From a virus: a stretch of 64,000 bases of DNA. Location of the stretch: positions 7,421 through 71,420 of the IMG/VR virus record IMGVR_UViG_3300027749_000098. One strand, 5' to 3'. The position numbers and the translations under genes were made by a program. This document shows, one piece after another, positions 1-64,000 of the stretch; positions within the stretch are counted from its first letter, which is position 1, and each line of letters begins with the position of its first letter. Below the pieces are notes generated by a model. It did not search any database and was not told the origin of the DNA. It worked only from the letters and a program-made list of their open reading frames with translations.

Positions 1-487
1 GTCTACCAAAAATTTCTCCATATTTTTCAATAAATGTAGTTAATTTAAAAGTAGATTTTTTAGAATTTATTAGATTAAGTTCATCAACAGATTTAGAATT
101 AAGTGTTGAATTCCATTTTTCTTGCCTATCGATCCAAATAGATAAACCTACATCATATCCATATTTCTGTATACATTTTTCTCTAGAAAAAGTTGATTGA
201 ATTTCAGAAACGCGTAAAATCGCTTCCTGAGTCGATAAACCTTTATATTCCCAGTATTCTATACATCTAGGAGAAAGACGTTTAAAACTTTCTTTAGGCT
301 TGTTTGAATTGGTTTTAGCACCCTTTTTTTGATGTTCCAACCTCATTTCTTCAGCTTTTTCCAAATCCACGTTAAATTTATGAATATAATATTCAACGTT
401 AGTTGGCCTGCGAATTTTTATTTGATACTTAGCTTCTTCAATAGAATATCCTTTTTGTATCCAGGTTTCCAATTTAAACGCAGACAT
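1..487 (-). CDS. Putative free-standing homing endonuclease (runs off left edge) between the halves of split gp46
   Basis: Hand-translated ORF missing from the track: ATG at 487, MSAFKLETWIQKGYSIEEAK...CIEYWEYKGLS...CIQKYG...FIEKYGEIFGR, open to base 1. RBS-like AGGGG and TATAAATA upstream. 'KYG' repeats are typical of phage endonuclease N-termini; the catalytic domain is not in the window. Confidence 0.6.
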   Translation of the reverse strand, partial: MSAFKLETWIQKGYSIEEAKYQIKIRRPTNVEYYIHKFNVDLEKAEEMRLEHQKKGAKTNSNKPKESFKRLSPRCIEYWEYKGLSTQEAILRVSEIQSTFSREKCIQKYGYDVGLSIWIDRQEKWNSTLNSKSVDELNLINSKKSTFKLTTFIEKYGEIFGR

Positions 488-517
488 AATTACACCCCTA
501 TTTACTTAATATAATTA

Positions 518-525
518 TATTTATA
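518..525 (-). promoter_or_regulatory. T4-type late promoter TATAAATA for the endonuclease ORF
   Basis: Exact TATAAATA on the minus strand about 30 nt upstream of ATG 487. Confidence 0.75.
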
Positions 526-538
526 ATTTTTAAATGGT

Positions 539-739
539 CTAGGAAAGAAAATCTTTAAATAATTTTTCTATTTCAGGATTATCAAATAACACATCAATTT
601 CTGTAGATTTATGCAGGCATTTACCTTGCCCGTTAATTCCAGTGGATAAAGTAGTTCTATCTTTATTTAATTCAATTTCAGTAAAGTTATTTCCATAGGA
701 AAGAAAGTTTTTAAACCGGATTGTTTCAAAAATTACCAT
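539..739 (-). CDS. gp46: gp46 (SbcC/Rad50-like) N-terminal fragment fused to a 26-aa N-intein
   Basis: FKNFLSYGN...GINGQGK is the gp46 N-terminus and Walker A. The expected Ser is replaced by CLHKSTEIDV (intein block A), then a stop. Directly follows gp47. Confidence 0.85.
   Translation of the reverse strand: MVIFETIRFKNFLSYGNNFTEIELNKDRTTLSTGINGQGKCLHKSTEIDVLFDNPEIEKLFKDFLS
542..619 (-). mobile_element. Split intein N-fragment (IntN, 26 aa) in the gp46 P-loop
   Basis: CLHKSTEIDVLFDNPEIEKLFKDFLS* begins immediately after Walker A GK. Confidence 0.75.
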
Positions 740-1803
740 TATTCAACCGCCATTGCTTCAGTATATAAATTAGACATCATAGTCTTCAATTTGTTTTTAT
801 CTAATTCTTGTTGATTAATACTATCAATATATTTGTAAGTAATTGTTAGCGTATCATCAGTTTCATCAACATCCTCATCAATCTCTAAATCAACCACATC
901 TTCTGTAATTGATACATCTATAGGGTTATTAGCATAAACCTGATCAACAAATAAATCAAACAAATATGGATTAGTTTTAGCCTTAACTTGAATCTTAACA
1001 TATTTACCAATTACGTTAGATAAAAATTCTTTATCAAGATAGCTGGAATTAGTAACATCGCTAGATCCAGAATCATCATAATCCATCTTATAGAAAATTG
1101 AATTTGGATTAAGTACAGTTTCCAATTCCCTAGTTTCTAAGTCAAAAACTCTAAAACCTTTTGGATCGGCATAATCTTGCCAAGTCATCTCATAAGGAGT
1201 CCCTATGTACTCGATATTCCCTCTCTTAGACGCGTGATGATAATGACCGGATAATACCCTTTCATAATTAGAAAACGCCTTAGCGGACAATCCATGCTCC
1301 GATAGGATACTACTTTGGTACATCTTAAAACCTTCTATTTCAAAATGCCCAACGCAAACAGTAGAAGTATCTTGTTTAATAAAATTTAAACATTCTTGAT
1401 AATTTTCTTTACAAATCCATGGAATAATAGAAATTCCACTAAGAAGTTTAGTTGGTTCTTTTACAACAGTTACATTTTTAAATTGTGTTAAGAATAACCC
1501 AGAACTACTAATACTCAATGATTCTTTATAAAAGAGGTCGTGATTTCCCAATAGCGTAGTTAATTGTATATCCAATTTATCAAATCTAGAAAAGAAATAT
1601 CTTTTTGCTTCATCAAGAGTATAATGGTTAGAATATTTACGTCTATCAAAAATATCACCTAATTGAATAACGTGTTTAACATTATTAGCAATTAAATAAG
1701 GAAAAAATACATCAGTATAGAATTTATCAAAAAATTCATGGAAGTGTTGACTATCCCCGCGACAACCAAAATGCGTATCACCTAAAAATACAATTTTACT
1801 CAT
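739..1803 (-). CDS. gp47: Recombination endonuclease subunit (Mre11/SbcD-like)
   Basis: GDTHFG, LGDIFD, GNHD, SGHYH metallophosphoesterase motifs; synteny gp55-gp47-gp46. Confidence 0.95.
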   Translation of the reverse strand: MSKIVFLGDTHFGCRGDSQHFHEFFDKFYTDVFFPYLIANNVKHVIQLGDIFDRRKYSNHYTLDEAKRYFFSRFDKLDIQLTTLLGNHDLFYKESLSISSSGLFLTQFKNVTVVKEPTKLLSGISIIPWICKENYQECLNFIKQDTSTVCVGHFEIEGFKMYQSSILSEHGLSAKAFSNYERVLSGHYHHASKRGNIEYIGTPYEMTWQDYADPKGFRVFDLETRELETVLNPNSIFYKMDYDDSGSSDVTNSSYLDKEFLSNVIGKYVKIQVKAKTNPYLFDLFVDQVYANNPIDVSITEDVVDLEIDEDVDETDDTLTITYKYIDSINQQELDKNKLKTMMSNLYTEAMAVE

Positions 1804-2468
1804 TAATCCTCCAAGAAAGTTTCAATTCCTTTAGCTTTTTTCTTTTTCTTCGCTACAGGACTTTTAGTGCTTTTTTTGAATTCAGTATCTTCAAATTTTT
1901 GAATAAAATCATACATATTATCATAAACTTCAATTTGTTTAATTTGACCATCACCAAGTTCCAGTAACTCAGCTTCATCAAGAATACCGAAATTTTCTGT
2001 TGCTTTATATTTTATATACTGTTGTTTTTTTTCTTTTTGAATTCTACGAACAAAACACCACCAAAGAATCTGAGTAAAATAAGCAAAGGGATTTTTAGTT
2101 TTTGCTGAATCAAAATTTTCAAAATACATTAAACAGTTTTCAATCCCATCAGCAATCATTTCATCTTTATATGAATACCCAAAAAAATTAGGTCTACGAG
2201 CTAATCCCTCTGATAATTTAACAAAACATTCTCCAATATAATTTGGAATTCTAGGTTTAATTTTCCCTTCAGCTTTAGCAAGAGCGCAATCAGCTTTATA
2301 TTTCTCTAAAGCAGCGCAAAAATCAGCATTATTAATATATTCTCGCGTGACCTTTTTTCGTTTTACTTTAGCAACAACGGGTTTTTCTTCCGGAAGATCT
2401 TCTAATAAAGAAGGTATTTCTTCAGTAAAATCTGGGACGTCAGCAAAATCAAATTTTAATTCTTTCAT
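1803..2468 (-). CDS. gp55: Late-transcription sigma factor
   Basis: YINNADF, PNYIGECF, YSYKDEMIADGIENC, NPFAYFTQI motifs. Probable start is ATG 2468 (GGAG RBS) rather than 2504. Confidence 0.95.
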   Translation of the reverse strand: MKELKFDFADVPDFTEEIPSLLEDLPEEKPVVAKVKRKKVTREYINNADFCAALEKYKADCALAKAEGKIKPRIPNYIGECFVKLSEGLARRPNFFGYSYKDEMIADGIENCLMYFENFDSAKTKNPFAYFTQILWWCFVRRIQKEKKQQYIKYKATENFGILDEAELLELGDGQIKQIEVYDNMYDFIQKFEDTEFKKSTKSPVAKKKKKAKGIETFLED

Positions 2469-2504
2469 AGCAATTACTCCATATAGTATAAGGTATTTTA
2501 ACAT

Positions 2505-2535
2505 TATTATACTATAAAAAAGCTAAAATAGCAAG
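2505..2535 (-). promoter_or_regulatory. sigma70-like promoter upstream of gp55
   Basis: Minus strand TTGCTA-N17-TATAAT. Confidence 0.6.
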
Positions 2536-2620
2536 AATTATTTCTTCTGAATGGGGAATTTGATTGAATTTTCGTCAAGAACTATTTCTCGTTAAAATAT
2601 AATAAGTTGAAAAAAAGTGC

Positions 2621-2649
2621 TTGACGAAATTAAATTTGTAGGTTACATT
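2621..2649 (+). promoter_or_regulatory. sigma70-like promoter pointing into an ORF-less hairpin region
   Basis: GC-TTGACG-N17-TACATT, same GCTTGAC consensus as other promoters in this window. Confidence 0.55.
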
Positions 2650-2749
2650 ATACTCTAAGTGTTGTTTGGAACTTCGCTAAAGCTCGTTCCATAAACATTA
2701 AAGTCTCAAGATAGGATTACTGCGTAGCAGATCCTCGAAGAGGATTAAA

Positions 2750-3127
2750 CTAGTGAATACTATATCCTTCTGGCGGAATATCTGTTTCAGCTATTATTGT
2801 TTCTTTAATTTGTTTAGCTAATGTTGATTCGGGATCTAGATATTCCAATATTGCATCAAGATAACGATATCCAAATTCAATAGATGAATAGGAAACAAAT
2901 AAAATATGATCCATTGGAATAGGTGCTTCTTGAAGAGGAAATGCTTCTAAAGGCATCCAATCAACCATAATAATTTCTTCGGTTTCATTTTCAATATCAA
3001 TGGTAGGATAAAACGTTTTTGGGTATTTTATTATTACAGTATTGGATTCTTTATCTTGATAATAAAATCCAATTAAGTCTTCACCAGTTTTTAATCTAAC
3101 AATTTTAATTTCAAATTTTTCGGTCAT
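2750..3127 (-). CDS. Conserved T4-like hypothetical protein between uvsW and gp55
   Basis: IKIVRLKTGEDLIG N-terminus; conserved position. Confidence 0.7.
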   Translation of the reverse strand: MTEKFEIKIVRLKTGEDLIGFYYQDKESNTVIIKYPKTFYPTIDIENETEEIIMVDWMPLEAFPLQEAPIPMDHILFVSYSSIEFGYRYLDAILEYLDPESTLAKQIKETIIAETDIPPEGYSIH

Positions 3128-4629
3128 AATGTTTCCATATCCACTTTAATAATTTTATAATCAAATTTTTCTTCATTGTAAATCTTGATTCTTTCTTGGA
3201 AATGTGTTAGAGTATAATTTTGATGCTTCTTATACCGTAAATCATCAGCAAGGTCATATAATACTGCTTCATCTTTATTTTCATTTAAACGTAAAACGCG
3301 ACCAATAGCTTGGAGGTTTCTTATTCTAGATTTAGAAGGGCTAGCAAATATAATATTATGTAGGTTTTTAATATTAGTTCCAGTAGACACTGTTCCAACA
3401 GAACCTATTAAAATTACATTATGTTCAGTCTCCATTGCCTTTCTAATTTCTTCTCTTTCTTCAGCCTTAATATTACCATGAATATAATATATCTTTTTAT
3501 TAACAGCATGTTTTGAATTTGAAATTAAGTCATATAGTACATCTCCATGTTTTTCAACATATTGATATAATAATAACGTATTCCCTTTTAATGATAATGA
3601 TAGATTCTTAATAAATTTATTTCTACCAGCATTAGCAATTAAATATTCTAATTCTTGTTGATACTTTAAACCTTTAGATAATTTACACGTTTCCTCGGGA
3701 TATTTTAGTACGATACATTTAATGCTTAGTTTCGTAACTTGTTTGTTATCCATTAATTGTTTGGTTGTAATAACTTTTCTAACTTGACCAAATAAACTTT
3801 CTAATTGCAATGAATGTATTTTTTGTCCATTTAGAGTTCCAGTAACCCCAACTCGATAATCGGCATTAATACATTTTTGTACAATACCAGTTAAACTATT
3901 TGCAGATGCTAAATGAGCTTCATCGCATAATACAAAATCAAATTGATCGAAATAAGTTCGACTTTTATGATTAAACAATGATTGCCACGTGCTAATGTAT
4001 AGTTGTTTGTCGGCATTTTTATCTTGACCGGCAAATATCATATGAATATGTTTATTTACATCCCATCCATTATGGCTTGAATAATCAGCAAAATCTGATG
4101 TAAGCTGATGGCATAATGATGTGTTTGGAACCAACAGTAAACCTTTCTTTCTTTTATGTGCTAACAAATATCTAACAATAATATAAAGGATACAACTTTT
4201 ACCTGAACTTGTCGGGGATAATAACATTAAACGTTTTTCATTAAGAAAATCGAGAACGCCTTTAAATTGATAATCTCTAACTTCAATTTTCTTTCCATTA
4301 GAATGAATATTTAATGTAGTAATAAATTTGTGCAGCTCAGTGTCCGTAACTGGGTCGTAGTTATCTTTATAATTGTGTTCTATAGTATAACCTCTATCTT
4401 TAGCGAATGCTTCTAATTGAGGGATTAAACCAATAAAAAACTCCATATCTCCATTTGGTAATATTTTTGCTAAACGAACTTTTCCATCCCAGAGTCTCGA
4501 TTTAAAACTAGGCATAAATTTATATCCAGTAGCAAAGAAAGAAAAGTAATCGCTTAATTCTTGCGCAATCCCCTTATCGCATTTAAGGATAGCATAAGTT
4601 TCATTATGTTTTTCGATTTCAATTATCAT
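3124..4629 (-). CDS. uvsW: SF2 DNA helicase UvsW
   Basis: RDYQ, SPTSSGKS, DEAH, QAIGRVLR motifs. Confidence 0.95.
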   Translation of the reverse strand: MIIEIEKHNETYAILKCDKGIAQELSDYFSFFATGYKFMPSFKSRLWDGKVRLAKILPNGDMEFFIGLIPQLEAFAKDRGYTIEHNYKDNYDPVTDTELHKFITTLNIHSNGKKIEVRDYQFKGVLDFLNEKRLMLLSPTSSGKSCILYIIVRYLLAHKRKKGLLLVPNTSLCHQLTSDFADYSSHNGWDVNKHIHMIFAGQDKNADKQLYISTWQSLFNHKSRTYFDQFDFVLCDEAHLASANSLTGIVQKCINADYRVGVTGTLNGQKIHSLQLESLFGQVRKVITTKQLMDNKQVTKLSIKCIVLKYPEETCKLSKGLKYQQELEYLIANAGRNKFIKNLSLSLKGNTLLLYQYVEKHGDVLYDLISNSKHAVNKKIYYIHGNIKAEEREEIRKAMETEHNVILIGSVGTVSTGTNIKNLHNIIFASPSKSRIRNLQAIGRVLRLNENKDEAVLYDLADDLRYKKHQNYTLTHFQERIKIYNEEKFDYKIIKVDMETL

Positions 4630-4630
4630 T

Positions 4631-5071
4631 TTAATTTCCTGCTAGGAATCTTGTATATGTCATGTATTCTCTTAATTGCCAAGTTCTGTTACCGAGCTCT
4701 TTAATTATTGCCTCACAAACATATATACATTCCTCATAGTAGGCTTTCTTTTCAAGAATTTTTATTAAAAAATCGTCAGCTTCAAGATAAGTATCAATAT
4801 TACCTTTGGTGCCGATCTTTAAGTCGAACTGATCCCATCCATACTCGTCCAAGGTTTCCTTTGCAAGATTTCCTAGGTAATACTCCCTACGAATTTTTTT
4901 CATCTTTGCATGGTCGAATTTTGCTTTCTGTGCAGCGAGTCTATGCTGAGAAAGAATCTCGACATATTTCGCATGCAAAAGAGGGGTATTTACTAATTCT
5001 TGGTGAGGTTTAGATTCGTCGATTTGACTATCTGATTTCCAATATTCTATAATTGTATCAAGTTTTATCAT
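4631..5071 (-). CDS. uvsY: Recombination mediator UvsY
   Basis: WKSDSQID...PLLHAKY...YLEAD...NRTWQL; upstream of uvsW. Confidence 0.85.
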   Translation of the reverse strand: MIKLDTIIEYWKSDSQIDESKPHQELVNTPLLHAKYVEILSQHRLAAQKAKFDHAKMKKIRREYYLGNLAKETLDEYGWDQFDLKIGTKGNIDTYLEADDFLIKILEKKAYYEECIYVCEAIIKELGNRTWQLREYMTYTRFLAGN

Positions 5072-5120
5072 ATTAAATTCTCAAATAAACACTATAAAAA
5101 TATATATAGGGTCTAATTTT

Positions 5121-5672
5121 TTACCATATTCCATCAACTATTGTTGTTAAGTTATATCGTTTAAATCTAAATGTTGCTGTGGCTGTAATAATAGTAGATG
5201 AATTTAATCTAACATCTAATGGAATGCTTGAAAGATATACTGGAAACACATCAATAAATTGAACTCGCATCTTAGGTTTATCGTCTGCCGCTAGAGTTGT
5301 TAAAACTGCATCTGCATATTGTGGAGTATTAATAAACTCATATTGGCTATATTTAGAAAGTTTATCTAAATTTTCGTAATCCTGAAAAGATTCTGCCTGA
5401 GTATATCCTTTTATCCAATAATAAATATTAGCCCAAGATTTTAATTCTTCATCAACAAGAAATGTAACTTCTAGATCTTCATATTCCATTTTATCACCTG
5501 GAACACCCATATCCCTAAATGGAGATAATTGAACGGTACTTTGAGAGTTAACTCCTGGAATATTAACAGCTTGGCAAAAAAATTGCATTGCCGGTAATCT
5601 TGGTATAGAAAATAAAAATTTAGCAGACTGCAATAAATTGGTGTTACATATATTTGTATCGTTAAGTGCCAT
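5121..5672 (-). CDS. gp3: Tail tube terminator/completion protein
   Basis: FFCQAVNIPG, PGDKMEYEDLEVTFLVDE, gp19-fold motifs; late promoter upstream. Confidence 0.85.
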   Translation of the reverse strand: MALNDTNICNTNLLQSAKFLFSIPRLPAMQFFCQAVNIPGVNSQSTVQLSPFRDMGVPGDKMEYEDLEVTFLVDEELKSWANIYYWIKGYTQAESFQDYENLDKLSKYSQYEFINTPQYADAVLTTLAADDKPKMRVQFIDVFPVYLSSIPLDVRLNSSTIITATATFRFKRYNLTTIVDGIW

Positions 5673-5701
5673 GTAAGTCCTTGTTTATATAGGTTTTACT
5701 A

Positions 5702-5709
5702 TATTTATA
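5702..5709 (-). promoter_or_regulatory. Late promoter TATAAATA (gp3)
   Basis: Exact consensus about 30 nt upstream of the start. Confidence 0.75.
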
Positions 5710-5730
5710 AATTCTAAATACAAATAATGC

Positions 5731-5759
5731 TTTACTTTTTTTAATTAATGTAGTACAAT
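5731..5759 (+). promoter_or_regulatory. sigma70-like early promoter for the TET/GT operon
   Basis: TTTACT-N17-TACAAT, followed by AGGGGG RBS before ATG 5790. Confidence 0.65.
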
Positions 5760-5789
5760 ATAAGTGTAATCTTTAAAATAGGGGGATAA

Positions 5790-7172
5790 ATGGTAAAAAT
5801 TGTAGTGTTGAAACCAGAAGAGGTAACGTCAAGACCTGATTTGGTTGGTAAATGGCTAGATGAAAGTCATTATAAAATATTAGTTGAAGAAGATTTGGAT
5901 GTATATCTTCCTCCAGATTGCGCAGAGTTTGCTGCCGAAGAAAACTGCGATCATAATATGGAATGTAATTCTTGTACAAAAGGCTTGTCAGAAAAAAATA
6001 TCGTATTTAAATTTCGTAAAAACTTTTTTACTAAAGAAGAAGCTGATGCTGCTTATGCAGGTTTACGAGATGCAGCTGTTGAAACTCAAAATAGAGGAAT
6101 GGCTGGTGGTCCAAGAACTGCTACATGCGCAGGAAGAGAATGGGTTACTGATGAACAATTTGATTTATTAGAATTCTTTGCACATAAAAATTCGACTTCA
6201 GTATTTGGCGGATATACGCCAAAGGCAGATGTTGATTTAATACGAGCTAAGTATAAAAATCTTAAATCTGATGATAGTCGTGGTGTCGTCTGGTTGACTG
6301 AGCAAATCAGAGCCGAACAATTTGTATTTAATGATTTTATTGATAAATTATGCACCTTAACTATTGATGAAGCAAAAGCTGAAGCTCAACGAGTATTAGA
6401 TAAATTGATTAGTAAAACGACTTATGCTAATGTCGTAAATTCTGGTATTGCTGGGTGGTATGATAGATATCCTAGGATCCCTTTTGGTAGACCAACTACA
6501 TATACGAGAGATAACCTAGAAAAGTTTGCTAAATCATATCCATTCTTACAATCTTTAGCTAAAGGTTTTAAAGATATGCTGCCATGGCGTTATGGTAATC
6601 AAAAACGTGCTGCAGAATCGATCGATCAAAGATTTGTTGTACCGGATACTCCATTTACGACAATTACAGTAAATAAAAACTTTCGAACCGCTGGCCATTA
6701 CGATCCAGCTAATATGGAAGATGGATTCGCTAATCTATGTGTAATGTCAAATAATGATCAATATGAGGGATGTTATTTGGTATTTCCTGAAATAGGTTAT
6801 GCTGTTGATATTAGACCTACTGATTTATTGTTAGTAAATAATCAAGCTGGGTTACATGGTAATACTGAATTAAAACTAAAAGATCCAGATGCAGAAAGAA
6901 TTAGTATGATTGCGTTTTTCCATGAAGGTATGTTAACGCTTGGTACTTATGATTACGAGAATACTCGCAGAGAATTTATTGATAGCCGTAGATTAAATCC
7001 AAATCATCCAGACCAAAGATATCGTTGGAATGGTATTACTCCTGGATTATGGGAATCAGATGAATGGATTGATTACTTGTTAGCTCAACCGCAAGGCAAA
7101 GGTTGGTTAGAATCCTATCACAAAGATTTGTATGACCGTAGATTCGGTAATAGTTTAGATAACTTTTTTTAA
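5790..7172 (+). CDS. TET/JBP-family 2OG-Fe(II) dioxygenase (5-methylpyrimidine oxygenase)
   Basis: SGIAGWYDRY; TPFTTITVNKNFRTAGHYD (HxD); GLHGNT (distal His); RISMIAFFHE (2OG-binding Arg). Confidence 0.85.
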   Translation: MVKIVVLKPEEVTSRPDLVGKWLDESHYKILVEEDLDVYLPPDCAEFAAEENCDHNMECNSCTKGLSEKNIVFKFRKNFFTKEEADAAYAGLRDAAVETQNRGMAGGPRTATCAGREWVTDEQFDLLEFFAHKNSTSVFGGYTPKADVDLIRAKYKNLKSDDSRGVVWLTEQIRAEQFVFNDFIDKLCTLTIDEAKAEAQRVLDKLISKTTYANVVNSGIAGWYDRYPRIPFGRPTTYTRDNLEKFAKSYPFLQSLAKGFKDMLPWRYGNQKRAAESIDQRFVVPDTPFTTITVNKNFRTAGHYDPANMEDGFANLCVMSNNDQYEGCYLVFPEIGYAVDIRPTDLLLVNNQAGLHGNTELKLKDPDAERISMIAFFHEGMLTLGTYDYENTRREFIDSRRLNPNHPDQRYRWNGITPGLWESDEWIDYLLAQPQGKGWLESYHKDLYDRRFGNSLDNFF

Positions 7173-7180
7173 GGTAGATT

Positions 7181-7990
7181 ATGAAATTGAATATTGCAAT
7201 TCCTTCGTATAAACGATCTGATACGCTTAGAGATAAAACTTTAAGTGTATTGGAAAAATATAATGTAGATCCAAATACAGTAACAATCTTTGTTGCTAAT
7301 GATGCCGAAAAGACTGCATACGAAACATCATTAAAAGATAACATTTATAACAAAAATATTGTTGTGGGTGTTGTTGGTATGGGACCAATTAGAAACTTTA
7401 TTAGAAATTATTATGATGAGGGGGAATTTGTTGTAAATTTTGATGATGATTTATCGAGTATTATGCGCAAAGCTCCTGCTGATGAAAAGAAAATGGAGCC
7501 AATTGAAGATATCCATAAAGAAGTATTTGAGCCAATGTATAATATTATGCAGGAGAACGAAAATAAGCTCTGTGGTGTCTATGCAGCGTCGAATGCTTTT
7601 TTTATGAGTTATACCCCTAAGACTGGTTTATATTACTGCATTGGGTCGTTGTGGGGCTGCATTAACGATAAACATCAAGATCGTATGGTTCAATTATGCG
7701 ATAAAGAAGATTTTGAGCGAACTCTTCAACATTATGTTCTTGATGGTTCAGTTTCGCGATTAGACAATATTACTGTTATATCCAAATATTATACTGAAGA
7801 TGGAGGAATGCAAGTTGAACGAACTCTTGAACGTATTGATAAAAGTGCTGACGATTTAGTTCGTAGATTTCCAGATTTATGTACAAAATACGTCCGTGAA
7901 ACTACAGGTCACGCTGAATTACGCTTACGGGATACTAGTGGAGGTAAATATCAAAAATCCACTTCTTTTGATTTAGATAGTTTTTTCTAA
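7181..7990 (+). CDS. TET-associated GT-A-fold glycosyltransferase (TAGT-like)
   Basis: IAIPSYKR, VNFDDD (DxD), KEDFERTL, GGMQ motifs; directly follows the dioxygenase. Confidence 0.8.
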   Translation: MKLNIAIPSYKRSDTLRDKTLSVLEKYNVDPNTVTIFVANDAEKTAYETSLKDNIYNKNIVVGVVGMGPIRNFIRNYYDEGEFVVNFDDDLSSIMRKAPADEKKMEPIEDIHKEVFEPMYNIMQENENKLCGVYAASNAFFMSYTPKTGLYYCIGSLWGCINDKHQDRMVQLCDKEDFERTLQHYVLDGSVSRLDNITVISKYYTEDGGMQVERTLERIDKSADDLVRRFPDLCTKYVRETTGHAELRLRDTSGGKYQKSTSFDLDSFF

Positions 7991-8002
7991 ACTTCCAAAT
8001 AG

Positions 8003-8029
8003 AAAAAGGGAGCCGAAGCTCCCTTTTTT
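8003..8029. terminator. Bidirectional intrinsic terminator (UUCG loop on minus strand)
   Basis: AAAAAGGGAGC-CGAA-GCTCCCTTTTTT between convergent GT and gp23. Confidence 0.9.
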
Positions 8030-8054
8030 GTTTCATCCATGAAACACAACTAAA

Positions 8055-9392
8055 TTACATTAAGTTTTTCACAGCAAAGATTCTGTAATAGTTGTTGCTA
8101 CGTGGAGTAATTGCACCCAAGCCTTGGTTTGTACCTTCAGCGAATGGATTTGCTACTAAACCGTAACGAGTTTTGAAGCCGATTTTTGGTTGGAAAGTAC
8201 CTGGATCAACTGCACGAACCATTTGTAAAGGAACGTATGGGCAGTAGAATAAACCAGAGTCATAAGGGCTTGTGCCTTTATAACCAACTGTACATAATTC
8301 AACGTTTTGATATGAACCACCGAAGTAAGGATCGATATAAACTTTGATACGACCATGTAACAAACCAGCATATGTATTACCAGTATCATCAACTTGTAAA
8401 TCAGCTGATAATGCAGGAGTATATTGTAATACACCAGCCATTGCTAGAGCAGAAGCAACGTCAGAAGAAACGATTAAGATGTTACCTTTTCCTCTACGAG
8501 TTGTTTTAGCGATTTGATTAGCTTCTCTTTCGATATGATAAATCAAACCTTTAAATCTTTCAACTGACCAACGACCATTTGAGTCTGTATCTAAGTCGAA
8601 TACGCCTGGAGTAACTGTACCGAATTGAGCACCAGCTTTAGCTACTGTATAGATTGTACGAATTACTTCGCGGTTCATCTCAGCAAGAATTTCTGTAGAT
8701 AAAACGTTTGATAATTCAGTTTCAGCATCTAAACCATGGATTGCTTTTAAATCTTGAGCCATTTCTAAGCTGTATTCAGCTTTTAATGCACGAGTTTTAG
8801 CAGAAACAGTAACTTTTTCAATTGAAATTGACATTTCACCGAATACAGTACCATTACCATCGCCTAATACTTCGCCAGCAGCAGTTGACATGCCAGTACC
8901 AGTATCAAATACTGAACTGCCATTTGGACCAGAAGTACCAACTGCTGAATTAGATGTACCTGAAGCTCCAGAAGTACCAATAATACCTGAGAAGATAGTA
9001 TTAGCTTCATTGTAGAATGCTTCAGTTCCGCCACCAGAAGTGCTACCATTTGATTGAGCTGCGCCTTGAGCGCCATAACGTGAACGTAAAGCAAAGATTA
9101 ATCCAGTAGGACCAGTCATTGGTTGAACGCCAGCTACGTCATAAGCAATCAAATTAGGTAAAGCACGACGTACTAAACTGATTAAGATTGGATCGAAGTT
9201 AGAAATACCGCCAGTTGTATTAGTTGGTGTTCCTTCCATCAATGTTTCGCGATCTGAATCCATCGCTGCTTGTTGATTTTCCAATACAATTGCAGTAACT
9301 GCTTTTTTGTATGGATCAGTAATTTTTGCTAATTCTGGATGATCCAGAACTGGACTCCATTTATTTTGCAATTCTTCGTTTAATAAAGCCAT
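8055..9392 (-). CDS. gp23: Major capsid protein
   Basis: FDPILISLVRR, GVQPMTGPTGLIFA, KTRALKAEYS, FQPKIGFKTRYG. Confidence 0.98.
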   Translation of the reverse strand: MALLNEELQNKWSPVLDHPELAKITDPYKKAVTAIVLENQQAAMDSDRETLMEGTPTNTTGGISNFDPILISLVRRALPNLIAYDVAGVQPMTGPTGLIFALRSRYGAQGAAQSNGSTSGGGTEAFYNEANTIFSGIIGTSGASGTSNSAVGTSGPNGSSVFDTGTGMSTAAGEVLGDGNGTVFGEMSISIEKVTVSAKTRALKAEYSLEMAQDLKAIHGLDAETELSNVLSTEILAEMNREVIRTIYTVAKAGAQFGTVTPGVFDLDTDSNGRWSVERFKGLIYHIEREANQIAKTTRRGKGNILIVSSDVASALAMAGVLQYTPALSADLQVDDTGNTYAGLLHGRIKVYIDPYFGGSYQNVELCTVGYKGTSPYDSGLFYCPYVPLQMVRAVDPGTFQPKIGFKTRYGLVANPFAEGTNQGLGAITPRSNNYYRIFAVKNLM

Positions 9393-9419
9393 TTAGATAA
9401 ACTCCTTAAATTTTTATTT

Positions 9420-10499
9420 TTATTTTAAAATTGTTTGTGAAATACGTGAAGCATAAGCAGCGATTGTTGGATCAACTCTTTTTGCTGGTTTTACTTCTTC
9501 ATTTAAGTCAATAACGTCATTTAAAGATTCGATAGAAGCTGGTTTAACGGTAGATGCTGAGAAATAAGATTCTTTAATATCTTCCATTTGTGTAACAAAA
9601 TCATTTTCGCTTACAAATTCTACGCTCTCTGCGATAGTTTTAATTTTTTCAGCTTGAGATAATGTTAATCCTTCACATACTGCGTGAAGAGCTTCAACTT
9701 TCTTTTGTTCTGACAATTTTTGTTTCAAGTTAATGTTTTTATTCATTTCTTCATTAACTTGTTTTTCTAATGCCTCTACTTTAGAAGCTAATTCTTCTAC
9801 TACATCGAATTTTTCTTCAGGAATATCGATATAGTGTTCTTCGAATACGGTTTTTAAAGACTCAATAAAGCCTTCTGCAATTTCAGTTCTTAAACCTGAT
9901 TCAACTGCTAATTTATTTTCTTCCATCCACGATTCAGTAACGTAATCTAAATATTCGTCAACTTTATCAGTGAAATCTTCTTTCATATCTTCATAAGCTT
10001 CTTCGAATTGCGCAACATAATGCGCTTCTAATTCTTCAGCTAATTCACCAACTTTAGATTTAACAGCAGCTTCAAAAATAGCAGATGCTTTACGTTTAAA
10101 ACTTTCTGATAAGTTTTCGCCAGCCATTAATGCTGCGATATCTTCGTTTACTTCTTCTTCATCTTCGTCTGGTTCGCCTTCTTCATTAACACCTTTTTTA
10201 GGATGAAGATTTACTTTTGTATCAACTTTAGAAGCAGCTTCAGCTGGTTGTGGAGCTAATTTTTTCATTGGTTCAGCGCCAACAGGTGGTGTTTGTCCTG
10301 GAGGAGTTGCTGTTGGAGCTTCTACATCTACTTTTTCCCACTCAGCATTTCCAGTATCATTAGCTGTAGTTTTATTAGCTGTGTCATGCAATTTTTGACC
10401 TTGACCAAATGAATCTTGTTTTGCATCTTTGTCTTTTCTGTTGCCGTTTAGGATATCCATTGCAGCTTCAGAAAGATTTAAATTTTTTTGTGACATCAA
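9420..10499 (-). CDS. gp22: Prohead core scaffold protein
   Basis: LSESFKRKASAIFEAAV, WMEENKLAVESGLR; acidic; upstream of gp23. Confidence 0.9.
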   Translation of the reverse strand: MMSQKNLNLSEAAMDILNGNRKDKDAKQDSFGQGQKLHDTANKTTANDTGNAEWEKVDVEAPTATPPGQTPPVGAEPMKKLAPQPAEAASKVDTKVNLHPKKGVNEEGEPDEDEEEVNEDIAALMAGENLSESFKRKASAIFEAAVKSKVGELAEELEAHYVAQFEEAYEDMKEDFTDKVDEYLDYVTESWMEENKLAVESGLRTEIAEGFIESLKTVFEEHYIDIPEEKFDVVEELASKVEALEKQVNEEMNKNINLKQKLSEQKKVEALHAVCEGLTLSQAEKIKTIAESVEFVSENDFVTQMEDIKESYFSASTVKPASIESLNDVIDLNEEVKPAKRVDPTIAAYASRISQTILK

Positions 10500-10527
10500 A
10501 TATCTCCTATTAGATTTTTATAATAAT

Positions 10528-10535
10528 TATTTATA
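10528..10535 (-). promoter_or_regulatory. Late promoter TATAAATA (gp22-gp23)
   Basis: Exact consensus. Confidence 0.75.
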
Positions 10536-10551
10536 TAAATTAAATTTTGTA

Positions 10552-11193
10552 TTAAAGTTTTCTTAAAAAGTTTTCGAAGATTTTAAGAGCCATCGGTTCA
10601 ACTTCTTTAGCTGTAAGTTTTCTTAAAGTATCTCTTGATTCTTCAAGATATTGTTCAACCCAACCTTTACCTTCAATAAACATCCATTCTTTTCCTTCCA
10701 TTAAACCTTCAACATAGCAATCTTTACCTGATGGATCCAATACAATATCAACTGTTACTAAGCGAAAATCTGGTTGGACGTATTTAATTCCATTAGATTC
10801 TTTGATTGAGCCTAATCCTCTTGTTGATACTCCAAAATTTACGCCAGCATCAATAAATGATTTTACGATATTTCCATTAGGAGTATCTAAAACTTTAGCT
10901 TCACCATAGCAACGATGATCATCAAAATCCAATTTAGTAATAAGGTGAGATACTTTATCTGGGTTAATTTGCGGTCCTTCTGGGTGAGACAATTCACCTA
11001 AAGATCTACGAGTATCAATATAATCTCTTTTATATCTTGTTACTTCAGGTAGCATATGCTCTTTTACATAAACTCTACCATTTCTGTTTTGTTCATTACA
11101 ATGAATGAAATAACCTTTAATAGTATGATTCTTTTTACCGTTAGCTTCTTCTACAAGAACTTCTGTTTCGGTAAACTCATTTAACAATTTCAT
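10552..11193 (-). CDS. gp21: Prohead protease
   Basis: NRNGRVY, LGELSHP, GVSTRGLGS. Confidence 0.95.
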   Translation of the reverse strand: MKLLNEFTETEVLVEEANGKKNHTIKGYFIHCNEQNRNGRVYVKEHMLPEVTRYKRDYIDTRRSLGELSHPEGPQINPDKVSHLITKLDFDDHRCYGEAKVLDTPNGNIVKSFIDAGVNFGVSTRGLGSIKESNGIKYVQPDFRLVTVDIVLDPSGKDCYVEGLMEGKEWMFIEGKGWVEQYLEESRDTLRKLTAKEVEPMALKIFENFLRKL

Positions 11194-11209
11194 CGTTTGT
11201 TAACTCCTG

Positions 11210-11611
11210 TTATTGACCAGATTCTTCCGATAAATCTGTTGATTGTAATTGAGCAGCCTGTTCCAAAATTTCCAAGAAACTTTTATCTGAAACGTGTAAT
11301 TGTTCTGCTAATTCTTCATTATTGTTGATGAAATTTAAAATTACATCAGCGCATTCTTTATTTATATTTAACTCCGACTGGTCGTCAAATATAATAACTC
11401 CTATATCATCATTCTCTGATATTTGTGTTAACTTTTCTAAAACTGATTCTGTTGTATTAGAAAAGCTAGAACCGTCCAAAGGAACAGTGATAAATTGATC
11501 TAGATGTTCAGAATGATATAATGCAACTTGTTGCCCATTAGGGAATCTCTGAATATACGTTCTTTTTAGAATTAATACTTGAGGTAAATCTTTATGTACT
11601 TTTTTAGTCAT
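11210..11611 (-). CDS. Hypothetical/prohead core protein between portal and protease
   Basis: Position of T4 gp67/68; sequence not confidently assigned. Confidence 0.55.
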   Translation of the reverse strand: MTKKVHKDLPQVLILKRTYIQRFPNGQQVALYHSEHLDQFITVPLDGSSFSNTTESVLEKLTQISENDDIGVIIFDDQSELNINKECADVILNFINNNEELAEQLHVSDKSFLEILEQAAQLQSTDLSEESGQ

Positions 11612-13307
11612 AGTATGGATTCTTTGCTGATTTATCTAAAGGTTGTTTATTTGATTTTTTATTTCCTGTAGCAGGTTTACCTACAGACGGATCTTGATCA
11701 TTTGCATCTTGATCATTAGGCACCCCATCTCCATCTGGATCAGCATTAGGATCTTCTCCAGGTGCTCCAGGAGCTTGACCAGAATCTCCGCCTAATCCAG
11801 CCATTGGGTCGTTCATTAACTTTGGATCCGGATATACTTCATCTTTAATTTCTTGTGCAATTTGTTTTTGCATTTCTTCAATTTCATCGTCATCCATTTT
11901 AAGGATATTTTTCTGAATCCATTCTTGCGAATAATAAACACCTTTATATGGATCAACAACTGCTAATAAATTTAATCTATTTTGTAATAACTCTGCGTCT
12001 TTCATTTCAGCATAATTATTATCTCTAATAAATTCATAATCAAAATCTTGTTTATATACATCAAATTCATCATCAGTGCAAATACCTTTTAATTGGCATT
12101 GAACTTTTAATGCTTGATCAAATAAATCTGAAAATTTATTTCTTAATCTTTGTATAAATTTATCAAACTTGATTTCATCACGAGAAATTACTTGATTGGT
12201 ACCAACGTCAAATGCGCTATCTGGTTGAACTAACCTAGAGAAAGGAACATTAAGTGCTTTATATAATTTTTTCTCGAAATATTCTACCATTGACATATCA
12301 TCAAATGCAGCAGATGATGGTAATGTAGTAATTTCTGTTGATTTATTGTCAGAGCGTCTAGGCAACCAGAAATCATCCATCATAGAAAGGAATCTTCTAT
12401 CATCTCTAATTTCGCCTGTTGTAGCGTCATAAACAACTTTATTTTTATATTTGGTCATAATATCTTTAAGATATTGTTCTGCCTTCATTTTAGGTAGATT
12501 ACCAACATCAATATAAAAAATACGTCTTTCTGGAGCTCTTGATACTTTGTAAATTATGCTAGCATCCTCGATCATTCTTAATTGATTTAGAGGTTTAATG
12601 CATTTATGTAAGTTACTTAATATAATTGATCGTTTTGCGTCTAACAAACCTGATGTGACGCAAATCATAGCGTCTGGGGCAATTCTTAATCCGGAATTTG
12701 TTAAATTAGATTTTGTTGATATAGTGTCAGAATAGATATAATATTCAACATAACCAGCAACAATATCATAACCAGTAGCCTGATCTTTTACTTTTCTAAT
12801 TTCGCGAATTTTTGTAATTTTTCTTGGATCTGTGTATCTTAATTCTTGAATACCTGCATTTGGATTTGCTTTATCAAGAATAATATTATAATACATTCTT
12901 CCGTCAACATAATATCTTCTAAAGATATCTTGACCCAATTGTTTAAAATTCAAAAGAGTCAAGATATTATCAAATTCGTCTTCAATAGCTTTTTTTATTT
13001 TGGGTGCAACTTTTAGATTATCTAATTTTAATTTTACAATAACTCCATCTTCATTGATAATTGCTTCATTGATTATATCATCAACAGCGCTTTCAATTTC
13101 TGGCTGCATAGCCATTTCGCGATATCGAGTAATTAACTCAACATCATTTTTATAATTTGAATCTAAATCAATAGTAGTACCATAATGAGCTGCTGCAGTT
13201 ATGGTAACTGCACCATCATCTAGTACTGGAGCTGAAAAAGAAGGTAGCACTTCCTGTGCTGGTGTATCTTTCCCTATTTTAAAACCGAATAATGAAAATT
13301 TAGCCAA
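11604..13307 (-). CDS. gp20: Portal protein
   Basis: YYVDGR, KPLNQLRMIEDA, RAPERRIFYIDVGNLPK, DFWLPRR; TTG start. Confidence 0.97.
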   Translation of the reverse strand: MAKFSLFGFKIGKDTPAQEVLPSFSAPVLDDGAVTITAAAHYGTTIDLDSNYKNDVELITRYREMAMQPEIESAVDDIINEAIINEDGVIVKLKLDNLKVAPKIKKAIEDEFDNILTLLNFKQLGQDIFRRYYVDGRMYYNIILDKANPNAGIQELRYTDPRKITKIREIRKVKDQATGYDIVAGYVEYYIYSDTISTKSNLTNSGLRIAPDAMICVTSGLLDAKRSIILSNLHKCIKPLNQLRMIEDASIIYKVSRAPERRIFYIDVGNLPKMKAEQYLKDIMTKYKNKVVYDATTGEIRDDRRFLSMMDDFWLPRRSDNKSTEITTLPSSAAFDDMSMVEYFEKKLYKALNVPFSRLVQPDSAFDVGTNQVISRDEIKFDKFIQRLRNKFSDLFDQALKVQCQLKGICTDDEFDVYKQDFDYEFIRDNNYAEMKDAELLQNRLNLLAVVDPYKGVYYSQEWIQKNILKMDDDEIEEMQKQIAQEIKDEVYPDPKLMNDPMAGLGGDSGQAPGAPGEDPNADPDGDGVPNDQDANDQDPSVGKPATGNKKSNKQPLDKSAKNPYYD

Positions 13308-13350
13308 AATAAATTACCTTTTTTAAATATTAATAGTATATTCTTATATA

Positions 13351-13890
13351 TTAGGTTACTGATTTAGCTGACCAATATTGATAAGAGAATGTTACTCCAA
13401 ATTCTTCTATTCTGTCATTTGAACCCCAGTCAAGAGAAATTGGGTCAACTGTGTTAGGGAACATACCAACAAATTTATATTCTTTGATTGGTGCGCCAGT
13501 TTTACTATATTGTGTTACTGTAGCATCGCAGCAATATAGTAATGAATTAATTGCTCCAGCAGCACGAATGTTTTGCGAATGACTGTTTAATTTATCTGAC
13601 CAAGTTTCGAATGCATTTCTGATCGTAAAATCTTCGTCATTAATAATTGTAATACTCCAATCCGGAAATTGTCTATCACCAGCAAATTTTACTTGACGAC
13701 CGAAATAAAATTGTGAAGCAACACCAACTATAGATGGTGGTAACGTAGTTGCATGAGCCATAAATGTTAATTTTTGAGATGCAACAGGTGAACTCGCAAT
13801 AGTTGGAAATGTTAATGCAACTGAAAATAAATTCGGTCTAGCACCATCACCAATCATTGCTGATCTAAATTCTGCAATATTGAACGCCAT
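13351..13890 (-). CDS. gp19: Tail tube protein
   Basis: GARPNLF, GRQVKFAGDR, WSITIINDEDF, IEEFGVTFSYQYW. Confidence 0.95.
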   Translation of the reverse strand: MAFNIAEFRSAMIGDGARPNLFSVALTFPTIASSPVASQKLTFMAHATTLPPSIVGVASQFYFGRQVKFAGDRQFPDWSITIINDEDFTIRNAFETWSDKLNSHSQNIRAAGAINSLLYCCDATVTQYSKTGAPIKEYKFVGMFPNTVDPISLDWGSNDRIEEFGVTFSYQYWSAKSVT

Positions 13891-13933
13891 GTTCGGATAC
13901 TCCTTGATAAAAAATCGTAAATATTCTTTTAAT

Positions 13934-13941
13934 TATTTATA
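13934..13941 (-). promoter_or_regulatory. Late promoter TATAAATA (gp19)
   Basis: Exact consensus. Confidence 0.75.
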
Positions 13942-13944
13942 ATG

Positions 13945-13974
13945 GTGGGTGACGAAGAAATTAACGTCACCCAC
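13945..13974 (-). terminator. Stem-loop after gp18 (terminator or processing hairpin)
   Basis: GTGGGTGACG-N10-CGTCACCCAC inverted repeat. Confidence 0.55.
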
Positions 13975-13985
13975 TATCTTGTTAT

Positions 13986-16106
13986 TTAAAATTTACCAGC
14001 AATCTCAGTAAAGTCAACGCCAGTACGAACTGCTACGAAATTTAATTGTATAAAGTTAATTGATCTGGATGGTTTGATATAGATATCACCAATAAATCTA
14101 TTTGTATCAATAACTTCTGCAGTATTATTTGTTTCATCGCATATTACTTTAAAGTCATAAATACCTCTACGACCTTTTACATCTCTTAAGAATGGTTCAA
14201 CCATAGATATAAATTGAGCTCTTGTAAACGCGTCATTGAATTCAAATAAAGAGTATTTTGCAGCAATTGCAATAGATTTTTCAAGAACAATAAACAATCT
14301 ACGAACATTAATACGATCGAATGCAGATGGTTTCATTTGCATTGTTTTATCGCCATAAAGAACAATACCTTCTCCTGGGAATGAAACAACTGGATTAATA
14401 CCATTTTTATATAACTCATCTCTTTGAGCTTTTGTTGGGTTAAATGATAATTTAATAGCATTTAAAATTTGCCCGCGATTAAAGCCTGCAGGAGAGAACC
14501 ATGGATCTCTAATACTATCAGTTCTAGCGCATAAACCAGCAATATCACCATTTAATGGGACATAACGATATTTGTTGTTATATTTATCGAATTGATATTT
14601 CCATCCAGAATCAAATACTGAATATGAAGTTGATGGAGTTAAACTTTGTCTATAGTCAATAATCTTATCAACATTAATTGCATCAACAGCATCAGTTCTT
14701 GTCGGAGAAATGAAAGCTACGCAATCTTTTCTTGCATTTACAATATCTAAACAATGATTAGCAATAGTTGCATTTGCCTCTCCAGTAAACAATAAAGAAA
14801 TATCAACTTCATCTGGATCAGAAAATAAATCATATGATGTTTGAATATCTGCAAGTGATGGAGCGTTATCTGTTCCACCTTTTAATCTTACTGAATAATT
14901 ATTTACTGAATCATATTCTAATCCAGAAGAAGTAGGTGTTCCCCAATTTGATGTTCCAGTTAAATGATCAGCAACATAAATGTATTTAGAACCGTTAAAT
15001 ACTTTAGTTACATAATAATTTGGAGCTCCATCATCTGTTACTGCATCTTCAGCTGTAGATACATGAGCAAATTTTTCTATTGGAGTATTTCTTTCTCCTG
15101 AAAACTTACCATCAGAATCGACAACAATTATATGGATTTCATCATTAGCAACATTTTTTCTTTCTCCATAGATAGAAGTTCCTGGAGCAGAATCAAAATC
15201 AGCCGCATATGCCCAACTTGTTGTTGTGGTTGCATTATATTTTGTGTTAACTGCGGTATTTGTTAATGTTAACTGTGAAGTTGTTGAAGTTACTGCACCA
15301 ATACTTGCAACTGTATATGTAGTTCCGCTTATTGTTATTAAATCGCCAGATGACAAAAATGTATTTGCATAACCTGTATTTAAAGTTACTGCTGCATTAC
15401 CTAATACAGTATTCGCAGTTAAACCCATTTTTTTAAATGAGTGTGCAGAAGAACAAACAGAAACAGTTAATGAATTACCAAATGCTCCAGGATAACGACC
15501 ATAAAACGCGCCAAATTGATGTTTAGATCCTGCTGCAAAATGAACTTCGTAATCTTCTTCGTTTGCAATACTTACATTAGTGTTATATGTAGGTAATACA
15601 ACTGGTCTGTTGGTTGAATCACCAACTAAATTCGCGACAACATGTACAGTATTCCCGCTAACTGTATTTGCTGTCAAAGAAAAAATATTTCCAGCGGAAT
15701 TAGTTATTTTAAAAACGTCTCCGCTATGTAAATAGTCAGCAACATCATCATTAAATACAACTGTTGTACTATTATTTGTAGTAGAAGCAGTTAAATTACT
15801 TAAATCGATAAAATCCGAAATTGCTGTAGCATTAAACGTATTTGCATTATCAATAGCTCTAACTAATCTAAGATTATTTGTATACGCTAAAAAGTTAGCA
15901 GCAGAAAAGAATGACGTATAGTTTGTATTGTTTGGTTTACCAAAATTTGCAGCTAATCTGTTTTCAGAATCAACTAATGTTCTGATACCTGCTGGTCCCC
16001 AGCTAAATTGTCCGGCAAATGCTCCAACTGAAGAACCGACGCCTGGAACGACATTGGTTAAATCAATTTCTGATACATTTACTCCAGGTGATAATTGAAA
16101 CCCCAT
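13986..16106 (-). CDS. gp18: Tail sheath protein
   Basis: SPGVNVSEIDLT, PWFSPAGFNRG, AFDRINVRRLF, KPSRSINFI. Confidence 0.97.
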   Translation of the reverse strand: MGFQLSPGVNVSEIDLTNVVPGVGSSVGAFAGQFSWGPAGIRTLVDSENRLAANFGKPNNTNYTSFFSAANFLAYTNNLRLVRAIDNANTFNATAISDFIDLSNLTASTTNNSTTVVFNDDVADYLHSGDVFKITNSAGNIFSLTANTVSGNTVHVVANLVGDSTNRPVVLPTYNTNVSIANEEDYEVHFAAGSKHQFGAFYGRYPGAFGNSLTVSVCSSAHSFKKMGLTANTVLGNAAVTLNTGYANTFLSSGDLITISGTTYTVASIGAVTSTTSQLTLTNTAVNTKYNATTTTSWAYAADFDSAPGTSIYGERKNVANDEIHIIVVDSDGKFSGERNTPIEKFAHVSTAEDAVTDDGAPNYYVTKVFNGSKYIYVADHLTGTSNWGTPTSSGLEYDSVNNYSVRLKGGTDNAPSLADIQTSYDLFSDPDEVDISLLFTGEANATIANHCLDIVNARKDCVAFISPTRTDAVDAINVDKIIDYRQSLTPSTSYSVFDSGWKYQFDKYNNKYRYVPLNGDIAGLCARTDSIRDPWFSPAGFNRGQILNAIKLSFNPTKAQRDELYKNGINPVVSFPGEGIVLYGDKTMQMKPSAFDRINVRRLFIVLEKSIAIAAKYSLFEFNDAFTRAQFISMVEPFLRDVKGRRGIYDFKVICDETNNTAEVIDTNRFIGDIYIKPSRSINFIQLNFVAVRTGVDFTEIAGKF

Positions 16107-16153
16107 AAATTGTACTCCTTGTTATAAAAATAGAAAATCAGTTTTCATAGAGT

Positions 16154-16161
16154 TATTTATA
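16154..16161 (-). promoter_or_regulatory. Late promoter TATAAATA (gp18)
   Basis: Exact consensus. Confidence 0.75.
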
Positions 16162-16178
16162 ATATTTTGCGTTTATGT

Positions 16179-17408
16179 TTACCAATAACTTTCAACTGGT
16201 TGTACAACTTCCCATAAATCTCCATCTTCTAACGTAAATCTATCCATTAATGGATTACTAAATTGCGGCATAGGTGGAACATCAATATCATCTTCTTTAA
16301 TATAATTATTTTCTATTTGTAATCTTTTGCGAATATCAGTAGATGATAATTCTATAAATAATTTTTGAGTTGATAACCAAGCAAAAATAACTAAAGTCAT
16401 CGCTAAATCATCATTTGCTCCTTCTTCAGCTGCAAATGAATTATTTGTTGCAATAAATCTAGTTAATTCGTATATTGTTTCGCTGGAATTAATTCGTAAT
16501 TTATCAGTTTCAATTAAAGTCTTTAAAGTAGTACAACCAACACGTTTTACTAATGGACTCATATTAACGCCATTTTGTGTGGCTTTACCGTTCTCGCTTA
16601 TTTGTTGAGCTTTTTTGTTTCCTGCATAAACTTTTAATACATTTTCATATTCTAAATCTTGAAATAAAGTATCAGCTACTGTTGGATTATTGTTTACTTC
16701 AATTAATACATATGCATTGTTATAATATTCTCCAGCCATTTTAATAATATCTGGAAATAACATTGGATGTAATTGATTATTTCTATATGTAGCTACTTGT
16801 GTGTATGGAATTGTTGATACATCAAAAATAGAAAATGCAGCAAAATCCAAGTTTTTCCCTTCTGAGACGTCAACAGTCATTGCATAGATATGATCTTTAT
16901 CTATTTGTTTTTTAGTTTCATCATCAAATGATTCTTTAACCGGAGGGATAAATACATCCATTTCATTTGGAATTGTTATTCCAGCAAATATTTCATCATC
17001 TGTATCTAATGGATCTACTGCAACAAGAGTTTGTAATTTTGAACCATCGATTAATGTATTTGTAGATCCTAAAAATTCGCAATTATGCGATAAAATTCCA
17101 TTAGTATAATAACATTTATCGTTTCCCGCATCTATGACATCAAAAACTTCTTCTAATTCAAAATTTTCAGAAATAAAATCAATTTTAGAAAATCCATGAA
17201 TAGTCTCTATAAAATCTAAATCAGATAATTCGCTAATTTCTTTATAACCATCAAGAGTTTTTATTTTATGATCTATAGTACAATCAAGAAAACAGTTATT
17301 TTGTGTTATAATCTGAACGGTTCGTTTTTTATGTAATTTATTTACACCTCTAAACTTTTCCCATCCATTTATAGTTTTTATTTTATATTTTGTATTTTTC
17401 CCAAACAT
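16179..17408 (-). CDS. gp17: Large terminase C-terminal (nuclease) half preceded by a 109-aa C-intein
   Basis: ...CTIDHK (block B TxxH)...YYTNGILSHN|CEFLGSTNTLI; then DVSEGKNLDF, EVNN, NDDLAM RNase-H-like terminase motifs. Confidence 0.92.
   Translation of the reverse strand: MFGKNTKYKIKTINGWEKFRGVNKLHKKRTVQIITQNNCFLDCTIDHKIKTLDGYKEISELSDLDFIETIHGFSKIDFISENFELEEVFDVIDAGNDKCYYTNGILSHNCEFLGSTNTLIDGSKLQTLVAVDPLDTDDEIFAGITIPNEMDVFIPPVKESFDDETKKQIDKDHIYAMTVDVSEGKNLDFAAFSIFDVSTIPYTQVATYRNNQLHPMLFPDIIKMAGEYYNNAYVLIEVNNNPTVADTLFQDLEYENVLKVYAGNKKAQQISENGKATQNGVNMSPLVKRVGCTTLKTLIETDKLRINSSETIYELTRFIATNNSFAAEEGANDDLAMTLVIFAWLSTQKLFIELSSTDIRKRLQIENNYIKEDDIDVPPMPQFSNPLMDRFTLEDGDLWEVVQPVESYW
17082..17408 (-). 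mobile_element. Split intein C-fragment (IntC, 109 aa), TerL atypical split-intein type
   Basis: Ends SHN followed by +1 Cys. Confidence 0.88.
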
Positions 17409-17979
17409 GTTTCCAACTTTTTTTGGTTAATAATCGCATTAAAGCTGCTGGAGTTAATTCATAAGTATTTGCATAAAACTTAGAAAAACTCCATTCATAT
17501 GAATCAACTCTACCGTTTCTTTGTGTTATTCCTTCTGACTCTAATTTTGGTCTACTAAAATATAATTCTAATATTTCTATAACTTGGTTTTCTTTTAATT
17601 TTGCTTTAGAATTTAATTCCCCAGTGCTATTTTTAGAACGTTTTATTTTTAAATCTTCGGAAACAAATATTTTTTTACCTTTATTCCATGGAATAGTTCC
17701 TTTTTTTACTCCTCCAATTCCAGGTCTTTTAATTCCTTTTTGTATATTAGAAATTTGTTCTGTTGACATATCCATACGTTTCATTATCATGGCGCAAGCT
17801 CCGAATTCCTCTTGCGCTTGATGAATATTAAAATGCTCGCATATTGATACGCATTTCAAATTGGTAATATCATTATTATTCCTATTACCGTCTATATGGT
17901 GTATTTCATATGTTCTTCCTTCATAATCTTTTGGAATACTACCATAATGCTCTTCCCATATTTTTCTATGTTTTGACAT
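17383..17979 (-). CDS. Free-standing HNH homing endonuclease between the terminase halves
   Basis: EIHHIDGNRNNNDITNL...EH HNH motif; PWNKG and NSKAKL DNA-binding motifs; overlaps the IntC start by 26 nt. Confidence 0.9.
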   Translation of the reverse strand: MSKHRKIWEEHYGSIPKDYEGRTYEIHHIDGNRNNNDITNLKCVSICEHFNIHQAQEEFGACAMIMKRMDMSTEQISNIQKGIKRPGIGGVKKGTIPWNKGKKIFVSEDLKIKRSKNSTGELNSKAKLKENQVIEILELYFSRPKLESEGITQRNGRVDSYEWSFSKFYANTYELTPAALMRLLTKKSWKHVWEKYKI

Positions 17980-18005
17980 AAATATGCTCCTATTATAAAT
18001 ATAAT

Positions 18006-18013
18006 TATTTATA
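18006..18013 (-). promoter_or_regulatory. Late promoter TATAAATA for HNH plus TerL-C
   Basis: Exact consensus, part of an 11-bp inverted repeat. Confidence 0.75.
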
Positions 18014-18026
18014 ATATTATGAATTC

Positions 18027-18935
18027 TTAGGAATTCATAAGCGAATGTAATTTACGCATTGTAATTTTTTGTTCATTACCAAATTCATCCTGTATTTCAA
18101 CTATTGTATCCCCAGTAACGCATGCAAATTCTTGGTTAAACTGACGAGCAGAGGTATTTCTAATCGTAGTTTCTTTCCATAATTCGTCGCGTCCTGGAAC
18201 TCTAGACCAATGAATATCAACAGCTTTATAATCGCTCTTTTTACTTACCGCATCCATCCACATTTTATAGTATAAATTCATACCACGAGGAGTAGATACA
18301 ATAATAATTTTTGTTGTTTTACCTGATGAAATTACAGGATATGTTGAAGTAAAGAATTCTTCGGCTAAGTTATTATGAACGTGAGCAAATTCGTCCATAA
18401 ATACAAGGTTAAACGATCCACCACGAACAGAACTAGCAGCAGTAGAAGCCGCTAACATTTTTGATCCATTTTCTAGTTCAATACTGCCTTTGTTCCATAT
18501 AACAATACCTTGTTGTAACCACATAGGTAAATTTTCATAGGCTAATTGATATCGAGATAGAATCTCAACAGCTAACGATTTTTTATTAGCTGTTATAGCA
18601 ATATTATAATTTTCAGTAAATAATGATAACCACAAAAGATAACCAACAGATGTTGTGGTTTTACCTGATTGTCGACCAATCCTTACAATAGAAAATCTAT
18701 TTTCGTGAAATGCTTGAACCATTTCTTCTTGATAATCATGCATATCAAAATAGACAAGACCTTCATCAAGATTAATAATTTTTACATAATTACGAATAAA
18801 ATATATTGGATCGTTAACGCACTTTCTAAGTTCATCTGCTTGGTGTTGATCATATTCCCAATTTTCAATACCAGCTCTTCTTAGATTAGGGTTATCTCTA
18901 TAATATAATTTATTGCTACCCTCAAAATCAATCAT
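18027..18935 (-). CDS. gp17: Large terminase N-terminal ATPase half fused to a 31-aa N-intein
   Basis: RQSGKTT (Walker A), FMDEFAHV (Walker B), STPRGMN; ends QEFA|CVTGDTIVEI...NS*. Confidence 0.93.
   Translation of the reverse strand: MIDFEGSNKLYYRDNPNLRRAGIENWEYDQHQADELRKCVNDPIYFIRNYVKIINLDEGLVYFDMHDYQEEMVQAFHENRFSIVRIGRQSGKTTTSVGYLLWLSLFTENYNIAITANKKSLAVEILSRYQLAYENLPMWLQQGIVIWNKGSIELENGSKMLAASTAASSVRGGSFNLVFMDEFAHVHNNLAEEFFTSTYPVISSGKTTKIIIVSTPRGMNLYYKMWMDAVSKKSDYKAVDIHWSRVPGRDELWKETTIRNTSARQFNQEFACVTGDTIVEIQDEFGNEQKITMRKLHSLMNS
18030..18122 (-). mobile_element. Split intein N-fragment (IntN, 31 aa)
   Basis: CVTGDTIVEIQDEFGNEQKITMRKLHSLMNS, intein block A. Confidence 0.88.
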
Positions 18936-18938
18936 ATA

Positions 18939-19376
18939 TTATTCTTCTTTTGGTTCATTTTTAATAGATCTTATTAAATCTTTAGTTGACCCAACAAAAA
19001 CTGCATTTTTAATATTTTGCGTAACAGTTTCTTTTTTCCCTGTAATATCGCGCATTTTCTTTTGAACTTCAAGTAATTCTTTTGATGCATCAACAACCGT
19101 TTTTATCATATTACCAGCAACTTCAAAATCTCTAGCTTTTTCTGATTGCCTAGCAATAGCCAACATATCATCAATAGCTTCAGTTCCTTTTGAAATTAAA
19201 ATATCAATACTTTCTCTAGTTCTTTCATAATCAGTTTTTAGGTCATGATCTAATAAAGTAGATAAATCATGAGTTGATTGTTCTGCAGGTAAAAATTCTG
19301 CAAATTCAGTTTCTTCTTCAATCACCAATGGAGGAACATTAAATAATTCCTCCATTGTTTTATTAAATTTTGTCAT
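18939..19376 (-). CDS. gp16: Small terminase subunit
   Basis: DYERTR, ARDFEVAGNMIK, NAVFVGSTKDL. Confidence 0.9.
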   Translation of the reverse strand: MTKFNKTMEELFNVPPLVIEEETEFAEFLPAEQSTHDLSTLLDHDLKTDYERTRESIDILISKGTEAIDDMLAIARQSEKARDFEVAGNMIKTVVDASKELLEVQKKMRDITGKKETVTQNIKNAVFVGSTKDLIRSIKNEPKEE

Positions 19377-19379
19377 AAT

Positions 19380-20342
19380 TTATAGTGTATTATCTATGTA
19401 AGTTGTATTCGAAGTCCATGGACCGACAGGTGGATATACATTTGGAACAGGAACAACAGATGCTACATATGCTAATCCATTATCAGGTAATTGTCCTATA
19501 GTATATTGGGCTGTATTGAATGTAGTTGTAATTAATGAATTGTTTGCAAATGTACCAATAATATTTGTTAAAGTTAATATCTTTGTTCTTTCGTTCCAAT
19601 CATAAACAGTGCCTCTTGCAGATGCAGTATCATATGAATACCCTTGATAAACTGGTTCTCCGTGTTTGAATGTTCCAGTTCCAGAAGTTAATACAAATGC
19701 AAATATTGAACTTGGGATGTATACATTTGTGTTTGCCATCAAAATTGGTACGCGAGCAATTGGAGGTTGATAGATAAAACTTCTTGCTGTAAAAGTTAAA
19801 GTCCTAAACACAGATCGAACTGGGGAATCAAATGATCCAGTTGCGTCTTGTTCTTCTGATTCTCCATTAAATGTTACTGGTATATTTTTTATTATTCCTG
19901 CTTCCGGAACCATTGCGATTCTCATATTATAATCCGGATTAAAGTGCGTTAAAATATATTCCATTATTTGATTTGCATCTTCAACATTTCTGGTATATAA
20001 AATTAATTCAAAATTAAAGTTATATGGGATTGGCGATTTTACGAACATATCGCCGGAAGAACTACATCCAGTTAACATAACTGCAGAATTTAATTTACGA
20101 TTAACATCTATTTCCATTGATGTCAATCCATATTCAATACGGGGTAACGTTATTTGAACTTTTTCGTGTGGAATATCTAGTCTTTTTACATATTTTTCTT
20201 TGTCACCATAAATTATTGGGACAATAATACGCTCTACTTCAATTCCATTTTCATCAAATTTAACGAATGGAATATCTTTAAATAAACTAGCAAAAGATAC
20301 TGTTGTTTTTCTTATTGCTTGAAATCTATATGCTGCACTCAT
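19380..20342 (-). CDS. gp15: Tail sheath stabilizer/terminator
   Basis: IRKTTVSFASLF, VPIIYG.KEK, ITLPR, PYNFNFEL. Confidence 0.9.
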   Translation of the reverse strand: MSAAYRFQAIRKTTVSFASLFKDIPFVKFDENGIEVERIIVPIIYGDKEKYVKRLDIPHEKVQITLPRIEYGLTSMEIDVNRKLNSAVMLTGCSSSGDMFVKSPIPYNFNFELILYTRNVEDANQIMEYILTHFNPDYNMRIAMVPEAGIIKNIPVTFNGESEEQDATGSFDSPVRSVFRTLTFTARSFIYQPPIARVPILMANTNVYIPSSIFAFVLTSGTGTFKHGEPVYQGYSYDTASARGTVYDWNERTKILTLTNIIGTFANNSLITTTFNTAQYTIGQLPDNGLAYVASVVPVPNVYPPVGPWTSNTTYIDNTL

Positions 20343-20354
20343 ATTTGTTATGCC

Positions 20355-21221
20355 TTAATATTTTAAACTGCCGTAATTATCAGATACATCAACAAAACTT
20401 GATACTTCAGCTAAAAGCGGTAAATTATCAAATTGAGTTTGGTGTATTTTATCATCAACCGAAGTTAATAAATATACTGAATTACTTGTTGCGCCGACAA
20501 TATTAACAGGAGAAGTATTTGAAAATTCTCCATTAATATTCATTATAGTTAATATTGTATTTGCAGCATCCCATTCTGCAACTTCAGCGTATGCAGTATG
20601 ATTATTTGCACTGCCTTGGTAAATAGTTTCCCCAACAACAAAATCTCCAGTTCCATCTTGAACATCAAGAATTGTTTTATATGATTCAAGCAATTCAATA
20701 GAGTCAATAGATTCGATGCCAGTATCCAAACTTTCATCATTATATTTGAACGGTTCAAGAGATAACTCATAGTAAAACGGTCTTATTCTTCCTAAAGTAT
20801 ATAAATCTTTAGAAGTATTAACAAATTTAATTTCAAATAATTCGCCAGAATCTTTAAAAAATGGAATAAAAATTAAATTACCTTCTTTTGGAACCGCAAA
20901 CTGATTTCCAGTTCTTTTCATAAATTCTTTAAATGAAAACTGAATTTTTGTTTGATTTCTAACTTCTAATCCAAATTTTGAAAAAAAGTCTTGTTCATCT
21001 CCATAATCCATTGTATTGACTAGATACATATCCATTTTAAATGCTTCATTAAAATGCTTTAAAGGATCGTCTCCATAGACTAGATCTCGTCCTTCAACGT
21101 TTGAATTTGGAATATAGTAACCACTGAAGCCTTGAATGTTTATCGCCTCGTTGTAGAGATCCTCGATTAAATTTATCTCGACAGCAGGTTTACCGTAATT
21201 CTGGAAATATTTACTTGGCAT
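20355..21221 (-). CDS. gp14: Neck protein
   Basis: FFSKFGLEVRNQ, PKEGNLIFIP, LFEIKFV. Confidence 0.9.
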   Translation of the reverse strand: MPSKYFQNYGKPAVEINLIEDLYNEAINIQGFSGYYIPNSNVEGRDLVYGDDPLKHFNEAFKMDMYLVNTMDYGDEQDFFSKFGLEVRNQTKIQFSFKEFMKRTGNQFAVPKEGNLIFIPFFKDSGELFEIKFVNTSKDLYTLGRIRPFYYELSLEPFKYNDESLDTGIESIDSIELLESYKTILDVQDGTGDFVVGETIYQGSANNHTAYAEVAEWDAANTILTIMNINGEFSNTSPVNIVGATSNSVYLLTSVDDKIHQTQFDNLPLLAEVSSFVDVSDNYGSLKY

Positions 21222-21226
21222 AATAA

Positions 21227-21973
21227 TTATCCAACTAAAAATTGAACTGGTAATTCGTATCTATCTTGCATTTCAGTTTCTAGTCTTTGTATATCTGCAA
21301 ATGCTTCATCATATGTTTCTTTACCATTTAATGTCAATCCACCTGGAAGTTGTATTCCTCCAAATTTTTTCATATTATCTCCCCATTGACGTTTAAACAG
21401 CGCAGTAACATATTCCTTCAACCAGCGGTCATTATATACACTTTCAAAAGTTTCTGGATCGATTGCTTTATAACCTTCGGCAACTACCATAGAACCAACT
21501 GGTATCTGTGATGAACCCCATCCCCAATCTACATATAATCTACCAGTATGACGTTGAAATCTAATTGGAACTTCTCCAGTAAACATTTCGCTTAAATTTT
21601 GAAGATGTTGCATTGTAATAGAGAAATTGGTATAAGATGTTGATGTAAAATCATACAATTCATGTAAACGCAATTGATATCTTAAATCAAACATATTATT
21701 TTTAGTAATAGTTTCATTTAAAGCAAAGATTTTAGTAATACCTAAAATTCCTGGATCGATATTAAAATATTTTTGATCTACATCTTCTTGCGTTATAACA
21801 TGTTTCCAATAGAAAGATTCAGTTGCATCAAAATGATAATCTTGATAGAATTGAATTGCATCATCAATTCTATCTTCTAATTGGTCGTCATCAACATTGA
21901 TTGTAATGACTGGAGCGCCTAATCTTCTTAATGCATAATCTTTTAATTCGTCTCTTGATGTAACTTGAGCCAT
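21227..21973 (-). CDS. gp13: Neck protein
   Basis: LKDYALRRLGAPVITINV, WLKEYVTALFKRQWGDN, LPGGLTLNG. Confidence 0.93.
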   Translation of the reverse strand: MAQVTSRDELKDYALRRLGAPVITINVDDDQLEDRIDDAIQFYQDYHFDATESFYWKHVITQEDVDQKYFNIDPGILGITKIFALNETITKNNMFDLRYQLRLHELYDFTSTSYTNFSITMQHLQNLSEMFTGEVPIRFQRHTGRLYVDWGWGSSQIPVGSMVVAEGYKAIDPETFESVYNDRWLKEYVTALFKRQWGDNMKKFGGIQLPGGLTLNGKETYDEAFADIQRLETEMQDRYELPVQFLVG

Positions 21974-21983
21974 GTTGAAATCC

Positions 21984-22066
21984 CTTTAATATAAACTTTA
22001 TTATCTATTTATAAGAAAGGGATTAGAATTATTTATTGGTGCGTTGAAAAAATATTATTTATTAAT
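21984..22066. repeat. Direct repeat copy 1 (83 bp) containing a late promoter (22006-22013)
   Basis: Nearly identical to 23632-23713. Confidence 0.9.
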
Positions 22067-22124
22067 AATATATACAAGTAAAAGCAGTTTTTAAAATAAA
22101 ACTGCCTAAATATTGTTCACTCAT
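22062..22124 (-). pseudogene. Decayed duplicate of the 5' end of the FN3 gene, now forming a terminator-like hairpin
   Basis: MSEQYLGSFILKTAFT versus MSEQYLGGFISKTAPT; 24 bp identical (22104-22127 = 23573-23596). Confidence 0.7.
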
Positions 22125-22126
22125 TA

Positions 22127-23593
22127 TTAAATCGTTAACGCAAATGTAAATGAATGAGAAGTTCCATTTACAACAAAATTTAAACTCCACGTATATGTTC
22201 CAGGGTCATTAATTGTTACGTATGTTGATGGAGTTTGTATTATCGGTAAGAAAGCGAGATAAAACAGTAATTGCCCTGACGCATTCGCATACATATATGT
22301 TCCATCTGCAGAACCGTTATATGTCGCGCTACTCACACCTGAAAGTATAACACTTGGCGCATTAGATACGGTACTATAGTCGTCGGCAAACATTCTAAAA
22401 GTATGTGTATGAGAAGGAGAAGATGTTACATTTATATATGCTGGAACTTTAGCAAAAGGAGATACTCCGCCGACAACAATATCTACGCTATTATACCAGT
22501 TTCCATTTGTAGCCGCTGTACTACTTACACTATAAGTTGCTGATCCATAATTTACAATAGAGAAGCTATTCGGAGTTGTGTCTGCAGTTGTTGTAGATAC
22601 AGAATTTGATGTGCTTGATGCTGTACTACTTCCTACACTGTTTGTTGCTTTTACTGTAAATGTATATGCAGTTGAATATAATAACCCAGAAACAGTAATA
22701 GAACCAGAATCAGCTTGATTTATTGTTCCAGTTAAATTTCCAGGAGAACTAGTTGCGGTATAACTTGTAATTGCAGCACCTCCATTATTTGCTGGAGCAG
22801 TAAATGGCACTGTTGCTGTAAACCCTCCACCATACGCAGTTGCTGTTGAACTAACTGTTACTGTACCGATAGTTGGTGCGCCTGGAACGGTAATAGCAGT
22901 TGCTGTTACAGAATTTGATGCGCTCGATGCTGTACTAGATCCGGCGCTGTTTGTTGCTTTTACTGTAAATGTATATGCCTGCGATGCAGTTAATCCAGAA
23001 ACAGTAATAGAACCAGAATCAGCTTGATTTATTGTTCCAGTTAAATTTCCAGGAGAACTAGTTGCGGTATAACTTGTAATTGCAGCACCTCCATTTACTG
23101 CTGGAGCAGTAAATGGAACTGTTGCTGTAGTATATGATATTGTAGCTGTTCCAATAGTTGGGGCATTGGGTACAGTATATGCTGTTACAGAATTTGATGC
23201 GCTCGATGCTGCACTACTTCCTACACTATTTGTTGCTTTTACTGTAAATGTATATGCTTGCGATGCAGTTAATCCAGAAACAGTAATAGAACCAGAAGAA
23301 GCTTGATTTATTGTTCCAGTTAAATTTCCAGGAGAACTAGTTGCGGTATAACTTGTAATTGCAGCACCTCCATTTACTGCTGGAGCAGTAAATGGAACTG
23401 TTGCTGTAGTTCCATTAGAATTTAATGAAACAGTTCCTATAATCGGAGCATTTGGTGCATTTATTGCTACTGGCCAACTCCCTGCTGTTTTATATTGCGA
23501 CATTTGCGTCATCGTCCAAATACCCTGTGCCGAATTCGCTTGTACAGTAGGAGCAGTTTTTGAAATAAACCCGCCTAAATATTGTTCACTCAT
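22127..23593 (-). CDS. Virion-decoration/adhesion protein with three fibronectin type III repeats
   Basis: Three near-identical ~95-aa units P.APTIGT...FTAPA.NGGAAITSYTATSSPG...YTFTVKATN. Confidence 0.85.
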   Translation of the reverse strand: MSEQYLGGFISKTAPTVQANSAQGIWTMTQMSQYKTAGSWPVAINAPNAPIIGTVSLNSNGTTATVPFTAPAVNGGAAITSYTATSSPGNLTGTINQASSGSITVSGLTASQAYTFTVKATNSVGSSAASSASNSVTAYTVPNAPTIGTATISYTTATVPFTAPAVNGGAAITSYTATSSPGNLTGTINQADSGSITVSGLTASQAYTFTVKATNSAGSSTASSASNSVTATAITVPGAPTIGTVTVSSTATAYGGGFTATVPFTAPANNGGAAITSYTATSSPGNLTGTINQADSGSITVSGLLYSTAYTFTVKATNSVGSSTASSTSNSVSTTTADTTPNSFSIVNYGSATYSVSSTAATNGNWYNSVDIVVGGVSPFAKVPAYINVTSSPSHTHTFRMFADDYSTVSNAPSVILSGVSSATYNGSADGTYMYANASGQLLFYLAFLPIIQTPSTYVTINDPGTYTWSLNFVVNGTSHSFTFALTI

Positions 23594-23631
23594 TATAAAA
23601 TCTCCTGCAATACTGTAATCATTTGTAACCT

Positions 23632-23713
23632 CTTTAATATAAATTTATTATCTATTTATAAGAAAGGGATTAGAATTATTTATTGATGCGTTGAAAAAAT
23701 ATTATTTATTAAT
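23632..23713. repeat. Direct repeat copy 2 (82 bp) containing a late promoter (23653-23660)
   Basis: Nearly identical to 21984-22066. Confidence 0.9.
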
Positions 23714-23769
23714 TGGGTTAATTTTATCCCAATAGCCTAGCTCAAAGATTTTTATAGTAATTAGACCAA

Positions 23770-24174
23770 TTATGTTTGTTTAATCCAAGATACAGAAGGT
23801 TCGTCCCAATAATACAGCCCATCTTGTGGATAAGGTATAGGCGGTTGCCATGACATTGTGTTAATATCACCTATCCATGATGGATAAGGTTTTCTAGCCT
23901 GATGCTCTGCTTGTTTATCTGCGTTAAATTCAATCTCTGATAATATAGCAACTACTCCTGTTAAACTAGTATCTGCATCATCGTTGCATATTCCATAATA
24001 CAGTGGCATTTCAGCATAAGATCCGTCGGTATTTGTATCTATTGGGTAAATTGATTCATTTGCAAAGACAAATTGAAATCCCGTTACATCTGGAAGGGTA
24101 GGTCCGGTACGCATTGGTGCTTCTGTGCAAAGTATTTTTGTACCTGCGTCAATATTTGTTAATTGTATGTACAT
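23770..24174 (-). CDS. Tail-fibre-associated hypothetical protein
   Basis: C-terminal KPYPSW...WQPPIPYP...YYWDE...W motif, common beside phage fibre genes. Confidence 0.65.
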   Translation of the reverse strand: MYIQLTNIDAGTKILCTEAPMRTGPTLPDVTGFQFVFANESIYPIDTNTDGSYAEMPLYYGICNDDADTSLTGVVAILSEIEFNADKQAEHQARKPYPSWIGDINTMSWQPPIPYPQDGLYYWDEPSVSWIKQT

Positions 24175-24188
24175 AATTTTTTCCTGTT

Positions 24189-24941
24189 TTAAACTGGTAT
24201 CCTGCGGACGGCTCTGACATATAGGTTGCTGGACTTAGAGAAACCGCCTTGCCCGCCATCGACGAAACCACTTCCCAACGCGTAACCGCCACTAAATCCA
24301 TCAAGTTCATTAGACATCCAATAGTATGTGTATGTGTATGTTGCAAATGCTTCCGTTCCACCAGTTTTAAACGCAACAACACTCGTTTGAGCGGGTGCGT
24401 TACTGGTATAATTAGTGCTAACAGGCTCTGGAGATACTGCGTTAGGATTTGACCCTGTGGTAGTTATATTTGTATCCGTACTCGGTTTTAAGAAATAATA
24501 CAGCACTTCTAATTCATTTTGAGCTGGTAAATACCAATCTGTGTAGCCGTTTAACCCCCCCCCGCTATTTAAATTATTACAAAACGCAGCCGCTTGGTAT
24601 GACGCGCCTAACGCAGCCAATGTCGCAGTGTTTGTCGGTCCATTAATAGTAGAAAATACTCCAGTTACTGTTGAAGGTCCCCATGTTCTACTTGAGTTTT
24701 CGCCCGATGCTTTAGGAGCAACAATCAAATAATACTGTGTCCCAGATACATTAATTTTACCCCCAATAAAACCACCGCCATAGGGTGCGCCAATATTAGG
24801 GAAAACAGGACCTATGCTGGGCCACAGCGTTTGACCAACTGCTTGGAGTTGTTGACGCATAGTCCACATGCCCGTTGCGCTAGAGCCTGACGTTACTAGT
24901 GCTGTCGCTGACAGCACGCCGCCTTTATATCGCATTGACAT
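24189..24941 (-). CDS. C-type-lectin-fold (DUF1566/Lcl-like) putative receptor-binding protein
   Basis: YYLIVAP, GYTDWYLPAQNEL, YW.S.E, YVRAVRR motifs; GC-richer than its neighbours. Confidence 0.75.
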   Translation of the reverse strand: MSMRYKGGVLSATALVTSGSSATGMWTMRQQLQAVGQTLWPSIGPVFPNIGAPYGGGFIGGKINVSGTQYYLIVAPKASGENSSRTWGPSTVTGVFSTINGPTNTATLAALGASYQAAAFCNNLNSGGGLNGYTDWYLPAQNELEVLYYFLKPSTDTNITTTGSNPNAVSPEPVSTNYTSNAPAQTSVVAFKTGGTEAFATYTYTYYWMSNELDGFSGGYALGSGFVDGGQGGFSKSSNLYVRAVRRIPV

Positions 24942-24953
24942 AGAAAATTCCTA

Positions 24954-25328
24954 TTAAGAAATTGCTTCGTAGCTTGCAACAAGTTCAATTGCATTACTTG
25001 TTCCTGATGTTGCAACGACTGATTGCGTTTCAGTAACATAAAAAGCAGTAGTTTTATCAGTAATAATTAATGACGCATTAGCAGGAACTGAAATTTGATA
25101 TGCTAATCTATAATTAGTTCCTGTTCCGCCTGTTGCGCTATTAACAGCAAGAGTAATTGAAGTTGGATTTGCTGATACATTACAAGCAGTAATATTTCCA
25201 ACTTTATATACCGTTCCAGAAGCTGGAGTTAATGATGTCCAAGTAGTTGCAGTATTGGCGCTACTACATATTAAATATGTTGTATTGCCGTATATACTCT
25301 GAACAGCTGTTATATTTGGGTTTGCCAT
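24954..25328 (-). CDS. Small fibre-associated structural protein
   Basis: MANPNI...YQISVPANASL...SYEAIS; follows the fibre gene. Confidence 0.65.
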   Translation of the reverse strand: MANPNITAVQSIYGNTTYLICSSANTATTWTSLTPASGTVYKVGNITACNVSANPTSITLAVNSATGGTGTNYRLAYQISVPANASLIITDKTTAFYVTETQSVVATSGTSNAIELVASYEAIS

Positions 25329-25363
25329 AATTGTCCTTTAATTTATATAATATACGATATTTA

Positions 25364-28300
25364 TTAGAATCCCATAACCATAGCAAGAGCTATAGCTTTA
25401 CCACCCGTAAAAGTTGGAGCTGGGGCAGCTGATACCCATGTACCATTATTACTTGTTAAAATATTACCAGTGGTTCCAGGAGCAACTGTCTGAAGCGTAG
25501 AAGTTCCATTTCCTAATATAACATTATTTGCAGTTAATGTTGTAGCTCCAGTTCCGCCGTTGCCTACAGGTAAAGTTCCAGTAACATTTGTTGTTAGCGA
25601 ACAATATGTAGTTGAGGTTGACCCAGTTCCGCCGTTGCCTACAGGTAAAGTTCCAGTAACATTTGTTGTTAGCGAACAATATGTGGTTGAGGTTGATCCA
25701 GTTCCGCCATTGCCTACAGGTAAAGTTCCAGTAACATTTGTTGTTAGCGAACAATATGTGGTTGAGGTTGATCCAGTTCCGCCATTGCCTACAGGTAAAG
25801 TTCCAGTAACGCCAGTGCTTAATGGTAAATTTGTACAATTAGCAAGATGCCCTTGATATGGACTTCCTATATATGCTCCAACAAGAGTAGGATTAGTTGC
25901 AAATACTAATTTTCCTGTTCCGGTTTCGTCTGAAATTATACCAGCTAAATCGGAACTCGTTGATTGATTAAATTGCGCTAAAGTTCCAGTTGTTCTTGCA
26001 ACAGTAGAATCTACAGCTATAGTTGCTGCAGAACCGCCAATATAATTAGTTCCAGTAGACCATAATAATCCAGTTCCATTTGATAGCGCATTTAAATTAT
26101 TACCCAATGTAATACCGGAAATGGTATTTGCAGCTAATTTTGTAACTGTAATAGATCCATTTGCTATTGCTTGAGTAGTAATAGCGTTGTTTGCTATTGC
26201 TTGAGTAGTAATAGCGTTGTTTGCTATTGCTTGAGTAGTAATAGCGTTGTTTGCTATCGTTTGTGCAGTAATAGCATTATTTGCAATTAATTGTGTAGTA
26301 ATAGAATTATTTGCTATTGATGCTGCCCCTATTGCTCCCGCAGACATCATAGAAGAAGTTATAACGCCAGTATCGCCAGTAGAAATTAATGCTCCAGTAT
26401 TAGCAGAAAAAGTTAGCGTTCCCCCAGCAATTGCGCTTGGTTTAATAGTAGTTGTTCCGCTAGTTGAACCATTTAATAAAATGGTTTTTCCAGTTGCTAA
26501 CGCAAGGTTTTCTGAACTAGTCCACGCACCAGTAATATTATACCAAGTAAAAGTTTTATCTGTAGAGCCTTTTATGGTAATACCACCACCTGAGGCTGTG
26601 TTATCAGTTGCACCACCTACAGAGCCGAAAAACGCTCCAACTAATGCATTATTAATATCAGCTGTAATTTGCGTTGGAGAATCAACAGATAAAATAACTG
26701 CACTAGGTCCTGGAGATCCAGTTCCGCTAAGTTTACTGATAAGCATTCCAGGAATCATGCCGCTGCTAGATGAAACGGTTAAGACTCCACTCGAAGTAGA
26801 AATTGCTGTCATTTGCGTATTTGCAATTGCTACAACACTACCAAGAGTAAAATTTTTGTCATCAACATTTACTTCATTAGAATTAATAGTTGTCGTTGTT
26901 CCATTAACGATTAAGTTAGAAGAAACAATTAAATCTCCAGATAGAGATAAACTAGTTCCTGTTGCAGCACCGATATTTGGAGTAATTAATAGAGGAGAAT
27001 TTGCAAAGACTAGAGAACCAGTTCCAGTTTCATCGCTAATAACTCCGGCAAGTTGCGAACTAGTTGTTGATGCAAAATATCCAAGATTACTAGTATTTCT
27101 TGCAACAGTAGAATCTACAGCTATAGTTGCAGCAGAACCACCGGTATAATTAGTTCCAGTAGACCATATTAACCCAGCTCCATTTGATAGAGCATTTAAA
27201 TTACTACCAAGATAAACGCCTGATATAGTATTTGCAGCCAATTTATTCGTTGCAATAGAAGCAGTATCGCTAATATGAATGTTGGAAATTGTAGTATTGG
27301 CAATCATATTTGCTGATACTGTTCCAACACTTCCAGTCACAACAGCTGTTCCTGATTGGTTAGGAAATACAATTATATTAGTTCCGCCTGTTTCAGTTAC
27401 TTGTAATGTTACACCATTTGCGCTGTTTATATTATTAGCTAATCCTAAATTAACAATACCTCTAATTGTAGTATTAGAAGAACCTAATGCAATATTAGTT
27501 GTTCCAATTGTTACTGAAGTATTTGCTAATTTAGCGTTACTAATAGAGCCAGCCAACATAGCATTAGTAACAGTACCTGTATCACCAGTAGATATTAACG
27601 CTCCAGTATTAGCAGAAAGAGTTAAGGTTCCGCTAGCATTAGAACTGGCTTGTAATATTGTATTTCCACTTGTCGACCCAAGATAACTAATACTTGATAC
27701 ATTTGCAAGAGTAGTGTATACTGAACCTAAACTTAAAATTGACGAACCAATCGTTACTGTATTATTAGATAATTTATCACTGGTAATAGAGCCAGCCAAT
27801 TTAGAATTACTAATAGAGCCAGCCAACATAGCATTAGTAACAGTACCTGTATCACCAGTAGATATTAACGCTCCAGTATTAGCAGAAAGAGTTAAAGTTC
27901 CACCAGCAATTGCACTAGGTTGAACAGTAGTTGTTCCTGATGCAGAACCATTTAATAGAATAGTTTTTCCAGTTGCTAATGCTAGATTTTCTGAACTAGT
28001 CCAAGCACCAGTTGCATTATACCAGTTAAAAGTTTTATCCCCTGTTCCTGTAGTGCTTTTTACAGTAATACCACCACCATTAGCTGTAAAGTCAGTTGCA
28101 GCACCAACAGAACCAGTAAACTGCCCAGCACCAAGGTTATTTACACTAAGTGTCAATTGAGTTGGTGAATCAATTGACAAAATAATTGCTCCTACTCCTG
28201 GAGTTCCTGTTCCAGTTGATTTAGAAACAGACATACCTGGAATCATACTTGTAGTTGTTGTACCAGATACAGTTACTACTGAATTTGAAGTTCCTAATGC

Positions 28301-30880
28301 ATTAAATGAGATTGTTCCTAATACTGGAACATTGCCTAATGTTATATTTTTATCATCAATAGATAAAGTATTTGTATTAAAGGTTGTAGTTGATCCATTT
28401 ACAACTAAATTTCCTGCAACTGTTACATCACTACCAAATGAAGTTGCATTGGAGAATTTAGTATTAATATATGAATATAAGAATGTATTTGCGCCATCTA
28501 ATTCATTTTGTGTTGTTATTTTATTAAATATTGATGGATTATCTACATCTCTTAGTTGCCATTGTTTTCCTGAATTATACCATCTTAATATTGCGTTAGC
28601 TGCTCCGCCGCCATTAGATCTATTTACAATAATATCTGTATTTGGTGAAGATGGGCTGCCTGTGCTATATAAGAAAATATATTCATTAGAGTCTGATATT
28701 GTGGAACCGTAGTTGGTAAATTTACCAAGAACATCTAAATTTTGTACGATAACCGTATTTGATGTTATTAATGGAATAAACGCAACAGTATTAGAATTTC
28801 CTGCAAATTTAACGAAAGTAGAATTAACGTATGTACGAGTATTTGCATCTAATGCTATAATACTTTGATTCGTATTGGCTAAATCAGTATAAATTGCTGT
28901 ATTAGCGGTATCTAAATCTTTTTGTGATATTATTGAATAAGTAAGTCCGTCATAATTTTTAATTTTTGCATTTGTGGTATTAAATAATATACTAGAATTT
29001 ACTCTTAATCCATCAGTAAATACATTAGAACTAGAAATTGTTTGATCAGATTTTATTGATCCATTAGCATTAATTCCCGAAGAATTGATGAAATTTACAG
29101 TATTACTAAATTGAATGTTTCCAGAAACAGCAGTTACTCCAGAAAGAGTTGTATTGCTGCTTGATAATGCTAATGCAGAAACGATATTATTATTAAATGT
29201 AGTTACACCAGAAACAACAGTTGTACCAGAAACAGCAGTATTTCCAGAAATGGTTGTAGTTCCAGAAAGATTTGTATTTCCGCTAGAATTTAAATTTACT
29301 GTTGATGATACGTTATTGCTAAACGCAGTTACGCCAGTTACAGTAGTTGTACCAGAAAGATTCGTATTTCCACTAGAATTTAGATTTACTGTTGATGATA
29401 CATTATTATTAAATGTAGTTGTTCCGGAAACAGTAGTCGCACCAGAAACAGTAGTTGTACCAGAAAGATTTGTATTTCCGCTAGAATTTAAATTTACTGT
29501 TGACGATACATTATTGTTAAACGCAGTTAAACCTGATACAGTAGTATTTCCAGTTACAGTGGTTGTACCAGAAACAGCAGTATTTCCAGAAATGGTTGTA
29601 GTTCCAGAAAGATTTGTATTTCCACTAGAATTTAAATTTACTGTTGATGATATGTTATTGTTAAACGCAGTTACGCCAGTTACAGTAGTCGCACCTGAAA
29701 CGCTTGTATTTCCAGAAATAGTAGTCGCACCAGAAATAGTAGTTGTTCCGGTTACAGTGGTTGTACCAGAAAGATTCGTATTTCCACTAGAATTTAGATT
29801 TACTGTTGATGATATGTTATTGTTAAACGCAGTTACGCCAGTTACAGTTGTATTCCCAGAAACAGTGGTTGTACCAGAAAGATTTGTATTTCCACTAGAG
29901 TTTAAATTTGCTGTTGACGATACATTATTATTAAACGCAGTTAAACCTAATACAGTTGTATTTCCAGAAACGGTTGTATTTCCGCTTATAGAATTATTTC
30001 CGGAAATATTTGTAATTCCAGATAAACTAGTTTTTCCAATAGAGGAAGTATTTCCGGTAAATAATGTATCTCCAGAAACGGTTGTATTTCCGCTTATAGA
30101 ATTATTTCCAGAAATATTTGTAATTCCAGAAATAACCATGTTTCCAGATAAACTAGTTTTTCCTATAGAAGAAGTATTTCCAGTAAATAATGTATCCCCT
30201 AAAACAGTTGTATTTCCTGTAGATTTTATAATACCAGATAATTCAGTTCTATTTGTAGAGTATAAATTACCATTAACTGTTGCGTTACCATTAATTAATG
30301 TTTGTCCAGTAATGTAATTAGTACCAGAAATAGTAGTTTCGCCCGCAAGAGTAGTATTACCGGAAAAAACTGATTTACCAGTTTCAAATAAATCGCCAGT
30401 AAATATAACAGGACCATTTACAACTTCAACTTTACCTGTAAATGAAGTATTACCGATTACTGTTGTATTTCCGGTAATAGAAACATTACTACGCAAATCC
30501 GTAGAATTTAATACTGTAAGTTTGGTATTTACTGTCGCAAGAGAAGTAAATAAATTAGCAGAAGAAATAGTTGTATTACATCTGATTGCTCCTGCAGTCA
30601 AAATACTTGTATTTCCTGCATTTACTACCATTGTATTATACAAATACGATGGGCTGCGAACCTCAAAAAACGTTCCGGTTGGACCAGATATTGATACATT
30701 TCCACCAAATACCGCAGAATTACTTACATATAAGCCGGTATTTGGAGAATTTAAATATATCGTCCCGCTATTTTTATAGAAATCTTCATAAAGAAGATTA
30801 TTTATGCTACTCGCCATTTGATTTGTTGTTATCATCCAATGGGAGAATGTATTTGAATATGTAATCTGAGATATCGCCAC
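25364..30880 (-). CDS. Long repetitive tail fibre/virion structural protein
   Basis: 1838 aa, S/T/G/N-rich; beta-helix-like repeats, DETG.G.LVFA and LPVGNGGTG fibre motifs; late promoter upstream. Confidence 0.85.
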   Translation of the reverse strand: MAISQITYSNTFSHWMITTNQMASSINNLLYEDFYKNSGTIYLNSPNTGLYVSNSAVFGGNVSISGPTGTFFEVRSPSYLYNTMVVNAGNTSILTAGAIRCNTTISSANLFTSLATVNTKLTVLNSTDLRSNVSITGNTTVIGNTSFTGKVEVVNGPVIFTGDLFETGKSVFSGNTTLAGETTISGTNYITGQTLINGNATVNGNLYSTNRTELSGIIKSTGNTTVLGDTLFTGNTSSIGKTSLSGNMVISGITNISGNNSISGNTTVSGDTLFTGNTSSIGKTSLSGITNISGNNSISGNTTVSGNTTVLGLTAFNNNVSSTANLNSSGNTNLSGTTTVSGNTTVTGVTAFNNNISSTVNLNSSGNTNLSGTTTVTGTTTISGATTISGNTSVSGATTVTGVTAFNNNISSTVNLNSSGNTNLSGTTTISGNTAVSGTTTVTGNTTVSGLTAFNNNVSSTVNLNSSGNTNLSGTTTVSGATTVSGTTTFNNNVSSTVNLNSSGNTNLSGTTTVTGVTAFSNNVSSTVNLNSSGNTNLSGTTTISGNTAVSGTTVVSGVTTFNNNIVSALALSSSNTTLSGVTAVSGNIQFSNTVNFINSSGINANGSIKSDQTISSSNVFTDGLRVNSSILFNTTNAKIKNYDGLTYSIISQKDLDTANTAIYTDLANTNQSIIALDANTRTYVNSTFVKFAGNSNTVAFIPLITSNTVIVQNLDVLGKFTNYGSTISDSNEYIFLYSTGSPSSPNTDIIVNRSNGGGAANAILRWYNSGKQWQLRDVDNPSIFNKITTQNELDGANTFLYSYINTKFSNATSFGSDVTVAGNLVVNGSTTTFNTNTLSIDDKNITLGNVPVLGTISFNALGTSNSVVTVSGTTTTSMIPGMSVSKSTGTGTPGVGAIILSIDSPTQLTLSVNNLGAGQFTGSVGAATDFTANGGGITVKSTTGTGDKTFNWYNATGAWTSSENLALATGKTILLNGSASGTTTVQPSAIAGGTLTLSANTGALISTGDTGTVTNAMLAGSISNSKLAGSITSDKLSNNTVTIGSSILSLGSVYTTLANVSSISYLGSTSGNTILQASSNASGTLTLSANTGALISTGDTGTVTNAMLAGSISNAKLANTSVTIGTTNIALGSSNTTIRGIVNLGLANNINSANGVTLQVTETGGTNIIVFPNQSGTAVVTGSVGTVSANMIANTTISNIHISDTASIATNKLAANTISGVYLGSNLNALSNGAGLIWSTGTNYTGGSAATIAVDSTVARNTSNLGYFASTTSSQLAGVISDETGTGSLVFANSPLLITPNIGAATGTSLSLSGDLIVSSNLIVNGTTTTINSNEVNVDDKNFTLGSVVAIANTQMTAISTSSGVLTVSSSSGMIPGMLISKLSGTGSPGPSAVILSVDSPTQITADINNALVGAFFGSVGGATDNTASGGGITIKGSTDKTFTWYNITGAWTSSENLALATGKTILLNGSTSGTTTIKPSAIAGGTLTFSANTGALISTGDTGVITSSMMSAGAIGAASIANNSITTQLIANNAITAQTIANNAITTQAIANNAITTQAIANNAITTQAIANGSITVTKLAANTISGITLGNNLNALSNGTGLLWSTGTNYIGGSAATIAVDSTVARTTGTLAQFNQSTSSDLAGIISDETGTGKLVFATNPTLVGAYIGSPYQGHLANCTNLPLSTGVTGTLPVGNGGTGSTSTTYCSLTTNVTGTLPVGNGGTGSTSTTYCSLTTNVTGTLPVGNGGTGSTSTTYCSLTTNVTGTLPVGNGGTGATTLTANNVILGNGTSTLQTVAPGTTGNILTSNNGTWVSAAPAPTFTGGKAIALAMVMGF
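25548..25810. repeat. 75-bp coding tandem repeat, about 3.5 copies
   Basis: Encodes GTLPVGNGGTGSTSTTYCSLTTNVT. Confidence 0.9.
26160..26320. repeat. 30-bp coding tandem repeat, about 5 copies
   Basis: Encodes IANNAITTQA. Confidence 0.85.
29150..30210. repeat. Degenerate coding repeats in the fibre gene
   Basis: About 6 copies of FNNN(V/I)SSTVNLNSSGNTNLSGTTT plus 2 copies of GDTLFTGNTSSIGKTSLSG. Confidence 0.85.
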
Positions 30881-30914
30881 TTGTAATTCCCTTTAGGTAA
30901 AAATTTTACAACTA

Positions 30915-30922
30915 TATTTATA
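30915..30922 (-). promoter_or_regulatory. Late promoter TATAAATA (fibre gene)
   Basis: Exact consensus. Confidence 0.75.
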
Positions 30923-30924
30923 AA

Positions 30925-31158
30925 TCATTTAGAATTTATAAATTGTAGTAAAATATCTTTAATATCTTTAATGTCTGATTTTAATTCTTTTATTTCGGTT
31001 TTAACATTATTAAGATCGGTTTCCATAGTATTTATTAACATATTTTTTCTTCTATTTGCTTTATACTCTTCCAACGCGAATTTATCTGAATTTAATACAG
31101 CTTTTGAGGCTGGATCTTTAACCCAGCCTGGAGCATCTTTAATTTTTATTGTATCCAT
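30925..31158 (-). CDS. Small coiled-coil protein after the VrlC-like genes
   Basis: KDPASKAVLN...DLNNVKTEIKELKSDIKDIK. Confidence 0.7.
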   Translation of the reverse strand: MDTIKIKDAPGWVKDPASKAVLNSDKFALEEYKANRRKNMLINTMETDLNNVKTEIKELKSDIKDIKDILLQFINSK

Positions 31159-32645
31159 TATACTGTTGCAATAACTCTTAAATTTTTAATAAGTGGGACT
31201 CTGGATGGTTCATCTGAATAAAATACAACTTTAATTGCTAACTGGTTAAATGAATTATAATTTACGCCATTAGCTCCAACATATTCAATATTTAATTGTT
31301 CGTACGATTCTTCCGCGTAATCTACTGATATTAAAGCTGGAACTGCGTTTGATTTTTTTGGTAATCTATACCATGGAGAATCTTTAAATTCTATACTATA
31401 ATCATATCTATTTAATATTCTATAAAAAATTTCAATATTTGTTCCGCTTGGTTTGTTTACATCAATATATACTGATATTCCATTAGCATCAAATTCATCA
31501 TTTAGTGTGATTGCTTTTGTTGCGTATTTTGCATGAGCAGTACCTTCTGTTGCGGACAATTCAGAATTTGATATAGCTATATCATACGGATCAATCAAAT
31601 TCTTAGTTAAGCAAATACCAGTTGCATTTAAATCTACTATAGGGGTTAAATTTGAATCTGTATTTGTTAGGGTTATCGTAAATGGTAATGTTTCTGTATT
31701 AGTTAATCTAGAATGCGTTTGTAGATTTACATTACTATTTGGTAGAATTGATAATGTTGAAGGGTTTTCAGTGTAAAAATCATTAACTGTAGTTGTGCAA
31801 CTACTAATATACGCAACATTACTAACTTCCATTGTCGATGTAGTTAAATTTATCAAATCATAATCGAATCTTTTTGGTTTAGTTGTTGGTTCATTATCAA
31901 TAGTATTAAGATATAAATTTTTAGAACCTAATTCAAATACAGCTTGGTATATTATAAAACATAAATCTTTATTTGGATCAATTACCCACGATTCGCCTTG
32001 CCCAGAATATATATAATCACCCAAATATGGATTAGTTACAATAGTTCCTGAATCAATATTACCCGCTCCGTTTTCTGCAATAAAAACAGTATGGTTAGAT
32101 GAATTTGTTTTTAATGTAAAACAATAGTATCCAGGAGAAAGATATACTGGAAATTTAAATTTAAAATCGCATTTTGATACTTGATCAGTGGCATCTACTG
32201 ATGCTTTCCATTTATAGTTGATCGCGAAGTTAGAAGTAAATGTTGCTTTCCCTAATGGCAACACATCTCCTGGGTATCCATTTACTAATGGGCGTAATTC
32301 TAAAGTTATTGGAGAATCTGCGCCAAGATTCTCCATAAATACAGAAATTGATGACACAAACATACCTTTTTTATAATCATCTTTACTAATTAAAAATGTT
32401 TGGCCGACGTAATCGTTAACTTTAGATTTTGATTGCGATTTATCATGATCAACAGAATATACTAAATCGAATTCTCTATCAAATACAGATAACTCCCAAT
32501 TAGAATTAATTATTTGTTCTGCCCAAAATTCCACTTCTTCGTTATAATATTTTTTTTCCCCTGCTATTTTTCTTTTTTTTATATATGTCGAAGTATTGAA
32601 TTTTTTATCAACATACGCTGTAACTTCTGATTTATTTAATGCCAT
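31158..32645 (-). CDS. Structural protein resembling the C-terminal region of VrlC/DUF4815 proteins
   Basis: GQTFLI...GMFVSSISVF...ITLELRPLVNGYPG...FKFPVYL...FNQLAIKVV...PLIKNLRVIAT. Confidence 0.7.
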   Translation of the reverse strand: MALNKSEVTAYVDKKFNTSTYIKKRKIAGEKKYYNEEVEFWAEQIINSNWELSVFDREFDLVYSVDHDKSQSKSKVNDYVGQTFLISKDDYKKGMFVSSISVFMENLGADSPITLELRPLVNGYPGDVLPLGKATFTSNFAINYKWKASVDATDQVSKCDFKFKFPVYLSPGYYCFTLKTNSSNHTVFIAENGAGNIDSGTIVTNPYLGDYIYSGQGESWVIDPNKDLCFIIYQAVFELGSKNLYLNTIDNEPTTKPKRFDYDLINLTTSTMEVSNVAYISSCTTTVNDFYTENPSTLSILPNSNVNLQTHSRLTNTETLPFTITLTNTDSNLTPIVDLNATGICLTKNLIDPYDIAISNSELSATEGTAHAKYATKAITLNDEFDANGISVYIDVNKPSGTNIEIFYRILNRYDYSIEFKDSPWYRLPKKSNAVPALISVDYAEESYEQLNIEYVGANGVNYNSFNQLAIKVVFYSDEPSRVPLIKNLRVIATV

Positions 32646-32654
32646 AAAAAACCC

Positions 32655-35600
32655 TTATTTTAAATATGTAAACGAATTTAGGATATCAGTATAACGATCG
32701 AGTTGCGCTTGTTCTTGCCCAATTGTTAGGTATGTTGGCGAACCATAAACAGGATCTTTACTTTTCATAGTATTAATGAATTTAGTTAAATCGTCAACAA
32801 CTTTTTGGTACACCTCAATATTATACGCATTCATTAATGCATCTGCTCCAGTATCCCCAGAGAATACATAATCAGGGGGAGTTGGGTAACTATCCGTTAA
32901 TACTTTATGAACTGCTTGTAAAGTTAACGCATCTCTATTATATGGGACTTCTTGTTTTGTACTAGACGATGAATAGGTAAATGGATCATTACCTATCACA
33001 TCGTAATTATCATTTCTATATGTAGTTGATGTTGTTGACGAATAAATACTTTCATTAACAGCAATTGATGCTGAATCCATATTAAAATAAAATCCATTTA
33101 CTTTAACTAAAACTTCTACGTCCATACGAGGGCCAACGCCACCATTAGCGCCTTCGCCAGCTTTCTTTTTGGTATTTTCTGAAATTATAATTCCATATCT
33201 TATTCTTGTTTGGCCTCCTTCCGTATAAGTTTTATTAAAATTTCCACCTAAAACTGTTGCAGATACAGCTGGATCGATTGTTCCTTTTCCTCCCCAATTT
33301 AACTGAGTGTTAACGTTTTTAGCGCTCAGTACCGATACGTTAAAATGATTCATGCTACAAATTGTGGTTGAATCTTTTGGACCTAAATAACCGTAAAGTT
33401 CAGCTACAGCTGGTAAATATCCTGGACTATCATTATTAGTCCCATGATGATAACAACGAAGAGATGCAGTTATTTTTAACACAACATAAGAGCTAGCAGC
33501 TTCTACAATTGTTACAGTATGAACTGGATCAGTTCCGGTTTTATCTGAATAATCTATCCACCCTTCAGTTGCATTAACGTTTGCGCCATAACTAGTTACA
33601 GAAGGAGTGAATGTAGCTCCACTATTAATAAGCGCGTCATATGATTTAGAATATGTAGTAATTGCAAATACTTTAGTAGTCCATTTATATTTATCATTAA
33701 TTAATGGAATCTTACCGTTTGCGGTAAAAGTAGTAGATAAATCTGCAGCTGCTGACCAAACAGCATTATATGAAACTCCTTGCGTATCAGATCCGGATAA
33801 AGGAGCTCCTGCCATTGTTATTTTCTGAGCTTCTAAATAGTTGCTAGCAGTAAAACTGACACTAGATAATCCGGATATTGTTCCTCCAGTTTCAGTATTA
33901 TCTGAAGACATTGTTACTTTGATAGTATCTCCAGCTTTCGGAGCTCCATTTAATGTTATGTTAAAAATAACATTTTTAACTCCATTAAAATTATTTTGTG
34001 TATGATTTGTTCCTGCATAAGATACTGTTACTTCGGGATATACATATGCAGCTGGAGGCGGCGCGACTGCATCGCTTTTTGATGTATCAAAAAGTTTAAT
34101 AAGAGGACTAATTTGAGAGTTAAGATATGGTCCTCCTTCAAGTAGGCTTGTTATAATTTTAAAGGTGCTATAATAAGGCGCACTCGATTTATCAGTATTA
34201 TGATTTTCTATAGCAGTAAATTTAATTGGTTCTACATTTCTTCCATCAGATCCAATAGTAAAACTGCCATTAACTGCATTTGAAAAACGAGATTCAGATG
34301 TAGATGCCATACTTTGATATCTATAATACATCTTAGTTCCGGTGGTTATAAGAGTTGTTTGAACGTAAAATGAAACTGACTGGCCTTCATTTATCTGATC
34401 TACATCTGAAGTAACTACGAAAGTTGGTACTGAAACCGATGGAGTTCTAGATGAATCGGTTACTGTATCGTCGCACGTTATTAGTGGATTTCCAGAAGCG
34501 CCACTATTATCATATATTGAAATCCTAAATAATTCATTTCCTTCTGTCAATGAATCTGCAATAGCGGTAATAGTAAAAGTTCCTTTATTACTGCTATTGA
34601 TTACAATTGGACCTGTAGTGCTAATAAAATCTGCGCTTGATGTTGCTGGAGATCCTCTTCCGGTAATAACCCAATATAACGTTTTTCCGCTAGCATTGGA
34701 AGTTTCAATAGTATATTCTACAGCAATACCATCTTCATTAACTGCATTTCCTCTTAATGTTTGATAAATGAAATTAACAGATACTGGTTTTGGAGCTGGT
34801 GGATCTGGAGGAGGAGCTGGAGCCGTTGTTCCTTTATCTGTATTTTTCATAGGAACTATAGTTGATATGCTATTAAATTGTGTATCAGCAGAAGAACCGG
34901 TTAATGTTACATTATAATCAACTGTAGCTTGATGATATAATACTGGATCCGTTGTTCCTCTTACGGTAACGGTTTTCATATGATTCCAAGTATTTGGAGT
35001 AAATAATAATGAAGTACCAATAACAGAAGTTAACCCATTATCGGAAACTTTATAAATTTCACCGCCGCCAGCTGTTTTGCTCGAAGTTATAGCTACAGTA
35101 ACGTTATTTGCAGGAGCTTTACTTAAAGATACACCAATAATTTGCATCGTTCCTTCTGAAGTGGTTGTTCTTGGAGAATTAAGAACAACGCCAGTGCTTG
35201 CTTTTATTTCTGCATTAGGATGAACAACAATTTCTGGATCAGGAAATAATAATGCAGGACCAACTACAACCGGAATTGATGTAGATGATATAGACCAATT
35301 AGGATTAGAAGCTGATGCAGTGGTTACGGTAACGGTAGTCGATCCTTGCGCAACGCCATATATCCAATATTTAAATTGCAGCAATTGCTGATCAGATTTA
35401 TTGATTACACGAGTTTTTCCGGAAAATTGATCAGAATATTCATAATCTTCGTATGTTGAGTGAGATATTACTGCACAATTTGTATTTGCAACTGTAGCAG
35501 TAAATGTTAATGGATATGTAGTAGTGGAATCTGTCCACCAGCCAATTTCATGACCGCCGCCGTAATTAACAGTAAAAAATGATTGTCCTCCGACATTTGA

Positions 35601-38600
35601 TGTTGTTATTGGAGAAACTGTTATAAATGGGCTTTGCTCTGCAGCAGGCCCAACTTTTGGGTCGTATTTTTTATATGGAACTAAATGTGTAGATGTAGTA
35701 GCTTTTATTGGAGTTTTTGATAACCAAGATCTCAATGGAATAGCTGTTCCACCATAATTATAACGTTCATCCGCAGAAGTTCCATAGAATTCAATATGAG
35801 TTGGTAGATTATTATCTCCTTTTTTTCCATCACTTAATATTGGTTGTTCGCCTAAATCATAAGTTATTGTAATATCTTGCGAAACATTATAATTTGCAGC
35901 TGTAAACGTTAGTGTAGTTTTATTTGCTGATATTGAGGATCCACCTGAAATATCTTCTGATGCATTAAGCAACCAAGAAACAGTTACATCCGCTGTTGGT
36001 TGTATATTTAACCATACTGGAATTGTAATAGATTTCGATCTTATTGTTGTATATTCTTCAGAATAACTAAACACCATATAATCTGTACTTACCGGAACAA
36101 CAATCATAGGAGTTTGGTTTGGTAAAGATTGCGTTGTTATAGCGCCAGATTTAGAAAGATATGGTAATCTGATTGACTCAACAACAGTTTTGTAATATGA
36201 CGTTTTTGAATAAAACGTTGCATGTGAAACTGCTATTGCATTTTGTAAATCGTAATGCGGAGTATCGCATATTGTTATAACTAATTCACCAACATCAAAA
36301 CTTTCGAGAACTGAAGATTTATTCGGTAATCGTAATATTCCAGAACATTGACCAGCTTTATTTGAATATAGGTTTGTTGCTTTAATTGGTACTGTCGATG
36401 CACTAATACTTGCAGCATTAGCATGCGTTCCAGTTACCACGACATTAAGTTGTTCGCCTAATGGATAACCTATTCCATGATTAGATAAAGTGGCAGTATC
36501 AATAACTCCACCAACTACAGATAAATTTAAAACTGCGGCTGTAGCTGCTGCAGTTGTTATGCTTGCAGTTACGCTACCTGATGTATAGCCTGCACCTGGA
36601 TCTAATATTTTAACTGACGTAACCACTCCCATTGGATTTTCATCTGGAGTTACATAAGCATTAACTAAACGCGCATTAACATATATAAACATACGCGATA
36701 ATGGAGCTAACCCGTGAGCGTTAAATTTAATTTCAACCGATCTAGTTTTTGGTGTAATACTTGTAGCTAATACTGCTACTTCTGTACTTTTTGTTATTTG
36801 TCTACCAGTTGTTACTTTATAATTTACGTTATTGTAATTAACTGTAACTCCTGGATTTGCAGTTTCCTGTACATCATATGGATGTGTTGCATAGATTGAA
36901 TTCCATGAATCGTATAATAATCCAGGAATTTCAGATGCATTCATAAGAGCAGCTGTATTTTCATCTATATTTTCAACTGTTTCACCAATTTGTTCAGTCC
37001 ACACAGATCTTTGTGGGTCTAAATATAGATCTCCTTGATATGATATACAATCAAATTGATTTATTTTAACATGACCAGTTGCTTGATTCTGTGTTATAAT
37101 AGGCAATTCAGTATAATTAAAAGAAATTAAATTATCTTTATTAATTAAAGAAGATTCCCCAACATCAAATGACCCTGTAACAGTGTAATTTCTTGATATA
37201 AATGATGGGCGAGCAACATTATTTTCTAAATCTAAAGAAATATTTTTATTATTTTCGCCTAAATCTAACACATTAAAATTAGTAAACGAATCAACAATAA
37301 ATCCATTTTTTAATCTAGTTCCAAATTCATCTATAATATTTGTACTTAATGCCGCTTTTTCTACCAAATTTAACGAAGTATAATATTCAACGTTTTGTAA
37401 TCTAGTATCTAAATCTCCAATATCGTCCATTGTATATCTGCGATGTTTTGAATATTTAATCTTTATAGATTGTAAATCAGCAGAATACGGATCGAATTGA
37501 ATTGTTGCAATTGTCATTGCATCAACTAAATCTTTTGGAGGAATATAATTTTTATATGACGATACTCCATTTAACCAAGATAACTTTCTATCTTTAGTTA
37601 AAATTAATTTGTCTATTCTACCGAGATAATATGACATAGAATATATCATATTTGTATTTGTCGTTGATGATGGTATTTTATAGGTATCAAATATAAAAGT
37701 ATCTGGATTACTTAAATCTTTTCTACGAGGTCTAAAATCAATATAATCTTTTAATGAATATATTGTATTATTAATAGTTTCTATTGGTATTTTATTATAT
37801 GTAACAGGATACGAATCGAATGCAATATATTCTCCGTTTGTTGAGTGTGAGTAATAATCAAATATAACAAAAACTATTCCTGCTGCTGCTGGTGTTCTTG
37901 CAGTTACAGTACCAAAATCGTACATGTATTCAGTTTGGCCATTATTTAATTTATATTGTGTAGTTACATCTTGTAGCAAATTCCAATTTTCTCCAGATGG
38001 ATCTGGAATATTTGCCAAATTTACTACTTTAGATGACGAAAATAATCTATTTCCATATTTAACTACTGAATTATTACCATATGTTACGGAAGAACTCCAT
38101 TCTCCATCGTATGTTACAGAAGGATTTGTAGTTTTAAAAACGCCACTAAATTGAGTAATATCGGAATACCCGATACCAGTTGGATATGTAGAAGTTGTTA
38201 CTTTTGCTACTTGCCCTTTATGTAAAGTTTTGGTTTTCTTTTCAGCTTGCGTATATACTAATGAATATTTAACATCAATTTGACCTGTATATCCATTATT
38301 AAATGTAAATACAGCTTGATTATTATTAGTTACTTGTTTTATTTCAATAGTAACATCAGCTAAATCGACAACTTGTCCAATTTTATATGGACCGCTTTCA
38401 TTTTTAGTTATAACTATAAAATTTTGGTTTTTGTCTTCGGTCGGTAATGACGCGGAAAGACCTGTTGGAAATTGATTTTTTATTGCACCAGAAGAAATAG
38501 TTGCATTATTTGACGAAACTGTTGTTGTAGTAAATAAGTCTAGCGTTGTACGAATACTATTAATTTCAGAAACGTTTGGATATGCCAATTTAAATAATAA

Positions 38601-40244
38601 TCTATCAAAAGTTGGATCTATTACTGTTGTTTGTCCTGCTGAATTTAACGTAGTATTTGCAGAAAATCCAGTAGAATTTGAAATTGACGCTATAGATTGT
38701 ACATCTACCATTTTTTGTTGCGGTACCGATACATTATATAAGAATGCTGTATAATTATTTTTATCTACATAATCTATATTTCTAATATACCCATATCCTA
38801 ATATACTATTGGTTGCCGAAGTTGATCCTTTTGGTATATTATGTAATGCAATTTTAGATCCAACAGCAGGAATAGGTAAACTACCAGATACATCGTTTAT
38901 TCTAATACTATTCCCGTAATATGTATTCGTAGTTATGTCTTCAGAACTATCAATTTCTCTTGCTTTATTTAAACTTATATTTGTTGGAAATGATGCATTA
39001 AACGGATATCCGAATACATAAGCTTTTCCAGATGAAATGCTACAATTTAATTTTGTTTCATCATGACTAAAATTAGAATTATTAAATGCAATTTTAAATG
39101 GAGAAACAATAAAATTTCCTGCATGATCATACATTTGTTTAGCTAAAACGTCTTGTAATCCACCAAGAATCGGGTCAGTATTATCAGAAATAACTATACC
39201 GTTTTTTATTCTTATTAATTCTATAAATTTGGTTGATGTTATGGTTGTTTGGTCGAACGTTCCATTAATTAATGGTTTTGAAACTAAATTTAAATAGATT
39301 TTATATCTATCTGCACCTGGAGCTGTATAGTTATATGCGCCTTGAGATGGATCGAGTAATGACGTGTCATCAATATAATCTATAATTGTTTCTTGAACTT
39401 CAAATCCAATAATACAAGAAGGTTGTTGCGTTTTACTATTTGGAACAATTGATTGAGGTAAAGATTTAACAAATGTATTATTTGTAAAATATACTCCGGA
39501 ATCAACATTTACTTCCAATACAACTCTTGATGCATATTTTGTAATTCTTAACGGGACATTATTATAATCTTTTTGTAATTGCTTATTAACAGAAAATATT
39601 GAATTATATCCAACTTCGGTTACAATATAACTTATTGAAAAATTATCAATGGCTGCTGTTATCTCATCACCAACTTCTATAACCGAAGTTGGTATTGTAA
39701 ATTGCGTTGAATTTATTTGACCTGAACAATTATTAATAATTTGAGATTGGTCTGCATTTAATGTAGCTGAATAATATTGTATTTGAGTTAAAATTGATGC
39801 ATCATTTAAATAGATATACGCTTCGTCTTTTGTTGTAAAAATATATAAAGTTTCTCCAGATATATAATTTTGTACTCCATTAATTACTGATTTTACATTT
39901 ATATAATAATTTAGAATATCTGCATAACTAATCAAACCTACACATTTTGATGTTTGTCCAACAACATATCTTCCAGTAAATTCCGTAATATCTGTAGAAA
40001 TAGTTCCTGTATTCTGAAGATCTAATGATTTTACGTTCGAGTCAAGAGTATATTTTCCGCCGCTTACATTTGATCCATCAGATAAAACAAATTTACCAAA
40101 TTTCCCAATTTGATCTTGTAATATTGATTGGGCTTGCGTCAATTCTCTTGCTTGAACTGCCACTCCAGGTTTAAATAAAATTCTATGAAAATTTTTATCT
40201 TCGTTAAAATCATCATAGTATGGTTGTGTATTAAAATTTAGCAT
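32655..40244 (-). CDS. Large VrlC-like/DUF4815 virion structural protein
   Basis: FNTQPYYDDF...RILFKPG.AVQARELTQ.QSILQ; APGADRYKI; RRYTMDDIG.LD.R; Calx-beta/Ig-like segments. Confidence 0.85.
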   Translation of the reverse strand: MLNFNTQPYYDDFNEDKNFHRILFKPGVAVQARELTQAQSILQDQIGKFGKFVLSDGSNVSGGKYTLDSNVKSLDLQNTGTISTDITEFTGRYVVGQTSKCVGLISYADILNYYINVKSVINGVQNYISGETLYIFTTKDEAYIYLNDASILTQIQYYSATLNADQSQIINNCSGQINSTQFTIPTSVIEVGDEITAAIDNFSISYIVTEVGYNSIFSVNKQLQKDYNNVPLRITKYASRVVLEVNVDSGVYFTNNTFVKSLPQSIVPNSKTQQPSCIIGFEVQETIIDYIDDTSLLDPSQGAYNYTAPGADRYKIYLNLVSKPLINGTFDQTTITSTKFIELIRIKNGIVISDNTDPILGGLQDVLAKQMYDHAGNFIVSPFKIAFNNSNFSHDETKLNCSISSGKAYVFGYPFNASFPTNISLNKAREIDSSEDITTNTYYGNSIRINDVSGSLPIPAVGSKIALHNIPKGSTSATNSILGYGYIRNIDYVDKNNYTAFLYNVSVPQQKMVDVQSIASISNSTGFSANTTLNSAGQTTVIDPTFDRLLFKLAYPNVSEINSIRTTLDLFTTTTVSSNNATISSGAIKNQFPTGLSASLPTEDKNQNFIVITKNESGPYKIGQVVDLADVTIEIKQVTNNNQAVFTFNNGYTGQIDVKYSLVYTQAEKKTKTLHKGQVAKVTTSTYPTGIGYSDITQFSGVFKTTNPSVTYDGEWSSSVTYGNNSVVKYGNRLFSSSKVVNLANIPDPSGENWNLLQDVTTQYKLNNGQTEYMYDFGTVTARTPAAAGIVFVIFDYYSHSTNGEYIAFDSYPVTYNKIPIETINNTIYSLKDYIDFRPRRKDLSNPDTFIFDTYKIPSSTTNTNMIYSMSYYLGRIDKLILTKDRKLSWLNGVSSYKNYIPPKDLVDAMTIATIQFDPYSADLQSIKIKYSKHRRYTMDDIGDLDTRLQNVEYYTSLNLVEKAALSTNIIDEFGTRLKNGFIVDSFTNFNVLDLGENNKNISLDLENNVARPSFISRNYTVTGSFDVGESSLINKDNLISFNYTELPIITQNQATGHVKINQFDCISYQGDLYLDPQRSVWTEQIGETVENIDENTAALMNASEIPGLLYDSWNSIYATHPYDVQETANPGVTVNYNNVNYKVTTGRQITKSTEVAVLATSITPKTRSVEIKFNAHGLAPLSRMFIYVNARLVNAYVTPDENPMGVVTSVKILDPGAGYTSGSVTASITTAAATAAVLNLSVVGGVIDTATLSNHGIGYPLGEQLNVVVTGTHANAASISASTVPIKATNLYSNKAGQCSGILRLPNKSSVLESFDVGELVITICDTPHYDLQNAIAVSHATFYSKTSYYKTVVESIRLPYLSKSGAITTQSLPNQTPMIVVPVSTDYMVFSYSEEYTTIRSKSITIPVWLNIQPTADVTVSWLLNASEDISGGSSISANKTTLTFTAANYNVSQDITITYDLGEQPILSDGKKGDNNLPTHIEFYGTSADERYNYGGTAIPLRSWLSKTPIKATTSTHLVPYKKYDPKVGPAAEQSPFITVSPITTSNVGGQSFFTVNYGGGHEIGWWTDSTTTYPLTFTATVANTNCAVISHSTYEDYEYSDQFSGKTRVINKSDQQLLQFKYWIYGVAQGSTTVTVTTASASNPNWSISSTSIPVVVGPALLFPDPEIVVHPNAEIKASTGVVLNSPRTTTSEGTMQIIGVSLSKAPANNVTVAITSSKTAGGGEIYKVSDNGLTSVIGTSLLFTPNTWNHMKTVTVRGTTDPVLYHQATVDYNVTLTGSSADTQFNSISTIVPMKNTDKGTTAPAPPPDPPAPKPVSVNFIYQTLRGNAVNEDGIAVEYTIETSNASGKTLYWVITGRGSPATSSADFISTTGPIVINSSNKGTFTITAIADSLTEGNELFRISIYDNSGASGNPLITCDDTVTDSSRTPSVSVPTFVVTSDVDQINEGQSVSFYVQTTLITTGTKMYYRYQSMASTSESRFSNAVNGSFTIGSDGRNVEPIKFTAIENHNTDKSSAPYYSTFKIITSLLEGGPYLNSQISPLIKLFDTSKSDAVAPPPAAYVYPEVTVSYAGTNHTQNNFNGVKNVIFNITLNGAPKAGDTIKVTMSSDNTETGGTISGLSSVSFTASNYLEAQKITMAGAPLSGSDTQGVSYNAVWSAAADLSTTFTANGKIPLINDKYKWTTKVFAITTYSKSYDALINSGATFTPSVTSYGANVNATEGWIDYSDKTGTDPVHTVTIVEAASSYVVLKITASLRCYHHGTNNDSPGYLPAVAELYGYLGPKDSTTICSMNHFNVSVLSAKNVNTQLNWGGKGTIDPAVSATVLGGNFNKTYTEGGQTRIRYGIIISENTKKKAGEGANGGVGPRMDVEVLVKVNGFYFNMDSASIAVNESIYSSTTSTTYRNDNYDVIGNDPFTYSSSSTKQEVPYNRDALTLQAVHKVLTDSYPTPPDYVFSGDTGADALMNAYNIEVYQKVVDDLTKFINTMKSKDPVYGSPTYLTIGQEQAQLDRYTDILNSFTYLK

Positions 40245-40257
40245 GTTTTTTTAAACC

Positions 40258-41628
40258 TTAATAATTAAGTGTTAATCTAAATTGTTCTAATCCAGAGGAA
40301 GTTCTTTGTATTTTTGCTCTATTTTCTATATAGATAATATTTCCGGAAAAAGGTATCATTTGTTCTATAAATTCTTGTAATAATACTCTAGATGTATTAG
40401 AATTACTGCCATATATACCTTGATATAACGTTACAGTTCCTTGAGTATTTATAAGGTATAATACATTGTTTTTTGAATCAAAATTTAAAACTGTTCCAGA
40501 AAACGTTGGATTCTCAGCTGAACCTTGATATACAAATTCATCTTGTTGGTAAGTTCCAGAACCTTGTGAAACTGTTATGTCATGAGTAGCTTTATATATT
40601 GTTGAATTGGCAAAAACTGCTTGCGAGTTAATTAATATTTCGGGGTTTGTTATTAACCCTATTTGTCTGTAATCAATATCACTCGGTAATGTCCCAGTTT
40701 CAGTTCCATTAAATTCTGCAGTAACCATAACATTTTTACAACCAAGTTCATTTAATAAATTATGTCCATGGCCACCTATTGGTGATGGTTCTGCTATTAA
40801 TTGCGCTCCAGTTCCAGAATAGCCAATATTCGGAATAATAGATGCAGCAGCATATGTATATCCAGTTCCATTATTAGTCATTATTATATCAGTTACAGTA
40901 TTTGATCTAATAATTGCTTTTGCTGTAGCCCCAGTTCCATCTCCAGAAATATTTATTGTAGTTGACGTATTATATCCTTCATCATTAGTATATCCAGTTC
41001 CTCCATTATATACGTTAATAACTGAAACTTCTCCAGCTCCAATTGAATTCGCTTGTATTGATTTTCTATGCGTATCAACCGGTAATGGGATCCAATTCTC
41101 GTCAAAAAATTTTAATTTAGAACCTGAATCTATTGTATACAGATATTTCCATTTATAACCATCTCCTGTATCAATAATATTATCTATAAAATTTGTTGTA
41201 AAATCAATTATTGGTTGTTTTTGTGTTAATGAACCAGTAGAACTATTATTTGCGGTTCCATTTGATAGGCATTTGAATATTTGATCATATGAATTTCGTA
41301 CATAATAATCAATATTCGCGCTTGATGTTGATGAATATTGCTTATATATTGTATTTTGTTTCCAATCTATTCTTTTTATTACAGGGCAAATATCATTTGT
41401 ATTAATCTTTTTTAATGCTATTAAATTTTTAACCACACTTTTCAAATAATAATCGGAATTGCTTGGATTAGGCGGATTTAATTCATCTGGCCATGGATCT
41501 ACTTTTGCAATAAAACAATATAAGTTTAAAAACTCATCTCCGGAGTTTTTAAATATTAAATTTGGAGAATAGAAATATTTAAGTATTTCTTCCGAGAAAC
41601 CAGAATAAGGGATTAAACCTTTAGCCAT
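40258..41628 (-). CDS. gp8: Baseplate wedge protein
   Basis: IFKCLSN, GDGYKWKYLYTI, DYRQIGLITNP, SGNIIYIENR. Confidence 0.85.
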   Translation of the reverse strand: MAKGLIPYSGFSEEILKYFYSPNLIFKNSGDEFLNLYCFIAKVDPWPDELNPPNPSNSDYYLKSVVKNLIALKKINTNDICPVIKRIDWKQNTIYKQYSSTSSANIDYYVRNSYDQIFKCLSNGTANNSSTGSLTQKQPIIDFTTNFIDNIIDTGDGYKWKYLYTIDSGSKLKFFDENWIPLPVDTHRKSIQANSIGAGEVSVINVYNGGTGYTNDEGYNTSTTINISGDGTGATAKAIIRSNTVTDIIMTNNGTGYTYAAASIIPNIGYSGTGAQLIAEPSPIGGHGHNLLNELGCKNVMVTAEFNGTETGTLPSDIDYRQIGLITNPEILINSQAVFANSTIYKATHDITVSQGSGTYQQDEFVYQGSAENPTFSGTVLNFDSKNNVLYLINTQGTVTLYQGIYGSNSNTSRVLLQEFIEQMIPFSGNIIYIENRAKIQRTSSGLEQFRLTLNY

Positions 41629-41630
41629 AT

Positions 41631-44336
41631 TTACACCGATTTATAAATTGTAATATTATTTGATGTTAAATTTTTAATTAACGTGACATTTGCTGTATTC
41701 GTTTGTAATCCACTTTCGTTTAAGTTGTTTGCAAAATATAATATATTATTAATATGATTAATAATATAATTATTTACATTATTATTTGCAAGTATCACAT
41801 AATCTCCAATAGAAACAAATGTATTTACCGAATATTTAGTATCTGCATAATTATCATTAGTTATAATTAATGTGTTGGAACGTGTATAACCATTATAAAC
41901 GTTTGGATATTTATATTGAGTATAATCCTGTAATTCTATCGTATTATTAGAAGAATAAACTTTAGCTATAGTTGAATAGATATTTAAATTTGTATCCCCA
42001 ACAATATAAATTTTATCATTAGCTGAAAGTATTGAACTTATGTTTACTGTATTTGCCAGACCAAGGTGAATTGTATTCGAGAAATACGAATTACTATTTT
42101 CTATTATATATGAATTTGCATTAATTAAAATATTTCCATTATTTAATTTTGTATTTGCATATACATTAAATGCAGAATTAGATTTTATCAAATGTCTTGA
42201 TATAAGGTGTGTTCCAATTGGGTGTAATAAATTATCGATTGTAGTTTTATATGCATCATTATCTTTTTCTGATGCCAAAATATATGTATACGAATTATAG
42301 GTATTATCTTGTAATATAGAATGCGCTGAAAGTTGTCCATCAGAATTAAGATATTTTCCCGCATCTTCTATTAATCCGTTTAGGAATTTTGCAGTAGCTA
42401 CTGCAGAACCATCACCAAACGTTTTAATCCCATTTTTATATTTTGTAGTTGTATAATCTTTTTGTAAAGTTAAAATAGATATTTCGCTTTTGGCTTCCGT
42501 ATCATAAACTGTAAACGTTTTTTCTGAATCTATATTATTTAAATAGTTATAAATTCTAACAGAAAATAACTGATAATTTGTTATAGGATCAAAATACAAA
42601 GAAGTTACAGAATCAATATTACCGAGATAAGTTGGTGAAGATTTAATTCCTTGATAGATTATAGTTTTTCCGCCAACTATATTTTCTATGTTAGTTCCCG
42701 TAACAACTATATCTTGAATTCTTAATGATACGTTTGGAGTGTATGCATAATCTTCGCCATTTTCGCTCAAAGTTATTTTTGTTATAGCTCCAATTTTATC
42801 AGTTTCTAATGAATATTCAGCTCCAGTTCCTAATATAGAAGGAATAATAAATTCGGCATTAGCTCCATATATGGAATTAGCAGTAACAATTGGCAAATTT
42901 AAATTATTATACCCCATTCCGCCAATAGTATATGGATTATTCGTGTCTTGATAATATTCGACAGAAGTTATTGATCCAGCTGAGTTTACAGAATTGATTC
43001 TTGCAAAAGCGAAATTACCGTCACCTCCAGTAATGTTTATTTTGTCGCTTGTTGTGTATCCTATTCCAGGAGAAACTATTTCTATTGGAGCAAGTATTCC
43101 CAACTCTTCTAAATGTTGAGGATATTTATTTATTGTATTTGCGGCAAAAATTGAATTGATATTTAAAATTGGTTGTTGTTCGTACCCGCCGCCGCCATTT
43201 CTTACTGTAATAGCAGTTATAGGAAACGTTTCAAAACTAGTAAAAGATAAAAAGTTTTTAAATTGTGTATTTGCATTTGCGGGTTTAGAAAAATTTAATG
43301 TTGTATTACCAATTGGTACAAACAAATTATCTTCAATACAATTATCACAAATATATGCAGCATCAGCAATATTACTAGAGTCAACTAATGAAATTATGCA
43401 ATTAGCAACTAAATCCGTTGCCCCATCATCTTTAATTACGTCGATAGTTGAATTTGGTGACAACCTATAACCATATCCACCATTTGTGACAATAACATTT
43501 AATATTTGCCCTGTTGTTACTTCAGATACATATGCGCTTGCTCCAATTGGATTTTCTATATCTTCGGTAAACCCGCCAGTAATTACAACTGGATCGTTTA
43601 CTTTATAATATTTTCCTCTTCTATTTGGAGTTATAGTAATATTAGAAAGAGATCCTATAATTTTTGATGTCAATAATTCAGCGCCCAAAGGCGGAGTTTT
43701 ACCATATTTAACATATTTTCCATTTAAAAAATATACGTCTTTATTATCATAATCTAATATTCTAATATTTTCTCCTGACGCAAATACTCTTTGTATATTA
43801 GATACATATATTTGTATAAATTTTCCGTTAATTTTACTTTTTTCAATAATAGCAATCGATTTAGATAGTTCTCCAAATATTTTAAAATTATCGATATTCA
43901 AAAAATTTGCATTTAAAGATTTAATTTTTACGGATTTTGGAACAATCCATTTACCATCGCTGGGTTTTAATACATATTGGCCAGTTTCATAAATATCAAT
44001 ATTTGTATTATATAATGCTTTAAATAGAAATTTAAATGAATCTGGAATACCTTTTGATTTATATAATTCTTTTATAATTTTTATTAATTTTACTTTATCT
44101 GCAGCAATAGTATCGATATCTGGAAAATAAGGAAGAAAATCTTCTGCATAATATGCATAAAATTCTTTAAACCCAGAATCAATATCTAATTTATCTCCAA
44201 ACCCATAAATATCATATGTATCATCAAACCATTGATAATATGCAGAGAAAAAATCAATAAATCGCGAATATGCTGGGTCATCTCGAATAAACGCAGGAAG
44301 TTTGTACTCAAAAAGTGATGTATATTTAGTAGACAT
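41631..44336 (-). CDS. gp7: Baseplate wedge protein (gp7-like)
   Basis: LYKSKG..DSFKFLFKALY, LKPSDGKW, LQDN.YNSYTY, LLHPIG; between gp6 and gp8. Confidence 0.7.
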   Translation of the reverse strand: MSTKYTSLFEYKLPAFIRDDPAYSRFIDFFSAYYQWFDDTYDIYGFGDKLDIDSGFKEFYAYYAEDFLPYFPDIDTIAADKVKLIKIIKELYKSKGIPDSFKFLFKALYNTNIDIYETGQYVLKPSDGKWIVPKSVKIKSLNANFLNIDNFKIFGELSKSIAIIEKSKINGKFIQIYVSNIQRVFASGENIRILDYDNKDVYFLNGKYVKYGKTPPLGAELLTSKIIGSLSNITITPNRRGKYYKVNDPVVITGGFTEDIENPIGASAYVSEVTTGQILNVIVTNGGYGYRLSPNSTIDVIKDDGATDLVANCIISLVDSSNIADAAYICDNCIEDNLFVPIGNTTLNFSKPANANTQFKNFLSFTSFETFPITAITVRNGGGGYEQQPILNINSIFAANTINKYPQHLEELGILAPIEIVSPGIGYTTSDKINITGGDGNFAFARINSVNSAGSITSVEYYQDTNNPYTIGGMGYNNLNLPIVTANSIYGANAEFIIPSILGTGAEYSLETDKIGAITKITLSENGEDYAYTPNVSLRIQDIVVTGTNIENIVGGKTIIYQGIKSSPTYLGNIDSVTSLYFDPITNYQLFSVRIYNYLNNIDSEKTFTVYDTEAKSEISILTLQKDYTTTKYKNGIKTFGDGSAVATAKFLNGLIEDAGKYLNSDGQLSAHSILQDNTYNSYTYILASEKDNDAYKTTIDNLLHPIGTHLISRHLIKSNSAFNVYANTKLNNGNILINANSYIIENSNSYFSNTIHLGLANTVNISSILSANDKIYIVGDTNLNIYSTIAKVYSSNNTIELQDYTQYKYPNVYNGYTRSNTLIITNDNYADTKYSVNTFVSIGDYVILANNNVNNYIINHINNILYFANNLNESGLQTNTANVTLIKNLTSNNITIYKSV

Positions 44337-46379
44337 TTAAATTTTCGGTTTTACGTTAATTGTTATTGCCGAGTCATCCATAATATCTAATGTTAATATT
44401 TTATCTTTAACTGAAGAAAATATTGTGGATTCAGGAATTACTGTCACAGAGAACTGCCCTAATAGATTATTTATATAAAATGGAGTAAAATTATTTAATG
44501 TAACTATTCCATCAGTATAATTTATTGTTCCGAGATTAGTTTGTAATATAGTTTTTATATTATTAATATAGTAATAACTTCTTAATTGGGCTATATTTCC
44601 AGTTAAAACAGGAACAGCAATTGCACCTGAACCTCCTCCTCCGGTAATTACTGCGACTGCCTGTGTATAATTTAATCCTGCGTTTGTTATATTAATTGCA
44701 GTTATTACACCATTTGTAACATCAGCAGTTGCGACAGCGCCAGTTCCATCACCAAAAATATTTACTGTTGGTATTGACGAATATGCAGATCCGCCGCTAA
44801 TAAGTTGAATAGATTCTAATGTATTGTAAATTGAGGGCGATTCTTCTATTTTTGCATTTGTATAACGAATGTTTGTTGTTAAATCAACATAATCAAAATA
44901 ATCGCTATCTAACGAGCCTTTTTTTATTACAGATTCAAATTTAAATGTATAAGAATTAACTGCGCTAAATATTGGATTAAACTTTTTTTGTAAAAATACG
45001 GATGATTCACTTGTTATGATTGCAGTATCAATTTCTTTTATTGCAGTTATTAAATCCGGTAAAATAAATACAGAATCAAAAGTATTTAATGTTTTATTAC
45101 AAAAATTTAAAATACCTAATTTTAATAAACTTGTTAACTGAACTGTGTCGAAAATTGATCTATTTTTATCAAAATATACATTAGTTGATATTTTTAAAAA
45201 TGTATAATTAACATCAACTATTTCTGGGGTTATAGTGACAACACTAAACGGTTTAATATATTCGTTAATTAATCTATATTTTTGTGATGCAGATAAATTA
45301 TACCCTCCATTTGGTTTAATACATATAAATGTTTTACCATATTGAGGCGGATTCATATCTTCTCCACCCCAAACATTGACTGCTTGAATTGGTATAATTG
45401 AATTATCTCTTTTTAGTAATTCCAAATAATCAGATTTAGTTACAGCTCTATTTTGTGATGCATATGCTTTTGGTGCTGAAAATTTTATTGATTGAACAGA
45501 TTCTTTTTCTTGTCCTCCAGTTGCTACATCAACAAACTCTATCGAAGTATTAGAGTATGTTCCAATTTTATCCATTAACGTAAATTTATATGCACCATTT
45601 GGTGCCATACCAGCTGTAGATAAATATTCAATAGTAATAACATTACCATTAGATAATGCTTTTCCTAATACGCCATCTCCGAAATAAAATTGAAAAGAAC
45701 CGTCTAACCCTTCTTGTAAAAAATATACCATAGAATCGGAATTTAATATTAAATGATTCGATGCCAATTCAAATTTATTAAATACCGTGGATTGGCTACT
45801 ATCATAAACAAGAATAGATATTGTTGTTGTGTCAACATCTGAATCTGGTATGGTAAACATACTTTCTGGGTTTTGTAATGTGTTAACATTAAATGTATAT
45901 CTAACTGGTTGCCCTTGATATAGCGGAACACTTGAAAATTTCGCTACTCCATCTGTTACAGCAACAGAAAATGATTCTAGTGTAACAAAGGGGTAATTAG
46001 TATTATCAATAGCTTGTGAATAAAACTTAGTATATTTTGGCATATCAATTCTAGAAGCTGCTGTTCCTCCAAATGTTATATCCACTAAAGCTTTAGAAGC
46101 TCGTTTAGATGATGGGGTATAATTTAATAATTTTGCATGCGATACAGCTGAACTTCTTTTTACCGCAGTATCTAAAAACGCTTCATTAGCCACCATATTA
46201 AGATAATATGCATTGTAGTGCGTATTATATGCTAATATATCTAAAATAATGGAAATTACTGAACTATCAAAGTTATAATCATTAAATTTATCTTGTTTCT
46301 GTAAATATTGTTTTAAATTGTTTTTGATTTCATCGAAATCTAATTCCGCAATATTAACTGATGAATTGGCACTAGCCAT
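44337..46379 (-). CDS. gp6: Baseplate wedge protein
   Basis: ELDFDEIKNNL, LAYNTHY, FGDGVLG, QNRAVTKSDY, VWGGED. Confidence 0.93.
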   Translation of the reverse strand: MASANSSVNIAELDFDEIKNNLKQYLQKQDKFNDYNFDSSVISIILDILAYNTHYNAYYLNMVANEAFLDTAVKRSSAVSHAKLLNYTPSSKRASKALVDITFGGTAASRIDMPKYTKFYSQAIDNTNYPFVTLESFSVAVTDGVAKFSSVPLYQGQPVRYTFNVNTLQNPESMFTIPDSDVDTTTISILVYDSSQSTVFNKFELASNHLILNSDSMVYFLQEGLDGSFQFYFGDGVLGKALSNGNVITIEYLSTAGMAPNGAYKFTLMDKIGTYSNTSIEFVDVATGGQEKESVQSIKFSAPKAYASQNRAVTKSDYLELLKRDNSIIPIQAVNVWGGEDMNPPQYGKTFICIKPNGGYNLSASQKYRLINEYIKPFSVVTITPEIVDVNYTFLKISTNVYFDKNRSIFDTVQLTSLLKLGILNFCNKTLNTFDSVFILPDLITAIKEIDTAIITSESSVFLQKKFNPIFSAVNSYTFKFESVIKKGSLDSDYFDYVDLTTNIRYTNAKIEESPSIYNTLESIQLISGGSAYSSIPTVNIFGDGTGAVATADVTNGVITAINITNAGLNYTQAVAVITGGGGSGAIAVPVLTGNIAQLRSYYYINNIKTILQTNLGTINYTDGIVTLNNFTPFYINNLLGQFSVTVIPESTIFSSVKDKILTLDIMDDSAITINVKPKI

Positions 46380-46409
46380 TATTATCCCCTAAATCTTTTT
46401 ATTAAATAT

Positions 46410-46811
46410 TTATCTAAGTCTAGATAAAATAAATTCTGCTGTGTATGGTTCAATTAAATTTTCAATATAAAACGTTATCGTTACTTGATATGCGTTATAA
46501 TCATATAGTGCATCAACAACCACCGACCGCAACCCAACTCGTTTATCAAAATTTTTAATTGCAAATTCTATCTCTTTTGATAATACAGAAGAAGCTATCG
46601 GACTCATTGGTTCAAATAATAATTTTCGAATATTTGAACCGTAATTTGGTTGAAATGGTTTCTCGAAATAATTTGTTAATAATAAATTTTTTAATGCTCT
46701 AGCAACAGCTAGTTCTCCAGTAGAAAGCATTAAATCTCTTTTTGCTGGATGCGGTCTAAATGTTAAATCTAAATCGGAATATCCGCTAAAATCTTTTGTT
46801 AATTTATCCAT
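46410..46811 (-). CDS. gp25: Baseplate wedge subunit
   Basis: YSDLDL.F..HP, LKNLLLTN..EKPFQP.YGSNI. Confidence 0.92.
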   Translation of the reverse strand: MDKLTKDFSGYSDLDLTFRPHPAKRDLMLSTGELAVARALKNLLLTNYFEKPFQPNYGSNIRKLLFEPMSPIASSVLSKEIEFAIKNFDKRVGLRSVVVDALYDYNAYQVTITFYIENLIEPYTAEFILSRLR

Positions 46812-46812
46812 A

Positions 46813-47844
46813 TTAGTTTAAGTTTATTGGTTTACCTTTAATATTAGTCGCACCACCGCTTGTTTGGGAAATAGTTCCAGATACATCTGTAGTCATATCC
46901 CCTTTAACGTTTGTGGTCATATTTCCTTTTACTTCTGTAGTCATATTTCCTTTTACTTTAATATTATAATTTCCATCTATAGTAAGATTGGAATCTCCAA
47001 TAATGTAAACTTTATTCGTTCCTTCTATAGTCACAGTGCAATCACCGGAAATTGAAACTCGATCATCATTCAATACAACAGTATATTTATCTTTAACGAC
47101 CTTATCGACCTGTGACCCATCTGGACGCATCTCAGAGTAAGTTCCTGATCTATGGTAGGTATGTATTCTCTCGTGCCCAAACGTATCGTCAAGCTCAAAA
47201 TAATGTCCTGATTCAGTGCTTATAACTTGGTTATATGGATATTTTGCTTTATATGCAGATTCAGGTTCTTTCCATAATTTAGAATTTTCTGGTCCTTTTG
47301 CTTCTTTTAATGAATCATTTTTTACTTTAATAATAGTTTTATCAATTTCTTCATTTCTAGACAACCTACTTGTTGTTGGTTGGTCTAGCCTATATGGATA
47401 TGCCGGAGCTTTATCTTGCTCAGTAATTTTTACGCCACCTTTATCTGGATATTCAACAGATTTAACTTTTCTTGGTGAACTTGCTAATTGATTATCATCT
47501 CTCGGATCGTTAAATCCTTTTTCTTTATTTGGGGTATCTTCTGGTATTCCGTGAAACATACCCATTATTATTGGAAATTGCGTAGCATTTCCATCCATAA
47601 AAAACCCCATTACAAAATCACCTTCTTTTAAGGTTGACGGGGTTGACGACGAACCATTAACTGAAAATAATGGCTGAGCCCAAGGCAATGATTCTGTTGA
47701 TATAACAGTTTTTTCGTCAGAATGTAACCCTTTAATTCTTACTCTACAGCGACCAAGATTAAGAGGATCCATTCTATCTTCTACAACTCCAATCCACCAA
47801 ACAAATCCATTATGACCTATAAAATTATTTCTTTTTGCACTCAT
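46813..47844 (-). CDS. gp5: Baseplate hub/spike protein lacking a lysozyme domain
   Basis: WWIGVVEDRMDP..LGRCRVR OB-fold; YPYNQV.STESGH..ELDDT; C-terminal beta-helix repeats. Start is probably ATG 47844. Confidence 0.88.
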   Translation of the reverse strand: MSAKRNNFIGHNGFVWWIGVVEDRMDPLNLGRCRVRIKGLHSDEKTVISTESLPWAQPLFSVNGSSSTPSTLKEGDFVMGFFMDGNATQFPIIMGMFHGIPEDTPNKEKGFNDPRDDNQLASSPRKVKSVEYPDKGGVKITEQDKAPAYPYRLDQPTTSRLSRNEEIDKTIIKVKNDSLKEAKGPENSKLWKEPESAYKAKYPYNQVISTESGHYFELDDTFGHERIHTYHRSGTYSEMRPDGSQVDKVVKDKYTVVLNDDRVSISGDCTVTIEGTNKVYIIGDSNLTIDGNYNIKVKGNMTTEVKGNMTTNVKGDMTTDVSGTISQTSGGATNIKGKPINLN

Positions 47845-47845
47845 A

Positions 47846-49198
47846 TTATCGTACGCCTTTCCAGCCTGGATCAGAATTATTGAAACTACCATAATCATTT
47901 GGATACGAATCTTTACATAACTCTAACACAGTTATAAATCTATCTTCTTGGTTTATAATATGTCTAACTGCAGTAATTAAATAGTTTCCGGAATAAAATG
48001 GATCAGATTTTTTTTCTTTACTTTCTGGATTATTATAACTTATTTCCGGTTTATCAAAAGAAACAACTTTTCCAATAGTTAATTCTATATCTCCAGGAAC
48101 AACAATTTTTATTCTATTAGACCACATAAGAGATAATTGCGCAGTTCTAATTGATGTAGTTTCTTCTGGTTTATGTTCGTGAACTTGTATTCCTTTACTT
48201 TTAATATATTTATTTTCGCTTTGTCCAGTGGTTGAAATACAAAATTTAACTACTCCATGAGTTTTTGTTAAGGTATCATCTTTTCTATTAGTTGCTGTAG
48301 TCGGAATTTTCTTTTTATCTAATTGTTCAACTTTTTTGTAATATTCATCGTAATCATACGTGCTTTCCCCAAACTTCAATCTTAAGGGATCAATAGTTAT
48401 AGTTTTATTTGCCAATGCTCCGCTTTTAACTGCTGATAGTGAATCAAATGCATTAACATGTTCATATCCAAGAACATTAACAAATTCTTTTGATTTATCA
48501 TAAGCCAAATCGTTATCTTGTATTAAATTTTTCTCTTCATATTTGTATGTTCTAAATGGTTCTTCTTTGTATAAGTTTAATACAGATCTAAAATTAAACC
48601 CTTCTTTATCTTCATAAAACAAATAAAACGCACCTTCATTTTTAGCTTGATCTGCTTTTGCAATTGTAGTTAACCAATTAATTGCTTGAAGCGGTTTTAA
48701 ATTTGGAACTACTTTACTAACAATACCAGTAGTTTCATCCAAATTTTTCATATATTTGTCATTTATTTTTAAATACGTTTTTGTTATATCTTTTATAATA
48801 TCTAATATTTTAACGTCAGTATAAGATTTAGAAACTTTATATTGTTCATTTAGTATTGCTTCTTCTGAACAAAAATGTAAAACAAAATTTTCATTAGATG
48901 TTTTCGTTTGTGTTCTATTACTATGCGTATAAATCCTTAAGTTTTTTTCTAAAGGTTTATTTAATCCAGGTTTATCAATAGATAAAATTAATACTTCTTG
49001 TCCTTGAAATTTAAACATTTGGATAATACCAACGGAATCATTAATAACTAATGCTCCGCTAACAAAATTTGAAAATATATCTTCAAAATAATTTAATTCA
49101 ACCACAATATCTTTTACATCTATTGGGTCTCCATCTTGCCCAACAATTTTACAAGAATTAACTAATACATCTTGTGTATGTAAAATACCATCAGCCAT
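47846..49198 (-). CDS. Baseplate hub protein (gp27-like)
   Basis: YFEDIF...SGALVIND, FYLFYED..GFNF, SGNYLITAVRH; between gp53 and gp5. Confidence 0.7.
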   Translation of the reverse strand: MADGILHTQDVLVNSCKIVGQDGDPIDVKDIVVELNYFEDIFSNFVSGALVINDSVGIIQMFKFQGQEVLILSIDKPGLNKPLEKNLRIYTHSNRTQTKTSNENFVLHFCSEEAILNEQYKVSKSYTDVKILDIIKDITKTYLKINDKYMKNLDETTGIVSKVVPNLKPLQAINWLTTIAKADQAKNEGAFYLFYEDKEGFNFRSVLNLYKEEPFRTYKYEEKNLIQDNDLAYDKSKEFVNVLGYEHVNAFDSLSAVKSGALANKTITIDPLRLKFGESTYDYDEYYKKVEQLDKKKIPTTATNRKDDTLTKTHGVVKFCISTTGQSENKYIKSKGIQVHEHKPEETTSIRTAQLSLMWSNRIKIVVPGDIELTIGKVVSFDKPEISYNNPESKEKKSDPFYSGNYLITAVRHIINQEDRFITVLELCKDSYPNDYGSFNNSDPGWKGVR

Positions 49199-50315
49199 AA
49201 TAAGTTCCCATTAAAATTTGCAATTCTCTTTCAATTTGCGGTACATATTCTTTTTTTATTAATTTAATTTGACGTTTTCTTTCGTTAATCTCAGATTCAT
49301 ATTGAAAAATCGTAATTTTTTCTTTAGTTGTTGTTACTGAAATATCAGGCGAATCAACTACATTATCTACATAATTAAATATTGCGGTATCGTATGTATC
49401 ATTAAATGATTTTTCATCAATATAAATTGTAGTTGTCGTTGACGTATCTGTTAGTAAATCAGTCGATACAATTAATGATCTATATGTAAATGGAGCAGGA
49501 TTTTCAGTTACTGATGCATACTCAACACCATTTGTGTATGTTTTCCAAAACTCGCCATCCGCAAATGTTACATGATTATTTGCATTATCTAAATTATCTT
49601 GTGTGCAAATATAAATTGTATCATTATGCTGCACAACATCTTGTTTATAATAATCTGCATTTCTGTCCCAAGTTCCTTTCCAATAAACACCATTAGGTAT
49701 AATTTCCCAGTATTTTTTATCTAAATCTTCTAAAAATACTTTTGCTTGATGAGTATTTGCACAAATAAATGCTGTATTTGAAATTACAATTGCATCACCT
49801 GGATTATAAGTAGTAACAATATCAATATCATCAGAACTACCTTCTATAACTGAATATGTTATTCCTGTATTTGCGTTATATATGTATTCTATATAACCAT
49901 CGCTACTATAAGTTACTACAGCTTCATTTTTTTCCGAAAAAAGTTGTCCATTAATACTAACAAATTCATCATTAGTCCATTCTCCTCTCCAATTACATCT
50001 AGCCCATTGATTAATACTATTTGCATGAAGTTCGTATTTTTCTTCAATATATTGATTAAATATTTGATAATCCATAGCAAAATCAAAAAATGGATCAACA
50101 ATATCATTTGCAAGCATAACTATCCAATGTCTTTCTGGATCCCCATAATATTTTGATGCAATAATTTCTGGGGTATCTCCTTCTTGCAAATCATATGGAT
50201 AATAAATTGATAATTTACTTGAATACTTATCTCTAACAAACGTTCTGGATATAATATCTGTAACCAATTTATTGTTAATAATAGTTTTTGGATATTTGGA
50301 AAAGAATGAAGCCAT
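49191..50315 (-). CDS. gp53: Baseplate wedge protein with an internal insertion
   Basis: GDTPEIIASKYYGD...HWIVMLANDI.DP; C-terminal YE...NERKRQIKLIK. Confidence 0.85.
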   Translation of the reverse strand: MASFFSKYPKTIINNKLVTDIISRTFVRDKYSSKLSIYYPYDLQEGDTPEIIASKYYGDPERHWIVMLANDIVDPFFDFAMDYQIFNQYIEEKYELHANSINQWARCNWRGEWTNDEFVSINGQLFSEKNEAVVTYSSDGYIEYIYNANTGITYSVIEGSSDDIDIVTTYNPGDAIVISNTAFICANTHQAKVFLEDLDKKYWEIIPNGVYWKGTWDRNADYYKQDVVQHNDTIYICTQDNLDNANNHVTFADGEFWKTYTNGVEYASVTENPAPFTYRSLIVSTDLLTDTSTTTTIYIDEKSFNDTYDTAIFNYVDNVVDSPDISVTTTKEKITIFQYESEINERKRQIKLIKKEYVPQIERELQILMGTYYG

Positions 50316-50317
50316 AT

Positions 50318-51685
50318 TTAATATCCTTGATGTTCTATTTTTTCTTTTGTCATAATTTCTGTTTCTTTAAATTGTAATGTAAGCCTTGTTTTTACTGGCA
50401 TTCCATCTTCATATGTAACCCAACCGACTTCGGGTGCATAATCAACCATAATTGTTTCTAATACACAAGGAGCAAATTTGTGTAAATTTTCATTACGTTT
50501 TCCAAGATGCATATATTCAATTTGAAATACTGAAGGAATATCAAAATATCTACCGCCTCCTCCATGGAGATCCGGAGCAGCATTTAACCTAAATGATTTT
50601 ATTATATCACGAACAGTTTTAGATTCAGCTGCAGTTTTAGGCGTAAACGTAAAATCAAATTGAAATCTTCTAAAATCCATTTGTGTAAAAATAACTTCCA
50701 TTTGAGGGTTAATTGCATACCCTTTATTTTTTAAAAGATATTGCGAAACTGCAGTTCCATTATTTACGATACCTGCTGACCCCAAACCTTTTCCGGCAGC
50801 TTCTAACATTAATGGATTATCAACATCTTTTATAGTTTTTATCGCATCGGGCAAACTTCCATTTTTACCTGCTGCAGCTAATCCGTCATATAAAGAGCTT
50901 AAATTTTTACCAAAATCTGCTCGTTCTCTATAACCTTCGGCTGCTCCACCTGCGGCACCCATTGCATCTGTTAAACTGATGTCATTATATGATGCATGTT
51001 GAGATAAAGATACTGTATCTGGCATATACAAATTTATATATCCAGTTGGTTTCATAACTGGAGAAGAAAATTTAGGATTACCTGAATTTGTAGAAAACCC
51101 TGATGCAGCAGCTGAACCGCTAACTGATTTTAATGGATCATTAATAAAGTTTTTTATAGAGTCCCATGTCCCAGAAGCTGCAGCCATTGGATCTTTTAAG
51201 AAACTTGATACTCCAGGAATTGACGTTGCTGTATCAGATAATATCGATAGGGAAGCAAGACCACTAAGAGTCCCTCCAACAGTTCCAGAGGATAAAGATC
51301 CGCTAATAATGCTTTTAGCTCCAGCTACAACCCCAACAATAGAAGCTGCACTAGCAGCAGCTTGGTTAGCTGCAGATAATGCTTGATTAGCAACAGTAGC
51401 TGCAGTTTTTACTGCTGACGTTACTCCAGATACAGCTGAGGTTGCAGTTGTCGCAGCAGAATTCATTGTTGTTTGCACATTAGATATCATTGAAGTTGGA
51501 TTAGACATCACTGATGATGGTGCACTACTTGATTGACTTCCATATGTAGATTTTGTTGGGGACAGCACAGAAAATGTTATAAAATGACCTTTTCTTGATG
51601 ACCCTAAATCATGCGGGTATGTCATAACTGACGAGCTTCCATCGCCAGCATATAAATCTTTTAAAGGGGAATTTGGATCTGCCAT
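50318..51685 (-). CDS. gp48: Baseplate tail-tube cap
   Basis: INLYMP, INPQME.IF....FRRFQFDFTFTPK, PSVFQIEY, LQFKETEI. Confidence 0.85.
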   Translation of the reverse strand: MADPNSPLKDLYAGDGSSSVMTYPHDLGSSRKGHFITFSVLSPTKSTYGSQSSSAPSSVMSNPTSMISNVQTTMNSAATTATSAVSGVTSAVKTAATVANQALSAANQAAASAASIVGVVAGAKSIISGSLSSGTVGGTLSGLASLSILSDTATSIPGVSSFLKDPMAAASGTWDSIKNFINDPLKSVSGSAAASGFSTNSGNPKFSSPVMKPTGYINLYMPDTVSLSQHASYNDISLTDAMGAAGGAAEGYRERADFGKNLSSLYDGLAAAGKNGSLPDAIKTIKDVDNPLMLEAAGKGLGSAGIVNNGTAVSQYLLKNKGYAINPQMEVIFTQMDFRRFQFDFTFTPKTAAESKTVRDIIKSFRLNAAPDLHGGGGRYFDIPSVFQIEYMHLGKRNENLHKFAPCVLETIMVDYAPEVGWVTYEDGMPVKTRLTLQFKETEIMTKEKIEHQGY

Positions 51686-51719
51686 ATATTTATTTCTTTT
51701 TGTTGGTTTAACTAAATAC

Positions 51720-51727
51720 TATTTATA
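51720..51727 (-). promoter_or_regulatory. Late promoter TATAAATA (gp48 operon)
   Basis: Exact consensus in the divergent gp48/gp4 intergenic region. Confidence 0.7.
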
Positions 51728-51742
51728 TTAATAATTTAGATT

Positions 51743-52198
51743 ATGTCAAAAATAATGAGTAGATATCCAAAACCAAGAAAATGGGTTCCAAAAAATAAAG
51801 AGAAGTATAAAGGAGATTGGGATAATATTATATCAAGATCTTCATGGGAATTACGAGTTTTTAAATGGATGGATGATAATCCATCAGTATTGGAATGGGC
51901 ATCAGAAGAATGTGTTATTCCATATAAATCTCCAGTAGACAATAAATTACATAGATATTTTCCTGATATATGGGCAAAAGTAAAAGGAGTTGATGGCAGA
52001 ATTAAAACATATTTGTTGGAAATTAAACCGGAATATCAAGCAGTTGCTCCTGAAATTAAAAAACGAATAACTAAACAATATATAACAGAAGTATGTACCT
52101 ATGCAATAAACCAAGCTAAATGGAAAGCAGCAAGAGAATATTGTATGGATAGAAAATGGGAATTTAAAGTTCTAACAGAAAAGGATTTATTTAAATAA
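51743..52198 (+). CDS. gp4: Head completion protein (TnsA-like nuclease fold)
   Basis: PKNKEKYKGD...RSSWE...WASEE..IPY...HRYFPD...EIKP...NQAKWKAA. Confidence 0.93.
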   Translation: MSKIMSRYPKPRKWVPKNKEKYKGDWDNIISRSSWELRVFKWMDDNPSVLEWASEECVIPYKSPVDNKLHRYFPDIWAKVKGVDGRIKTYLLEIKPEYQAVAPEIKKRITKQYITEVCTYAINQAKWKAAREYCMDRKWEFKVLTEKDLFK

Positions 52199-52199
52199 A

Positions 52200-52823
52200 A
52201 TGAATATTAACAAATCGCCTGGACCTGCTGAACCGTTAGATCCAAAGTTTCATTTTAAATTTACATTAAGATCTACATTTGATGCAATTGAATGGTTTAA
52301 AACTAAAATAAAAGAATTAAAAACTCCAACGGTAGAACAAAGAGTAGAAGAAAAAGATTTATTAAAGCCTGGAACTAATAAAGCTGATAAATTTGAAGTT
52401 GGTAAAATGTATTTGTTTCATTACGATCCAAAAGGAAGAAAAAGTTTACCATATTATGACACGTTTCCATTAATATTATTAACTGGTATACATAAAGGCG
52501 GATTTACCGGATTAAATTTACATTATTTACCTCCAGAACAGAGATTAGTTTTATTAAGTAATTTAACACAAAAATCAGTTTATTTAGATGGAAAATTAGA
52601 AAGATTAAATATTAAGTATGAGAATTTAAAAGGAGTTCAAGAATTTGCATTTTTTGAACCGTGTTTTAAACAATATTTAAAATCTAATATAAGATCGGAA
52701 ATTAAATTAATTCCGCCAGAAGATTGGGCTTTTGCTGCTTCGTTACCAATAGAAGCTTTTGTTAAAAAATCAAAACAACAAGTGTGGAAAGAATCGATGG
52801 CTACACAAGATATGACACTTTAA
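52200..52823 (+). CDS. gp2: DNA end protector protein
   Basis: GKMYLFHYDPK...LPYYDTFPL...GLNLHYLP. Confidence 0.92.
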   Translation: MNINKSPGPAEPLDPKFHFKFTLRSTFDAIEWFKTKIKELKTPTVEQRVEEKDLLKPGTNKADKFEVGKMYLFHYDPKGRKSLPYYDTFPLILLTGIHKGGFTGLNLHYLPPEQRLVLLSNLTQKSVYLDGKLERLNIKYENLKGVQEFAFFEPCFKQYLKSNIRSEIKLIPPEDWAFAASLPIEAFVKKSKQQVWKESMATQDMTL

Positions 52824-52835
52824 AAAGGAATAACA

Positions 52836-53627
52836 ATGTCATTTTTATCAGATACATTATCAGACTTATCGTCATTATTTAATGGTGGTGGACCACAAAC
52901 AAAAGATGACAAATACCAAAATGCATTAAGAGAATTATTAGCATATGATGTTGGTAGAACAGCATATTTTGATGTGTTTATACCACTAAGAGCTGATGGA
53001 ACAGCATCAGCAAAATATTTTTGTCACTCTGCGGAACTTCCTGGAGAATCTACTGCTACTGTATCTCAAAAAATATATGGAGTAACGGAAAAGTTTTCAG
53101 TAATGACTGGATATAATGATATAACATTATCATTTTACACTTATGGGTCAGAAGTTGAAAATATTAGAAAAATGTTTCTAAGTTGGATTACGTTTATAAC
53201 TGGAAGAAGTGAATCATTTAAAGGTAGCGGAAGTACGACATATAATGTTAAATACAAAAGCGAATACACTAAAGATATAGTAATAACTCAATATGCTATA
53301 GATGGAAAACCATTATTAAAAGTAAAATTATTTAGCGCGTTTCCAGTTGCAATAAATCAAGTTCCGCTTGATTGGTCAGCTCAAAATCAAGCTCAATCTC
53401 TTAATGTAACTTTTGCATATACAGAATACGAATATGAATTTTTATCTGTTAATTCAAATGGAGCATATTCCAGAGGACCATTAGGAGAATTATTTGGAAC
53501 AGCAATACAAACAGCAGGAATAGTAAATTCAATAACAGGAGCATTTAAAAGCGGAAATCCATTAGCAGCAACATCTACGTTATCAAATTTTAGATTATCA
53601 TCACCAGAACCATATCAAAGAAAATAG
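52836..53627 (+). CDS. gp54: Baseplate tail-tube initiator (gp54-like, tube fold)
   Basis: CHSAELPG, AFPVAINQVPLDW, LNVTFAY. Confidence 0.7.
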   Translation: MSFLSDTLSDLSSLFNGGGPQTKDDKYQNALRELLAYDVGRTAYFDVFIPLRADGTASAKYFCHSAELPGESTATVSQKIYGVTEKFSVMTGYNDITLSFYTYGSEVENIRKMFLSWITFITGRSESFKGSGSTTYNVKYKSEYTKDIVITQYAIDGKPLLKVKLFSAFPVAINQVPLDWSAQNQAQSLNVTFAYTEYEYEFLSVNSNGAYSRGPLGELFGTAIQTAGIVNSITGAFKSGNPLAATSTLSNFRLSSPEPYQRK

Positions 53628-53639
53628 GATTGAAAAATA

Positions 53640-54362
53640 ATGAATGTATTACCACAAATTGACACCCCAACATATACTGTTAAATTACCTATATCTGAAT
53701 TAACGGTAAAATATAGACCATACAAAGTAAAAGAACAAAAAATTCTGAGTATGGCAAAAGAATCTGAGGAAAAAAATACATTAGTAGAAGCTATATTACA
53801 AGTAGCACAAAATTGTATGATTGACCCAATAGATGTTAGAGAATTACCTATTACCGATGTTGAGTATTTTTATTATACATTAAGAGCAAGATCTGAATCA
53901 GAAGTTTTAGAATTAAGATATAAATGCGAAAACGTCCATGAAGATAAAGTTTGTGGAACAATTATGGATTATGATTTAAATTTATTAACTGAATTAGAAG
54001 TAATTAAAAGCGATATTTCTCCAATTATTGAAGTTACAGATAAAGTTGGATTAAAGATGCGCCATTCAAGATTTGAACTTGATACTATAGGCGATAAAAT
54101 TCCTACTCCAGATGAAATTTTAGAAATTATTGCAAGAAATGTTGAATTTATTTATGATGAAAATTCAGCATATAGCGGTCAAGATGTGCCGATTGCGAAT
54201 ATTATTAATTGGATAGGCGAATTACCGCCAGAAAAATATATTAAAATTGAGGAGTTTTTACAAAATGAACCTAAAATAGTTAAAAAATTAGATATAACTT
54301 GTAAAAAATGCGGGTTTGATCACCATATTGAAGTGAGAGATATTTTTGATTTTTTTATCTAA
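53640..54362 (+). CDS. gp26: Baseplate hub assembly chaperone
   Basis: LPQIDTPTYTVKLP...KYRPYKVKEQKIL...LRARS..E; CxxC; ends DFFI. Confidence 0.88.
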   Translation: MNVLPQIDTPTYTVKLPISELTVKYRPYKVKEQKILSMAKESEEKNTLVEAILQVAQNCMIDPIDVRELPITDVEYFYYTLRARSESEVLELRYKCENVHEDKVCGTIMDYDLNLLTELEVIKSDISPIIEVTDKVGLKMRHSRFELDTIGDKIPTPDEILEIIARNVEFIYDENSAYSGQDVPIANIINWIGELPPEKYIKIEEFLQNEPKIVKKLDITCKKCGFDHHIEVRDIFDFFI

Positions 54363-54553
54363 TTCTTGGTAATGTTAATCTTTCAACATATTATAAAACA
54401 AACTTTTCTTTAATGCAGCACCATAAGTATAGTTTACATGAGTTGGAAGAAATGATCCCTTGGGAAAGGGAAATTTATATTGGTTTATTGGTGCAGTATT
54501 TAAAAGAAAAAGAAGAGAAACGTAAACAACAAGAAGCTAACAGGAATATTTAA
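54350..54553 (+). CDS. gp51: gp51-like hub assembly protein, probably translated via -1 frameshift from gp26 (first ATG at 54413)
   Basis: Missing from the ORF track. Reads FFYLILGNVNLSTYYKTNFSLMQHHKYSLHELEEMIPWEREIYIGLL...; its TAA overlaps the next ATG. Confidence 0.8.
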   Translation, partial: FFYLILGNVNLSTYYKTNFSLMQHHKYSLHELEEMIPWEREIYIGLLVQYLKEKEEKRKQQEANRNI

Positions 54554-57500
54554 TGGCAGACAATACCAATGATAAAAAATCGTCTTGGATAGAAGATAGA
54601 CTTAAACAAAATTTATCTTCTGCAGCTCAACTTGGTTCGCAAGTTGGAGCTAAAGCCCAAGAAATTAAACAAGATTACAAGAAATTTGGAAAAGAAGCTA
54701 GCGAACTTCCAGGACAGTTATCAAGAAATAGAGCAGATAGAGAAGCAATATTAGCAAGAGAAAGTAAATCTAATGCATTAACGGAAAGCCAAAAAGAGCA
54801 ATTAAAAAATATTTCAAATGCTGGAGATGCACAAAAATTTGTTGATGCTTCTATATTGGGCAATGAAAATGGAGATTATGGAGCAGGACAAAGCGTATAT
54901 AATGATTCTATAAAAAGCGCAGGAAAAGCGTGGCTTGGATTTGGCGAAGATGTTGCTGTAGCAGCTCTAGGTGGACCAGCAATAGGTGCTGCAGCTAAAA
55001 TTGGAACTAAATTAGGCGGCGCAGCAATTAAAGGTGGATCTTCTGTATTTAAAGGGGCAGCAGAAGCTATAGGATCAAAACTACCTTCTTTAAAAAGTGT
55101 TAGTAATGTATTTAAAAGTGAAGCAGATATTGCCGCAGAAGCAAAGGTAGCCGAAAAAGCAAGAAGAGAAGCAGCAAGAGAAGCAAAACGAGAAGAAATA
55201 CGTGGAAATGCAACACGTTCAAAAAATTCAACTTTTGATTCTAATGCTGAATCTGCAGCAAAAAATGAAGCTGCAGCAGCAGAAGCAAAGGTAGCTGAAA
55301 AAGCAGCAGCTAAAGAAAAAAACGCGGATCCATGGACTGGAGAAACCGTAAACCAAAAAATGTCAAAACCTTTAAAACTAGATAGAATAGATACTGCACC
55401 TAAAAAAAGTATGATACCAAAAGCACTTTTAGGAGCTGCTGCTTTAGATGCAGGTTATGGTATCTATAAAGATCCAGAAGGTGCTTGGAATACTGCTAAA
55501 GAATTCGGTAACGATCTTGTTCACACTGGAATACATGGAGTCGCATCATTAACAGATGACCCAGAAGCAAATGAAAAAAACTGGAATGAAGCATGGGACG
55601 GAACAAATTTAGGAGATTTGGGAGACGCGGCTTCGACTGCAGCATCAGTAGCTACCGGAGCATATGTTGGTTCTCAAGGAAATCCATTTAGAGGAGCAGC
55701 ATCAGGAATTGTTGGTGGGATAGGCGGATTATTTGCTGCAAATAGATCTTCTGAAGCTACATTAAGTTCAATGCCATCAGGCGGAGATTCTGGAATGACT
55801 GGTGAATCGCATTTTGGTAGCGATGATATGTCAGGAAAAAGTGCTGTTGAGATATTAAATAAAATTTATGGCGTAATGTCCAGATTATACGATACTACTT
55901 TAACTATTTCCAGAGATACAGCAGCATTAGTTCGTGGTGCATCTTCTCAAGATGCAGCTAGAGATGCATCAACTGTAAATCTAATGGCAAGACAGAATGA
56001 AGGCGGATCATCTCCAATGTTTTATGGTGGAGGCGAAGGCGGCGGAAGCGAAGGTGGTGGAGGCGAAGGTAAAAAAGATAAAGAAAAAGGTAAAGGATTT
56101 TTCTCTAGTTTAATGGATAAAATTCCTAAAAAAGGAATAGCAGGAACAGCATTATCAGCTATTAGTGGTGCTGGAAATAAACTTGCTAAGGCTGCAAAAT
56201 TTCTTGGAGGTAATAAAGGAAAAATTGCTGCTGGACTAGGAGCAGGAGCTATGCTTGTTTCTAAAGATTTGGACGAAGAATTAGAGGGACAAGGTATAAC
56301 TGATCCATATGCAAAAGAAGCGATTAAAGCTAAAATGATGTCTGAATCTGGCGGCAAAGGTGGATCAGAAGGAAATTGGACTAAAACTTCCAATTCAAGA
56401 ATTAGAGAAAAAATGCCGCAATTAGCTCATATGAGCGACCAAGAATTAAATGACCTTAAATCTCAAGGAAATGAAGTATTTTTAGATAAAGCATATGAGA
56501 AATATGGTGGATTTAAATATCGCGGTAGAGGCTTAACTCAATTAACTGGAAAGGCAAATTATGAAGCTGCAGATAAAGCATTAGGATTAAATGGGGAATT
56601 GGCTAATAACCCAGATATATTAGCAACTGACAAAGAATTAGATAAAAAAGTATCGGTTTGGTTTTATAAAAATGCCGGAGCTGATAAAAAGAAATTTGAT
56701 AATCAAGAAGATGCAAATAAATGGGCTATTAATAAAGCTGGTGGTAAAAAATATGCACCAGGAACTGCTTTAGCTGAAGGAGAATTAGCTAGAGTAAATA
56801 AAATTCAACAATCAACTCCAGGCGGAAACCAAACTGCTGTTGCATCTGCTTCTCCAATAAAAAAAGATTCTGAGGCTACAATAAATCCAGAAAATGTTGT
56901 TTCTGGGCAAGGTACTAATGGAGAAAATGTTATTTCTGGGCAAGGTACTAATGGAGAAAATATTACATTATCTAAAACTGGTAGTGGGGGAGAATCTCGC
57001 ACAAGAACTGCACCAGAAGTAGAATTAACAGAAGAACAAAAAGCCTACGAAAAATGGCAAAATGATCCAATAAATAACCCAGATCCTCTTGCTAAACACC
57101 ATTCAAAAATTAAACCGCAAGGATATTTGGATGCTAAAGATGCATCTTTAGAAAAACAAAGAAAAACTGTAGAAGCCGATATGAAGGCAAATAGAATTAC
57201 TACTGACGAAGCAAATGCGAAATATGATGATATAAATAGAGAACAAAATAATAATGAATGGGCTAAAATGGAAAAAGCAGATGCTACAGCATCTCCATCA
57301 AAAAATTCTAAAATAGATGACATGGAAGCTGAATTATCAGAAGTGGATAACCAAAAAGCTACATTGCAAGAAGAACGGGATAAATTAGCGCAACTTTCTC
57401 CTAGAGATGAAAAAGAAATGGCATCACAATTAGATCGTTTATCTGATATACATACAGAAATGGGTGCATTAGACCAAAGAAGAAATGCGGTATCAGGAAG

Positions 57501-57705
57501 CCCAGAATATTTGGCTAATTTAGAAAATAGAAAATCTGGAGGAAGTCAACAAGCACCGCAACAAGCAACTGTTCAGCAAGTAGCCTCGGCTCCAACATCT
57601 CCAGCTGGAGCGGCTAAATCTATACCAAATTCTCGAAACGATGAACCAACTTTAAAAATGTTAGAAGAAGGGAATATGTGGAGAACAAATAGTCATGATG
57701 CATGA
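54553..57705 (+). CDS. Probable tape-measure/hub protein with a GH19-like muramidase domain
   Basis: 1050 aa, Ala/Gly-rich helical; GFKYRGRGLTQLTGKANY GH19 motif; follows gp26/gp51. Confidence 0.7.
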   Translation: MADNTNDKKSSWIEDRLKQNLSSAAQLGSQVGAKAQEIKQDYKKFGKEASELPGQLSRNRADREAILARESKSNALTESQKEQLKNISNAGDAQKFVDASILGNENGDYGAGQSVYNDSIKSAGKAWLGFGEDVAVAALGGPAIGAAAKIGTKLGGAAIKGGSSVFKGAAEAIGSKLPSLKSVSNVFKSEADIAAEAKVAEKARREAAREAKREEIRGNATRSKNSTFDSNAESAAKNEAAAAEAKVAEKAAAKEKNADPWTGETVNQKMSKPLKLDRIDTAPKKSMIPKALLGAAALDAGYGIYKDPEGAWNTAKEFGNDLVHTGIHGVASLTDDPEANEKNWNEAWDGTNLGDLGDAASTAASVATGAYVGSQGNPFRGAASGIVGGIGGLFAANRSSEATLSSMPSGGDSGMTGESHFGSDDMSGKSAVEILNKIYGVMSRLYDTTLTISRDTAALVRGASSQDAARDASTVNLMARQNEGGSSPMFYGGGEGGGSEGGGGEGKKDKEKGKGFFSSLMDKIPKKGIAGTALSAISGAGNKLAKAAKFLGGNKGKIAAGLGAGAMLVSKDLDEELEGQGITDPYAKEAIKAKMMSESGGKGGSEGNWTKTSNSRIREKMPQLAHMSDQELNDLKSQGNEVFLDKAYEKYGGFKYRGRGLTQLTGKANYEAADKALGLNGELANNPDILATDKELDKKVSVWFYKNAGADKKKFDNQEDANKWAINKAGGKKYAPGTALAEGELARVNKIQQSTPGGNQTAVASASPIKKDSEATINPENVVSGQGTNGENVISGQGTNGENITLSKTGSGGESRTRTAPEVELTEEQKAYEKWQNDPINNPDPLAKHHSKIKPQGYLDAKDASLEKQRKTVEADMKANRITTDEANAKYDDINREQNNNEWAKMEKADATASPSKNSKIDDMEAELSEVDNQKATLQEERDKLAQLSPRDEKEMASQLDRLSDIHTEMGALDQRRNAVSGSPEYLANLENRKSGGSQQAPQQATVQQVASAPTSPAGAAKSIPNSRNDEPTLKMLEEGNMWRTNSHDA

Positions 57706-57731
57706 AAAAAGGGAGCCGAAGCTCCCTTTTT
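57705..57731. terminator. Bidirectional intrinsic terminator
   Basis: AAAAAAGGGAGC-CGAA-GCTCCCTTTTT between convergent genes; same core as 8003-8029. Confidence 0.9.
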
Positions 57732-57734
57732 CGT

Positions 57735-58664
57735 TTAATCGTCGCCGACTAATTTACTGAAATAACTCATATCATCATCTTCTTCATCATCAATTACCGC
57801 TGCAGCAAATGAAGCAGTAGTTTTCTTTTCAACTACATTTTGTACAAACACTTCATCTTCAACCTCATCAAGAGATTTTGCTGTATAATCTTCAGCAGTT
57901 TTATATTTTGATTGATTAGTTTGACCTAAAACTCTTTTTAACCTAGCATCTAAATCTGCATAAGATTTAAAGTTTTTAGGTTCCAATAATTCTTGTAAAG
58001 AATATTGTGATTTCCAAAGTTTTTCTAATTTATCATCATCGTCAAATAATGGACCTGCGCTATCAAATTCAGCTAAATCGTAGTTTTGATAACCATCAAC
58101 TTTACGAATTTTTAATTTGAAGTTAGCACCAGTCCAGAAATCAAATGGATCGATTGGTTTATCGTCTTCGAACTGAGGATTCATGGCTTGAGTAATTTTT
58201 TCAAAAATTTTCTTACCATAAACATATTTAAATACTTTTCCTTCGTGTTCAGGATGTTTTGTATCTTTAACGATATAAATGTTAGAAACATAGTGCAATC
58301 GACGTTTTTGCTTACGTGCTTGCTCTTTGTTAGCTTCAATTCCTGATTCCCATAGTTCGCTATTATATTTTCCTAACGGATCGTCAAGACCGATTGACGT
58401 TAAAGATTTCTCGATATACCAACCACCTGGACCTTGAAAGCCATGATCATAATATTTTGCCCATGGAAGACCGTCTGATTCAGCATCTTTTGGAGATGTT
58501 GGAAGAAAGCGAATAACCGCATAACCATTACCAGATTTGTCTAACTCACATTTCCAGTATTCATCTGCATCGCTATTTTGATTTCCGCCAGCCATTTGCT
58601 CAACAGCTTTAGCCATTTTTTCTAAGTTTGAGCCTGATGATTTTTTTAATTTAGAAAAGTCCAT
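57735..58664 (-). CDS. gp32: Single-stranded DNA-binding protein
   Basis: DKSGNGYAVIRFLP, HGFQGPGGWYIE.SLT, PFDFWTGANFKLKIR, acidic tail; start ATG 58664. Confidence 0.96.
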   Translation of the reverse strand: MDFSKLKKSSGSNLEKMAKAVEQMAGGNQNSDADEYWKCELDKSGNGYAVIRFLPTSPKDAESDGLPWAKYYDHGFQGPGGWYIEKSLTSIGLDDPLGKYNSELWESGIEANKEQARKQKRRLHYVSNIYIVKDTKHPEHEGKVFKYVYGKKIFEKITQAMNPQFEDDKPIDPFDFWTGANFKLKIRKVDGYQNYDLAEFDSAGPLFDDDDKLEKLWKSQYSLQELLEPKNFKSYADLDARLKRVLGQTNQSKYKTAEDYTAKSLDEVEDEVFVQNVVEKKTTASFAAAVIDDEEDDDMSYFSKLVGDD

Positions 58665-58725
58665 ATATAAACACCTTATTAACAATTAATTTAAACAATG
58701 TATTAACAACTTAACACAACTGATT

Positions 58726-59322
58726 TCACTCGGTAAATTCTTTGACTGTATTAATAAACGTCTTTTTGAATTTACTTTTATCATACTCTAAAAACGACCT
58801 ATATTTAAACAATTTAAGTTTAACTTTTGGCCAAACGAATTCATCTTTAATATTTACTTCCCATTTAGGTAGAAAATGTAAAAACTCATTCATAATTAAT
58901 ATAGTTTCCGGAGAAACTTCATTTCGTAATAACTTCGTTAATAATAACGGAAGGTCATCACTATTTGATTTGAATAACAATTTATGATTTTCTTCACCAA
59001 AAATTGATATTAACTCGCCTTCAAATACATAAGATAATGATTGACATTTCGTATTAAACTTTACGAAATTTTCATATGCTTCCTGCGATAACAAGTCTTG
59101 AACCCATACGTTTTCGTTTTGCAAAAAATTAGCGATAAAGAATTTTTTAAGATCCTCATCGCTAAATTTCTTTGCAAGTTTTTCATACACATATTTATGT
59201 GAATTTTTATCAAACTGCGCAGGAGTATATTTTACTTTTCCTTTATACTTATTGAAATCATAATCTGTTGTAAAATGTAGTTTTAAGGCTCGATATAAGC
59301 AACAAGCTGTATATCCTGACAT
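58726..59322 (-). CDS. gp59: Helicase loader
   Basis: Y.ALKLHFT..YDFNKYKGK, VSPETIL; upstream of gp32. Confidence 0.88.
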   Translation of the reverse strand: MSGYTACCLYRALKLHFTTDYDFNKYKGKVKYTPAQFDKNSHKYVYEKLAKKFSDEDLKKFFIANFLQNENVWVQDLLSQEAYENFVKFNTKCQSLSYVFEGELISIFGEENHKLLFKSNSDDLPLLLTKLLRNEVSPETILIMNEFLHFLPKWEVNIKDEFVWPKVKLKLFKYRSFLEYDKSKFKKTFINTVKEFTE

Positions 59323-59342
59323 TTTGTTTCACCTACTCAATA

Positions 59343-59371
59343 ATTATACTATACTACTTTTAAAAAGTCAA
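59343..59371 (-). promoter_or_regulatory. sigma70-like promoter for gp59-gp32
   Basis: TTGACT-N17-TATAAT. Confidence 0.75.
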
Positions 59372-59584
59372 GCGCGGAGATGAATTTTTTATCAACCTCA
59401 GCCCAATAGCTTCTTCTTCCATTTTAGATTTAAGAGCTGGAGATATCAGCGATATAATCGAATCAACTTCCAATTCTTTTTCCGAGCAGTACGATACAAT
59501 TGCATCCAGATACTCTAGTTTACTCGATTTTACTTTATCAAAAATAATATTCGAGAATTTATGCATTTCTTCAAAGTTTTCCAT
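59360..59584 (-). CDS. gp33: Late-transcription coactivator
   Basis: YLDAIVSYC....EVDS...LIS..LKSKMEEEA..L. Confidence 0.85.
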   Translation of the reverse strand: MENFEEMHKFSNIIFDKVKSSKLEYLDAIVSYCSEKELEVDSIISLISPALKSKMEEEAIGLRLIKNSSPRLTF

Positions 59585-60078
59585 TAAGCCATCTTCTTTG
59601 TATAAAAGTTAGTTTTACCTAGTTTTGACACTAGCTTGTAATTACCCTTTCCAAACCCCTTTCTACAGTAAATACTTCTGAAGAATAATACATTTGAACC
59701 AAAGTCTGGAAGAGAAACTTTGTTGCTTAGAATATCATTAGATAATTCTAAACTATTTTTCCACTCAGCACTACCCCATTTAATTTTGGGTCGGGTACAT
59801 ACCCATGAAAATTGACAGACTTTTCTCCCTTTACGAGTAGTAATTTCATTAACTACTGAACATATTGTTTTGGGAAAATGTTTATCTGATTTTCGATTTA
59901 AGACAACTTTAGCTACACCTTTTTTACCAGATAAAGGTTCTCCTCTGGTTTCATGATAAATTACTTTAGCCAAGCACGTTTTTTCTGATTCGTCTATTAA
60001 CGATTCTGCGAAACTCGCTTTTGATATTATTATTAGAGTAATAGCAAGAATTATCGCCTTTTTCGCAATTGAATACAT
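59584..60078 (-). CDS. Cell wall hydrolase, SleB/Hydrolase_2 family, with N-terminal signal-like segment
   Basis: CLAKVIYHETRGE...VAKVVLNR...FPKTICSVV...CQFSW. Confidence 0.88.
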   Translation of the reverse strand: MYSIAKKAIILAITLIIISKASFAESLIDESEKTCLAKVIYHETRGEPLSGKKGVAKVVLNRKSDKHFPKTICSVVNEITTRKGRKVCQFSWVCTRPKIKWGSAEWKNSLELSNDILSNKVSLPDFGSNVLFFRSIYCRKGFGKGNYKLVSKLGKTNFYTKKMA

Positions 60079-60210
60079 CTTTGTTTTTCTCCTTAAAAAG
60101 TATCCAATACAAACACAACGGAATACTTTTAATTATGAAATTAGGACTTTTTCTTTTCCTGAAAAGCTACTAATTTTGTTAAAAAATTTCAAAAACTAAT
60201 GATATAAGAG

Positions 60211-60218
60211 TATTTATA
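60211..60218 (-). promoter_or_regulatory. Late promoter TATAAATA (hydrolase)
   Basis: Exact consensus. Confidence 0.65.
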
Positions 60219-60241
60219 TTAACTCATTACCATAACTATAT

Positions 60242-60270
60242 ATTATACTACAAATTCCAAAAAGTCAAGC
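60242..60270 (-). promoter_or_regulatory. sigma70-like promoter
   Basis: GC-TTGACT...TATAAT. Confidence 0.6.
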
Positions 60271-60915
60271 ACTTTTTAAATATAACTTTTTTCGCTCAAC
60301 TAATGGCTTGATATAAGGTCTAATTTCCTTGACAAAAACTTGAGGTTTTCGATCTTCAACCGCAATTATTGTCACGATCTGTTTAATTTTACTACCAGTT
60401 ATTTCTTGATATGCTAGGGCATAAAAAGTTTCCTGCAGCAGATAATCTTGAATCCACTCTTCTTTTTTATCCCTACGGGAATTCTTAAAATCAATTACAG
60501 ATAATAATCCATCAAACTCAGCAATACAATCAACAGTTCCAGCAATTTGCAATTTATCACTGTATAGAGTTGCTTCTTGACAATGAATGTTGTTAATTCT
60601 ATTTAAAACAGGTTTAAGCGAATAGAACATTTCTAATGCATCAGGCATTTTACAAGAAAGAGGTCTATTGTTAAGATAATCTTCGCACATTAGGTGAAGA
60701 TTAGTTCCTCTTTTAGATGAATTGGCGGAAATACGATCAGCTTCGTTATCTCCAACGCGTTTCCGCCATTCATTAAGATGAGTTTTATCAGCAGTGGAAC
60801 CTAAGACATTGGTAATAGATGGATAACATTTATGACCTATTTGATAATGTCGACTACCATTTATATCAACTCTTGGGTATTCCGTTAATTCAATATTAAC
60901 ATGACAAAAATTCAT
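60265..60915 (-). CDS. PD-(D/E)XK exonuclease
   Basis: YPSITNVL, RGTNLH, AGTVDCIAEFDG.LSVIDFKNS; start probably ATG 60915; phoH-adjacent as in T4-like aquatic phages. Confidence 0.88.
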   Translation of the reverse strand: MNFCHVNIELTEYPRVDINGSRHYQIGHKCYPSITNVLGSTADKTHLNEWRKRVGDNEADRISANSSKRGTNLHLMCEDYLNNRPLSCKMPDALEMFYSLKPVLNRINNIHCQEATLYSDKLQIAGTVDCIAEFDGLLSVIDFKNSRRDKKEEWIQDYLLQETFYALAYQEITGSKIKQIVTIIAVEDRKPQVFVKEIRPYIKPLVERKKLYLKSA

Positions 60916-60935
60916 TTTATTTCTCTCTATTAAAC

Positions 60936-60943
60936 TATAAATA
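60936..60943 (+). promoter_or_regulatory. Late promoter TATAAATA for the GIY-YIG endonuclease
   Basis: Exact consensus followed by a structured leader. Confidence 0.75.
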
Positions 60944-61017
60944 ATAAAAAAGCTACTCGCGGAACGCCAATTCCCAGTAGCACTAAACATTCCTTACAAT
61001 ATTCATGGAGAACATTA

Positions 61018-61767
61018 ATGTCCAGCACAAATACTTATATTATTACAGAATATCAACGTTCAAAATTTAAACCAACATATTTGATGATCAAGCAGCATCA
61101 AATTACAGGCAAAAAATATTTTTGTAAAACTACGAGAAATAATCCAATAAAATATCTTGGGTCAGGTAAGTATTGGAAATCACATATACAAAAATATGGA
61201 AAACAATATATTGAAACCAAATGGTATAAATTGTTTACCAATATAGATGAATTAGTTTCTTTTGCTTTAAATTTTTCTTATGAAAATAATATTGTTGAGT
61301 CGGATGATTGGGCTAACTTAATCTTTGAAAATGGATTGGATGGAGGATCAAATTCAGAAACAATATCAGAACAAACTAAAATAAAAATGAGTCTTGCGCA
61401 AACAGGAAAAGTTATGTCTATTGAATCCAGTATAAAAAAATCAATTGCAAATAACGGGCAAAGTAGAACCAAACAACAAAAAAATAATATATCAATTGCA
61501 TTAACTGGAATAAAAAAATCCGAAGAACACAAGAAAAATTTATCAATTAGTAGAACAGGGAAAACATACCCAAAAATATCCGAAAGTCAATCATATAAGT
61601 GGGTATGTATAAACACCAAATTTAATCAAGAATATAAAACTACACGATTAAAAGAATTTTGTAAAGAACACAATTTAAATTATAGTTCAGCAAAAGGTTC
61701 TAATGGTAAAATATCGAAATATGGAATAAATACTGGTTGGATATTTAAAAACCATAAACACATTTAA
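61018..61767 (+). CDS. Seg-like GIY-YIG homing endonuclease with NUMOD3-like repeats
   Basis: TYLMIK...GKKYFCKT...YLGSGKYW; KSEEHKKNLSISRTGK; inserted antisense between phoH and the exonuclease. Confidence 0.85.
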   Translation: MSSTNTYIITEYQRSKFKPTYLMIKQHQITGKKYFCKTTRNNPIKYLGSGKYWKSHIQKYGKQYIETKWYKLFTNIDELVSFALNFSYENNIVESDDWANLIFENGLDGGSNSETISEQTKIKMSLAQTGKVMSIESSIKKSIANNGQSRTKQQKNNISIALTGIKKSEEHKKNLSISRTGKTYPKISESQSYKWVCINTKFNQEYKTTRLKEFCKEHNLNYSSAKGSNGKISKYGINTGWIFKNHKHI

Positions 61768-61768
61768 T

Positions 61769-62473
61769 CTATAGATTTAATTTTTCTTTAGCAATAAGAA
61801 AACTTTTAACGATATCTGAACGCACGATGTCGTCAACAGTAAATTCAACTAAAGAAAATTCAGACATAATTGTGGCAATAGAAATTAAATCTTTAACTCC
61901 TGAATTTTCTTTTCGTTCATTTAAATCTGACTGACGAACGTCCCCAGCAAAAATAATTTTTGAATTTTCCCCTAATCTTGTTACGATTGTCGAGATTTCA
62001 TGTAATGTCATATTTTGAATTTCATCTACGAAAATTAAACAATTGGCATATGTTAAACCTCTCAAAAATGAAGAGGATTCAAATTCTATAATATCTTTTT
62101 GTTTCATAATATCATAAGCATCAGCTCGACCAAACAATTCATTAATTATTGACCGATATGGAGCTTCATAAACAGATATTTTTTCTCGTTCAGTTCCAGG
62201 AAGAAATCCTAAATCCCTAGTTGCAACAGCAGATCGCAGGATTACGATTTTACTAAATGCCGCTTCATCAAGCATTTCTTTTAGACCTAGATATAAACTT
62301 AAAAAACTTTTTCCAGAACCAGCACTACCATAAACGACTAGGTTCTTTCCTTCATCATACAAATCAAACACTTTCTTTTGGTTTTCTGTCATTGGATAGA
62401 TTTTTTTTAATTCAAAATGCAATGCAGAAACTCTATTTGCTGATTTTTTAGATCTGTTTTTAGGTTTTAACAT
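61769..62473 (-). CDS. phoH: PhoH-like ATPase
   Basis: GSAGSGKS, LGFLPG, FLRGLT, VDEIQN, GDVRQSDL, DIVRS. Confidence 0.95.
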   Translation of the reverse strand: MLKPKNRSKKSANRVSALHFELKKIYPMTENQKKVFDLYDEGKNLVVYGSAGSGKSFLSLYLGLKEMLDEAAFSKIVILRSAVATRDLGFLPGTEREKISVYEAPYRSIINELFGRADAYDIMKQKDIIEFESSSFLRGLTYANCLIFVDEIQNMTLHEISTIVTRLGENSKIIFAGDVRQSDLNERKENSGVKDLISIATIMSEFSLVEFTVDDIVRSDIVKSFLIAKEKLNL

Positions 62474-62502
62474 AAATTCCTTTTATGGTTGATTTAAAGT
62501 GA

Positions 62503-62545
62503 AAAACCCGCTTACCGATTATTAGTCGATTCGCGGGTCTTTTTT
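62503..62545. terminator. Stem-loop upstream of phoH
   Basis: ACCCGC...GCGGGT flanked by A and T runs. Confidence 0.45.
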
Positions 62546-62562
62546 ACTACTATAAGAACATC

Positions 62563-62835
62563 TCAATATTCCTTTGGAATTTGAAATTTTCTATCATGGA
62601 GTGTATTTCCAGGGATAGACTCTTTCATTCTTCCAATAACGCCTTTCATAAAATCAGCAGGCGGCTTTTTAATTCCTAGTCTAACTGGATCACCAAAACT
62701 AGTTTTTGAACATTCAGAATCATAATATCTTTGAATATGAGGATTATCTTTAACATATTCTTCATATTCAGCAATCTTCATAATTTTCTCAAAGATTTCG
62801 CCAGTTTCAGTATTTTTTAATGGATAGATTGGCAC
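62563..62835 (-). CDS. Conserved T4-like hypothetical protein (FmdB-like N-terminus)
   Basis: MPIYPLKNTETGEIFE...Y.KDNPH; typically precedes phoH. Confidence 0.7.
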   Translation of the reverse strand: MPIYPLKNTETGEIFEKIMKIAEYEEYVKDNPHIQRYYDSECSKTSFGDPVRLGIKKPPADFMKGVIGRMKESIPGNTLHDRKFQIPKEY

Positions 62836-62870
62836 AATTTAATTCCAATAGGGATAATATGATTATTTAT

Positions 62871-63212
62871 TTATGCAGCTTCTTTCGATGCAACCCATTC
62901 TTTATATTGATTAGTGCGTTTATCCACATTTCCTGTTGGTAGACGAGGTAAATGTTCTGGATATGCATTAGCAGCATTAACCAATTCTTCAGTAAAAACG
63001 ACATCCTTCTCAACAGAAAGTTTAACTGTAGGTTTAGCATACCTTTTTTTAAAATCAACAAATGACTCTAGTACACTGATATGAGTATCATTATCAAAAA
63101 AGATAACTGTTTCTTGACCTCCAGAAGAAGGAACTACATAAGCAATTTTCTCTGGATTTACTAAGATTTCCTCACCAAACTGATTTTTCGATTTAACTAT
63201 AAACATAAACAA
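62871..63212 (-). CDS. Hypothetical protein with an FlbD-like N-terminal domain
   Basis: EILVNPEKIAYV...TVIFF....ISVLES pattern. Confidence 0.55.
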   Translation of the reverse strand: MFMFIVKSKNQFGEEILVNPEKIAYVVPSSGGQETVIFFDNDTHISVLESFVDFKKRYAKPTVKLSVEKDVVFTEELVNAANAYPEHLPRLPTGNVDKRTNQYKEWVASKEAA

Positions 63213-63230
63213 ACTCCATTAAAAAATATT

Positions 63231-63259
63231 ATTATACTATATACTAACAAATTAGTCAA
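63231..63259 (-). promoter_or_regulatory. sigma70-like promoter (leftward)
   Basis: TTGACT-N17-TATAAT. Confidence 0.75.
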
Positions 63260-63275
63260 GCAAAAGAAAAAATGC

Positions 63276-63304
63276 TTGACTAAATAAACTTTATAGAATA
63301 CACT
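63276..63304 (+). promoter_or_regulatory. sigma70-like promoter (rightward) into the structured non-coding region
   Basis: GC-TTGACT-N17-TACACT. Confidence 0.7.
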
Positions 63305-63310
63305 ATGTAA

Positions 63311-63865
63311 AGTTGGCTCCGAACCCAACGTCACAGTTATACCCTACAATTTATTAGCAAAAAGTGAGATAGCAACTCACCTTACCGGAGAAACCCTTAT
63401 CTCCAGTAGGTCTGAAAAGATAAAATCTATATGTGACTAGATTATTATCGTACCTGAGACGAGGCAGACACTCTTAATAAGAGTAAAAGTATATATTCGA
63501 ATACTTTTCGGCGACTGGATAAAGGACGCCGTTATCATTAGTCTAGGGTCGGTCCCTTTTTCTGTTGTTTATGCGTCCTATGTTGATTTTAGCCACAACA
63601 CTTCTTCAGCCAATCAGAGCATAAATAATCGGCGGACTATCTTTAACAGGATAGTTTCTAGTTGTAATAGTTTTTGTAGCTGACACCCGCACCAGTTGCA
63701 GTTTTTCTTTAAAACCTAAGTGTATATATTCATATACATGAACGGGGGGTCAAAGAAATTCAATCTAAGAAAAACTGGATCTTGATTCCGAAGGAATCGA
63801 TCGAGCGAAGCGAAGATTATATTAGTATCAAATTAAATGTTCGCTTCGCTCACATTGCTTCGCTT
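63311..63865 (+). ncRNA. Candidate large structured non-coding RNA (or RNA-primed origin)
   Basis: No ORF of 60 aa or more; GC-richer; more than 12 hairpins and nested long-range helices; own promoter. Confidence 0.6.
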
Positions 63866-63896
63866 TATTAATTTATTAATGTTGTTAAATAAATGC

Positions 63897-63925
63897 TTGA
63901 CGAAAACAAAAATTCAAGTTACAAT
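63897..63925 (+). promoter_or_regulatory. sigma70-like promoter for the next gene
   Basis: GC-TTGACG-N17-TACAAT. Confidence 0.7.
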
Positions 63926-63971
63926 AAATAAAAATGTAGAAACAAATCTCCCCCTTCGGGAAATTAACCAT

Positions 63972-64000
63972 ATGGAATCAGTAATTGATTCTAACAGTAA
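63972..64000 (+). CDS. Start of an ORF running off the right edge
   Basis: ATG GAA TCA GTA ATT GAT..., downstream of the promoter; only 9 codons visible. Confidence 0.35.

Follow-up and report, generated by a model that had tools for sequence, protein, structure and literature searches.

A TET/JBP dioxygenase and a GT-A glycosyltransferase (TAGT), encoded side by side in an uncultured T4-like phage, were found to end in a common L-D-x-F-F tail that resembles the ends of the gp43 DNA polymerase and the gp55 late sigma factor of the same lineage. There is strong reason to regard the pair as a DNA 5-methylpyrimidine dioxygenase and a DNA glycosyltransferase. The native substrate of the dioxygenase, as judged from related genomes, is probably thymine, and glycosyl-5-hydroxymethyluracil (glycosyl-5hmU) is the likely product of the pathway. 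The whole explanation preferred here, held with moderate confidence, is that both enzymes modify the phage's own DNA after replication while docked through the clamp peptide. Pathways of this type were already published by Lee 2021, Pyle 2023/24 and O'Toole 2026, whereas the clamp-type tail on both enzymes is a new point.

In the proposed mechanism, the Fe(II)/2-oxoglutarate dioxygenase of 460 aa would convert thymine in DNA to 5-hydroxymethyluracil (5hmU) by hydroxylation at its 5-methyl group, and the GT-A enzyme would then use an NDP-sugar of the host to glycosylate the new hydroxyl. With such a base-J-like glycosyl-5hmU in place, the DNA should be a poorer target for restriction and for other defences directed at DNA. 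As suggested by the sequences and a structural model, the acidic/hydrophobic C-terminal L-D-x-F-F peptide, of the same kind that tethers gp43 and gp55 to gp45, would bring the enzymes to freshly copied DNA, and the clamp would stand in for the ParB-like activator of other phage thymine dioxygenases.

Gene arrangement and transcription signals

The window analysed comprises 64,000 nucleotides of a 71.4-kb contig with a completeness of ~40% (CheckV), derived from an uncultured myovirus, and 51 of the 61 ORFs called on this contig lie on the minus strand. The dioxygenase gene (5790-7172, plus strand, 460 aa) and the TAGT gene (7181-7990, plus strand, 269 aa) are co-directional, are separated by a gap of 8 nt and probably form one transcription unit. 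They lie antisense between two genes of the minus strand, gp23 (8055-9392; Pfam Gp23, E = 1.3e-140) and a gene for a tail-tube-fold protein (5121-5672; phrog_45), which we take to be gp3-like from the gene order of marine T4-like phages and beyond which UvsY and then UvsW follow. This placement, with complete HxD/H/R and DxD motifs in the two products, had been described in the initial annotation and was confirmed. No tRNA genes were found in the window, and megablast of positions 5000-8500 against the phage collection returned no match.

Upstream of the dioxygenase gene, a sigma-70-like promoter (TTTACT-17 nt-TACAAT, 5731-5759, plus strand; score 9/12) was located, in a DNA on which such sites are not enriched in comparison with shuffles (16 found, 17.5 expected), followed by a Shine-Dalgarno sequence, AGGGGGA, at 5780-5786. 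The -35 (GCTTTAC) and -10 (TAnAAT/TAAACT) elements are kept in 8/8 aligned relatives, with a drifting spacer between them. The two genes had been called an early operon; the conserved sigma-70-like promoter agrees with this, whereas the early timing itself is a prediction from that promoter. A strong bidirectional hairpin terminator (8002-8029), made up of an A-run, a 12-bp stem and a T-run, separates the convergent TAGT and gp23 genes, and its RNA fold (dG = -19.9 kcal/mol, z = -5.0) was equalled by none of 200 shuffles. On the opposite strand, a putative T4-type late promoter (TATAAATA, 5702-5709, minus strand), which precedes the start of the gp3-like gene by 30 nt, was read against what we take to be the late-promoter consensus. 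Most of the 8 aligned relatives share its TATTTAT core, although some columns vary, and this predicted promoter would serve the neighbouring structural gene and not the TET/TAGT operon.

Family and fold of the two enzymes

The dioxygenase, a long-form 5mYOX, matched the Pfam family Tet_JBP (PF12851) over residues 244-379 with an E-value of 1.2e-23 and 83.6 bits (cut-off 34.9), and phrog_24024 in PHROGs. Residues H303, D305, H356 and R370 were invariant in 41/41 aligned homologues; the first three presumably form the Fe(II) triad and the last is presumably the 2-oxoglutarate-binding arginine, roles that we assign by their pattern. A variable insert with four cysteines (C44, C53, C59 and C62) is also present. 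The AF2 model (pLDDT 81.4, pTM 0.70), in which pLDDT falls over the last 10 residues, found CcTet, hTET2, CMD1 and NgTET1 as its best solved matches in Foldseek, with a probability of 1.00 and E-values from 1.8e-9 to 7e-7, although TM-scores to TET enzymes were only 0.30-0.46 and identity to solved eukaryotic TET-family chains only 9-15%. The phmmer searches of both enzymes against PDB sequences gave chance-level matches only (TET2, E = 0.79; dynein, E = 0.011). Tet_JBP was the sole Pfam family found on the dioxygenase at E-values up to 0.1, with no J-DNA-binding or SWI2/SNF2 domain, and the Pfam search gives no support to the 'SNF2 DNA repair protein' annotation that homologues carry in public records. 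A ParB-like domain fused in the N-terminal 240 residues was also considered and set aside, as this region had no Pfam match and the dioxygenase model aligns with hTET2 along most of its length.

The TAGT matched PF20691 (E = 1.4e-11, 45.2 bits; cut-off 27.5), a family defined by association with TET genes, as well as phrog_25200 and phrog_842. Its D88-D89-D90 was invariant in both alignments of TAGTs (9/9 and 44/44), a DxD was present in 114/114 full-length database matches, and the AF2 model (pLDDT 93.0, pTM 0.90) has a GT-A fold. Both family assignments made in the initial annotation therefore hold by HMM and by fold.

C-terminal tails and the sliding clamp

The dioxygenase tail, a candidate gp45-binding peptide, covers residues 453-460 (7146-7169, plus strand) and ends SLDNFF, while the TAGT tail (7967-7987, plus strand) ends FDLDSFF and is added after the catalytic core, with a pLDDT of 53 in the last block of the model. 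The pattern was present in 3 of the 61 ORFs of the contig, the third being the gp55-like late sigma factor (1803-2504, minus strand; phrog_234, E = 9.8e-55), whose C-terminus reads GIETFLED. In the record that is 97% related, gp43 ends IDDFFA, and the closest records have IDDFFA or IEDFFS. When the motif was counted across loci, it was found in 71/77 TETs, in 16/16 TAGTs (those beside TET in T4-like loci), in 23/25 GT-Bs and in 24/24 gp43 polymerases, followed by 7/10 gp55 proteins and 4/16 AADTs, and in just 3/582 of all other neighbour proteins; none of the kinases and GATases carried it, and most AADTs were without it. Counted by distinct sequences, 37/41 TETs have the tail and 4/41 lack it; the TET of S-CBWM1 is without it, and that of Cr30 has just a weak TLF-type end. 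Among full-length TAGT database homologues, the tail was present in 100/114, with 6 near-variants in addition. In actinophages, where the TET and TAGT homologues are neighbours of a ParB-like gene, the tail is missing from both, and Acadian gp3 and the Altadena GT stop at the catalytic core. ParB_N (PF02195) was found in 0/20 T4-like records including the contig itself, a profile that divergent ParB-like proteins could escape.

T4 has established clamp ligands of this kind: the acidic/hydrophobic C-termini of gp43, gp55 and gp33 can replace one another, and that of gp55 is a known epitope for clamp binding; in RB69, the clamp has been co-crystallised with the 11 C-terminal residues of the polymerase (PMC2988020). 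A complex was modelled between TET residues 421-460 and the gp45 trimer of the 97%-related record, using our own alignments. The scores were 0.67, 0.67 and 0.64, against 0.23 for the best of 3 controls, and 0.67 is a mark reached by 58/80 solved complexes and 2/110 mismatched pairs, in a calibration from which this run differs by its trimer and its own alignments; since the RB69 clamp-peptide complex is already solved, the score may reflect recall of that structure by the model and shows likeness and not binding. The runs agreed in at least 89% of contacts with a partner pLDDT of at least 76, and placed TET 450-460 against gp45 residues 32-39, 105-112, 202-203 and 216-221.

The modelled complex and the distribution of the tails make it fairly probable that both enzymes dock on the gp45 clamp. 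A less probable explanation, still to be taken seriously, is that the chemistry is as proposed while the L-D-x-F-F ends have no affinity for the clamp and are a docking or degradation signal for another partner or a functionless convergence. In that case the enzymes would find their target by diffusion, the mode reported for the T4 glucosyltransferases. A 2025 study that used C-terminal His tags saw no co-purification of gp45 with T4 alpha-GT or beta-GT and did not reproduce an older report of alpha-GT-gp45 binding (preprint 10.64898/2025.12.06.692756). The possible recall of the RB69 structure by the model and the lack of a tail in 4/41 distinct TETs and 12/16 AADTs are also in keeping with this explanation. 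Against it, the tail is shared with gp43 and gp55 of the same lineage, proteins whose T4 counterparts bind the clamp by such ends (PMC2988020), it occurs on just 3/582 other neighbour proteins, its addition beyond the catalytic core is seen in T4-like phages alone, and the two controls of the complex model with other partners scored 0.00-0.01. In a literature search, no published report of a clamp-type tail on 5mYOX or hypermodification enzymes was found.

Substrate of the dioxygenase and acceptor of the sugar

The initial annotation had noted that the 64 kb lack a C5-methyltransferase and had called for a search of the whole genome. No match to PF00145 was found even in the whole 71.4-kb contig, an absence that is weak alone at ~40% completeness. 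Because of this incompleteness, relatives were tested. PF00145 was missing from S-CBWM1, Cr30 and DLP6, the complete cultured phages that encode full-length homologues (3/3), and from 17/19 long related records. Among these 17 are two rated 100% complete and one of 126 kb whose TET is 97% identical; the nearest large relative of the contig is 71% complete. The other 2/19 records carry PF00145 50-90 kb away from TET, and both are phages of 235-250 kb with two TET paralogues. No member of the ThyA family, to which dUMP/dCMP hydroxymethylases and dCMP methylases belong, was found in the contig itself (0/1) or in the close relatives (0/5), and ThyX was found in 2/5 of the latter. Additionally, in a sister contig a TET 88% identical to that of the window, in the same slot, is followed by a thymidine cassette of AADT and kinase genes. 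Methyltransferase-poor relatives and a thymidine cassette behind a close homologue thus point to thymine as the probable substrate.

Some published work is consistent with thymine. Phage T-dioxygenases have been shown biochemically, and a C5-methyltransferase co-occurs with only 6% of 5mYOX pathways (PMC13229309). TET_JBP replaces a dUMP hydroxymethylase beside genes for a 5-hmdU kinase and an aGPT-Pplase (PMC8989533). Other published findings speak against it: P-loop kinase and aGPT-Pplase genes are also present on C5-MT/TET contigs, and several phage TET clades were inactive in E. coli (PMC8256090).

The alternative that TET acts on 5-methylcytosine (5mC) from a methyltransferase elsewhere in the genome or in the host, the pair then making glycosyl-5hmC, is improbable. 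The unsequenced 60% of the genome could encode such an enzyme, as two related records do far from TET, a host methyltransferase could also provide 5mC, the substrate of clade A and B phage TETs is 5mC, with 5hmC then glycosylated by the partner GTs (PMC8256090; 10.1101/2023.12.21.572611), and the characterised T-dioxygenases accept 5mC too (PMC13229309). Against this stand the methyltransferase-free cultured relatives and long records, the thymidine cassette fed by the 88%-identical TET, the lack of a ThyA-family enzyme in close relatives, and the restriction of the two positive records to very large phages with paralogous TETs. Where the earlier reading had left thymine and unlinked 5mC side by side, the relatives favour the thymine branch and leave 5mC the less favoured one; its proposal of post-replicative hypermodification by TET/JBP and GT-A enzymes is supported by HMM, fold and relatives.

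It is very improbable that TAGT acts on a protein, lipid or cell-wall acceptor, in which case the dioxygenase would work on its own and produce 5hmU or more oxidised bases, or target RNA. In favour of such an acceptor, the best Foldseek matches of the TAGT model, and its closest solved folds, are RmlT, TarS and TarP, GT-A enzymes that glycosylate wall teichoic acid. Against it, the Pfam family of TAGT is linked to TET, its gene directly follows TET or lies within 1 kb in 16 loci with both (8 nt here), its tail is the same as that of the DNA polymerase, the phrog_842/TAGT family includes the T-even beta-glucosyl-HMC-alpha-glucosyltransferase (family assignment of preprint 10.64898/2025.12.06.692756), and a resemblance has been found between GT-A enzymes of phages and the base-J glucosyltransferase of trypanosomes (Pyle 2023).

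Exchange of the tailoring genes

The sister contig (L010) has the same gp3|TET|X|gp23 slot and no TAGT there; in its place, genes for a GATase, an amidoligase, a phosphatase, an AADT (PF18724) and P-loop kinase 3 were found. Within 5 kb of TET, an AADT or kinase was present in 16 and a GT in 46 of 78 loci, as determined by clustering of the neighbours and Pfam scans of representatives, and the type of tailoring enzyme switches at least 14 times along a quick tree of TETs. By these gene neighbourhoods, the dioxygenase appears as the fixed head of a swappable module in which the GT is exchanged for a GT-B or for an AADT/kinase set. A 264-aa 'Anp1-like' ORF upstream of the window (L005:3184-3975) was examined as a TAGT paralogue and rejected, as it has no similarity to TAGT and no tail; it adjoins both GT and AADT cassettes and was treated as a fixed neighbour outside the system.

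It is somewhat more probable than not that T4-like hypermodification works as a clamp-docked assembly line, in which one conserved thymine dioxygenase and the tailoring enzyme behind it (TAGT, GT-B and some AADTs) would each carry a gp45-binding peptide. Sliding clamps that stay behind on the new DNA would then be the platform for base masking, the replication clamp would do for these enzymes what a ParB-type CTP clamp does for other phage thymine dioxygenases, and such clamp-docked modification would be a viral counterpart of PCNA-coupled maintenance methylation.

Significance and comparison with known systems

The two-gene chemistry itself is one more example of a published class, and the idea of the initial annotation was not new, since Lee 2021, Pyle 2023 and O'Toole 2026 infer likewise from missing methyltransferases. 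If the tails bind gp45, they would explain how an enzyme that acts after replication can treat the entire genome in time for its protection, and would connect ParB and the replication clamp as two means of activating such enzymes. The tail would also offer a simple sequence feature by which to recognise DNA-acting modification enzymes in the genomes of T4-like phages, and would warn that contacts of this kind may be hidden in pull-downs by a tag at the C-terminus. The swappable cassettes behind one conserved dioxygenase are natural enzyme sets for differently decorated thymidines, and Cr30, DLP6 and S-CBWM1 are cultured relatives in which the predictions can be tested directly.

Kinetoplastid base J is made by the thymidine hydroxylases JBP1/2 and the glucosyltransferase JGT, the product being beta-D-glucosyl-5hmU. 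The proposed pathway would similarly convert thymine to 5hmU by a TET/JBP enzyme and add a sugar by a GT-A enzyme, but the J-DNA-binding and SWI2/SNF2 domains of JBP are absent here and the likely purpose is protection of the phage genome and not control of transcription. The closest published enzymes are the phage T-dioxygenases of O'Toole 2026 (PMC13229309), described as ParB-independent in Clade C2 (such as 5mYOX89 and 5mYOX97) or ParB-dependent (such as 5mYOX176). Like these, the present enzyme is a phage TET/JBP protein that would act after replication, with no neighbouring C5-methyltransferase and of a kind often found beside glycosyltransferases, and it agrees with the ParB-independent subclass in that no ParB was found by the PF02195 profile. 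It differs in being a long form of 460 aa from T4-like myoviruses, with an N-terminal extension and the variable four-Cys insert, and in its polymerase-like tail, which goes unmentioned in that paper. For O'Toole 2026, it is the ParB-dependent subclass to which genes for AADT, kinase and GATase belong, whereas the relatives studied here have them in records in which ParB_N was not detected.

The methyltransferase/5mYOX/GT clusters (PMC8256090; 10.1101/2023.12.21.572611) also use a dioxygenase followed by a GT-A enzyme acting on the hydroxymethyl base, but they make glycosyl-5hmC, whereas the methyltransferase is missing here and in most relatives, and thymine is the probable substrate. Pyle et al. 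(10.1101/2023.12.21.572611) likewise report that most 5mYOX contigs have no nearby methyltransferase and probably make 5hmU. The clusters of Lee et al. (PMC8989533) are matched by L010 and L011, which carry such a set (5-hmdU DNA kinase type, AADT/aGPT-Pplase, amidoligase and GATase) behind the 88%-identical dioxygenase, unlike the window, which has a glycosyltransferase and not the kinase/AADT route. The tails resemble the T4/RB69 epitopes of gp43, gp55 and gp33 in being short, acidic/hydrophobic and placed at the extreme C-terminus after a poorly ordered linker, and differ in being carried by DNA-modifying enzymes whose binding is modelled. Finally, a phage DNA glycosyltransferase working from the sliding clamp would recall the proposal once made for T4 alpha-glucosyltransferase, an enzyme of another GT family that belongs to the pre-replicative hmC chemistry of T4.

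Genomic Context and Expression Signals

The IMG/VR viral contig (71,420 bp, rated approximately 40% complete), of which the window covers bases 7421–71420, carries 51 of its 61 called ORFs on the minus strand, in a T4-type structural and replication module. This run is interrupted by two plus-strand ORFs separated by 8 nt, namely ORF1 (5790–7172, 460 aa), encoding a Tet_JBP dioxygenase (TET), and ORF2 (7181–7990, 269 aa), encoding a TET-associated glycosyltransferase (TAGT). The pair is flanked on the minus strand by gp23 (8055–9392; Pfam Gp23, E = 1.3e-140) and by the gene of a tail-tube-fold protein (5121–5672; phrog_45), presumably gp3 judging from the gene order of marine T4-like phages, which is followed by UvsY and UvsW on the same strand. 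The two-gene unit described in the initial annotation as antisense between gp23 and gp3 was thus confirmed. The closest cultured relatives by capsid were Methylophilales phage Melnitz (62%), Stenotrophomonas phage DLP6 and Pelagibacter phage HTVC008M (the last two approximately 60%).

A sigma-70-like site, TTTACT-17-TACAAT, begins at 5731 on the plus strand, where the unit had been started initially. In AT-rich sequence like this, sites of the kind are no more frequent than expected (16 found against 17.5), yet the −35 and −10 elements are conserved in all eight aligned relatives, including those with diverged flanks. On the opposite (minus) strand, a perfect TATAAATA, which we take to match the T4-type late promoter consensus, lies at 5709–5702, 30 nt ahead of the gp3-like gene. 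A 12-bp hairpin between an A-run and a T-run (8002–8029, both strands; dG −19.9, z −5.0) could stop both convergent transcription units. From the conserved promoter elements, early or middle transcription of TET-TAGT is reasonably deduced, rather than demonstrated, in line with the early operon proposed initially.

Several other ORFs deserve mention. A homing-endonuclease-like ORF (61018–61767, plus strand; phrog_314, weak NUMOD3) sits between a PD-(D/E)XK nuclease gene and phoH, on the strand opposite to both, and an ORF of 151 aa (51743–52198, plus strand), whose N-terminal domain is that of a TnsA-like endonuclease (E = 1.7e-22), is immediately upstream of a gp2-like DNA end protector. Upstream of the window (contig L005, 4885–6855), a gp46-like SMC_N recombination nuclease subunit presents weak N-terminal intein-type matches (Intein_splicing, E = 2.9e-7, and PT-HINT, both under the Pfam cut-offs), which suggest an intein within this protein.

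Families and Folds of the Two Proteins

ORF1 matched Pfam Tet_JBP with 83.6 bits (cut-off 34.9) and ORF2 matched Pfam TAGT with 45.2 bits (cut-off 27.5). In an alignment of 41 TET homologues, each less than 93% identical to the others, H303, D305, H356, R370 and an N-terminal N-R-G block were invariant, and the four-Cys insert (C44, C53, C59 and C62) was absent from several homologues; D88-D89-D90 was invariant in the aligned TAGTs. The AF2 model of ORF1 (pLDDT 81.4, pTM 0.70) was found to match best the solved DNA dioxygenases CcTet, hTET2, CMD1 and NgTET1 (probability 1.00, E = 1.8e-9 to 7e-7); the TM-scores, 0.30–0.46, are modest. The model of ORF2 (pLDDT 93.0) displayed a GT-A fold whose nearest matches are RmlT, TarS and TarP, glycosyltransferases of wall teichoic acid, in agreement with the findings of Pyle et al. 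on phage DNA glycosyltransferases (preprint 10.1101/2023.12.21.572611). Pfam scores, invariant residues and model folds together bear out the pairing of a TET/JBP enzyme and a glycosyltransferase with complete motifs that had been read from the sequence.

Full-length TET homologues were found by tblastn in the cultured T4-like phages DLP6 (42%), Cr30 (38%) and S-CBWM1 (28%). The homologues in DLP6 (KU682439.2), Cr30 (KF301602.1), S-CBWM1 (MG450654.1) and HTVC112P (MN698246.1) are annotated as "SNF2 DNA repair protein"; since the window's TET matches only Tet_JBP in Pfam, this label looks like a propagated error.

Clamp-Type C-Terminal Tails

The aligned TETs terminate in L-(D/E)-x-F-F, and the window's TAGT has the same ending. 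According to PMC2988020, T4 gp43, gp55 and gp33 have similar acidic/hydrophobic C-termini that act as interchangeable ligands of the gp45 sliding clamp, and a crystal structure of the RB69 clamp contains the 11 C-terminal residues of the polymerase. A scan of IMG/VR with the TET yielded 78 loci, with 36–100% identity in the best segment (both extremes being partial matches) and 44–97% for full-length matches. The pattern [LIMV][DEA]x[FLM][FLWM] plus 0–2 residues at the C-terminus was counted across the full set of 757 ORFs lying up to 5 kb from TET in these loci, against a chance rate, by motif density, of about 0.5% per protein. It was present in 71 of 77 TETs, 23 of 25 GT-B glycosyltransferases, 16 of 16 TAGTs, 24 of 24 gp43 DNA polymerases and 7 of 10 gp55 proteins, in none of the 11 kinases or 13 GATases, and in 3 of the 582 remaining neighbor proteins. 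Among distinct TETs, 37 of 41 carried the tail. On the contig itself, from which gp43 is absent, the pattern occurred in 3 of 61 ORFs, which were gp55, TET and TAGT; gp43 ends in IDDFFA in a 97%-related record and in IEDFFS in another relative.

A database search with TAGT gave 526 homologues; of the best 120, 114 were full length, and 100 of these showed the pattern, with 6 further near-variants. The TAGT core stops at an A-E-L-R-L-K-D block and T4-like members run 15–20 residues further; homologues from Mycobacterium phage Acadian and Arthrobacter phage Altadena, in which a ParB-like gene adjoins the TET or TAGT genes, stop at the core. In TAGT, the tail is an addition beyond this core. The Acadian (L090, 1–2441) and Altadena (L091, 1953–5328) homologues lie within ParB-like/TET/GT sets; that of Altadena includes an additional "glucosaminyl deacetylase", and Acadian gp2, between the ParB-like gene and TAGT, is annotated as "queuine tRNA-ribosyltransferase".

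A complex was modelled from the gp45 trimer of the 97%-related record and TET residues 421–460, with scores of 0.67, 0.67 and 0.64 (best of three controls, 0.23), contact agreement between runs of at least 89% and partner pLDDT of at least 76. The modelled contacts join TET 450–460 to gp45 32–39, 105–112, 202–203 and 216–221. Of 80 solved complexes, 58 attain the benchmark mark for such models, as do 2 of 110 mismatched pairs, in a calibration that differs from the present use of custom alignments and a trimer. Since a similar complex is already among the solved structures, attaining the mark indicates resemblance, not binding. Counted against the tail reading are the AADTs, most of which are tailless (4 of 16 with the pattern), the tailless TET of S-CBWM1 and the weak TLF-type end of the Cr30 TET. 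An earlier claim that T4 alpha-GT binds gp45 was not reproduced in a 2025 preprint (10.64898/2025.12.06.692756), albeit with C-terminally His-tagged enzymes from another family. From the counts and the model, docking of the tails on the gp45 clamp is predicted and considered rather likely.

Two further proteins have similar ends. A 66-aa ORF (539–739, minus strand) ending in K-L-F-K-D-F-L-S is loosely tail-like, outside the pattern, and could be a gp33-like co-activator. In DLP6, where tblastn with the window's TAGT gave no match, a hypothetical protein of 287 aa, encoded three genes upstream of TET (L003, 3012–3875), ends in L-S-S-F-F-N.

Tailoring Cassette and Substrate Base

AADT (PF18724) and 5-hmdU DNA kinase are established thymidine-hypermodification enzymes. 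The strongest argument for thymine is the gene following TET in the slot gp3/TET/X/gp23, shared by the window's own clade, 18 loci whose TETs are at least 80% identical. At X, 12 loci have TAGT and two (L015 and L080) have a GT-B glycosyltransferase. Two others have GATase, amidoligase, low-molecular-weight phosphatase, AADT and P-loop kinase 3 there (complete in L010, cut off in L011), and in the last two the contig breaks off before X can be read. A tally of genes no more than 5 kb from TET, over all 78 loci, gave GT-B in 24 loci, TAGT and AADT in 16 each, GATase in 13 and kinase in 11. A GT of some kind accompanied TET in 46 loci and AADT or kinase in 16; 6 loci had both kinds, and 22, many of which are short contigs, had neither. 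When the tailoring label was mapped on a quick IQ-TREE built from the 41 TETs, at least 14 changes were needed, against a minimum of 3. One conserved hydroxylase with interchangeable tailoring enzymes would be most simply explained by 5hmU as a common intermediate. Metavirome contigs with TET_JBP in place of dUMP hydroxymethylase beside AADT/kinase are on record from Lee et al. (PMC8989533), who interpreted the replacement as thymine oxidation.

The cassette varies further among relatives. A 240-aa minus-strand ORF without a Pfam match, ending in S-L-E-E-I/V-F, near the tail motif, lies between TET and TAGT in seven close relatives (L012, 9402–10124; likewise L013, L014, L017, L018, L020 and L021), and a 480-aa ORF with a weak REase_MTES_1575 match (24.7 bits, under the cut-off) follows TAGT in some (L009, 4716–6158; L017, 11080–12522). 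In S-CBWM1 (L001, 5207–7921), the TET-TAGT pair precedes a phosphatase, a glucose-1-phosphate thymidylyltransferase and a 261-aa ORF, and this phage may make its own dTDP-sugar donor; in Cr30, inositol-1-phosphate synthase adjoins a TAGT-like gene. Upstream of the window (L005, 3184–3975), a 264-aa ORF (phrog_1574) presents weak matches to Anp1 and glycosyltransferase PHROGs. Members of its family lie no more than 5 kb from TET in 18 of 78 loci, alongside GT and AADT cassettes alike; compared with TAGT it showed no similarity, and it lacks the clamp-type tail. It could be a fixed neighbor and nothing more, or else encode another GT-A-like enzyme, one that is untethered.

Oxidation of 5mC was the other possibility raised initially, together with the absence of a C5-methyltransferase. 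As the contig is incomplete, that absence says little, and relatives were therefore examined for PF00145, the C5-methyltransferase profile. No match was found in the three complete cultured genomes (DLP6, Cr30 and S-CBWM1) or in 17 of 19 related records longer than 50 kb, including a 126-kb record (TET 97% identical, 71% complete) and two rated 100% complete. The absence did not extend to the other two, which are 235–250 kb phages with PF00145 located 50–90 kb from the TET genes. These are the records of L074 and L075, which with L076 (records of 150–250 kb) contain a pair of diverged TET paralogues separated by a few kb, with AADT after them; such phages may modify both T and C. The ThyA family supplies hydroxymethyl or methyl pyrimidine nucleotides ahead of replication. 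No ThyA-family gene was found on the contig or in five close relatives, two of which have ThyX; of the cultured phages, Cr30 alone carries a ThyA-family gene. The relatives support the post-replicative hypermodification first proposed and narrow its substrate, left between thymine and 5mC, to thymine, which is likely the base oxidised by the window's TET.

Comparison with Known Systems

Burke et al. (PMC8256090) reported that phage TETs act on 5mC, with TET89 acting mainly on thymine. Pyle et al. (preprint 10.1101/2023.12.21.572611) reported glycosylation of 5hmC by phage GTs and a likeness of phage GT-A enzymes to the base-J glucosyltransferase of trypanosomes; a methyltransferase was present in only 20–30% of contigs with a 5-methylpyrimidine dioxygenase (5mYOX) near GTs, so many such contigs probably make 5hmU. 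Phage T-dioxygenases were demonstrated biochemically by O'Toole et al. (PMC13229309), with C5-MT in only 6% of pathways. No report of clamp-type tails on 5mYOX or tailoring enzymes was found in a full-text literature search that covered few subscription journals; in O'Toole et al. "sliding clamp" means ParB, and Pyle et al. mention gp45 and clamp genes as neighbors only. For the window's pair, we infer substrate, sugar, timing and clamp binding alike.

O'Toole et al. distinguished a ParB-independent subclass, often beside GTs, from a ParB-dependent one beside GATase, kinase and AADT genes. Compared by partner genes and ParB_N, the window's lineage matches neither subclass neatly: it has the tailoring partners of both and no ParB_N (0 of 20 records). 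Given these precedents, the pathway proposed initially is a further example of a published kind, and the points of interest are the clamp-type tail and the swappable cassette.

Follow-up and report, generated by a model that had tools for sequence, protein, structure and literature searches.

Large and intricately folded RNAs of bacteria and phages are few (GOLLD, ROOL, OLE, HEARO, raiA), and a function is lacking for most of them. In phage T4, the stable RNAs C and D of the tRNA region are transcribed early, do not code for protein and have no known function; they measure ~120-140 nt, are co-transcribed with tRNAs and are encoded where a seg-type homing endonuclease guards the region. The T4 oriF and oriG transcripts are defined by a middle-mode promoter together with an unwinding element and not by a conserved fold, and the T4 MotA box is situated 11-13 bp from the -10 element. 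As laid out in the accessible part of the cryo-EM paper, phages and prophages encode GOLLD and ROOL, in many cases close to tRNA islands, and in GOLLD the 3' region is conserved and the 5' region less so. Swapped segments in the hyperplastic regions of T4-like phages are bounded by PeSLs (promoter-early stem-loops), in which an early promoter of the sigma-70-like type comes after a stem-loop (Comeau, Arbiol, Krisch; PMC4122927, accessible part). A survey of IMG/VR v3 arrived at 8495 candidates for structured RNAs, each between 29 and 151 nt long (PMC10690425, accessible part).

The window analyzed here, i.e. the whole stretch of 64,000 nucleotides, comprises bases 7421-71420 of a 71,420-base IMG/VR virus record that is estimated to be 40% complete. 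Its source is an uncultured T4-like freshwater phage, the gp32 protein of which shares at most ~54% identity with gp32 of cultured cyanophages and marine viruses. The DNA runs holding the RNA stretch likewise carry freshwater or lake water labels, with at least half of the sampled words present in 14 of the 24 rows listed. Going by protein matches, the host of the phage may be an alphaproteobacterium. Close to the right end of the window lies an ORF-free gap of ~800 nt (Table 1), within which positions 63306 to ~63866 form a non-coding element that is real, conserved and structured; most likely it is a plus-strand RNA that stands alone and represents a new family. A preliminary description made from the letters of the window had proposed an uncharacterised large phage RNA with its own promoter. 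This proposal is supported by the comparison with Rfam, the folding z-score, the homologues, covariation, the class of the promoter and RNA libraries, and the structured stretch of ~500 nt it described is retained with an extent revised to ~550 nt.

Resemblance to GOLLD lies in the large and ornate build, in phage origin, in the lake habitat (GOLLD was first seen in lake metagenomes and the RNA described here stems from lake phages) and in the pattern of a conserved 3' and a less conserved 5' part. On the other hand, the RNA does not match the Rfam GOLLD model even at E <= 10, it is shorter (~550 nt, compared with more than 800 nt in many members of GOLLD), and it is not located beside tRNAs in its clade, where tRNA genes lie ~70 kb away (at 606-762 in genome G000 and at 90.9-93.4 kb in G001). 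With ROOL, which has multiple pseudoknots and no known protein partner according to the accessible part of the source, it shares the character of a large phage or prophage RNA; it differs by the absence of a match to the Rfam model, by other hosts and habitats and by the lack of an adjoining tRNA island. The best reading is that the RNA is GOLLD/ROOL-like in kind and not a member of either family.

Parallels to the T4 RNAs C and D are the non-coding character and a seg-like gene beside the RNA in one lineage; C and D are much smaller and tRNA-co-transcribed, and the RNA has no DNA match in 50,697 phage records (blastn of 63200-64000). As in oriF and oriG, a promoter-driven non-coding transcript would lie among replication genes, but the motif TGCTTGA resides 19 nt from the -10 element and not at the distance of a MotA box. 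The hairpin at 63803-63851 and the promoter at 63895-63925 bound swapped bodies just as PeSLs do; however, PeSL cassettes carry small ORFs (PMC4122927, accessible part), whereas here an ORF-free covarying RNA is enclosed. As to the repetition of such elements, the promoter part occurs at six sites and the stem once in 64 kb of a genome that is 40% complete. An earlier description of the RNA was not found in the literature, though the short-motif lists of PMC10690425 might include its single hairpins; the pelagimyophage survey PMC7029224 contains no occurrence of noncoding, ncRNA or tmRNA. Gene callers would miss RNAs of this kind, and so would short-motif surveys of viral intergenic regions because the motifs surveyed measured 29-151 nt (PMC10690425, accessible part).

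Distribution and non-coding character

The RNA is present in 16 contigs that form one clade of freshwater T4-like phages, with one copy in each genome searched. Eleven IMG/VR loci were fetched via the 113-aa protein encoded to the left of the gap, and ten of these hold the region at 85-98% identity. Searches with an exact 20-mer and with the DUF6433 protein contributed three further contigs, of which two break off within the RNA, while a metagenome scan with a 21-mer added only two partial contigs. The homologues in T4-like metagenomic phages for which the preliminary description had proposed to search were found in this way. Twelve full-length copies comprise nine distinct sequences (alignment A1), which represent about four lineages: window-like, L026-like, L028-like and L037-like. 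A profile of this body, termed type A, yielded no nhmmer match at E <= 1 in 28 more distant loci. A scan of a genome collection returned a match of 21 nt in a 53%-GC rumen contig, which is ascribed to chance as similarity extends no further.

The locus lies among genes for replication functions: gp32, gp59 and PhoH are encoded to the left in the window, RNase H and topoisomerase genes to the right in relatives. The rightward operon behind the RNA starts with the DUF6433 gene and runs onward towards the topoisomerase gene. GC content amounts to 0.375-0.42 in the RNA compared with 0.26-0.33 in its flanks. The 113-aa neighbour is not an obligatory partner of the RNA, as its homologue in L080 adjoins the DUF6433 gene without any RNA gap.

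As had been stated before, there is no plus-strand ORF of 60 aa or more in 63213-63972. The longest stop-free stretch (63441-63680, 80 codons) is devoid of ATG, GTG and TTG and is frameshifted or stopped in six of the nine sequences, and the variable columns exhibit no codon phase (19/20/24 and 9/14/11). None of 4227 Rfam families reached its gathering score when the whole window was searched with Infernal, the check proposed at the outset. In E-value mode (63100-64000, E <= 10) ten chance-level matches appeared, the best with 22.7 bits against a cut-off of 49; families of large RNAs, tRNAs, tmRNAs, introns or ribozymes were not among them. The reported absence of tRNA and tmRNA was borne out by ARAGORN, which found no gene in the window and none in L005, L007 and L011.

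Marks of tmRNA are a G.U third acceptor pair and a CCA end. A permuted two-piece tmRNA or tRNA-like domain was rejected because the GUCACA/UGUGAC helix contains no G.U pair and is not followed by CCA; the loop of the hairpin at 63312-29, considered in the same test, comprises 8 nt. A type III toxin-antitoxin or other repeat-array RNA was dismissed as there are no tandem repeats beyond an 8-nt duplication at 63864-80, which is peculiar to the window. One 21-nt direct repeat of 81% identity is also present.

Covariation and the two domains

On the plus strand, 63306-63800 folds with a minimum free energy of -127.4 kcal/mol compared with -108.3 +/- 5.4 kcal/mol for shuffled sequences (z -3.56; 0 of 100 shuffles as good), so that the proposed comparison with shuffles came out in favour of structure. 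RNAalifold predicted 161 pairs for the nine distinct sequences, 17 of them with compensatory changes. For the final model its invariant long-range pairs were removed, and CGGCG/CGCCG as well as GUCACA (63330-35) with UGUGAC (63432-37) were added. The resulting 153 pairs in 22 helices are paired in 99.3% of 1369 cells (nine distinct full-length sequences). Both sides have changed in 20 pairs, while column shuffles gave 8.5 +/- 2.2 (0 of 500 reach 20) and six slid controls gave 0, 1, 1, 0, 2 and 1. Related sequences can beat shuffles and the slid controls are therefore the fairer comparison; against these the outcome is clear, with the covariation carried by only about four independent lineages. 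The covariation in T4-like metagenomic homologues that had been named as a check is thus present, and 18 of the 20 double-changed pairs fall within the 5' domain, 63312-63531.

Twelve of the fourteen helices originally proposed are present and kept in all relatives. Seven of the twelve contain compensatory changes, among them CTTAC.GGAGA/TCTCC.GTAGG (four pairs), CTCTT/AAGAG (three), GTGAG/CTCAC and GTCACA/TGTGAC (two each), AAAAGTAT/ATACTTTT and CGGCG/CGCCG (one each). The other five (GTTGG/CCAAC, TTGTTTATGC/GCATAAATAA, GACTATC/GATAGTT, TGTAGCTG/CAGTTGCA and CAGTTTTTCTT/AAGAAAAACTG) are invariant and therefore beyond a comparative test. Two helices are contradicted: TCT-GAAA-AGA acquires C.A in the L028 lineage, and the supposed closure of a second domain, CTAGATTA/TAGTCTAG (63437-44/63539-46), loses one pair in the L028 and two in the L037 lineage. 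The bases concerned covary instead in P4 (GUCUG/CAGAC) and P5 (GAUAAAAUCU/AGAUU.UUAUC). Since P4 and P5 are supported, GTCACA/TGTGAC does not close a nested first domain, as had been assumed, but pairs with the 10-nt loop of the P5 hairpin and makes a pseudoknot, in which one compensatory change has occurred in each of two lineages.

Table 1. Features of the RNA locus and its surroundings (window coordinates)
Feature	Position	Strand	Remarks
gp32	57735-58685	-	
gp59	58726-59322	-	
NUMOD3/GIY-YIG-type endonuclease gene	61018-61767	+	
PhoH	61769-62473	-	
113-aa gene, left neighbour of RNA gap	62871-63212	-	
Leftward promoter of 113-aa gene	63231-63261	-	GCTTGACT-N17-TATAAT
RNA promoter	63274-63304	+	GCTTGACT with -35 at 63276-81, 17-nt spacer, TACACT -10 at 63299-304
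P1 hairpin GUUGG-8 nt-CCAAC	63312-63329	+	stem invariant, loop variable
Pseudoknot strand GUCACA	63330-63335	+	partner UGUGAC 63432-63437 in P5 loop; 2 compensatory pairs
Predicted single-stranded conserved stretch ACCCUACAAUUUAUUAGCAAAA	63341-63362	+	two positions differ, in one lineage only
P2 hairpin	63364-68/63376-80	+	2 compensatory pairs
P3 long hairpin	63382-85/63406-09 and 63387-91/63400-04	+	4 compensatory pairs
Three-way junction P4-P5-P6	63410-63469	+	covariation
P4 GUCUG/CAGAC	63410-14/63465-69	+	5 compensatory pairs jointly with P5
P5	63419-28/63439-49	+	pseudoknot loop 63429-38
P6 CCU/AGG	63453-55/63462-64	+	
P7 hairpin	63470-75/63479-84	+	3 compensatory pairs
P8 hairpin	63485-92/63501-08	+	1 compensatory pair
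P9 hairpin	63509-13/63527-31	+	1 compensatory pair
Variable linker	63532-63559	+	4-nt indel
Nearly invariant 3' core	63560-63720	+	8/161 positions differ, L026 vs L037
Predicted helices of 3' core	63559-74/63619-34, 63582-86/63606-10, 63635-42/63649-56, 63676-82/63693-99, start of 63700-09/63767-76	+	invariant
Distal 3' part	63721-63802	+	AU hairpin 63720-27/63732-39, G-run 63744-49, 1-2-nt indels
Hairpin GAUC..GAUUCC-GAAG-GGAAUC..GAUC	63778-63802	+	1 compensatory pair
Terminal hairpin GAGCGAAGCGAA / UUCGCUUCGCUC	63803-63851	+	12 bp, GC-rich, 1 compensatory pair
Next promoter, DUF6433 operon	63895-63925	+	GCTTGACG-N17-TACAAT, same class as RNA promoter
DUF6433 gene, right neighbour	begins just beyond window end	+	read from relatives L005, L011

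The two domains have evolved very differently. Over 226 columns the 5' domain has accumulated 41 substitutions and two gap columns between the window and L037, and over 161 columns the 3' core has accumulated nine; 29 of the 41 lie in paired columns, where 24 are compensated and five end unpaired. Compared with L028 there are 26 substitutions in the 5' domain, 12 of them in paired columns (ten compensated, two still paired), and compared with L026 there are 13, with eight in paired columns and six compensated. Four-fold sites of three flanking genes differ at 9/36, 14/34 and 8/27 positions between L026 and L037 (31/97 together), and for the 5' domain of the same two the count is 45 in 224 aligned positions. 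The low number of differences in the core set against the four-fold sites (Fisher p ~1e-8) shows, at the level of sequence comparison, strong purifying selection on the 3' core. The core is therefore held by its sequence and not by pairing alone, and, being nearly frozen, its predicted helices are beyond the reach of a covariation test. CCCG at 63686-89 and CGGG at 63743-46 may form a tertiary pair. The predicted single-stranded stretch at 63341-63362 is conserved although the 5' domain around it changes fast; a search of the window for sites complementary to this stretch or to loop 63680-95, with up to three mismatches, found only these sequences themselves. A weak hairpin in the linker (63545-48/63554-57) is unconvincing.

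In the lineages L026 and L028 the flanking genes show no difference at any of the 92 four-fold sites compared, and the 5' domains of the two differ by 31 mismatches and seven gaps in 240 columns. As judged from these alignments, this contrast is mosaic and not clock-like divergence. In the L028 lineage a 195-aa seg-like GIY-YIG endonuclease gene sits exactly between the two divergent promoters, its stop codon overlapping the -35 element of the RNA promoter. It is plausible that the mosaic 5' domain arose from co-conversion during homing.

Transcription unit and alternative bodies

The TTGACT-N17-TACACT promoter that had been pointed out before the RNA is present at 63276-63304. In the relatives its -10 element reads TAAACT or TATACT, in the type B phages introduced below TATAGT, and the -35 element together with a TAnnnT -10 is kept in every one of them. 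The left arm of an inverted repeat (63253-63284) provides the -35 element for the 113-aa gene. The motif GCTTGAC-N16-18-TAnnnT has seven matches at six sites in 64 kb, whereas 0.37 are expected, and this count is reached by none of 100 shuffles. At five of the six sites the targets are gp59, a 164-aa gene, the 113-aa gene, the RNA and the next operon; the sixth site is 2619-2649 (+). The RNA gene is thus probably transcribed from one of the standard sigma-70-like promoters of the phage, with a presumed start near 63311. The assignment to the plus strand rests on the promoter because folding energies do not separate the strands: the minus strand folds as well (z -3.00; RNAalifold -142.28 vs -141.96 kcal/mol). 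For the same reason G-U pairs, which had been taken to favour structure at the level of RNA, do occur in several helices and are a weak argument.

Three studies (freshwater, lake and estuary) contain RNA-library contigs that cover 63484-63775 with 0-8 differences, and the depth of these contigs over the stretch resembles that of neighbouring genes (3-8); as contigs they give no strand, ends or abundance, and parts that they do not cover (e.g. 63752-63885 in X15 and X17) carry no weight. One RNA-library contig, 62556-63480, spans the gap that separates the divergent promoter starts, which suggests carry-over of DNA or read-through. At the 3' side a scan revealed no canonical intrinsic terminator on the plus strand, and the hairpin at 63803-63851, whose stem occurs once in the 64-kb window, was not called. 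A T-run does not follow directly 3' of this hairpin; a U-rich tail is located at 63864-63880. A second GCUUCGCU copy (63857-64) was considered as the true terminator stem and rejected, since the alternative pairing is uncompensated in the L037 lineage. Together with the promoter at 63895-63925 the terminal hairpin forms a stem-loop-plus-promoter composite.

In the mechanism that we consider most likely, an RNA of ~550 nt would be transcribed on the plus strand from the sigma-70-like promoter of the phage and would act in trans during infection. Its 5' domain of nine helices and a pseudoknot, in which sequence changes fast while pairing is preserved, would serve as a scaffold. The 3' domain, under strong purifying selection on sequence and ending in the 12-bp GC-rich hairpin, would provide with its invariant core the working surface that binds a conserved protein or RNA or assembles with its own copies. 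Such an RNA would add a further candidate to the small group of large RNAs, with a covarying, pseudoknotted 5' domain, an almost frozen 3' core and a defined transcription unit, and it sits in abundant lake phages.

More distant loci were fetched with an alignment of DUF6433 proteins; the DUF6433 proteins P0001-P0013 are 75-92% identical. Leftward they encode PhoH, a 90-aa regulator and the 113-aa homologue, followed by the inverted-repeat promoters and then by an ORF-free stretch. Three other ORF-free bodies, termed B, C and D, occupy the same spot in these relatives. Type B (L055-L059, ~400-470 nt, z -2.43) exhibits 13 compensatory pairs between L056 and L059 and is the only one of the three with such changes; its 5' hexamer GUGUCU matches the loop AGACAC/AGAUAC of a covarying hairpin. 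Types C (L054, z -3.99) and D (L060, z -2.60) are represented by one sequence each, the folding of which suggests structure. In BLAST comparisons the only part common to bodies A-D is the last 12-50 nt, which form the GAGCGAAGCG hairpin; the promoter is shared as well. Rfam searches with B, C and D gave no match at E <= 1, and an SRP-like motif in type B was discarded on this ground. In still farther relatives an RNase H gene is found in the corresponding place, and L070, a distant relative, has four tRNA genes at the equivalent upstream position, preceded by the same promoter motif.

These findings bear the tentative possibility of an exchangeable RNA cassette at a fixed spot between divergent promoters, i.e. 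a new class of modular phage RNAs engaged in an arms race with the host. The reading, which we regard as rather speculative in its entirety, comprises at least four unrelated bodies A-D (~400-560 nt) with one promoter and one terminal hairpin, and a type A 5' domain that outpaces neighbouring synonymous sites. If it were true, the cassette RNAs could, for instance, inhibit a factor of host defence or of RNA processing or act as its decoy; alternatively, they could assemble into particles, as do the homo-oligomeric cages of GOLLD and ROOL. Apart from this reading, the locus shows that the hyperplastic cassettes in T4-like phages can carry RNA genes in place of small ORFs, and the three alternative bodies at the same locus offer a natural experiment on the purpose of such RNAs.

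Other explanations for the element

Instead of a stand-alone RNA, the element could be a structured 5' leader or processed segment of the rightward early operon that acts in cis on stability, termination or read-through. Orientation is the same as that of the downstream genes, a canonical plus-strand terminator was not found by the scan, and in L059 no promoter motif separates the type B body from the 132-aa gene that follows it, so that read-through is possible there. In the window, L056 and L060, however, another complete promoter of this class stands between RNA and operon. Furthermore, four unrelated bodies before the same operon would be odd for a specific cis-regulator, and the invariant 3' core is more than 250 nt away from the next start codon. 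We therefore regard a leader as unlikely.

In origins of the T4 type the promoter needs to be followed by a short AT-rich element for unwinding, and conserved helices over 550 nt are not required. A replication origin, at which an R-loop transcript primes DNA synthesis as at T4 oriF/oriG and the hairpins act as single-stranded DNA, would fit an ORF-free region with divergent promoters and replication genes around it, and G.T pairs are also tolerated in DNA hairpins. The RNA stretch nevertheless does not resemble such an unwinding element, as its GC content is raised and not lowered; twenty compensated pairs and a pseudoknot would be unexpected, and the whole body is swapped for unrelated ones in related phages. 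In favour of an origin, the terminal stem contains GCGAAGC, which as DNA is an extraordinarily stable mini-hairpin motif that has been reported at priming sites of single-stranded DNA phages (PMC13037366, accessible part). Weighing both sides, an origin, which the preliminary description had named as its second alternative in the form of a primer RNA, appears improbable.

The body might also be plastic filler of a hyperplastic region, a PeSL-like cassette of decayed ORFs or selfish DNA with a functionless RNA. Composite terminator/promoter motifs shuffle cassettes in T4-like phages (PMC4122927, accessible part), and the occurrence of four different bodies behind a shared promoter and ahead of a shared terminal hairpin, the seg-like gene inserted beside the RNA in one lineage and the strongly differing 5' domains of genomes with identical flanks would all be in line with this. 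Decay, however, would not keep nearly all cells of the model paired through 20 double changes, nor would it leave the 161-nt core with only eight differences when 31 of 97 neighbouring four-fold sites have changed. A remnant of a decayed RNase H gene was not found by tblastn with two RNase H proteins (all E > 1), and phages of types A and B have an intact rnh at another place. Functionless filler is already disfavoured and very improbable.

It is scarcely probable that the minus strand is the one that yields the functional RNA, in the form of a leftward or antisense transcript. This strand folds equally well, and the pair 63386/63405 as well as the L026 change in P7 pair there only; in the tally of G.U against C.A within covarying helices two positions favour the minus strand, but four pair on the plus strand only. 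Two G.U pairs are needed on the plus strand in each of the helices UGUAGCUG/CAGUUGCA and UUGUUUAUGC/GCAUAAAUAA. A promoter of the phage class leading leftward into the region is absent, with nothing beyond a 9/12 consensus match at 63613-63586.

That one or more very small proteins are encoded (a 17-codon ATG frame starts at 63571 and a 15-codon frame at 63739) is hardly credible, given 1-2-nt indels within the latter frame, three substitutions in the former that are all non-synonymous, the lack of phase in variable columns and the lack of a Shine-Dalgarno sequence before either frame.

Six contigs, the window's own included, end within or beside the RNA, and strain heterogeneity at this site may be the cause.

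Alternative occupants of the RNA locus

In more distant relatives of the phage, the locus of the candidate structured RNA (type A body) is occupied by other stretches, designated bodies B, C and D, which are preceded by the same promoter motif as the RNA and share with it a common 3' end, the GAGCGAAGCG hairpin. Within type B, 13 compensatory pairs were found when the representatives L056 and L059 were compared. In the distant relative L070, four tRNA genes lie downstream of the RNA's promoter motif and upstream of the DUF6433 block.

Features at the RNA locus and elsewhere in the window and related viral contigs (L, locus of a related contig; G000, the window's own record; G001, 126-kb relative)
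Feature	Location	Strand	Remarks
seg-like GIY-YIG/NUMOD3 endonuclease gene	window 61018-61767	+	flanked by replication genes
195-aa seg-like GIY-YIG/NUMOD3 paralogue	L007:2285-2872	-	inserted between divergent promoters, beside RNA
Body type B	L055-L059, e.g. L056:1385-1785		ORF-free, rich in structure
Body type C	L054:935-1355		ORF-free, rich in structure
Body type D	L060:1345-1895		ORF-free, rich in structure
tRNA genes, n=2	G000:C1:606-762		start of record, outside window; ~70 kb from RNA
tRNA genes, n=8	G001:C1:90970-93430		~70 kb from RNA
tRNA genes, n=4 (Gly, Leu, Met, Arg)	L070:1183-1522		distant relative
Hairpin UCUCCCCCUUCGGGAAAUU	window 63945-64000; L026:2400-2500		3' of second promoter, ahead of DUF6433 gene
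12-codon ORF (MESVIDSNSNFK)	window 63945-64000; L026:2400-2500		3' of second promoter, ahead of DUF6433 gene
1050-aa protein	window 54553-57705	+	short glycoside hydrolase family 19 match

Variation at and around the RNA

The two seg-like endonuclease genes are related to each other. Insertion of the 195-aa paralogue characterizes the L007/L009/L010 lineage, and the same lineage possesses a mosaic RNA 5' domain. Six contigs from different samples, namely the window's own (ending at window position 64000), L029, L036, L039, L040 and L016, stop within or right next to the RNA, which fits strain-level heterogeneity breaking assemblies there.

Repeats and the terminal stem

A 21-nt direct repeat (63484-63504 and 63717-63737, 81% identity) has one copy in hairpin P8 of the 5' domain and the other in the 3' domain, within its AU-rich hairpin, and may represent an internal duplication. 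In the tail 3' of the terminal hairpin, TTTATTAA occurs twice as an 8-nt tandem duplication (63864-63880) that is limited to the window's copy of the RNA.

The terminal-hairpin stem, GAGCGAAGCGAA/UUCGCUUCGC, was found again within hairpins of many unrelated viral contigs (L082-L138, 38-71% GC). In high-GC members of this set the stem is embedded at the center of a long palindromic sequence, CGTCATTGCGAGCGAAGCGAAGCAATCCAG..., a REP-like element that is perhaps alphaproteobacterial; in L126 the stem is a plain hairpin between genes. It may recur because the motif is mobile or because unrelated contigs have converged on a highly stable stem.

Neighboring coding potential

Since the 12-codon ORF behind the second promoter carries a frameshift in L036, it is unlikely to be translated in this form. 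The 1050-aa protein, in which the chitinase/lysozyme-like match is confined to residues 650-713, is probably a virion-associated cell-wall hydrolase.
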